DNA of 64,000 nt from Macrostomum lignano (lineage: Eukaryota): the NCBI GenBank assembly GCA_002269645.1, contig NIVC01001007.1, forward strand, positions 124,001 to 188,000, written 5' to 3'. This document shows, one piece after another, positions 1-64,000 of the stretch. The first letter of the stretch is position 1; every line of letters starts with the position of its first letter. Position numbers and translations under genes: made by a program. The notes under the pieces are model-generated. The model made no database searches and was not told the origin of the DNA. It saw only the letters and a program-made list of their open reading frames with translations.

Positions 1-117
1 CAATGGCGTCAAGTTCGTAAGTTCTTTAGCTTTAACTATGACAATGGTGCCAACGTTAGCAATGACATTCTAAAGCGATAAAATGGCGTCTTTAGCCTTC
101 AAAAAAGCTCCAAAGTT

Positions 118-810
118 AAAAATGGCACCCTACAATTAAAAATGGCACCCTACAATTAAAAATGGCACCCCAAAAGTTAAAAATGGCACCCTGCAATGAA
201 AAATGGCACCTTAAATTTAAAAATGACACCCTACAATTAAAAATGGCACCCTACAACTAAAAATGGCACCCTAAATTTAAAAATGGCACCCTACAACTAA
301 AAATGGCACCCTACAACTTAAAAAATAGCACCCTACAATGAAGAATGGCACCCTACAATGAAAAATGGCACCCTGCAATGAAAAATAGCACCCTACAGTG
401 AAAAATGGCACCCTTCAACTAAAAATGGCAACCTAAATTTAAAAATGGCACCCTGCAATGAAAAATAGCACCCTACAATGAAGAATGGCACCCTACAATG
501 AAAAATAGCACCCTACAATGAAGAATGGCACCCTACAATGAAAAATGGCACCCTACAATAAAAAATAGCACCCTACAATGAAAAATGGCACCGTACAATG
601 CAAAATAGCACCCTACAATGAAAAATGGCACCCTACAATGAAAAATGGCACCCTACAATGAAAAATTGCACCCTACAATGAAAAATGGCACCCTACAATG
701 AAAAATTGCACCCTACAATGAAAAATGGCACCCTACAATAAGAAATGCCACAAAAATTAAAAATGGCACCAAAAATTATAAATGACACCCAAATATATAA
801 AATGGCATCT
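118..810. repeat. Minisatellite, ~20-21 bp unit (AAAAATGGCACCCTACAATG)
   Basis: Direct tandem copies visible, degenerating at both ends. Confidence 0.95.
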
Positions 811-1369
811 ACGAGCTAAAAAAATACAAATGGCATCTTAAAATTAAAAATGGCACGCGACAATAACAATGGCACAGACAAGGTACAAAATGGCAATTTA
901 TTCTAGCTACATAAACTTTATTCTGCGCCATTCCCAACTTTATTTCATGTCCTCTTTTTCTGGCCAAAAAGCGAAGCCTGGCTGTTGTGAAGTTCAAAGT
1001 TGAGTGACAGTTTGCAGATGCCCAGCAACTATAACAAAAAGGGAAAGGTAGGAATTGGGAAATATGCTTGTCTTTCTTCCCAAACTGTGGGATCAGTGTC
1101 GATTCTCCATCCTCTTTTGTTGGCTAACCCGAGAGAGGCTAAACTTTTTTTCTTGCCGTTTCATAGCCCTAGCAACTCCGTTTCTTTCTTCCCGTCTCAA
1201 ATGCAGCAGCAGCTATGAGCATTTCGGCCAATCTGTCATCGATAAATTTTACCTGACTTTCACCTGTCAGTGGGTCCGTAACTATTGTATAAGGTTAGAG
1301 AGAAACTAGGAGAAGAGGACAGAGATTAAAGGAGAAATGTGAAGGATTAGAGGATACAAGAGTGAAATA

Positions 1370-1565
1370 AGAGAAGATTAGACTGAGATTGGATAAGATT
1401 AGACTGAGATTAGATGAGATTGGACTGAGATTAGACTGAGATTAGATTGAGATTAGAAAAGATTAGACTGAGAGTGAGATTAGAGGAAAAAACAGTGAGA
1501 TTAGAGAAAAAAGAGAGATTAGAGGATTAGAAAGGGATATTAAAAGTAAATATATGAGAGATTAG
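1370..1565. repeat. Degenerate GAGATTAG(A)-based simple repeat
   Basis: Repeated gagattag/gactgagatta words. Confidence 0.8.
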
Positions 1566-2809
1566 ATGACCCAGAATGAATAATACGAGTATAAAGGAAA
1601 AATATAGGTGCCGGATTCTATCCAGTACCTCTTTAAAAATAACTTTAGTAGTATGCTTCACTAAAGAAGAAAGCAAGTCTGTAAAAAGTCTTTGAGTGTT
1701 TATAAGCACAAATGAAAATCTTATGCCATGCCTACATGTACAGTAAATCTAATCTAATTTAAGAAATTAAAATTGCATTCGAGTTGCATGCGTGCAGCCA
1801 TGACTGCAATTATCTGTGCCCTGCAGGGACAATCATTATCCCAAGGACTTTAAATTTTATCATCAATCCGTGACTGAAGGACAGAAAGAAGTTCAGAAGG
1901 AGAAGACTATTTGAGGCATTATTACTGCGGTGGGGCACAGGGGAGCATCGAGGGGGGGGGTGCAGGGCAAGAAAGGACGGCTGATAGAGACGGAGATGGA
2001 GAGTGGAGAGGTGAAGAGCGTGGGAAAGAGGAATTGAGTGTAAGGGTCAGTCAGACTGCTGCATCACGCAGATTACACGCGAGTTTAGAAAGATGTAAAA
2101 CCTTCTACATAAATGTAATGAAAATGTACTACTATATATAGCATATACACTTATGTGATCTTTGCGAGTCACTATGGCAACAATTGCGACACACTGACCC
2201 CTCAAGGATTGCCTGACTGACTGCTTGCGGAATAAGCCCGTTGTTCACGCCAGTCTGTCCGTCCGGCCTGCAGAATATAGCTGATAGGAGAAATATCCTC
2301 AGGGCTTTAACCCGGACCCACCGATCCAACCCCTACGGCAACTCCTCTCCCCACCTCGCTTTTGCCTTCTTTGGTGGGAGACTTTCGCCAAAATCACACA
2401 AAATATGGATTTGGGTTGGGGCGCCGACCGTGAGAGAGAGAGAGAGAGAGAGCGGACAGGGACAGGAAAAATGGGAGAAAAATTGGCTTTGGTTGGCCGA
2501 AGGTTTCTCTGGGCATGAGAGACCCTCGATCTAATATAGCGATTTCTTTTCTGGGAGAGGAAAATAGGGGAAGAGGGGACGGAGGGAGCGGGACACACGA
2601 ATCTGAATTCTATGTCGCTCTTCGCTTGCGGGTAGGGGAAGAAAGCGACAGAGAGGACGAGTTTGGGATTTTTGGGATAAAAAACTGGGATAAAACGCGT
2701 GCGTTTGTTGCTCTGGCGTTGCTAAGTGTTTTATATTTATCTGCACCGCACTCTGCAAAGGCAATCCGCGGGCATGCTGCCAGCTGCACTCGAAGACAAC
2801 GCCAGCTGA

Positions 2810-4051
2810 ATGCCGACGCCAATTGCTTGGCCTGAAGGCGTCCTCGGGCTCTGCTTGGCCGGGGTCAGCGGCGCCATCAACCTGGCTCTGGCCGGAGCTG
2901 CTCTGTTCGGCGGCTGCAGGCGCTACGGCGACCTGCTGCACGGCCTGTGCTTCCACGCCGGCCTGGTCGGCTGTCTCCACGCCGGCTTGGTGACATCGAT
3001 TCACTCGCTGCTGCTGTCGGTTGATCGGCACCTGGACCAGCCGGTGTGGTGGGTCTGCTGCAAGATCTACTTGTTCTGCCAGATGTTCCTGCCTGCTCTG
3101 TACCTGTACCTGACAGCTGGTGTCATTGTCTGCTTTCGAAGCGTCCGGTATCCGCCAAGGCGATGCGGCCAGAGCTGCACCAGGCTGGGCTACCTCTCCG
3201 CGCACTGTCTGCCTTGGGCGGCCTGCAGCCTGGGACTGCTACCGGTCCTACTCATGCACAAGGAGTCCACGGAGTCGGCGCTGCGCAACGAGGGTCGCTG
3301 CCTGATGCTCGAGCGCTGGGCCTGGCTGGCGCCGCTGTCCGTCCTGCTGGCAGCGCCGCTGCTGGCCCAGCTGGCCCTGACCTGCCTGCTGTGTGCCTAC
3401 AAGCCCTACAGAGACGAGGACAGTCGGGGCGACGGCGGATCAGTCGATTCGTCCGACACCGAGGACTTCAACGAAGTCTACCACTATCGGGCTGGAAATT
3501 ACGCTGACCACGACGAGTTGAACAACGAAAATCAGCGAAGTCCATCGCGCTATCGAAGACGCGACAAACAGAGAAGATGTCGCCGACAGAATCAGCAACA
3601 GTCGCTGCGCATGGCGCGAATTCAAGGCAACGGATTCGGTGGAGCTATGGTGACCGCCGCTTCAATCGAAAGCAGCAGAGGTTATTACAGGTGCGAGCCG
3701 CGACTGCTGCTCGGTCGTCCGATACGAACTGCTCGAACTCTGCTGCTAATGCTGAGCTTTCTGCAAGCGGTCACCCAGCTGCCCCACTGTGCAACCGCGA
3801 TGCTGCAGACGGTGCTGCGCAATCTGCCCTCCAGACAGCCGATCGAAGAGTCTGCGTTGAACGCTGTCTACTGGCTTCATCTAACCTACTTTCCACTCGC
3901 TGGCCTGCTGCTCATCGCCTTCACACTGCAGCTGCGTCGGGCATTTCGCATCACGGAGCTGGAAATTGGCGAGGAGTTGGCCAGACAGAGGCTGCAGAGA
4001 ACCGCGGCTGGCGAGGTGCTGCAGACGACCAGCATGTTGACATCGTTGTAG
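2810..4051 (+). CDS. Intronless, divergent rhodopsin-like (class A) 7TM orphan receptor, 413 aa
   Basis: Seven hydrophobic segments; Cys at the top of TM3 (VCCKIY) and in ECL2 (GRCLM); Pro in TM4 (LPW), TM5 and TM6 (TQLP); long charged ICL3. Canonical DRY and NPxxY are not recognisable. Confidence 0.75.
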   Translation: MPTPIAWPEGVLGLCLAGVSGAINLALAGAALFGGCRRYGDLLHGLCFHAGLVGCLHAGLVTSIHSLLLSVDRHLDQPVWWVCCKIYLFCQMFLPALYLYLTAGVIVCFRSVRYPPRRCGQSCTRLGYLSAHCLPWAACSLGLLPVLLMHKESTESALRNEGRCLMLERWAWLAPLSVLLAAPLLAQLALTCLLCAYKPYRDEDSRGDGGSVDSSDTEDFNEVYHYRAGNYADHDELNNENQRSPSRYRRRDKQRRCRRQNQQQSLRMARIQGNGFGGAMVTAASIESSRGYYRCEPRLLLGRPIRTARTLLLMLSFLQAVTQLPHCATAMLQTVLRNLPSRQPIEESALNAVYWLHLTYFPLAGLLLIAFTLQLRRAFRITELEIGEELARQRLQRTAAGEVLQTTSMLTSL

Positions 4052-6160
4052 CCTTTGATCCTTTGATAAGCAAGCTGGCGAACTAGAAAGCCATTTCTCC
4101 CATGTCTGCTGAATGTGATTTTGCTGCGCCCGAATTACTCTTGCATTTAGAGCGAGAGTCGACTTAAAAAATGCCTGATGAGACAGAATTCAACCATTGC
4201 TCCTTGTAAAATAGATCCAATGTTACCAAATACTTCAAGCCACTTGCTTCTTGTGTCTTCTTTGTTCAACAATGAGTTTTAGAGATTAAAAAACATCTAC
4301 AAGAAACTTGATGATTTCAAAAATCCCTGCAGTTCTTCCTTTGGGCGCAGCAATTGTTGTGATAGCTCTGTTGCTAAATTTATTACAATTGACTCGCATT
4401 AGCTCTTGCTCTGTTTGCCTTATTGAATGAGTACTGTAATTTATAGGCCTCTTGCTAAGATTGTATATTTAGCTATAGCGGTGTTTCGATAAACGCTTAT
4501 TAGTATGATCTTTGTAAAATTTTAGCCATTGACTTGTCTACCTGTCTATCTGTACGCTGCCATAACTATTGACTCCGAAATTCCATAGACCAGTTTGAGT
4601 ACCGCTATGAGCACACCCGTGACTTGCACCCTTGCGATCTCGTGATTGACGTGGATCTCATCGTTAATCAGCAATGATCGAAATTCCTTCAGTCACGACA
4701 AGAAAATCAGATAAAGTTCGTGCACTCCAAACGAATCAAAAAGCCGCTCCCTAATTCACCAAGATTTCTGCATTTTCAATCAGTTTGTTAAAATGTACAA
4801 TTTTTGTCCCACAGAGGCAAGAGTCACGGAATTCGGATTGGGAGATTTCCTATACTCCAATTCGATTGTAAAACCCAATTTCACGGCTGTAATTACCAAG
4901 GGATTTAGATATTCATCGGAAAAATTAAAGCCCTTTCTTGATCTGAACCGATTAAAGAATTTTACTTAGCTCGTACGAGTAACCATTTTATTGCGAATTC
5001 AGAAAGTTGGAGTTCAAAACTGCACACAACCTGCAGTTATTTAATTTTCGTGATTTCTATCTAAGAATAGATATGTTTGGAAACAAATGTTTTGAGGTAA
5101 TTTTTTATGTTTTTATTTTCAACCATACTTAAAATACTCGTAACCATGGAACTCAGAAAGTTTAGCTTAATAAAAAGCATAGATTCAAAATATTCTTCAA
5201 TCCTACTGAATAAGTAGTGAATTAGTATATAACGTTTTTAAAGTAGAAAGTGAGTTTACGAAGAGAAAGTAGAATATAGTAAAAATATGAAACTAGCAGG
5301 AAATGGACTTGATTACAGCAGTGCATTAAAGATACGTAATTAAAGCTTGAAATTCATGCTAAAAATAATTCTATAGCCAAAGTAATTGGACAGCAAAAAT
5401 TTATATTGCTGGAAAGGAGGAAAGTTTTGAACTTTCAGTCAAAAAATTCTCAAGAAGATTAAAACAAAATATTATATTTGCCGGATAAAAAAAGCAATAA
5501 AAAGTGAGAAAGCTTATGAAAACAAAGGATTATAGTCATTAAACTCGTAAAACGCAGAGAAATTCGTCTATAGTCTGAAAATATTTTTTCAGTCAATAGA
5601 AATAGTTTTTTAGACATTACAACGGATTTTTAACGCGCTTAAGCCACCATGTCCACCGAGACCAAATAATTAGAAGTAAGAATTCAGGGAAAAATCGGCC
5701 TACATTTTTTTCAAGTCACAATTTATTTGGCCGGCCCCCTTACATGTACCCAATTGTAGATCGTTAGATTTAATTTATTGTGTGATGCAACAGACGCGCA
5801 ACTTCGTGTCAATATTCTTTCTAAGAAAATCAATCAATGATATTCATTAAGCATGCGCGCGTATCGTTCAAGCACGAGTCAGAAGAGTGTAACAGAATGT
5901 AATTTCTTCAAATTATAACTTAACCTCAAAGAACAAATCTATAAATAAAATGATTAGAAATTTGTAAGTTGAAGTCAGGATCAGGCGTATAGGACAAGCA
6001 TGCATTAATATAGACAAAAAAGCTTTAAACCAACGGACCAGCTTATTTTCTTCGGTTTTCCGACACGGTCATTAGTACATTAATACCCATGCTTTGCGGG
6101 CGTTGATGAGAAATCCTCGGGCGCCTAACGGCGCCCTCTGATTTTCCCATTTCCCATTCC

Positions 6161-6618
6161 CATTTACCATGACCTTTATGCCCGCTGGGCACTTATTCTT
6201 GCCTTTTAATGCCATAAACTACATTTAAGCCCGCTTGCAGGAGTCACACTTAATTTAATGCAAATTAGCAGGCAGTTAATGACATTTAACGCCCGATTGT
6301 CTATGTCAAACTTACTTTAATGCAAATTCGCTCAAATTTTTTCGATGCCACTTACTGGCTCCATCCCGCCAAAGTCGTCAACCTATAACCAAAGTCGTCA
6401 GCCAAAGTCGTCAGTCGACCTTTGGATTTCCGCAGCGCGTATGGGCAGCTAATTTGCATTAAAGTAAGTTTGACATAGAAAATCGGGCGTTAAATGTCAT
6501 TAACTGCCCGCTAATTTGCATTAAAGTAAGTTTGACTCCTGCAAGCGGGCTTAAATGTAGTCTATGGCATTCAAAGGCAAGAATAAGTGCCCAGCAGGCA
6601 CAAGGTCATGGAAAAATG
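6161..6618. mobile_element. Foldback/MITE-like element: ~172-bp inverted arms (6161-6332 and 6447-6618) around a ~114-bp spacer
   Basis: The reverse complement of 6447-6618 aligns with 6161-6332 with few mismatches (catttaccatgacc ... actttaatgcaaatt). The spacer has gccaaagtcgtca repeats. No TSD was confirmed. Confidence 0.75.
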
Positions 6619-6666
6619 TTCCTTTAATTTAGCTACGTAAATTTCCCGACGAGCGCGTGGGTCAGC

Positions 6667-9119
6667 TTAAGCAAGGTTCATTCCGATAATTCGAAACTCG
6701 CAGAGGCTAAACGGTTCTTGCAGCCGACTCACCAGACGCACTCGACTTCCGAATCCATTGCAGAGTAGAATGGCAGCAGTAGAGAGTGGGCTGGTATAAT
6801 CTTGACTGATGCACTCCACACCGTCAACTAGCACCGTGATGTTGTTGAGCCTGTCGCTGCAGCAGTCCGTCCGTTTATAAATCAGAACGTACCACACACG
6901 GGAGACCTGTGGCAGTTGCACTTCAAACCATTGGTCAGTAGTAGAATTCCCGGTGTGGGTGCACGAGCCAGTTTGAAACTCCTGAGAATAGTTGCCATCG
7001 ATGGCTCGATCGCAAACTCCGCCGAGGTCTGTGCTGCTCTGCTGACAGCTGGTGGGCTGTATCCAAGACCACAAATCTAGAGCAGTGATTGTTAGAAGGA
7101 GGAGTTCGAAGGACTCACTGCAACATTATGCATTTCCAGCTGCTAAAAGTAGTTTGTCAAACAAAGACGAATTAAGCTACACATACATGTAATTTACAAT
7201 ATATATATATATGTGCAGTGCAGGCATATTTTGAAGGGTCTTCAAGATATAATGTACGAGCTCGCGGCTGTAGGGCTGAAGCGCTCGAAACTTACTAATA
7301 GAACATGGTCTTCAAGAGCATTATTCTCACGAATTAAGGTAGAAAGTAAAGACTAAGCTAGACTAAGACTAAGACGTCTCTTAGGCGAAGTGACTGTGAC
7401 AAAGACTACTCAAGTAGAATGATGGGTAAGGATTTTAATAGGAGACAGATGTACCAATGTTGATCTTTGAAAAAAGCCGACATTGGGTTGCTTAAATTTT
7501 GAGTTCAGTAGCTTATAGGGACATAGACGCTATTTTTTGAGAATTTGATAGAACTTCCCTTGAATTAAATAAAAACATACTCAAATCAAACTAAGAATGA
7601 TGCATGCACTGCATAGACTACTGACAAAATTGAGTTCAGTAGTTGATTTTCGCGCTGTCGCGAGGGGCAACATGATTCACATTAGCTTCTATGGCCACAT
7701 AAGTGGTTAATGAGTGGCCCATCTTGTGTATACGAGCTATTTGATCTTTGGACTTGCCTTACTTATAGATCTACTATATATTTATATTCGTAGAGATTCT
7801 TGTTCAGAAAATTATAGGATTCTACATTAATTTTATATCCTATACCTATGTGTCCTGTGCCTAAAAATCATAGAAAATGTTTTATGATCCTAGCTGACTG
7901 TGTAACAAAATGTGTTACAGAACGAAAAACTGAAAAATCGATGAATATCAATCAATAGAACGAATAAGAAAGGCAAGACATACCAAAAGATGAACATTGT
8001 TGGGTCTGACTGATCAATGAAAACCTCTTATCTCCGTAATTAATGTTTCTTTTCGCTAGAAAACCTGCCTTCAGGCTTGTCCCCCCAGTTAAGCTATAGG
8101 GGGACATGCTAATGCTTTGGCCCCAACTCACCTTGTTGAACCGTTATGGAAATCAATAATTTTGCTTCAGGGCTACAAAACATAGCGCCTGCAGTACCAA
8201 AATGAGTGCCTGCAGTACCAAAATGAGTGCCTGCAGTACCAAAATGAGTGCCTGCAGTACCAAAATGAGTGCCTGCAGCGCCAAAATGAGTGTCTGCGGC
8301 GCCAAAATGAGTGCCTGCGGCGCCAAAATGAGTGTCTGCGGCGCCAAAATGAATGCCTGCGGCGCCAAAATGAGTGCCTGCGGCGCCAAAATGAGTGTCT
8401 GCGGTGCCAAAATGAGTGGCTGCGGCGCCAAAATGAGTGCCTGCGGCGCCAAAATGAGTGCCTGCGGCGCCAAAATGAGTGCCTGCGGCGCCAAAATGAG
8501 TGCCTGCGGCGCCAAAATGAGTGCCTGCGGCGACAAAGTGATCGCTAGCTGACAACACCGCTTCGGAAAATAATGTACTTGTAGGAATTTCATCATGTAT
8601 AGTTCTTGGTTTTGTCCCCCAACCATCATAAAATCCATGAAGACGCCCCTGCCAGCCTTTTAAAATTTTACATACATGTGCCGTATCCCTGAATTATTCA
8701 ACCAGAAAAACCACGCAAACACGAAATCGAATAAAAATATATGAATACATATTGTACGACTCACTACTGAACACCACAGTATAGATATTGGTCAGTTCAG
8801 AGCTGACCAACAACCAGTTTGTGCGGTTGAAGTAAGACGAAGCGTTGAACAATCGGCAGCTCAAGCTCAACGGCAGCCAGTAGAAACCGAAGCAGTTCTC
8901 AACTTTGGAGCGGCACTTCATGGAACAAAGCAGCTCATTGTCGGTATTCGACTCCGAATAGAAATCAACTGGTGCAATCAAACTATTGGAGTTCGTCAGA
9001 GTAAATGAGCGTTTGTTAGTGCTCGAGTTGCTTTCAACAGTTGCTATGGCCACCAATAGAAGCACTGAGGCGGAAGCAACCGCAGCAAAAATTAGCTGCA
9101 GAGAGTGACGCATCTGCAT
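6667..9119 (-). CDS. Secreted PAN/apple-like + F-type lectin (fucolectin/FTP) protein, paralog 1; exons 9119-8765 and 7076-6667
   Basis: Exon 1: signal peptide plus 4-Cys PAN core (CSMKC..NCFGFYW..SCRLF), phase-1 donor A|GTGAGT. Exon 2: acceptor CTAG|AT, FTP domain with RAIDGN and fucose motif H-x27-RTDCCSDR. Confidence 0.85.
8187..8531. repeat. Intronic minisatellite, 21-bp unit (CCTGCGGCGCCAAAATGAGTG), ~16 copies
   Basis: Direct tandem copies; explains the repetitive ORFs 8109-8638. A GAAGACGCCCCTG word at ~8639-8651 resembles a DNA-transposon end. Confidence 0.95.
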
Positions 9120-12100
9120 GCTTGTTGCCTGCTATTTGAATATCTGAATAATATGGCAGAGGTAGATCGCTTTTGTTCCAGCGTGTACTGCTGCATGAAT
9201 TGATCCCGCCAAACAAACTGCATGTGGGTCCTTTTATTCGTCTACTGCCCGTGGCCATCACCCCCGCCGCCGTTGTCACAACTCGGAGCAGTGGGTTAGC
9301 ATCACTGGGAGAGGTGGGCTAACGCCCCCGACTGCCTGAAATCCCGCGCGGCCGTCCCCTGTCCCTCTTCCCCGCGCTCTGCATGGCCATGCTTGGACTC
9401 AACCGGCCCTCTCTGGTCGACGTCATGGCTGTTTTGCCAGGCATCGTTACCTCCAAGGGAAAACTCCGTAGCAAGAATCAAATGCCCTGCCTCTCCGGAG
9501 TTGAGAATGCGGAGCAAATTTTATCTGTATCTGTGAATGCCCCGTCTTTACTCAGGACAGGCTCACCTACATCTACCTCGACCCAAAACCGGATCTTTCC
9601 GACGTTTTCAGACCCGAGAATCTCTGCCAGCTCGTCCGCTACCTTTAGGGCCACCGCGGGCGAGCGACCATCCACCTCCTGGACTCTCCAAAATGGGAAC
9701 GTGCTGCAGATGCACTGGCATCACCGGATCTCCCTGCCAAGCCAGTCTTCTTGAGTATATACTGCCTTTACCTCATCTACAGAAACGCGGGCTTTCACCT
9801 TCAGTGACGTTTGGAAAAAGCTATATTTGTTTTCAATAGAAATCTATTTGCTAAAGCCTGGAGGAACGTATATAAAAAAACGTACTAACAATGCCCTGCA
9901 GTCATGTGACTCCACATATTTTTACCTTCAGTCCTTCATGGACTGGGCTTGAAATAGAGTAGCCATCGAAAAAACACGCCCACAATTCCAAATCGACTCT
10001 TTTGTCAAGTTGTGTGGAACAGGACTGGCTTGTCCGTTTATATTATTTCTTATACACAAAGCTGTCCTCGAGATATTCAACAATGCTATAGTGTAGATTG
10101 ACAGATTATTTCATTGTAGCTACACTAGCTAGTCGAAAAAATAGCGAAAAAATATAATTATTGTAATAATTCTTATCTAACGCAATTTCAGTGCAAAAAT
10201 TACAATATGAATTATAATTTTTCTTATAATTATTGCAATGCTGGTCTGCGATAATACAATGGCGCACATTCAACTGACCAGAACTCCTCCAAATAACTCT
10301 TCCTGTTCTTCCCAGCAAAAACAAGGCAATTCAAAGGAACTTCCTTTACCAATTATCCAGGAACAATGCACATTGCAATAATTACAATGTGTATTAAATA
10401 TTATTATTATAATTATTATAATTTTATGACGTTTAAATTGTTAATCAAATATTTGAAATATGTATGGTTTGTAGCATGAAAAAGGGTACGTTGAGAAAAA
10501 TAAAAAATGTAGTTTACTGTTGTATAGATTTTTAAACGATATAAGCTGCAAAATGAGCTGGACTTCGTTGATATTTGTTTGTTTCTTATACTAAAATTGC
10601 AGACAATATTTTGAATGATCTACGCTCATACTCTAGGCTATTATTTAAGTTGCACTTTTTATTTTTGTATTTGGACATGGAACTCCGACCAGACTCAGGC
10701 ACTTGCCACTTACAAATATTTCTCGCTCTGCCTCTTTCTTCTCGTATTTGCTACCTGTAGTAGAATGAACTACAGGTTAATAGCTCGGCTGAAAATTCAA
10801 TTGGTAAAAGCCACATGTCCAACATATTTATCGTTTTAACCATAATAAATTTGTAGTACATAGAATATTGCTTTAGCAATCTCTCTACGAAATATGTTTC
10901 ATTATTACACCTTTTTAAACTTTGTTTGTGTTACTTCTTTTCCTGAATACGAGCTTAGCAAGTTTCAATACCAAGCAGGCAAAGTCATGGAGAATGCCCT
11001 ACCACTGCCATGACTGCACTGCTGACAGGCGAGCAGCTGCGCAACCAACACACACCTGGGTCCTGGGTATGGAAGGGCTAAAAGCCGCATGAAGAACAGC
11101 TGAAGGCAAACCATGCGCGTACATTTATAGCAAGGATGAGAAAACTCCTTGATTTTCAATTGTAATGATTGCAATAAAATTGCGTTATAATTATAATAAT
11201 TGCAATAATGATTGCAATTTTCAATTATAATTATTGCACTTTTATTGCAATTTTTCGCAAGAAGAATTACAATTAGATTGCAATCTTCGCAATAATTTTC
11301 GATTAGTGTATATAGACAACGCGGTGTTGAAACAATTGACAATTGAAGCGGAAGGATGCTACATTCGGTCTAAAAATCGTTTTTTTTCGTTCGGCTTTTT
11401 TTAAACAAGTCGATTGTTTGAGAGTGGCGATTATACGGGTGATGTTAAGATCTGCTGGAAATTTCAAATATAGATGCGTATTTTTGAGTCTCATTTCTGC
11501 ATCTCATATTTTTCTCATTTCTTACTGCAATCGTGGTGATCGGAGAGGGGTAGGCGGAGAAAATATAATGTGCTTAAATTTTTTTATTCGAACTCACGCG
11601 CTCATATCATGGCGACCTACAATACTACACTCTTTGGTTGAAACCCACACGTCCGATGCTTTAATTGATTCAGCTACATGAATGACGTCAGCCAGCCTGC
11701 GGTAGATGTCTATGGCCAAAAGACTATTACGCTCGTAATCTAGCGCAGTCTGCGTGAGTGCGTGAAAAAGGTTACTTGTTGGGGTTAATCTTTAATTGTC
11801 TTGTTTTGCTTTGTCAACCTCATGAAATTATTATAAAAACAGCTGTATAATTACAGCACAAACATATGACTTGGATTGACTGTTTTTAAGGCATACACAG
11901 AAACAGAATGAGACAGTACGTCCTGCTAAAATGCTACGGCCCATGGGGAGACTTTTTGGGGGTTAATGGGGGGGAGTTGCTGAAATGCAGTTGCTTATGG
12001 GAGTTGCCATTTAAAAGGTCAATAGCTACATATACATGTATGTAGCAAGCTAAGCGACTTCAAAGTTTTTTGCATCGTTTTATCTTTACTATATACGGGC

Positions 12101-13219
12101 CGGGCGTCGCCATGTGAGAAAATTCATCCGCACTGCCTTTTCCGCGCAGCCGTACGCTCGTATTCTGTGATGAAGCTCCCGCGAGTCTCGTCTGTACATG
12201 CATGGTATAATGTGAGGTACACAAATGCTGCTAACTGACTTCCTCGCAATTGTACTGCAGTCAAGACTCAATATTAGTTGTCTCGAATCCACATGTGTCT
12301 AAGTCCCGGATGAGTAGGAGAACTTGTTGTGAGCTTTTACCATATACTTTTCTTGCACAGGCGCGTGGGTGTCGTCATGGTTTGCATGATGGCCGTGAAA
12401 ACATCTGCTAGAGCACACATGTAGTCTTGACAGTTTAGTCACAGTTGCAGTTGTATCACAAAATTTATGCATCACAAGAAGCAAAAATAAGTCCACTTTA
12501 TCACAATTGTTCGCTTTCTGCCTTAAAAAATACACATTTTTTTGTCAAATGGTTCTGATTTTAAAGTCTGAATCCAACTGCTCGATGTCTTAAAGTCAAT
12601 CCTCTCCCCATGCATATCCGTTTTGGTCACAATCGTCGAAGCTTGCGTTGAATGTGGTCCTTGGCGTGTCTTCATTTATATTGAATGCTCAACTTGTATT
12701 CGTGATTCTATAATGTTGCCTGAATTTAATGAAAGCATTGAAAATTGATAGCTTTTTTGACCCCGACAACCTTCAGCAAGTTTCTAAAAATGCCAGCAAC
12801 AACCTCTCTCTCTCTCTCTCATTGATATCGACTTGTACGCTCGTATGCAGTAAAGATCAGTTCTAAGATGAACTTTGCAGCTTTCTTTGTCCGATGTCTG
12901 TCTACATTTTACGGGATATTATTCATTATTATGACGTACCAAATAAAATCCCAGAGAACGCAAATAATGTCCCGAAAATTTCTTATATCAATGTTTTATC
13001 TGTTTAATTCTCAATCTGTCCTCGTGTGAGAGCAGTGAAAATTTAGGGATCATATCTCAGTTTGTAGCCATGCAGACCGCAAAAAGCCACTCGATCTGAA
13101 CGGTCTCATGCTAACACAGATCAAATAGCCCCTTTTTTGGAGCGCAAAGTGTTAATTTGTCTCTTGGTTAGATATCTATTAGTTGTTAGGCCACTGTGTA
13201 AATTTAGTTAAAATCTATA

Positions 13220-14298
13220 CTAGCTGTAGACCACGATTCTGTAGGCTTCAAACTCGCAGATTGTGAGCGGCCCAGCCTGATAGCTGTAGAGTCGCACTGC
13301 TCTACCACCGGATGTCATGCAGGTGAAATTGGCCGCAGAGAATGACGTAGTAAGGTTCACCCTGTGGCACTCAACGCCGTCCACCTGCAGTGAGAACTGG
13401 TTGAGACGCTTAGAGCAGCAATCCTGCCTGTTGTAGATGGCGACAAAGGTAACAATGGATTGCGATGACTGCAGCTGAGCCTCCCACCACTGGCCTGCTC
13501 CCCCCTTCGTATGGGTGCAGGATCCACCAGTGAAGTACTGATTATAGCTGCCATCAATAGCTCTCTGGCAATGTCCGTCATGGCTTGTGGAGCTCTGACT
13601 GCAGCTGGATAGAGGCAGCTTGATCAGACCTGGTTAAATTCAGTTTATTGATGCGTATAGTGTATCAGTGACCAATATTTAATGTTCATAAACTGCTTTA
13701 AATGACTTTAAAATGTTTTAATTGAGTATAGGACTCTATCGATTCCAGATTCGAGCACTAGGGTACAGAGAGCAACAACAAATAAACGAACAGCTCTTTC
13801 GAACCATTGACTTTAACGGAGGTTTTTAAAATGATAAGCTTATTTTGGTAAATCCAAAGTTTGTCCTCTGACAATCACGCTAAATGCATTTCTCAGGGAA
13901 CGTTAAGGTGATTAACCTCCATACAATATTACAATTTTATAACCAAAATTACCAAAAGCTTTCGTATACACGTCGCTGATCAAAGCCAGGTTCCGCCAGT
14001 CTTGCCGCATCGCATAGGCGCCGACATCAAATAGATAGCATCGACCGCTCAACCAATAGAACCCAAAGCAGGAACTCCGCTTCGAGTCGCAAACTAAGCT
14101 GCAGATCAGCACCTGGGCGCTCCAGTCTTGGTCGGTGACTAATTCCGAATGGAAGCTGTTTGGCGCAGTGGGACTTTTTGGACTTTCCAGGATGTACCAA
14201 CGTTTATTAGGATTGTGGGTTATCGATGTGGCACATGTTTTAAGTAACAGTAGACATACAAGGTAGAAGTTACTTTGTTGGCTAAAGCGTCGAAACAT
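13220..14298 (-). CDS. Secreted PAN/apple-like + F-type lectin protein, paralog 2; exons 14298-13953 and 13629-13220
   Basis: Exon 1: signal peptide plus CSLVC..SCFGFYW..RCYLF, phase-1 donor G|GTAATT. Exon 2 (absent from the ORF track, translated by hand): LIKLPLSSCSQSSTSHDGHCQRAIDGSYNQYFTGGSCTHT...YNRQDCCSKRLN...TICEFEAYRIVVYS*. Confidence 0.85.
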
Positions 14299-15151
14299 GG
14301 CTATTCTATTGAATTTTTTTGCCAACCGTTTTCATGATATAAGCACCTGTATTTATCAAGAATATCCTGCATCCGCAATTCAAAGAAAAAATGCAGTGCG
14401 AAATGCAGAGCCTGTTAAGGATTCAAGCAGACATATTTCCAGTGCTGCTCTATCAAATATTCTGACACTTTCAAGAGAAATATATCTTCGAAAAAAATTC
14501 CAAAGAGACGTGTTCCTGAATGGCCTGTCAGTCATGAATAAGAATGCCTCACTTTACAGACAGTCCATGGCAAGCTTGACAGACAGTAACGGCAGGAGCA
14601 GGAAAACTAAGATGGCTCAACCTTGCATTCCGATTTCAAGGCCCGCAACCAATAACTAAATAATTCTGTGTAGTCAACAAGACCCCTGTTTGCAGAAAGT
14701 ACTTCAGTGATCGAGTATTCTGTATTTAAACAGTAAAATAATTTGAAGGCAAGATATAGTCTGAAGTGCGAACTTCACTTTTCTATAGAGTAAGAACATT
14801 TGTAGAACAAAATACAAAGCACTATAACTCTTGTTTGCGCAAACATTAGATTTTCAATTATATTAGTGAAACAAATTACAAAAGCAAGCGAACAAGCGCC
14901 AACATTTTCACATTCACTACTGGGCCTGGAGTTTGGTATTTAGCACAAAAACAAAGAAACGATGACCATTAACAAAATAATTTAGAAAACATGTGCAATT
15001 TATAATTAGAAATAAACAAATATTGGATGAACACAGGAGTTGAAGCATGCAGTTTTGTTCGCGCATTATAGAAGAGTCAAACAGAACGCAAAATCAACAC
15101 GACAAAGCAATGCAAAGAGGAAGGAAAAGAACAACGCATCTATGAAATTTT

Positions 15152-18100
15152 TCAGTCGTCTCCGAAGATATCCTTCACCAAGTGGTTGTACTTGCGATCC
15201 TGCAGCTGCTCCTTCGCGGCGGTCACCACCTTGCCGCTTTCATCTTCATCAGAGGAAGCCGACGAAGATGTTGACGAAGAAGACGAGCTCGAGGCCGCCT
15301 CGGCAGCGGCAGTTGTTTTATTAAGAAGCTGCTGCTGCTGCTGCTGCTGGGTCCTGTGCATCACGGATGCCGTGGCAACTTTCACTGGCGGCGGCAAGTA
15401 CGACGGCGCCGAAGCTTTCGCGGCCTTAGAGGCGCCCGAACTCGAATTCGAAGATGCCGCCGCTGCCGCTGCCGCCGCTCGGCCGCTGACAAGCTGCGAG
15501 AATCCGCGCGGTTTCTGAGGAGACGCGGCGACAGGCAGCGAGGCACCGCCAGATCGAGAAGCCAGCTGCTGCGGCAGCTTCTTCGGACGATGCAGCATGA
15601 ATTGGAGAATGTCGTCCTCCCGAGGACCGCCCGACGCCGTTGGCTGTACAGGCGTTCGCCTGGCAACCTGCTTGGCAACGGTCACTTGGCTATGTTTTGC
15701 TGGTCCCAACGTTGTCATTGCTGAATTGTTGCTATTAGTAGAACCTTGCTGCTGTTGCTGTCTGGATTTAGCGCGCTCCTGTTCGATCCGAGCCTTCATC
15801 TCTTGCCACTGCTGGCGCTGGGCAAGGTCGCGCGGCGGCAGCGGCGGCGGCATGGAAGGCCGAGACTTCTTGCTGGAGGGCGATGGTAGATGCTGCTGAT
15901 GTTCAACAGACGTGGGACTGCGGCTTCGATGACGTTTGCGTTGATCTGACGCCGTTGGAGGGTGCTGGTGACTGCGCGATTGCGGGTTCGGGTTATGCTG
16001 ATGCCTGCAAATGAAAATGTATTGAAATTGAATACATGCATAAATCATACTAAAAACAACCGTATACCATTAATTTACTTTGACCATAGACAACTGGAAC
16101 ATGAAGGATTTTTATCAAAGTACCTAGCATGAGGTTGCTGCTGCTGCTGCTGCTGTAGTGTCGGTGGCGGCTTAGACTCTTGAGAAGTCATCATCTCGGC
16201 TTGGCCCTTTTTAAGCTTCTCAAGTTTGCGCAATCGTCTACGCTCTCGTTCAGCTCTCTCCGCCGCCTCCGTCGCGGCTTCTTTCTCTTCTAAACGTTGC
16301 CGCTTCTCGCGTTTACGTCGGCGGCGCTCCTCATCGGCGTCCTTCGAGACGGTAGCTAATGATGGCGATGATTTTTGAGAAACAGCTGCCCAAGAGACCT
16401 TAGTCTTCGACCCAGACTCTTTAGCGTGTTTAGAAACGGATGAAACAGTTACTTTAGTAACGGTTTTTACAGCGGCATCGTTAACAGCCGATGTAGCGGC
16501 TACCTTAGAAACTGGTGCTGCAGTGTCCTTAGAAACTGATTTCAAAGCGTCCTTAGTAACGGATATTACAGTTTCTTTGGAAACTGATGCTAAAGCGTCC
16601 TGAGCAACGGATGTTACAGGTTCCTTAGTAACCGGCGCTACAGCACCCTTAGCAACGGATGTTACATGTTCCTGAGAAACCGACGCTACAGCGCCCTTAG
16701 CAACGGATGTTACATGCTCCTTAGAAACCGACGCTACAGCGCCCTTAGCAACGGATGTTACATGTTCCTTAGAAACCGACGCTACAGCGCCCTTAGCAAC
16801 GGATGGCCGGGATGGGACAGGTTCCTTAGAACCTGACGCTACAACAGCCTTAGCAACAGATCCTAACGCCTCATCAGGAACAGAAATCACCTCGGAGTTT
16901 GGTCCAGAATCGGGTACTTCTTCTATTCGACTCCGTTTCGTCTCTGGTTGTTCTTCAACACTACTAACAGTAGCTGATTTGGCTGTTGAATCAGTTGTCG
17001 TGACTCGAGCAGCAGTCGACGATAGCGAGACAACGGAAACTGAAGCAATTTTTGGTGCTCTAACTGAGCAGCTGGTGGTTGTCACGGAGCGCACAGCGGT
17101 GGTACTGTTGCCCGAAGAACTGGTGAATTTAAACTGCGATATCCGAGCAGGCAACTGCACTTTTGTAGTGGCTGAAGACGTCGATGTTTTGGTATTATTA
17201 GACTGCGGCAGTCTGACAATGACTACTGAAGGCGAAGAAGTTACGGTGCCAGAAGACTGAGATGGAGGCTGCTGTTGCTGTTGTTTCGACAGCTGAACTG
17301 CGTTAGTCTTCTGTTCAAAAATAATTTTAGTTGGCTGTGCAGACGAAGGATTCAAAGCTGAAGGAGAAGGCGGTTCTATCTGCTGTTGTTGTTGCAATTC
17401 AGCAGCTCGGGCGGCTCTCAAGGCGGCGGACTCGGCTTCAACTCTACGCCGCTCCTCGGGCGTCAGAGTGTGCATGAGGTAACAGGGCACTGTGTTGCCG
17501 CTTTTAAACAATACCTTGCGAGGCTGCGGGGAAGGCGACGGAGCCTCCTTCGCCAGCTCTTCAACCCGGTCCTGCTGCTCAGGCTCCAATCTGAACTCGT
17601 CTATAACCTCGACACCAACGTCGCCAGCCTCATCGTCGGTGCACTCGTCGGCTTCGTCATCTGAGCTGACTGTTGTATCGGATTTTAAATATTCAATTTC
17701 TAAGGGGCCTTCGTCGAATACTTCAACGGAATTGATGCCCTCCTCGGCTGAGACTGAGGCTGTAGAATCGTTTTCGCCTCGTTTCTTATTACTAGCAGCA
17801 GTTGTTATAGTCTTTGTTACAACCGCGACTGGTTCAGTCTTTGTTGCGAGCGTTGCCACAGCAGTGATAGCAGTTGCATTAGCATTCGAACAAAAAATTG
17901 AACTCGCCGCTGATGCAACAGTTTGCAGCTCTGGCTGTTGCTGCGAATCTGCTGCGGAAGATTCCAATTTAACTGTCAATTGCTCCGCTTGAGGTTCTAT
18001 CTTCCGCAGTTTCTCTTGCTGCTTTTGCTGCTGCGACTTCTTTCGATTATTATTAGTCCGTCCGCCTGCTCTGACAGCAGCGCTTGTCGAACCTGCCGAC

Positions 18101-21100
18101 TCTTCGGCGATAAGTTTCGCGGGTTTTTGTCTCAGTCGTCGAGTTGGCAACGCTTCGTTCGGTTGCTGCTCGGCAATACCAGCTTCAGCCTCCTCTGCCG
18201 CTTCATCCGAACTGTTGTCTTTAACGCACACACTGCACTCCCAGCCGTAGAGTTTAGTCTTCTTCGGCACTCGGGTCAGAGGCGGATCCAAGCAGCCGAT
18301 GTGATAATAAAGCTGACAGGCGTCGCATTGCACCTGAGGGAATGAGTTTATGTGAGTACTCTATACTAATATATATATATTTACATATGGATTCCAAAGT
18401 TAATCCCGATGCTTATATTGATGTCAACTCTAGTCCCGAGCACAGAATTTACACAGAATGCCGAATCGCAACAAAACTGTGTTTACCCGACGTTTTAAGG
18501 TTCAAGTTTTGTGACTTTATATAGAAACTGACTCAAGTCTTGTGACTGTCTATAGAAACCGACTCCAAGTCTTGTGACTTTCTATAGAAACCGATTCAAG
18601 TCTTGTGACTTTCTATAGAAACCGACTCCAAGTCTTGTGACTTTCTATAGAAACCGACTCAAGTCTTGTGACTGTCTATAGAAACCGACTCCAAGTCTTG
18701 TGACTTTCTATAGAAACCGATTCAAGTCTTGTGACTTTCTATAGAAACCGACTCAAGTCTTGTGAATTTCTATAGAAACCGACTCAAGTCTTGTGACTTT
18801 CTATAGAAACCGACTTTAAGTCTTGTGACTTCTATAGAAACTGATCCAAGTCGTGTGACTTTCTATAGAAACCGACTCAAGTCTTGTGAATTTCTATAGA
18901 AACTGACTCAAGTCTTGTGACTTTCTATAGAAACTGACTCAAGTCTTGTGACTTTCTATAGAAACTGATCCAAGTCGTGTGAATTTCTATAGAAACCGAC
19001 TCAAGTCTTGTGACTTTCTATAGAAACCGACTCAAGTCTTGTGACTTTCTATAGAAAACGACTCATCTTTGATTGACCCATTTGAGCATAGAGACTCGAT
19101 GGATGTGTTAGAATTCGTAACTGCTCTTGGTTGATACTACTGGCCACAGTTTAACAACAAAAGTAGTGCGCAAATTTAGTAGTCCAGATGTCAATCATTA
19201 CTGTAATCCAAAATCACTCGCAAAATTCCCCATCCCGTTTTCGCAGCAACCAACCCACCATCAAGTGCTGATCCTTTTTAGCTTTGCAAACTGTGCACTC
19301 GTTCAGGCGCCTCAAAGCCGCCGCTTTGGCAGCCAAATCGCCAACTTTAACTGGCGCCCCTCCGGCATTCGCAGCCGCTGTTATCGTCGACGAATCTTCA
19401 TCGCCCTCGCCAATCGGATGATCGACGTTAGTGCCAGCGTCGCCAGCTGACGCCGACACGCCTTCTAACGCGTTGCTCAATCTTAGCGGCATAGCAACCG
19501 AAGCCGAGCCGGTTGCTAAGCAACCTAACAAAGCGTCCCAAACAGCCGCGAATTCAGAACGACAAGTTTTTAAACGATTTTGACAGGTTTGATAAGCCGT
19601 CTCGGCGTTGGAATAGCGCAGCGTCTCAGCTGATTGGCGCTCGATGAGCTCCGCCTCCTGCAGGTGAGAGAGTCAACGATTTGATTAGAGCTAAACTTAT
19701 CGGTTGTCAATCAAATTTCAGGTGACTAGATTTATTAAAATACCAGGTAAACTACACACTGTATCAGGTGTCAGTGCAAGTTTATGTAAACTACATTTAC
19801 TGTATAAGGTGTCAGTGCAACTTCAGGTAAACTACATTTACTGTAGCAACGTGAAACCTCAGTGCAACTTCAGGTAAACTAAAGTTACTGTATCAGGTGT
19901 CAGTGCAACTTCAGGTAAACTAAATTTACTCTATCAGGTGTCAGTGCAACTTCAGGGTAAACTACATTTACTATATCAGGTGTCAGTGCAACTTCAGGTA
20001 AACTACATTTACTGTATCAGGTGTCAGTGCAACCTCAGGTAAACTACATTTACTGTATCAGGTGTCAGTGCAACTTCAGGTAAACTAAATTTACTCTATC
20101 AGGTGTCAGTGCAACTTCAGGTAAACTAAATTTACTCTATCAGGTGTCAGTGCAACTTCAGGTAAACTACATTTACTGTATCAGGTGTCAGTGCAACTTC
20201 AGGTAAACTACATTTACTGTATCAGGCGTCAGTGCAACTTTAGGTAAACTACATTTACTGTATCAGGCGTCAGTGCAACTTTAGGTAAACTACATTTACT
20301 GTATCAGGTGTCAGTGCAACTTCAGTTACACTACATTTACTGTATCAAGTGTCAGTGCAACTTTAGGTAAACTACATTTACTGTATCAGGTGTCAGTGCA
20401 ACTTTAGGTAAACTACATTTACTGTATCAGGTGTCAGTGCAACTTCAGGTAAACTACATTTACTGTATCAGGCGTCAGTGCAACTTTAGGTAAACTACGT
20501 TTACTGTATCAGGTGTCAGTGCAACTTCAGTTACACTACATTTACTATATCAGGTGTCAGTGCAACTTTAGGTAAACTACATTTACTGTATCAGGCGTCA
20601 GTGCAACTTTAGGTAAACTACATTTACTGTATCAGGTGTCAGTGCAACTTCAGTTACACTACATTTACTGTCTCAAGTGTCAGTGCAACTTCAGTTACAC
20701 TACATTTACTATATCAGGTGTCAGTGCAACTTTAGGTAAACTACATTTACTGTATCAGGTGTCAGTGCAACTTTAGGTAAACTACATTTACTGTATCAGG
20801 TGTCAGTGCAACTTCAGGTAAACTAAATTTACTCTATCAGGTGTCAGTGCAACTTTAGGTAAACTACATTTACTGTATCAGGTGTCAGTGCAACTTTAGG
20901 TAAACTACATTTACTGTATCAGGTGTCAGTGCAACTTCAGTTACACTACATTTACTATATCAGGTGTCAGTGCAACTTTAGGTAAACTACATTTACTGTA
21001 TCAGGTGTCAGTGCAACTTCAGGTAAACTACATTTACTGTATCAGGTGTCAGTGCAACTTTAGGTAAACTACATTTACTGTATCAGGTGTCAGTGCAACT

Positions 21101-24100
21101 TCAGGTAAACTACATTTACTGTATCAGGTGTCAGTGCAACTTCAGGTAAACTACATTTACTGTATCAGGTGTCAGTGCAACTTCAGGTAAACTACATTTA
21201 CTGTATCAGGTGTCAGTGCAACTTCAGGTAAACTACATTTACTGTATCAGGCGTCAGTGCAACTTTAGGTAAACTACATTTACTGTATCAGGTGTCAGTG
21301 CAACTTCAGGTAAACTACATTTACTGTATCAGGCGTCAGTGCAACTTTAGGTAAACTACATTTACTGTATCAGGTGTCAGTGCAACTTCAGTTACACTAC
21401 ATTTACTGTATCAGTGAAACCTCAGGTAAACTAGCAGATCAGGTGTCAGTTTGAGTTACCTGAGCATTCAGGTCAGCCAACTGCTTATTCATGGACACAA
21501 TCCGAGTCTCTCGATCAAAAAAGTGCTGCACAAACTCCGGACAGAACACTGGCAAACCGGTCTGAGCAGCTGTGCGCTCCTGGCCGGTAACTTGAAGTGA
21601 GCCGCCTTGCTCACCAACCGGCCCAGCGCCAACGCCTAGAATCTCGGCCTTTTTAGCAAACAATCTGACCGCGTGCGGAGAGAATTCTAGAAAGAGCGGC
21701 TGCTTTTGTTGCGGTATAAAGTACGGCCGTTTAACCGCCAATTTAGCTGCGCAAATGGATCGACGTTTGGCCAATTTTCTAGCAATTCTATCGCCAACAG
21801 AGCTTGACAATGACTTCAATTCTGTCGCATTCTTCACAGCGGCTCTCTGCCTGCTAAACGCTGTACTATAAGCTTTCCGCCTCTGCTTAGCAACAAACGG
21901 ATCAGTATGCTGGCGGCACTGAGCATAGAATGGATCGGCTATTTCGTCTGCGTCTTCGGCGGCGGCGGCCGCAGCTGCCGGCTCGCTTAGCAAGCCTTCG
22001 CGTTGGGCGCAAGTGACGTGAAAACAGCAGCGACACATGCCGGCATCGCAACCGATGCAAACGCCAGTATAGGCGTACACCCTATCGGAGCAGTAGACGC
22101 ACTCTTTGGCGCCCCAGAATCGAGGCTTTAATTCAGTCAAAGTAACGTCTGTCAGCGAGTCTACATCGTTAAATGCAACGTCTGGCGTGTAGAGGGCGCA
22201 TACCAGATGTACCCAGCGACCGTCCTCGGTTGGTTTGAATACGCCGCCAGCAACGGGGCAGAGCTGACAACTGGGCGAAGCTATTCCAGCGGCGCAAGCG
22301 TCGCAAAACCAAGGCTCTGTGCTGGCGGAGCTGCCAGTACTGCAGAGGCTCTGCGAATCGGCTAAACCGTAGCAGGCCTCGTGCACAGTCACGTGACAAG
22401 AGTCGCATTCGACCAGTTCATTCTCGGGGTCCGATCTATTAGACAGGCATACCATGCAGGTTAACCGTTCCACTTTTTTAATAGCGGCGGCAGTAGCGGC
22501 CGCCAATGCCGCGGCCGACTCTTTAGTATCAGTTGCATTGTCATGTTTTTGAGTTGCATCGACTGTCTTTGCAGTCTTAGCCGTTCTTCTACTGGACTTT
22601 TTGCGCGGCTTAATCTCGCTGAACATTGCATCCTCAGACGCGTCAGAATCATGCTGCTGAGCCTTGCTGTTTTTCCTACCAGACGCCTGGCCCTTCTGTT
22701 GCTTCTTCTGCTGCTGCCGTTTTTTTCGGCCTTCTAGCCAATCTTCATCTGAGCTGCTGGTGCGGTCGTTGTCGTCATTGGCATCGTCGCCGCCTCGGCT
22801 TGACGAAGCAACAACGCCGTCTATTAATGCGCGCAAATCTCCACCTTTACTACTAGTAGTTTTGCTATTGCCCTCCTGATCTTTTGCAGAGCCAGTAGAT
22901 GAGGAATCAATGTCGCCGTCCTCAGAATCGTCCGTCTCCTCTGTCGTGTCAGACTCATTATCTGAATCGTTGTCCTCTTTTTCTTCGCCCAGCTTGGATT
23001 TCTCACTGTTTAATGACGAAGACGCATTACTGGCGGCATCTTTACTAGCATCTGGATTATTATTATCGTTGTCATCTTCAGCTTCTTCGTCGCTGTCTTC
23101 ATCATCAATGTCGCTGCTCCGACCATTCACTTTAGCTTTAAACTCGTTGTCCGAATCGTCTTCTAAATCTTCGAACAATTGAAAGTCGACAGCGCTAACT
23201 AGCTTGATTTGACGCTTCCCAGGCGCTCGTTGAGCTACAGTGCGTAGTAGTGCAGGATAGGAAAAAATTCGAGTTAGATTTTGCCTAGCAAAACTACTTT
23301 AAGTAGAGTAAAACAGTTTTTTACGTGGACAAAACGTTTTGTTTATGTCAGGTAACCTAAACACCTTAATATTTTACTTTTTTCTCAAATTTTGATATGA
23401 CCTAATGTATGACCCTAATATATGAATGCCACTTAATAAAAACATTGGTATAAACCTAATACAAATATTCTAACCTATTAAGTGCATTCATTTCATATCA
23501 TTCACTTGCTTGGCCACAAATATGCTATCTTGCATTTATCCTACTTTTCTATTTTTTATACTAGAATACTATAGTATTATGCTTTATATAAAAAGTCTTT
23601 AAACACTAGCTACTAATATTATCAGATAGGTCCAACTAAAATCTTCATTAAAGTTAAGCTAAATAACACAATTTTGAATTCTTATTTTAAAATCTTTTAA
23701 GATAAAAAATTAGAAAATTGTCAAAGCTAAGCATAGTGTTTTTACTAATATTATATAAAACAATTTATTTAGTAAGCCTAGACTTTACCACATCTAAAGG
23801 AAGGGGGCTATTGCCCTTCACCTTCCTCTTTGGTAAGATTATAGTTGCTTCACTGACAAGCAGATCATTTTGGTAACAAGAAAGACTTTTGTTAATAGTT
23901 TCAAGCAGAAATTATCTTGCCAATCTTAAGTGATATACCCTATTGCAACTGATGGCTATTATTGCAGACAGTGTCCAATGTAGATTGGCTCCTGGTAGTG
24001 GCATGACATGCTCTATAAAAATGTTGTGGATTGAACTAAGTTGCAATCTTTTGTAGTTGTTTGCTTTTTAAATTAAGTAAAAAATTTCTGTGCTTTTCTT

Positions 24101-27100
24101 GGTAGGCATTTATGAGAAGGATTTTTTATGTTTATACATCTAAATATTTTAAGACAAATAAAAAATGATCTGCAAAAACAAAACAATTTGATAATTAGAA
24201 TTTTTATATGAAATGTACTAATATAATTCTTTTGGGATTTTTTGAAATATACAAAATAAATCTTAGCAAAATAACAATAGACTGATATAACTATAAGGAA
24301 GCATCTTTCATCACGATAATGACCAACTCATTGAATCTTTTATTTTTCTTCAAAGGTATGTGCTAGCCTATACTCTTGTAGGCTTTTCTTTTTATATTTT
24401 TATGTGCCTAATAAATATCTATATAATAGTAGTGTAGTTATTATTGTGATTTATACAAGTAAAATATTTGGTTATTAGCCATGTTGAATCTGCATGCAAA
24501 CTAGAAAATAATTTAGCCTTTTGTTTTACTACATGAAATATTGATGATAAATATAATTTGTTATAAATGTAGCCTCCTAGACCCTATATATACAAGCAAA
24601 TTTGCTCCCAAATAAACCAACTTGCTTTTAGCTTGTGTGTTTGCTAAACTCAATAATATTCTTAGAGTTGTTCTTGTATAAAACTTTGAATGCTTACCGA
24701 GTTAGTTATTTGTAAAACTAAAGAGTTGAAGTGCTCAGAGACTTACTAAGAGAAGGGATTGGGGAAATATACAGAGGGGAAATATACATACTAAAAAAGA
24801 AGAGCTATGACCCTCTGATCCAAGTGACATCCTAGAGACTGGAAGAATGGTACAAGTACCAATAGACTGCTCAGGCCATACATTAGATGCTACCAGACTA
24901 ATACACTAGATACTACCAGATTAATACACTAGACCAGGGGTCCTCAACCTACGACCCGCGGGCCGCATGTGGCCTGTAAGCCCTTTTTTGTGGCCCACGG
25001 CACCTTCCAGTAGTTTGCATTATATGAGGCCCACCAAGTCTATCACTGGATTTCACTGCGGCCCCCGAAAATGATAAAATTTTCCTAGCTGTATTGAAAA
25101 TATTCCCAGAAATCTCTTACCCTCCCCACTGCTAGAAGCGACACTTCAATTCATTTGGATTGCTATTTTAGCCACTTCTAGTGCACAATTGTACACACAG
25201 TCAAGAGTTGAAGTGAAAAGCAGGAAGGAATGCTGGCTAATATCAATATGGTTCAAGGCAAAGGAGGTGGGCCATTATGTTTGTGTATTAGCATGCGGCC
25301 CGCCACCCGTAGAAGGTTGGGGACCCCCTATTGGAATAAATGTTAAAAATCCGCGGACGCGCGCTTTAGAAAAGAGTCAAACTATTTTACCGCGCTTTAG
25401 GATTATTAGAGATGTTCCGAAAGATCTGCAGTTTTGTCGAAATCAAAATTCGCTAACTTTTCAAAATCAAAATTGAAATTTCCCGAAATCATAATTCAGA
25501 AAAACAAAGTTTAGTATGATCAACACTCACTTTTTTACTTTCAATTTACTGCTTAAGCAAAAATTAATACATGTATATGTAGTAGAAAGTAGTTTATTTT
25601 TAGCGACTTTTTAGACACTACCAAAATTTTCACTTCTAAATTTTTTTCTAAATTGAAATTCGCTCTAAAAAATTTCAAATTTTGAAAAATTGAAATTGAA
25701 TTCTCGGAACATCTCTAAGCTTAATAAATTACGAGTGTATAAGCCCCTTCAACAGAGGTATTATACCCATTTCCATGTATATGTATTTGCTAGAGCAGCA
25801 GCCAGTAAGAAAGGGCAGCGCGCGCGCAGGCGATGCGCCTGTGCGCGCGCTGCGCTTTAGAAAAATTTCAAAAGTGCGCCGGACACCGTCCGCGGTTTTA
25901 CAACTTTTTCCTATAGGGTGGGGACCCATGCACTAGACGCTACCAGACTAATACATTAAATGCTACCAGAAGCATCTTAAATGGGATTCTAAGAAACAGT
26001 TAGGAAACTAATACAAACCAAGCATAACCTTATTGTCAGCAGTAAGAATTTAATAGAGACAACTTTAGTGGCATAGTTAGAGGACAGAAATAGACCTGCA
26101 ACAACTTAGTTGCAGTAGTGGGATTTATAAAGAGAGAGCCAAAATGCTTGTTATAACTTGGTGGCTTAACATTGGGATTGAAATATATAGAGTAAGAAGA
26201 AACACCCCTGCCTTGTGAAAGGTAAAATATGTTTATTATAGAAGCAACTTGTTATCAAAATGACCTGCACCCCTTTAGTTCCACATTCTAGATTATTTAG
26301 TTTATGCCCAAAAAACTTAGGCATATATTAGCCTTGTATGCCAAAAGTTGGTGTGCAGTTAGTATGTATCACTCTTGAGAAAATAGTGTGTATATACTCC
26401 TAGTGTACACTTTATAGAATCATACAGAAGAGTTATTGTAAAGTAGAAAAAAAATGAAAAAGTTCATTTTTAAGCCTAAATTTCAAGCTTTCTAGGTTTT
26501 TAAAGCTTGTAATAATGTTTAAACAAATCTTTGTGTATCAATTTTCTACAATAAATAATATTGCCAAAAAAGCATTAAAAATCAACCAAATTATCTATAA
26601 AAAAGGTCTAATATACAAATTTAAAAAGGTCATTTTAAAATAACCTTTTGCAACTACAATAGGCCTAGTTTTGAGATTAGGCATGCATTTAATTATTTTT
26701 TGATATGCATTTGTAATTACTCAATTTTTTTCAGGCATACATCCAGCATGATTTGGACTATGGCTCTAGTTGCACTACTACTTATTTTACCTTCAATAAA
26801 TGTTGTTGCAAGTTGCAACTAAGACTAGATAAGAATCAAAAAAGATTGGCAAATCAAATGCATGTTTTAATTTGAAGAATATATGCTTTCTTGAAGTTGA
26901 CTCATTTGACCTATTAGTGATAATACTATTCTACAATGTAGGACTAATTATAAAAGTTAAAAACATACTTTAAATATATAACTACCTAACAATTTTTTTT
27001 AATTGAAATTTAAATTGCAATTGAATAAGTAACGTCAATGTGGAATAGACTTAGACAGTCATAATACTTAAAATAAAATATTAAACTTAACAATGTTATT

Positions 27101-27274
27101 ATCTACCTAAACCCAGTCTTTCAATCTTTGATATTGTATATTACTAGGCTAGGCCAACTATTATCATAAACTAAAGTGCTGCATTAGGCCTACCATTGGC
27201 ATTACTTTATTGTTAGGATTCGACTTACTTATAGCATCAATAATTGCTTGCGTTTTTTCCGCTTTGCTTTCCAT
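15152..27274 (-). CDS. PHF14: PHD finger protein 14 ortholog, ~1775 aa; exons 27274-27229, 23234-21460, 19657-19259, 18333-16079, 16004-15152
   Basis: Acidic N-terminus; PHD1 (CMVC..ECDSCHVTVHEACYG..STEPWFCDAC); ePHD (CQLCP..GRWVHLVCALY..GAKEC..TGVCIGCDAGMCRCCFHVTCAQREGLLSE..IADPFYAQCRQH), closely matching recalled vertebrate PHF14; coiled coil; PHD3 split over exons 3/4 (CTVC..HLMV|QCDACQLYYHIGCLDPPLTRVPKKTKLYGWECSVC). All junctions are GT-AG and in phase. Exon 1 is the least certain. Confidence 0.92.
16600..16850 (-). repeat. Coding 48-bp (16-aa) tandem repeat SVAKGAVASVSKEHVT inside PHF14 exon 4
   Basis: About 4-5 copies visible in both DNA and translation. Confidence 0.85.
18505..19065. 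repeat. Minisatellite, ~31-bp unit (GACTCAAGTCTTGTGACTTTCTATAGAAACC), PHF14 intron 3
   Basis: Direct tandem copies. Confidence 0.95.
19755..21435. repeat. Minisatellite, 41-bp unit (TGTATCAGGTGTCAGTGCAACTTCAGGTAAACTACATTTAC), ~40 copies, filling PHF14 intron 2
   Basis: Direct tandem copies; a degenerate unit runs up to the donor at 21459. Confidence 0.97.
24935..25930. mobile_element. Non-autonomous hAT (Charlie-like) composite element with 8-bp TSD CACTAGAC
   Basis: Left end CAGGGGTCCTCAACCT..CCCGCGGGCCGCATGTGGCC; right end reads CATGGGTCCCCACCCT in reverse complement; CACTAGAC at 24927-24934 and 25931-25938. An additional internal end (GGTTGGGGACCCCCT) lies at ~25315-25330. Confidence 0.75.
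25407..25717. mobile_element. MITE nested in the hAT element, 14-bp perfect TIR TAGAGATGTTCCGA
   Basis: TAGAGATGTTCCGA at 25407-25420 and TCGGAACATCTCTA at 25704-25717; AT-rich non-coding interior. Confidence 0.65.
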
Positions 27275-27620
27275 ATTGTATAGTAGAAAGTTTACTGGGC
27301 TACCTAGGCCAGGGATAGGCTAGGCTGTTACTGTTAGACCAACACCTTTTCAATTTATAAAACAATCACTAATCAATTAAAAAACAGTTACGAAAGTCGA
27401 AGACAAAAACGCTGAAAAATAGTTCCACGCATTTTTTCAATTTTTAAAGTAATATAACGCAGTTTCCTACTACAGCAGCGTTGGTTGACAACTGGCTTTT
27501 TTGCTTTTATTACTCTGTTCACGTTGTTTTCAAACAGAATTCGTGCTCTTTTACGAAACCGAACTTTTGCAATAGTTTTGACTAAGATAGTAAAATACGC
27601 TTTTACTTAGATATAAAAAA
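27220..27620 (-). promoter_or_regulatory. Putative PHF14 promoter/5' region: CpG-containing patch within a CpG-poor domain
   Basis: CpGs cluster around and upstream of the predicted ATG (27274), while the flanks are nearly CpG-free. Several TAGGCCTA/TAGGCTA words lie nearby. The position is inferred, not mapped. Confidence 0.3.
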
Positions 27621-29718
27621 GCTCAGAGTAGGATTTTATAATTAGAAAGTTTTTTTATATTTTTATATTATACCTTTTAAGGCTAATTCGTTTTACTATT
27701 TAACGTGACAAATGTAATAATTTACTTTTAGGATTTTCTATAAAAAGCAAGTCCCGTTTACCACTGGCACTATAGAGTTTGGTAAATACTAGTGCCGACT
27801 CTTATCCTTGTTTGATTGCTTTATTTATAACTTAATAGACAATTTTAGGGTTATTAGGTTTCTTCTAAGGCAAAAAAGTTGACGACTACAATTTGTTAAT
27901 GGCTAACCATTGCTGTCATCATGAAACTTTCAATTTCAATTTCAATAAACAGTTACAGTAAAACAGTCAGAAATGCAAACTAGCAAAAGTTGAACACAAT
28001 AGGCCTATTTTACCTAACTCTTTCTGTAGTACTATATAATAATTATGAAAACTAAGCCTAGATTTTACTGCACTCACTTATAATCTAGTCACTATATTCT
28101 CACATGGCCTAGACTAGGCCTACTGTTTGTCGAAATCTACAAATGTTACTTAATTAAATACAAATACGAATCATAATAAGATGTATAGCCCCTTTATGGT
28201 ATAGTTAGTTTTGCTAAGTCTTTTCCTTATTTAGTTATGGAGCACAAATAAATTTAATGTTTGTTAAATAACAAATAAATTTGATCAGGGGGCCTAATTC
28301 TATTTGAAATATGGCAACTATTTTATCTATATATTCTCTTAGCCTTGCCCTTAGGAGGCTTACTTAGGTCAAAATTAGAGCCATATTCCAGATCATGCTA
28401 TGCGCATGCCCAAACAAAAATTGAATAGGTATGCATGGCAAAAAAATTGAATGCATACCAACAATCTTAAATCTAGACTAATGTTGCAATATTTTTTATG
28501 TTTCAACAAATTAATGAACTTTTTTTGCATTGTTTAATGGATCATTTTTGGATAATAATTTGATGGATTATTTATTTTTCTTGCCTTTAGGCTATATTAT
28601 TTGGATCTAGGACTTTTTGTTTGCCAGACTATTTGTCTGCCTTGGGCAAATGGCCAATAGACTATTTGTACACCGGTGCCAAATAGCTACTAGATGTGGT
28701 AACCAACATAGGTTTCTAGACACTTCAGTGACAAGACGCTTTGACGACAGATGTTTCAGCAACAATTCATATTAGCAACAGATGTTGTTGTAACTTATAG
28801 GATAGTAAAGTTCGTAACAATTTGTTATAGTCATTTTAATATAGCACTACACCATCCAGACTAAGGCAATAGTTGCTGCATGTCTTATCCACTTTTCTAA
28901 ACCATACCAAAATAAAAAAATGAAAGCCATTGTATTATAATCTACACAAATGAAATACACTATGCCAATGCAATGTTGCAATGAATCACAGTACACTGGT
29001 GGCGCGCGCCACCACCAAAAAAAAATTCTAAGAAACTATAAACTTTTAACAAAGCCAACCTTTTCTTTGTTTTTAAAAATTCTAGAATAGAATTTTTTGT
29101 AAAACATAGGTGAAAAACATTTTAGAATCTTCTTGCTTATTAGCGCAGCACCTCTTAAATTTTTTTAAAACTTTCAATTTGGACTATTCGTCTGCTGGCA
29201 AATGAATAGCCGGTAGACAAATAGTCCAGTACCCTATTATTTATAGTAGAAAATCAATATACACAAACATTTTTTAAATGCCTTATTATAAGCCTAAAAA
29301 CCAGAAAGCTTAAAATTACAAAAATGAACTTTTCAATCTTTTTTCACTTTACACTTAACCTTCCATGTGATTTTTATTAAATGCACTCTAGGTGTGTATG
29401 TATAGTGTTTTCTTAGAATTAATGCATATGCCATACTAACTGCATACCTTATAGAAGTCAATGCATGCCCAAATTTTTAGACATGTCTTATATGATCTAG
29501 AGTATGGAGTTAGAGCCTATTTTTTATAAAATGACATAATTATATAATTTATATCTTAAATAGTTTGTTTTATTTTTAATTAAGTTGATGTTTATAAAAT
29601 CTTACTAATATTGTTCAGTGTTTATATTTTTCTAATTATCTAAATATGTATCTTAAAACAAAAAATGGTTTAACTGCATGGCTAGCTACAGTTGATATTA
29701 TTTATATATCAACTATTA

Positions 29719-32700
29719 ATGATGCATTGCCATTCACTATTGTATTTTGCATTGACTGCATGTATCTGTCATCAGTATGGTAAGTAATTCCTGCTATTGA
29801 TATATAACTTGTATTGTGGCTTTATCTATTTCTTATTGCCTCATATTTATCTATAAATGTTAATATTTAACCTTTAAAATAATTATTTTCTAGGTTGCAG
29901 TAGTGTCCTACCAGAGTCTCATATCACTCTACCATCTGTGATCTCTAGATCTTTGTTAAAAAGACTAGCACTACATACAGTAAGTTTAATCTTGCTAAAA
30001 AGTATTTAATGTTATTTACATTATTTTACTTTTAGTTGTTGGTTGATAACTTTGCAATGTCTTTTTTCTTGTAGACTGCATCTGATCAAGACCTACTATT
30101 GCAACTACCACTCTTAGACAGACATTCTAAGGTGCTCCTTTATAAATTGGCTGTGTCCAAGTGAGTAGGCATTTATACAATAATTTTTTTATTTGAATTA
30201 AGTCAGAATCAACAATAACTGCAATGTACATTTTTGTTAACCTTGCTTGTCTTTCCCAGGCCCATGTCTTTCCCAGTGTACACTGTTCAGCAGCAGAAGC
30301 TTACTGACCAGCTGCAGCGAGCTGGCAATCACAGAGTATTGCACAGTAATCACACCAGCAATTGTCACTATTCTGCTAGTCTTATTGGCTCTGCTGGCTT
30401 TTATGGCTCAATATCATTGTGCGGCAATGATGGAAGCAGTGTGGAGTAAGCTTCTTTTTTGTTGTAATTGGTTTTTAGTAACAGTTTTAATAGCCAAACA
30501 AAGGTTAAACTGTACAAATTGCCTTTGTAAATTGGCCCTTATTGGCGTCATTATATCATTCACTAGGGACTTAAGAGCTACCCTGGCATTAAAAGTGAAA
30601 ATATTCATCTTAACTTTAGCCGCCAGTATCCCAACCACACCAAATATGCGCAACCCCCTCCTGAGTTACACCGGCCGTGCCACTTACTTTTTGACCAAAA
30701 TGCGACTTACCTATAAAAGTAACAAGTCAAGATATCGTAAGTTTGGGTAAACGGCAGGAGTAACTATCACTGTATTATTAGGGCTAAATGCCTCGTCATC
30801 TAGTTAGTAATACAGTCTTTGGGTGGGCATTTTTGCAACCTACCTTGGGTGGTCCCCTCGCCAACCGGCTGGCTCGGTCGAAGTCTAAAATCTCTGTTGC
30901 TTGTTTTTGCAACCCCAGGAGCTTTGTAACAGGCTATATTCATTGTTCTCTTAAGCCTCAGTTATTGAAATAGCCTATATTTAATAGATATAGGAAATAT
31001 GCGGATCTGTAACTTCCTGTAGTAGTATCAGTGAACTAGAACGCAAAGCTCTACTCAACAATCGAACTCACTCAATTGAAATGAACTTATTTTACAGAGG
31101 ATTTCTGCCAATCAACTTAACACACAGCGGCTACATCTATCCGATGTCAGCTGGCGAAACTGGGGCACAGCTGCGGCATAGGATCAATATTTATCCGCAG
31201 TCCATGCTCCGGAGCGATTGGATCAGTCTCGACTCAGCCTACGCTAAGCTTGCCGAGAGCGAACTCGACCAGAATCGTGAGTTGTTTTTAATAATAATAA
31301 TAATTGCAGGAGGCCTGTGGGCTACCTTAGGGCATCATCTTCGGCGCCCTGATTGACTTTCTAATCGTCGGGCATGTTAAAAACTTATGTAAATATTTTT
31401 CAGAGCCGTCACTGTCAGCGGAAAGTATGCTGAACTTCTTGCCGAATCGACTCAAACGACTGCTGGTGCGTGTACTTTTATAGCTGTTGCACCTTGAAAG
31501 CTTTTTTAGTACATATCGCCAAAGTCATATTCACGTCTTTAATTCACTTTCAGCGTAAAAAGCGCGCGGCAGAGTACACAGTGAGGCTGGACTCGCCTCC
31601 CGAGCCGCACGTGGTCACAAAAGCGGGACCGTTTCTGATGGAGCTCTATCTTATTGCCGACCGCGACTTTGTGAGCTGCCGCTGCATTTGGGCTGTGGTT
31701 CTGTGGCTGAGTATCTAGCTGGGCCAGCCTCCCAGATCCTCAGTTGCTGGGCCAGCCTCCCAGATCCTCAGTTGCTGGGCCAGCCTCCCAGATCCTCAGT
31801 TGCTGGGCCAGCCTCCCAGATCCTCAGTTGCTGGGCCAGCCTCCCAGATCCTCAGTTGCTGGGCCAGCCTCCCAGATCCTCAGTTGCTGGGCCAGCCTCC
31901 CAGATCCTCAGTTGCTGGGCCAGCCTCCCAGATCCTCAGTTGCTGGGCCAGCCTCTCAGATCCTCAGTTGCTGGGCCATCGCTTTGCACCCAATTCCTTA
32001 AGTCCCCCTTCAGCTTACTTTAGCATCTATTCGAAAGCTTCAAGTGACGGTGGTGTTATGTTTATTATGTTTGCAAGAAATGACTGCATTTATATTTATA
32101 TATTAAGCAAGCCCAAGCTCTGTAAGCTCCGCCGATTAGAAGGACTTCTATCTAAATGTAAAGAAGCTGCCTATAGCGGCAGCCTATCAAAAAAGTGCAT
32201 CTCTAATGGCGCGGGGCCTGGCTTGAAACATTAGCTCTCCGTCTAAGCCTTGGGGCGCCACGCCGTTTCAGTCGCCGAGGTTCGAGCCACCGACTTGGAG
32301 GGGGGTTGGGAGAATGAGGAGTGGCGGACATTGCACCCAAATGGATATGTTCCACCCTGAATCCAGCTTCCGTGTGCCGTGCTGCACCAAAAACCAGAGG
32401 ATGGGGGAAAAGTCCGGGTGAAGCCAATCCATCCACTCGGTTCAGACCTTGCTAGTAGCCCGCTGTGTGGGGCTTGTTTAAACTTGAAACTAAACCGTTT
32501 CATGGGTTTAGGGGGCTGTTTTCCTCTCGCCCCGGTTCAGCTGTCTAAAAATGTGGAAAAACTTGTACATCTGCTTAGGTAGAGGGATTAGCAGGCTCGA
32601 TAATCTATCCATCCATCTATCTGAATATTTATTGCCCAGGCATGAGGAACCGCCTGTCTTGTTAGAGGGCTTGAAGGACTTTTTTACCTCTAAAACAAAA

Positions 32701-35388
32701 AAAAAGAATTTGTATATAGTATCCAGTTTTAGGGAAATTCTAAAAAAAGCTATTTTTAACATTCCGAAAACGGCCACCAACTGTCTCTTTAATCCCACCA
32801 CAGATCCCTACAATGCCATCAAAGATCCCTACAATCCCACCACAGATCCCTACAATCCCACCACAGATCCGTACAATCCCGCCATAGATCCCTACAATCC
32901 ATCCAATGATCCTTACAATCCCATCAAAGATCCCTACAATACCACCACAGATCCCTACAATCCCGCCATAGATCCCTACAATCCATCCAATGATCCTTTT
33001 TTTATTAGAGGCAGGGGGGTTGTGTGCACCCTGGCGCAATTTAAGCGTCATTGGCACACAACCGGCGAGAGGCATTACTGCCCGTTCCGCCGACTCCCCT
33101 GAGCAGGCATACAAGCGCGCGGATACGTTGCGCAGGCACACACTCACACAGGAGTGTACAGCGGCCCTAACTTTATCAATTGTTAGGCATGTACACTTCA
33201 CTGCGCTTTGGGGGGTTGGCTCTCAAGGCCGTTAATTGCACAAGCGAGCCAAGCCGAGATTCCAATCCAGCCCCAAATGAATGTGGCTGCACTTGGAATC
33301 GAGCCTGGGTCGCTGGCACACCAGAGCAGCTGCGCTACCGCTGGGCTACGGCCCCCCATCCAATGATCCTTACAATCCCATCAAAGATCCCATCAATCCC
33401 ATCCCTACAGTCCCGCCACAAATCCCTACAATCCCGCCAAAGATCCCTACAATCCCGCCATAGATCCCTTACTATCCCATCAAAGATCCCTACAATCCCA
33501 CCACAGATCCCTACAATCCCACCACAGATCCCTACAATCCCACCTCAGATCCCTTCAATCTTTTGTAGGGATTTTGCCGTTTTTGCCAAGAAATAAATAA
33601 CCCAGCGACTCCAAAAATCTACCTAGTAAATTTATAATCCAGCTAAATTTTCGAACTGCTGGATTGTCCCCAATGCCGGGCCTGATGACGGGCTAAAAAA
33701 GATTTTTTCATCAACCCAGTCTATTACCCAAATCAAGTGTTACGTAACTTTCGAAGAAAATTTTCCTGTTGGGACCAAGCTGTTTACGTTTGTTGAAACG
33801 CAGAAATCCCCCCAGCTGACTGTTAAGAAATTTTTCTGCTAGCGCTTTGGGGCTTAAAATGTGTTTGACTGACTTCCCTAGATATGTTTGACCTCACGAT
33901 CAGTCTGTGCTGTAGACTGCAGCTAACTGACTTTGTGTCCGCGTTAGGTGTCGCCTTTAATTTCTTTGCCTCTAACATTTTCTATTGTGAAATTTTATTA
34001 ACATCTTTTCTGCTTGCCCTATGGTGTCACGCAATATTGCATAGTCACACTGTAACTGGTTGTTAAGACGAATGGCATCGATTCCTGCTTTTCTGTTCGT
34101 CACTATCTTTATCCTTGAAATCTGTGTCCTGTACAATCCTGCACTCATATCTGCCACTATCTTTATCCTTGAAATCTGTGTCCTGTACAATCCTGCACTC
34201 ATATCTGCCACTATCTTTATCCTTATCTGTGTCCTGTACAATCCTGCACTCATATCTGCCACTATCTTTATCCTTATCTGTGTCCTGTACAATCCTGCAC
34301 TCATATCTGCCACTATCTTTATCCTTATCTGTGTCCTGTACAATCCTGCACTCATATCTGCCACTATCTTTATCCTTATCTGTGTCCTGTACAATCCTGC
34401 ACTCATATCTGCCACTATCTTTATCCTTATCTGTGTCCTGTACAATCCTGCACTCATATCTGCCACTATCTTTATCCTTATCTGTGTCCTGTACAATCCT
34501 GCACTCATATCTGCCACTATCTTATCCTTATCTGTGTCCTGTACAATCCTGCACTCATATCTGCCACTATCTTATCCTTATCTGTGTCCTGTACAATCCT
34601 GCACTCATATCTGCCACTATCTTATCCTTATCTGTGTCCTGTACAATCCTGCACTCATATCTGCCACTATCTTTATCCTTATCTGTGTCCTGTACAATCC
34701 TATGTTATCTTATCTAATCTAATCTGTGATGTAGAAACGGATAGATATTGATGCATAGTATTATAAGTGCGTATAAATTTCCGCTTGTACTGTATCCTTG
34801 TTCGGCTGCATGATGGGGGGGGCAGGGCGGTGGGCTGAGTTGGCCCGGGTTAGGCTTGTAACTGAGCCACACGATCACGCCTGCAGATGGTGTTAGAGAG
34901 TCAAGGGTATATATCATGCAATATGCGTGTATATGGACATTAGAAAATACTTTGAGGGTAGTGCCTGTTTGCGGAGCTGGCTAGCTGTGGTAGTGGGAGT
35001 GTCTGTCCACTCTCTTCTCCCCAATATATAATTGCTTTTTTGTCCAGTTAGGGATCCGCAAATGTACTTCAAGATGCGGACATTTTAGCGGTGCAGCTGT
35101 AAAACTATAGAGCCTGACTGACTGACTGACTGACTGACTGACTGACTGACTGACTGACTGACTGACTGACTGTACTTACTGACTGACTGACTGTACTTAC
35201 TGACTGACTGACTGACTGACTGACTGACTGACTGACTGACTGACTGACTGACTGACTGACTGACTGACTGACTGTACTTACTGACTGACTGACTGACTGA
35301 CTGACTGACTGGCTGACTGGCTGACTGACTGACTGACTGACTGACTGACTGACTGACTGACTGACTGACTGACTGACTGACTGTACTT

Positions 35389-35430
<42 letters not shown>

Positions 35431-35521
35431 TGACTGGCTGACTGGCTGACTGACTGACTGACTGACTGACTGACTGACTGACTGACTGACTGACTGACTG
35501 ACTGACTGACTGACTGTACTT

Positions 35522-35563
<42 letters not shown>

Positions 35564-35588
35564 TGACTGACTGGCTGACTGACTGACT

Positions 35589-35628
<40 letters not shown>

Positions 35629-38600
35629 TGAGTGAGTGGGTGGGTGACTGACTGACTGCAAATATAAAAAAGCATTAAAGCTACTGCCCATGGCAATGGC
35701 TCGCCAAAACACTTTCACACCAAATTATGGAGTTAGCGGTCTTTCCGCTGATAAGGGCTATCCATATACCAGGTAGGCAAGTAAGAGAGATAGACAGTGT
35801 GCTAAGTCTGCCTGTGTGCGTTCCTCTCCGATGACAGACGCTATATATTATTTTCTGCGTCGTATTGCAAATGCATTTAGGGTAGGTACGTAGCAAGGAT
35901 ATATTTTTTTGTAATTTAGACTTGACTGGTTGGCTGGGTGTCAAACCGCTAGTCGAAATAATTCAGCTAATTAGGCGTGTTGCAGTATTGTACTAATAAG
36001 GCCTACTACGGTGTGATATGGTATTGCGGTATATATGGGTTCCGTTGTTCTTTAGCCAGGGCCAGTCAACTTCGCTAGCTTAGACTTACACATTTAGTTT
36101 AAGCTACTAGCAATCTAGTGCGGCCCCCCTTCGGGGCGCCCAATAAGAACGAAGCAAAAATAGTTTATGGAAATCAATGAAAAAGCACATTTTCTTAAAA
36201 ACTAAGTCCTTCATCACTTTTAAAAATCACCTTATTCATTTAAAATTGTCACGGACAATAATATTTGCTATGAATCTCTTTTTTTCTAAAATTAACAAAC
36301 AGACAAGAAAATATAGCTTTCACAAAGATCACAGTCATTACCCCTAAACAGAAAGTAGAAAATAGAAAATAGAAAATAGCATCCCCCAGTAGCAAGCACC
36401 CTCCTCCAAAAGTAAACAACCGCAGATAGCAAGCATCCCCTAATACTCCTAGCAAGCATCCACCCAGATAGCAAGCATCTGCAGATAGCAAGCATCCCCC
36501 AAATAAAAGCATCCCCCAAATAAAAGCATCCCCCGGATAAAAGCATCCACCCAGATAGCAAGCATCCCCCAAATAATGTAGAAGCATCCTTCCAGATAGC
36601 AAGCATCCCCCAAATAATGTAAAAAAGCATCCTTCCAGATAGCAAGCATCCTGCACATAGCAAGAATTCCTAAATAGCAAGCATCCCTGGATAGAAATAA
36701 TCCTATACATGTAGCCAAGCTTATCAAGCGCAGTAATCCTTGGCTATGGAGTGAAGTAATCCTTGGTTTATTAAGACCAATAATCTTTGGCTTATTGAGT
36801 GCAGTAATCCTTTGTTTATTAATAGTAATAATCTTTGGCTTCTCGAGTGCAGTAATCCTTTGTTTATTAATAGTAATAATCCTTGATTAATCAAGTGCAG
36901 TAATCCTTTGTTTTCCAATTGCAGTAATCCTTGGTTTATTAATAGCAATAATCCTTGACTTCTTGAGTGCAGTAATCCTTGGTTTGCCAAGAGCAATTGT
37001 CCTTGGTTTATCGAGTGCAGTAATCCTTGGTTTATTAATAGCAATAATCCTTGGCTTATCGAGTGCAGTAATCCTTGGTTTATTAATAGCAATAATCCTT
37101 GGCTTCTCGAGTGCAGTAATCCTTTGTTATCCAATTGCAGTAATCCTTGGTTTATAAAGAGCAATAATCCTTGGCTTATCGAGTGCAGTAATCCTTGGTT
37201 TATTAATAGCAATAATCCTTGGTTTATCGAGTGCAGTAATCCTTAGTTTATTAATAGCAATAATCCTTGATTAATCAAGTGCAGTAATCCTTTGTTTTCC
37301 AATTGCAGTAATCCTTGGTTTATAAAGAGCAATAATCCTTGGCTTATCGAGTGCAGTAATCCTTGGTTTATTAATAGCAATAATCCTTGGCTTCTCGAGT
37401 GCAGTAATCCTTTGTTTTCCAAGAGCAATTGTCCTTGGTTTATCGAGTGCATTAATCCTTGGTTTGTTAATAGCAATAATCCTTGATTAATCAAGTGCAG
37501 TAATCCTTGGTTTAATAATAGCAATAATCCTTGGCTTATCGAGTGCAGTAATCCTTAGTTTATTAATAGCAATAATCCTTGATTAATCAAGTGCAGTAAT
37601 CCTTGGTTTAATAATAGCAATTGTCCTTGGTTTATCGAGTGCAGTAATCCTTAGTTTATTAATAGCAATAATCCTTGGCTTATCGAGTGCAGTAATCCTT
37701 AGTTTATTAATAGCAATAATCCTTGGCTTATCGAGTGCAGTAATCCTTAGTTTATTAATAGCAATAATCCTTGATTAATCGAGTGCAGTAATCCTTGGTT
37801 TATTAATAGCAATAATCCTTGGCTTATCGAGTGCAGTAATCCTTAGTTTATTAATAGCAATAATCCTTGATTAATCAAGTGCAGTAATCCTTGGTTTAAT
37901 AATAGCAATTTTCCTTGTTTTATCGAGTGCATTAATCCTTGGTTTATTAATAGCAATAATCCTTGGCTTATCGAGTGCAGTAATCCTTGGTTTATTAATA
38001 GCAATAATCCTTGGCTTCTCGAGTGCAGTAATCCTTTGTTATCCAATTGCAGTAATCCTTGGTTTATAAAGAGCAATAATCCTTGGCTTATCGAGTGCAG
38101 TAATCCTTGGTTTATTAATAGCAATAATCCTTGGTTTATCGAGTGCAGTAATCCTTAGTTTATTAATAGCAATAATCCTTGATTAATCAAGTGCAGTAAT
38201 CCTTTGTTTTCCAATTGCAGTAATCCTTGGTTTATAAAGAGCAATAATCCTTGGCTTATCGAGTGCAGTAATCCTTGGTTTATTAATAGCAATAATCCTT
38301 GGCTTCTTGAGTGCAGTAATCCTTGGTTTGCCAAGAGCAATTGTCCTTGGTTTATCGAGTGCATTAATCCTTGGTTTGTTAATAGCAATAATCCTTGATT
38401 AATCAAGTGCAGTAATCCTTGGTTTAATAATAGCAATAATCCTTGGCTTATCGAGTGCAGTAATCCTTAGTTTATTAATAGCAATAATCCTTGATTAATC
38501 AAGTGCAGTAATCCTTGGTTTAATAATAGCAATTGTCCTTGGTTTATCGAGTGCAGTAATCCTTAGTTTATTAATAGCAATAATCCTTGATTAATCAAGT

Positions 38601-61241: not shown

Positions 61242-62141
61242 CTGTCAGAATAGGGGATTTCTTTAGATTAGATAGGGAACTCTCACCTGACAGAATAGGG
61301 GATTTCATTAGATTAGATAGGGAACTCTCACCTGCCAGAATAGGGGATTTCTTTAGATTAGATAGGGAGCTCTCACCTGATAGAATAGGGGATTTCGTTA
61401 GATTAGATAGGGAACTCTCACCTGACAGAATAGGAAGTTCCGTTAGATTAGATAGGGAACTCTCACCTGATAGAATAGGGGGTTCCGTTAGATTAGATAG
61501 GGAACTCTCACCTGATAGAATAGGGGATTTCGTTAGATTAGATAGGGAACTCTCACCTGCCAGAATAGGGGATTTCTTTAGATTAGATAGGGAACTCTCA
61601 CCTGTCAAAATTGGGGATTTCGTTAGATTAGATAGGGAGCTCTCACCTGACAGAATAGGGGATTTCTTTAGATTAGATAGGGAACTCTCACCTGTCAAAA
61701 TTGGGGATTTCGTTAGATTAGATAGGGAGCTCTCACCTGACAGAATAGGGGATTTCTTTAGATTAGATAGGGAACTCTCACCTGACAGAATAGGGGATTT
61801 CTTTAGATTAGATAGGGAGCTCTCACCTGATAGAATAGGGGATTTCTTTAGATTAGATAGGGAACTCTCACCTGATAGAATAGGGGGTTCCGTTAGATTA
61901 GATAGAGAACTCTCACCTGATAGAATAGGGGGTTCCGTTAGATTAGATAGAGAACTCTCACCTGATAGAATAGGGGGTTCCATTACATTAGATAGGGAAC
62001 TCTCACTTGACAGAATAGGGGGTTCCATTAGATTAGATAGGGAACTCTCACCTGATAGAATAGGGGGTTCCATTAGATTAGATAGGGAACTCTCACTTGA
62101 CAGAATAGGGGGTTCCATTAGATTAGATAGGGAACTCTCAC
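61242..62141 (-). repeat. Exactly 20 x 45-nt tandem units, each shaped like a complete mini-intron (GTGAGAGTTCCCTATCTAATCTAAAGAAATCCCCTATTCTGTCAG)
   Basis: First GT at 62141, last AG at 61242, 900 nt with no indels; ends 24 nt before the receptor ATG at 61218. Confidence 0.95.
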
Positions 62142-62537
62142 CTGTCAGAGATTCAGTTTTAGAATAAATCACTTTAATTTATAGCTGTCTCTAAATGAGC
62201 TGACTCTTTCGCTTTATTAGAAAGATAATCTTGGCAAATCTGCAACTTAATTAACACGATTCACCTGCGTGAAAGCGTGAAATATACAAGCTACAGCTGT
62301 ATATATAGGGCGTATTTGCAAAATTAACCAACTAAAAAATGATAAATTTTTTTCTTCATCCTGATTGGCTGCCTATATGCTGGCATCCTCGAGCATTTAG
62401 CAATCTCCGCATGATTAAACGACTAAAAAATTCTTCGAATAAGAAAAGATTTCTCTAAATCGAGATTGACAATTAATATAATGAGCATTCTAAGAACAGT
62501 TAGCGATTGAAGGTTTTCAAGTCACAGGCGAGGTCTC

Positions 62538-62822
62538 AGCATCCTGATACAGCATCCTGATACAGCATCCTGATACAGCATCCTGATACAGCATCCTGAT
62601 ACAGCATCCTGATACAGCATCCTGATACAGCATCCTGATACAGCATCCTGATACAGCATCCTGATACAGCATCCTGATACAGCATCCTGATACAGCATCC
62701 TGATACAGCATCCTGATACAGCATCCTGATACAGCATCCTGATACAGCATCCTGATACAGCATCCTGATACAGCATCCTGATACAGCATCCTGATACAGC
62801 ATACTGATACAGCATACTGATA
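62538..62822. repeat. Perfect 13-bp minisatellite (ATCCTGATACAGC), ~22 copies
   Basis: Directly visible; source of the MLYQDAVSGCCIR ORFs. Confidence 0.97.
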
Positions 62823-64000
62823 CCCACAGTTCGATACCTCAGGTTAATTAGGTCTCAGCATTCTTATACTCAGTTTGTACAAAGCTTGAATAAGTTTTCA
62901 AAATGTAGTAGGGGTTCAGGCTTGGCTTCATTTCTAGTTTGGATAGCTTTGCAACAACAAATTGGTTCAAGAGAGATTGAGCATGTCAGATTAACCTGTC
63001 AAATTGCTGCTATGAGTCCCATGCAGAATCCCTGGTAGAAAAGCTTAAACTCTATTGCACCATCGGAAATCTTGCTTTGGCCCCGACACGAACGAACGCG
63101 TTCGTGCCAGTGATGAAGACAAAGTCATCTGTCTAGCCACGATAATTGCACCCTTGAAGAAGAAGTTTGAAAGAAAAAAATGTTTTAAGATTGAAACTGT
63201 CGTGAAAATTATTTTTGATTTTCTTTTTTTTTAAAGAACTAATGATATTCCCTGTCTGAAATTGGTAAAATCTTGTAATTAGAAGGATATCTTGTAATTA
63301 GAAGGATAATAAAGCTTTCTAGAGTGCAGATGATCCTTTTCGGTGCAACGTTCCGGTGATATATACCTTTCCGATATCCGTGTCTTGTGTTATCCGCATC
63401 CACCCAGATAGTACAAGTGCTTTCTGATCTCCCCCGGATATTTCTAGCACACGCGGCTGCTGTTCTGGGCGCCTTTTCTTGTGCTTGTGGCGACTTCAGC
63501 TCATTCCTCCATCCGATCAATTTCTGAATTCGCTTCATCTTCATTCATTAACTATAGTACGAGCGTCTTATCTCTCTCCGAAACAAATTAATCTAATTTG
63601 TTGTCGTGGCCTGAATTGTAAACCTTTTTTAGCAGTCGTTCGACAATTCCATTTTCTGTTCTCGATCTTCGCTGTTTAAAAATGCTCCGTTTTTAATTGG
63701 GGGGATTGTATCTTCGCTCTTAAAGTATTCGTGCGAAATCCCTTATTCGAAAAAAATGTTCTATTTTGGGGGGTGTCGCTACTTTCCTACCTAGGCGCTA
63801 GTTTATTTACACTTCTTATCTGCTGTTTGGCTCTCTCCGTTCACCTTGTCTCGACCAATATAGTTCAAACCTCTCTCTTTATTGATCTCTTACCCTTTCC
63901 TTCTTCTGATTGGTCGGTCTCTCATTCTTCTCTAGCCTCTCATTCTCTCACCTGTCGCGTACTCCACCCTCCTTACTTTATGTCAGCCAACCCCCTCAGT

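What the first reader, a model, noticed from the sequence alone, without database searches (positions are those of the whole stretch)
61242..62141. Tandem array of 20 complete 45-nt mini-introns (AG|GT ratchet points) at the 5' end of a melatonin-like receptor
Seen: on the gene strand every unit starts GTGAGA, contains CTAAT words and ends ..CCCCTATTCTG(T/A/G)CAG or ..ATCAG. The array starts exactly at CAG|GTGAGA (62141) and ends exactly at CAG|GCGAAA (61242), so it is 900 nt = 20 x 45. Seventeen of the 19 internal junctions are AG|GT and two are AA|GT. Known: adjacent AG|GT sites with zero-length exons are the signature of recursive splicing, normally isolated points in very long introns. Inference: a short 5'UTR intron was amplified as a whole in perfect register. 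This creates a ladder of equivalent donors and acceptors that could be removed in one step, recursively, or partly, which would give length-tunable 5' ends and discrete 45n-nt lariats.
Basis: partly seen in the sequence, partly recalled or inferred. Interest (0 to 1): 0.85.

Follow-up and report, generated by a model that had tools for sequence, protein, structure and literature searches.

The report
Start-codon repeat array resembling mini-introns
A 45-base stretch spanning the start codon of a flatworm-type receptor gene has been copied about 20 times in tandem, and every extra copy looks like a tiny intron, so the array is probably spliced out, which would make it a new example of a known way that introns arise from repeats; no RNA data could be checked.

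Summary
There are 20 head-to-tail 45-nt units at 61242-62141 on the gene (-) strand. All 20 start GTGAGA, and the 19 internal junctions are 17 AG|GT and 2 AA|GT. The interpretation needs three corrections.

1. The array is not delimited by intron ends. Its periodicity starts 8 nt earlier, at 62149. It continues into a diverged 21st copy (61249-61205; 28/45 identical, P<2e-5) that contains the receptor's own start codon (ATG 61218). The units are therefore copies of exonic 5'UTR/start-codon sequence, not an amplified stand-alone intron.

2. It has five in-phase ATGs, so retained units would add 15-aa repeats to the N-terminus rather than lengthen the UTR.

3. Tandem repeats with a dual-specific AGGT site at each unit boundary are already described (human UBC and VCX3A; intron birth by tandem duplication).

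The intron-like anatomy is nonetheless real and non-trivial. Only this one of 27 arrays has it, and it arises in about 2.5e-5 of shuffles. Copy 21 lacks it. The closest relatives are flatworm proteins, and microintrons are common in flatworms.

Best reading (about 0.5): a repeat-born intron that is removed and restores the ancestral mRNA. No transcript data were available.

The parts
61242..62141 (-). Each has a GTGAGAG donor-like start, CTAAT/CTAA[CTA] words, a C/T-rich tract and (18 of 20) a CAG end. In frame 2 they read as the 15-aa repeat GESSLSNL[KTM][KE][SP]PIL[STA].
62142..62149 (-). TCTGACAG: the first 8 nt of copy 1 in the array's natural register. This is the true 5' edge of the periodicity and also the end of the putative leader exon (…ACAG|GTGAGA).
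61205..61249 (-). Copy 21, diverged (28/45 identical to the other copies): TCTGACAG GCGAAACTCTAGCATATAGTGGAATGGAACTGCTTGA. It contains the last acceptor (AG at 61243-61242), the 23-nt leader and the receptor start codon, and it has no donor, pyrimidine tract or CTRAY word.
61216..61218 (-). Receptor start codon (MELLDNGTT…). It is homologous in register to the ATG at unit columns 24-26, and its context is GGAATGG.
   Evidence: relatives start M-E-x-D-N-x-T
62116..62118 (-). First ATG downstream of the ATG-free leader. It lies in unit 1 and is in phase with 61218. Other in-phase ATGs are at 62073, 62028, 61983 and 61308. If the array is retained, translation could start here.
62142..62357 (-). 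216-nt ATG-free stretch directly upstream of the array: the candidate 5' leader exon. It carries an in-frame TAA at 62181-62179, so the open frame cannot extend further upstream.
   Evidence: P≈0.01
62301..62369 (-). Candidate core promoter: GCCAATCAG (62369-62361) and TATATAT (62307-62301). A second TATAAAT lies at 62183-62177. These are consensus matches only.
60806..61218 (-). Receptor coding exon 1 (N-tail, TM1-TM3, ending …IALNR).
60069..60488 (-). Receptor exon 2 (YIYILH… to …VYFDK). The preceding intron is 317 nt (AG|GTGCGT…TTTGCAG|G).
58892..59150 (-). Receptor exon 3 (TM7, NSCVNCIIYGILNKNFRR, stop). The preceding intron is 918 nt and contains a 75-nt array.

Best explanation
A 45-nt segment of the receptor gene, made of the last 31 nt of the 5' leader, the ATG and the next 11 nt, was tandemly duplicated upstream of itself. 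The downstream copy (copy 21, 61249-61205) kept its job as the real translation start. The upstream copies acquired a full set of intron signals: AG|GC became AG|GT through a CpG-to-TpG change; the donor is GTGAGA; each copy has two CTAAY words and a C/T-rich tract before CAG. These copies then expanded and homogenised by 45- and 90-nt slippage or unequal exchange to 20 copies.

Every copy boundary is a dual-specific AG|GT site. Splicing from the first donor (62141) to the last acceptor (61242), in one step or stepwise with each step regenerating …ACAG|GTGAGA, removes exactly 20 x 45 nt and restores the ancestral single-copy mRNA, which starts at ATG 61218. The array would then be a repeat-born 5'-leader intron, tolerated because it is spliced out. 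Any copies that escape splicing stay in frame and would add 15-aa repeats to the extracellular N-terminus.

Shown: the array, its true extent, its homology to the start-codon segment, the open phase, and the non-random splice-like anatomy. Inferred: the direction of change, transcription from upstream, and all splicing.
For: Array anatomy.

Copy 21 homology, in register and spanning the ATG: 21/35 with P=2e-5, next register 16. A free local alignment recovers the same register, P≈0.01-0.02. As a 45-mer it is 28/45, matched by 0 of 50,000 shuffles, against flanks at 11-12/45.

ATG 61218 is the family's native start: relatives begin MEADNETSTT / MSPQDNLLMGNGT with short N-tails.

Splice-like anatomy is non-random: 1 of 54 array-strands has it, and 2.5e-5 of shuffles. 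Copy 21 has none of the three features. Reaching all three by 19 random substitutions has P≈8e-6.

The GTGAG donor equals the M. lignano cis-donor motif GT[G/A]AG (PMC8629364).

The closest relatives are flatworm proteins. Flatworm microintrons under 75 bp are common, 5'-clustered and have near-consensus sites (PMC6530080).

The 216 nt upstream are ATG-free (P≈0.01), with TATA and CCAAT matches further up, as expected for a leader exon that ends at the first donor.

Identical unit pairs 1=3, 9=11, 10=12, 5=6 and 14=17 show DNA-level 45/90-nt expansion.

Precedents: a tandem duplication makes a functional intron (PMC3265369); dual-specific-site arrays in UBC and VCX3A, with the argument that such expansions are tolerated because they are spliced out (PMC10809524).
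Against: There is no transcript, lariat or ortholog evidence of any kind.

The four introns I could infer in this window are 120, 317, 918 and about 3100 nt. None is a microintron.

The array's acceptors (TGTCAG, TATCAG, TGACAG) have a purine at -5. Two of the three real acceptors read here have TTTGCAG, and two units have CAA instead of CAG.

The frame is open and in phase, which a purely intronic array does not need. The rough chance of that is about 0.15: about 1/3 for a period divisible by 3, times about 0.45 for the in-phase frame being open.

The promoter and TSS rest only on consensus matches. The TATAAAT at 62183 would put a TSS only about 10 nt before the first donor, too close for a normal first exon.

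The splice-likeness criteria were chosen after seeing the unit.

The taxon is inferred from a 52% best hit.
Confidence: 0.5

Rival explanations
1. Coding minisatellite. The array is retained in the mRNA and translated from ATG 62118, giving the receptor a roughly 300-aa Ser/Pro/Leu/Lys-rich extracellular N-terminal repeat (20 x 15 aa). The splice-like motifs are by-products of the codons.
For: ORF 60784-62172 is uninterrupted through the array and in phase with TM1. The period is 45 = 15 codons, with no indels. The first ATG after a 216-nt ATG-free leader is in unit 1 and in phase. Eight units carry an N-L-T sequon. A coding 48-nt minisatellite exists in a PHD-finger exon of the same window (16546-16805).
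Against: Codon-usage score is +0.11 per codon. Real exons score 0.37±0.20 and the coding 48-mer scores 0.73, while non-genic open arrays reach 0.2-0.37. The opposite-strand frame is open too. Among 13 variable columns only 5 are synonymous, so there is no clear purifying selection. There is no signal peptide or hydrophobic start, and most units have a net positive charge, which is unfavourable for an N-tail that must cross the membrane. All relatives have short N-tails, and no protein anywhere carries this repeat. This reading does not explain the 2.5e-5 / 8e-6 splice-like anatomy.
Confidence: 0.15
2. Neutral minisatellite with no RNA-level role. This would be one more of the many arrays in a genome region that is one-third tandem repeat. 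It would lie in the promoter or 5' flank (TSS downstream) or be carried passively in the 5'UTR. Its intron-like look and open frame would be coincidence picked out by a reader scanning many arrays.
For: There are 44 arrays covering 33% of the window; 5 of 27 contain AGGT and 11 of 27 have periods divisible by 3. ORFs commonly run through arrays here, for example the ADAM exon ORF running into the 40-mer array. The register of a tandem repeat is arbitrary. All my feature tests are post hoc.
Against: All three splice features together occur only in this array and in 2.5e-5 of shuffles. They sit on the gene strand, directly between an ATG-free leader and the start codon. If the array is transcribed and unspliced it cannot be 'just UTR', because five in-phase ATGs with no stop would start translation. 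Only 23 nt separate the array from the ATG, leaving no room for a promoter downstream of it.
Confidence: 0.2
3. An ancestral, already functional 45-nt 5'UTR microintron was amplified in register, for instance by slippage between the CAGG words at its two ends. The resemblance of the downstream exon to the unit would be secondary.
For: The 8-nt TCTGACAG precedes both the first unit and the post-array exon. Microintrons of this size are typical of flatworm 5' gene ends. The units have complete signals.
Against: Copy 21 matches the units over columns 1-30, far beyond a splice-site word, and includes the start codon, which must be exonic. A stand-alone intron would not be homologous to the exon that follows it unless it was itself born from a duplication of that exon, which is the best explanation above.
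Confidence: 0.1
4. Spliced-leader trans-splicing. The region upstream of 61242 is an outron. The last acceptor (CAG|GCGAAA, 23 nt before the ATG), or internal acceptors, receive the SL.
For: About 20-30% of Macrostomum genes are SL trans-spliced. An acceptor a few tens of nt before the ATG is the usual geometry.
Against: Trans-splicing requires an acceptor without an upstream donor in cis (Conrad et al. 1993, as cited in PMC8629364). Here 20 strong donors precede it. The acceptors do not fit the [T/C]TNCAG trans-acceptor motif. The species and its SL are unknown.
Confidence: 0.05

Closest known systems
Tandem arrays of dual-specific AGGT splice sites in repeat genes (human UBC, VCX3A; Duan et al. 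2024, PMC10809524) and 'introns from tandem arrays' (Zhuo et al. 2007 PNAS, known to me only through citations; the paper itself was not held)
   Same: There is an AGGT at every unit boundary of a head-to-tail array. The unit length is divisible by 3, so units can be removed as introns or kept as exons without a frameshift. A ladder of isoforms differing by whole units is predicted. Expansion is tolerated because it can be spliced out.
   Different: UBC units are 228-nt functional coding monomers with weak sites. Here the units are 45 nt, microintron-sized, each with its own donor, branch-like words and pyrimidine tract. They derive from the 5'UTR/start-codon segment and have no evident coding value. 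The setting is a flatworm-type genome. Use of the sites is not shown.
Intron birth by tandem duplication of an AGGT-containing exonic segment (Rogers model; Hellsten et al. 2011, PMC3265369; potato RdRp case, PMC4974935)
   Same: The candidate intron is a duplicate of the adjacent exon sequence (copy 21). Splicing between the repeated sites removes exactly the duplicated length and restores the original mRNA.
   Different: Here there are 20 copies instead of one. The retained copy has AGGC rather than AGGT, so the donor is derived (or was lost). The duplicates have diverged 38% from the retained copy and gained the extra signals.
Human F7 intron-7 37-bp VNTR that reiterates the 5' splice site (Borensztajn et al. 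2006, PMC1557585)
   Same: A minisatellite whose edge copy spans an exon boundary creates a row of identical splice sites. In F7 only the most upstream donor is used, which predicts one-step removal from 62141.
   Different: F7 repeats carry donors only and lie inside a larger intron. Here each unit also carries an acceptor, and the whole candidate intron is the array.
Zero-nucleotide-exon recursive splice sites (ratchet points) of long Drosophila and vertebrate introns (from my own knowledge: Burnette 2005, Duff 2015, Sibley 2015)
   Same: The motif is the same juxtaposed acceptor|donor: Yn-N-CAG|GTRAG. Splicing to the acceptor regenerates a donor.
   Different: Ratchet points are isolated, conserved sites in introns of tens of kb. 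These are 19 sites 45 nt apart in a 900-nt array, produced by repeat expansion.
Flatworm microintrons (PMC6530080)
   Same: Length under 75 nt, near-consensus GT…AG sites, 5'-proximal position and clustering.
   Different: Known microintrons are separated by exons. Here there are no exons between them, and none has been shown to be spliced.

Membership tests
Dual-specific-splice-site (AGGT) tandem-repeat intron | Head-to-tail repeat with AGGT once per unit on the gene strand | tested here: met
   17 of 19 internal junctions plus the 5' edge are AG|GT. TRF gives 45 nt x 20.2 copies.
Dual-specific-splice-site (AGGT) tandem-repeat intron | An observed intron whose length is a whole multiple of the unit, with both splice sites inside the repeat | not testable with these tools
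   No transcripts of this locus exist in any collection.
Dual-specific-splice-site (AGGT) tandem-repeat intron | Unit length divisible by 3, so removal or retention keeps the frame | tested here: met
   45 nt; the frame is open and in phase with the CDS.
Intron born by tandem duplication of exon sequence (Rogers model) | The intron sequence is a paralog of the adjacent exon sequence, in register | tested here: met
   Copy 21 is 28/45 identical (0 of 50,000 shuffles) while the flanks are 11-12/45. In the fixed register it is 21/35, P=2e-5.
Intron born by tandem duplication of exon sequence (Rogers model) | Excision between the repeated sites restores the pre-duplication mRNA | tested here: met
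   By sequence, joining …TCTGACAG (62142) to GCGAAAC… (61241) reproduces copy 21 exactly. Use in vivo was not testable.
Zero-nt-exon recursive splice site (ratchet point) | Juxtaposed pyrimidine tract-CAG|GTRAG motif | tested here: met
Zero-nt-exon recursive splice site (ratchet point) | Location within a very long intron, subdividing it | tested here: not met
   The whole array is 900 nt, and the sites are 45 nt apart.
Zero-nt-exon recursive splice site (ratchet point) | Recursive intermediates or lariats, or a saw-tooth nascent RNA profile | not testable with these tools
   No RNA data.
Flatworm microintron | [quoted passage not shown] | tested here: met
   45 nt, GTGAG, CAG in 18 of 20 units. 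Motifs from PMC8629364; size class from PMC6530080.
Flatworm microintron | Flanked by exons and removed in vivo | not testable with these tools
   There are no exons between units and no RNA data. No other microintron was found in this window.
Coding protein tandem repeat | Open frame continuous with coding sequence on both sides | tested here: not met
   The frame is continuous only on the 3' side. Upstream it closes at TAA 62181-62179, with no ATG before unit 1.
Coding protein tandem repeat | Coding-like codon usage or purifying selection | tested here: inconclusive
   LLR is +0.11 per codon, between exons and non-genic arrays. Variation: 5 synonymous of 13 variable columns.
Coding protein tandem repeat | The repeat is present in homologous proteins | tested here: not met
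   No hit to the repeat in 5.8 billion proteins. Relatives have short N-tails. The extension of P0006 is a fused neighbouring paralog.
Rhodopsin-family GPCR ('melatonin-like') | 7tm_1 domain across TM1-TM7 | tested here: met
   Pfam PF00001 on exons 1 and 2. 8204 homologs at E≤0.001.
Rhodopsin-family GPCR ('melatonin-like') | Orthology to melatonin receptors | not tested
   Only an NRY motif at the end of TM3 was seen. The named relatives are generic.

The most novel reading that the evidence does not exclude
Each 45-nt copy is an autonomous microintron. The array would then be cleared by obligate stepwise 'ratchet' splicing with zero-length exons, releasing 45n-nt lariats. Copy number, or incomplete clearing, would set either receptor output or the number of 15-aa repeats on its N-terminus. 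That would make it a natural, densely packed recursive-splicing ladder and a caught-in-the-act case of intron birth and multiplication from a start-codon duplication.
Probability: 0.15. Interest if true: 0.7.

Novelty: new member of a known kind. Interest (0 to 1): 0.45.

Why it matters
If RNA data confirm splicing, three things follow. First, this locus would be an unusually clean natural example of intron creation by tandem duplication: the retained ancestral copy, with the start codon, sits next to 20 intronised copies, so both the before and after states can be read in one allele. Second, it would extend the 'dual-specific AGGT sites make repeat expansions harmless' idea from human genes to a flatworm-type genome that is very rich in minisatellites. 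Third, it would offer a compact 900-nt substrate for asking how a spliceosome chooses among 20 identical donors and 18 identical acceptors, and whether microintron-sized units are removed singly. If the array is not spliced, it is an ordinary minisatellite that happens to abut a start codon.

Tried and rejected
1. Transcript or ortholog evidence. A word-indexed protein search with the spliced receptor found a best hit of 35%. The same search with the repeat-containing ORF found nothing. An exhaustive HMMER search found a best hit of 52%. No contig is on record for P0006. The metagenome DNA scan for the unit found nothing. No near-identical sequence exists in any of these collections.

2. P0006 (693 aa, 7TM core at residues 370-651) looked like a relative with a long N-terminal extension. 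Its N-terminus is actually TM6-TM7 of a neighbouring paralog, so it is a fused gene model and was rejected as support for a coding repeat.

3. Degenerate copies upstream of 62149 are not significant (P≈0.1-0.6; 12/45).

4. A second resemblance between the unit's 3' half and CDS 61151-61139 (AACTCCCCGATTC) is out of register and not significant (P≈0.07-0.2). Dropped.

5. Codon-usage and synonymous/non-synonymous tests of the open frame were inconclusive.

6. A search for microintrons in the other genes of the window (PHD-finger, ADAM) found only introns of 120 nt or more.

7. Rfam and ARAGORN found nothing. The M. lignano SL sequence is absent from the window, which is uninformative.

8. The bacterial promoter/terminator scan was not used because it is inappropriate for a eukaryote.

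Full report
OBSERVATION

On the - strand, 61242-62141 is a perfect-period tandem array. TRF reports a 45-nt period, 20.2 copies, 92% matches and no indels over 61241-62149. Eighteen end in CAG and two in CAA. The 19 internal junctions are 17 AG|GT and 2 AA|GT, with CAG|GTGAGA at 62141 and CAG|GCGAAA at 61242. The unit is found nowhere else in the window. The description is accurate.

THE GENE

Downstream lies a rhodopsin-family receptor (Pfam 7tm_1) in three exons: 61218-60806, 60488-60069 and 59150-58892. It is 363 aa, with an NRY motif after TM3 and introns of 317 and 918 nt. An exhaustive HMMER search gives 8204 homologs. The closest named ones are Macrostomum lignano proteins (52% and 37% identity) and Schmidtea GCR150, so the window is probably from a free-living flatworm; this is an inference. 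Relatives have short N-tails that begin like this one: MEADNETSTT and MSPQDNLLMGNGT against MELLDNGTT. ATG 61218 is therefore the family's native start. I did not test the 'melatonin-like' label.

Frame 2 of the array has no stop in 900 nt and is in phase with exon 1. The ORF 60784-62172 (462 aa) reads GESSLSNL[KTM][KE][SP]PIL[STA] twenty times and then runs into TM1. Five in-phase ATGs lie in units 1-4 and 19. The first, at 62118, is the first ATG after a 216-nt ATG-free stretch (P≈0.01). If the array is in the mature mRNA it is therefore coding, not UTR.

The evidence that it is meant to be coding is weak:
- The opposite-strand frame is also open.
- Codon usage scores +0.11 per codon. Real exons score 0.37±0.20, a true coding 48-mer array in the PHD-finger exon scores 0.73, and non-genic open arrays reach 0.2-0.37.
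- Only 5 of 13 variable columns are synonymous.
- No protein in 5.8 billion carries the repeat.
- P0006, the one relative with a long N-extension, is a fused two-gene model.

The array does not stop at the supposed intron ends. The 8 nt before 62141 (TCTGACAG) belong to the repeat. The sequence after 61242 continues the repeat in the same register:
- 21 of the first 35 nt match units 1-4, including the exact 8-mer AATGGAAC that contains the receptor's start codon.
- P=2e-5 by shuffling, and the next-best register gives 16.
- Only 3 of 18,276 sampled window 35-mers reach this score, a count that includes the array's own.
- A free local alignment finds the same columns, 13-30 against 13-30.

In the natural register there are 21 copies, 62149-61205. 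Copies 1-20 are 39-45/45 identical to one another. Copy 21 is 28/45 identical, matched by 0 of 50,000 shuffles. The 45-mers on either side are 11-12/45. The units are therefore paralogs of the exonic 5'UTR/start-codon segment. 'A short 5'UTR intron amplified as a whole' is not what the sequence shows. Identical unit pairs (1=3, 9=11, 10=12, 5=6, 14=17) show expansion in 45- and 90-nt steps at the DNA level.

IS THE INTRON-LIKE ANATOMY MORE THAN CHANCE?

The background is demanding. There are 44 arrays covering 33% of the window; 5 of 27 sizeable arrays contain AGGT, and 11 of 27 have periods divisible by 3. The GT...AG register is an arbitrary cut of a cyclic unit. Even so, the combination of GTRAG donor, at least 70% pyrimidines before the AG, and a CTRAY word at branch distance occurs only in this array on either strand, and in 2.5e-5 of composition-matched shuffles.

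Copy 21, the retained ancestral-type copy, has none of the three features (GCGAAA, 53% pyrimidine, no CTRAY). Nineteen random substitutions from it give all three with P≈8e-6. One of the needed changes, AGGC to AGGT, is a CpG-to-TpG transition.

These tests are post hoc and the genome-wide base rate is unknown. Still, position strengthens the case: the array is on the gene strand, directly between an ATG-free leader and the start codon. I do not think chance is the best explanation.

CONTEXT FROM THE LITERATURE

- In M. lignano the dominant cis-donor motif is GT[G/A]AG and the acceptor is CAG; about 30% of genes are SL trans-spliced, with a [T/C]TNCAG acceptor (PMC8629364).
- Simple and tandem repeats make up 15% of that genome (PMC5730564).
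- In flatworms, including M. lignano, microintrons under 75 bp are frequent, cluster at 5' gene ends and have near-consensus sites (PMC6530080). A 45-nt intron is therefore plausible in this lineage. However, the four introns I could infer in this window are 120-3100 nt.
- A tandem duplication of AGGT-containing exon sequence creates a functional intron in one step (PMC3265369).
- The F7 intron-7 VNTR reiterates a donor, and only the most upstream one is used (PMC1557585).
- Human UBC and VCX3A carry a dual-specific AGGT site at every repeat boundary and give isoform ladders. Seventy-seven human introns are whole multiples of a surrounding repeat unit, and the authors argue that such expansions are tolerated because they are spliced out (PMC10809524).

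MECHANISM I COMMIT TO (ABOUT 0.5)

The start-codon segment was duplicated upstream of itself. The upstream copies became intron-like and multiplied. The pre-mRNA, started upstream (TATA-like 62307-62301, GCCAATCAG 62369-62361; consensus matches only), is spliced from 62141 to 61242. This happens in one step, as F7 would predict, or stepwise, since every partial excision recreates …ACAG|GTGAGA. Either way the ancestral mRNA is restored exactly. Escaped copies remain in frame.

RIVALS

- Constitutive coding N-terminal repeat: 0.15.
- Neutral minisatellite with a coincidental look: 0.2.
- SL trans-splicing outron: 0.05. This is disfavoured because 20 cis donors precede the acceptor.

VERDICT

The boundaries and the origin were misread, the open frame was missed, and the kind is already described. 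All splicing remains inference. Interest is moderate: if RNA confirms splicing, this is a clean, compact natural case of repeat-born intron multiplication.

Noticed in passing
window 16546-16805 (- strand, inside ORF 16075-18333): A 48-nt minisatellite (5.4 copies) lies inside a PHD-finger protein exon. It is read as a 16-aa repeat (VAKGAVASVSKEHVTS…), with coding sequence on both sides and a strongly coding codon score (0.73 per codon). It is a genuine coding minisatellite in the same window.
   Followed up: partly
whole window: One third of the window (44 arrays, 21,195 nt) is tandem repeat with periods of 4-119 nt. Arrays fill introns and intergenic space. Several unrelated arrays share GAGATTAG/GAGATTGG-type words (1375-1526, 45045-46027, 54920-56119), as does the + strand of the 45-mer (TTAGATTAGATAGG). 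A common origin or shared core motif was not tested.
   Followed up: no
window 60540-60782 (- strand, receptor intron 1): Most of the 317-nt intron is an insertion with a tRNA-like head (GGGGCTTGTGGGCTAGTGGTTAGAGCATCAGACTCGCGACTGAAAGGTCGGGAGTTCGATTCTCGACC), resembling a tRNA-derived SINE. ARAGORN and Rfam report nothing. Without the insertion the intron would be about 75 nt.
   Followed up: partly
window 58231-58844: A 10-nt array (GATTACCTAT on the gene strand, about 61 copies) starts about 48 nt after the receptor stop codon, so the 3'UTR or downstream flank is also a minisatellite. A 13-nt array x22 (62537-62823) lies just upstream of the candidate promoter, and a 75-nt array (59646-60035) fills intron 2.
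   Followed up: no
window 54943-56037 (+ strand): A 119-nt array (9.2 copies) is the only other array with an AG|GTRAG word (CACAG|GTGAGATTAG). It lacks a pyrimidine tract and branch word. Its relation to any + strand gene was not examined.
   Followed up: no
protein P0006 (UniRef100_A0A1I8JCR4, Macrostomum lignano): The closest relative is a fused gene model: TM6-TM7 of one receptor, about 300 aa of low-complexity read-through, then a full paralog. This suggests the receptor family sits in tandem gene pairs in Macrostomum and that the public model is wrong.
   Followed up: partly
window 43309-43869 and 43737-44086 (+ strand): The ORF of an ADAM-type (reprolysin/disintegrin) exon runs on into a 40-nt intronic array, giving spurious repeat 'protein' ([13 protein letters not shown]…). 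This shows that exon ORFs reading into adjacent arrays are common here and can mislead gene models.
   Followed up: partly
window 2810-4051 (+ strand): A 413-aa ORF with several hydrophobic segments and no Pfam hit. It may be another membrane protein or a divergent receptor. It was not examined.
   Followed up: no
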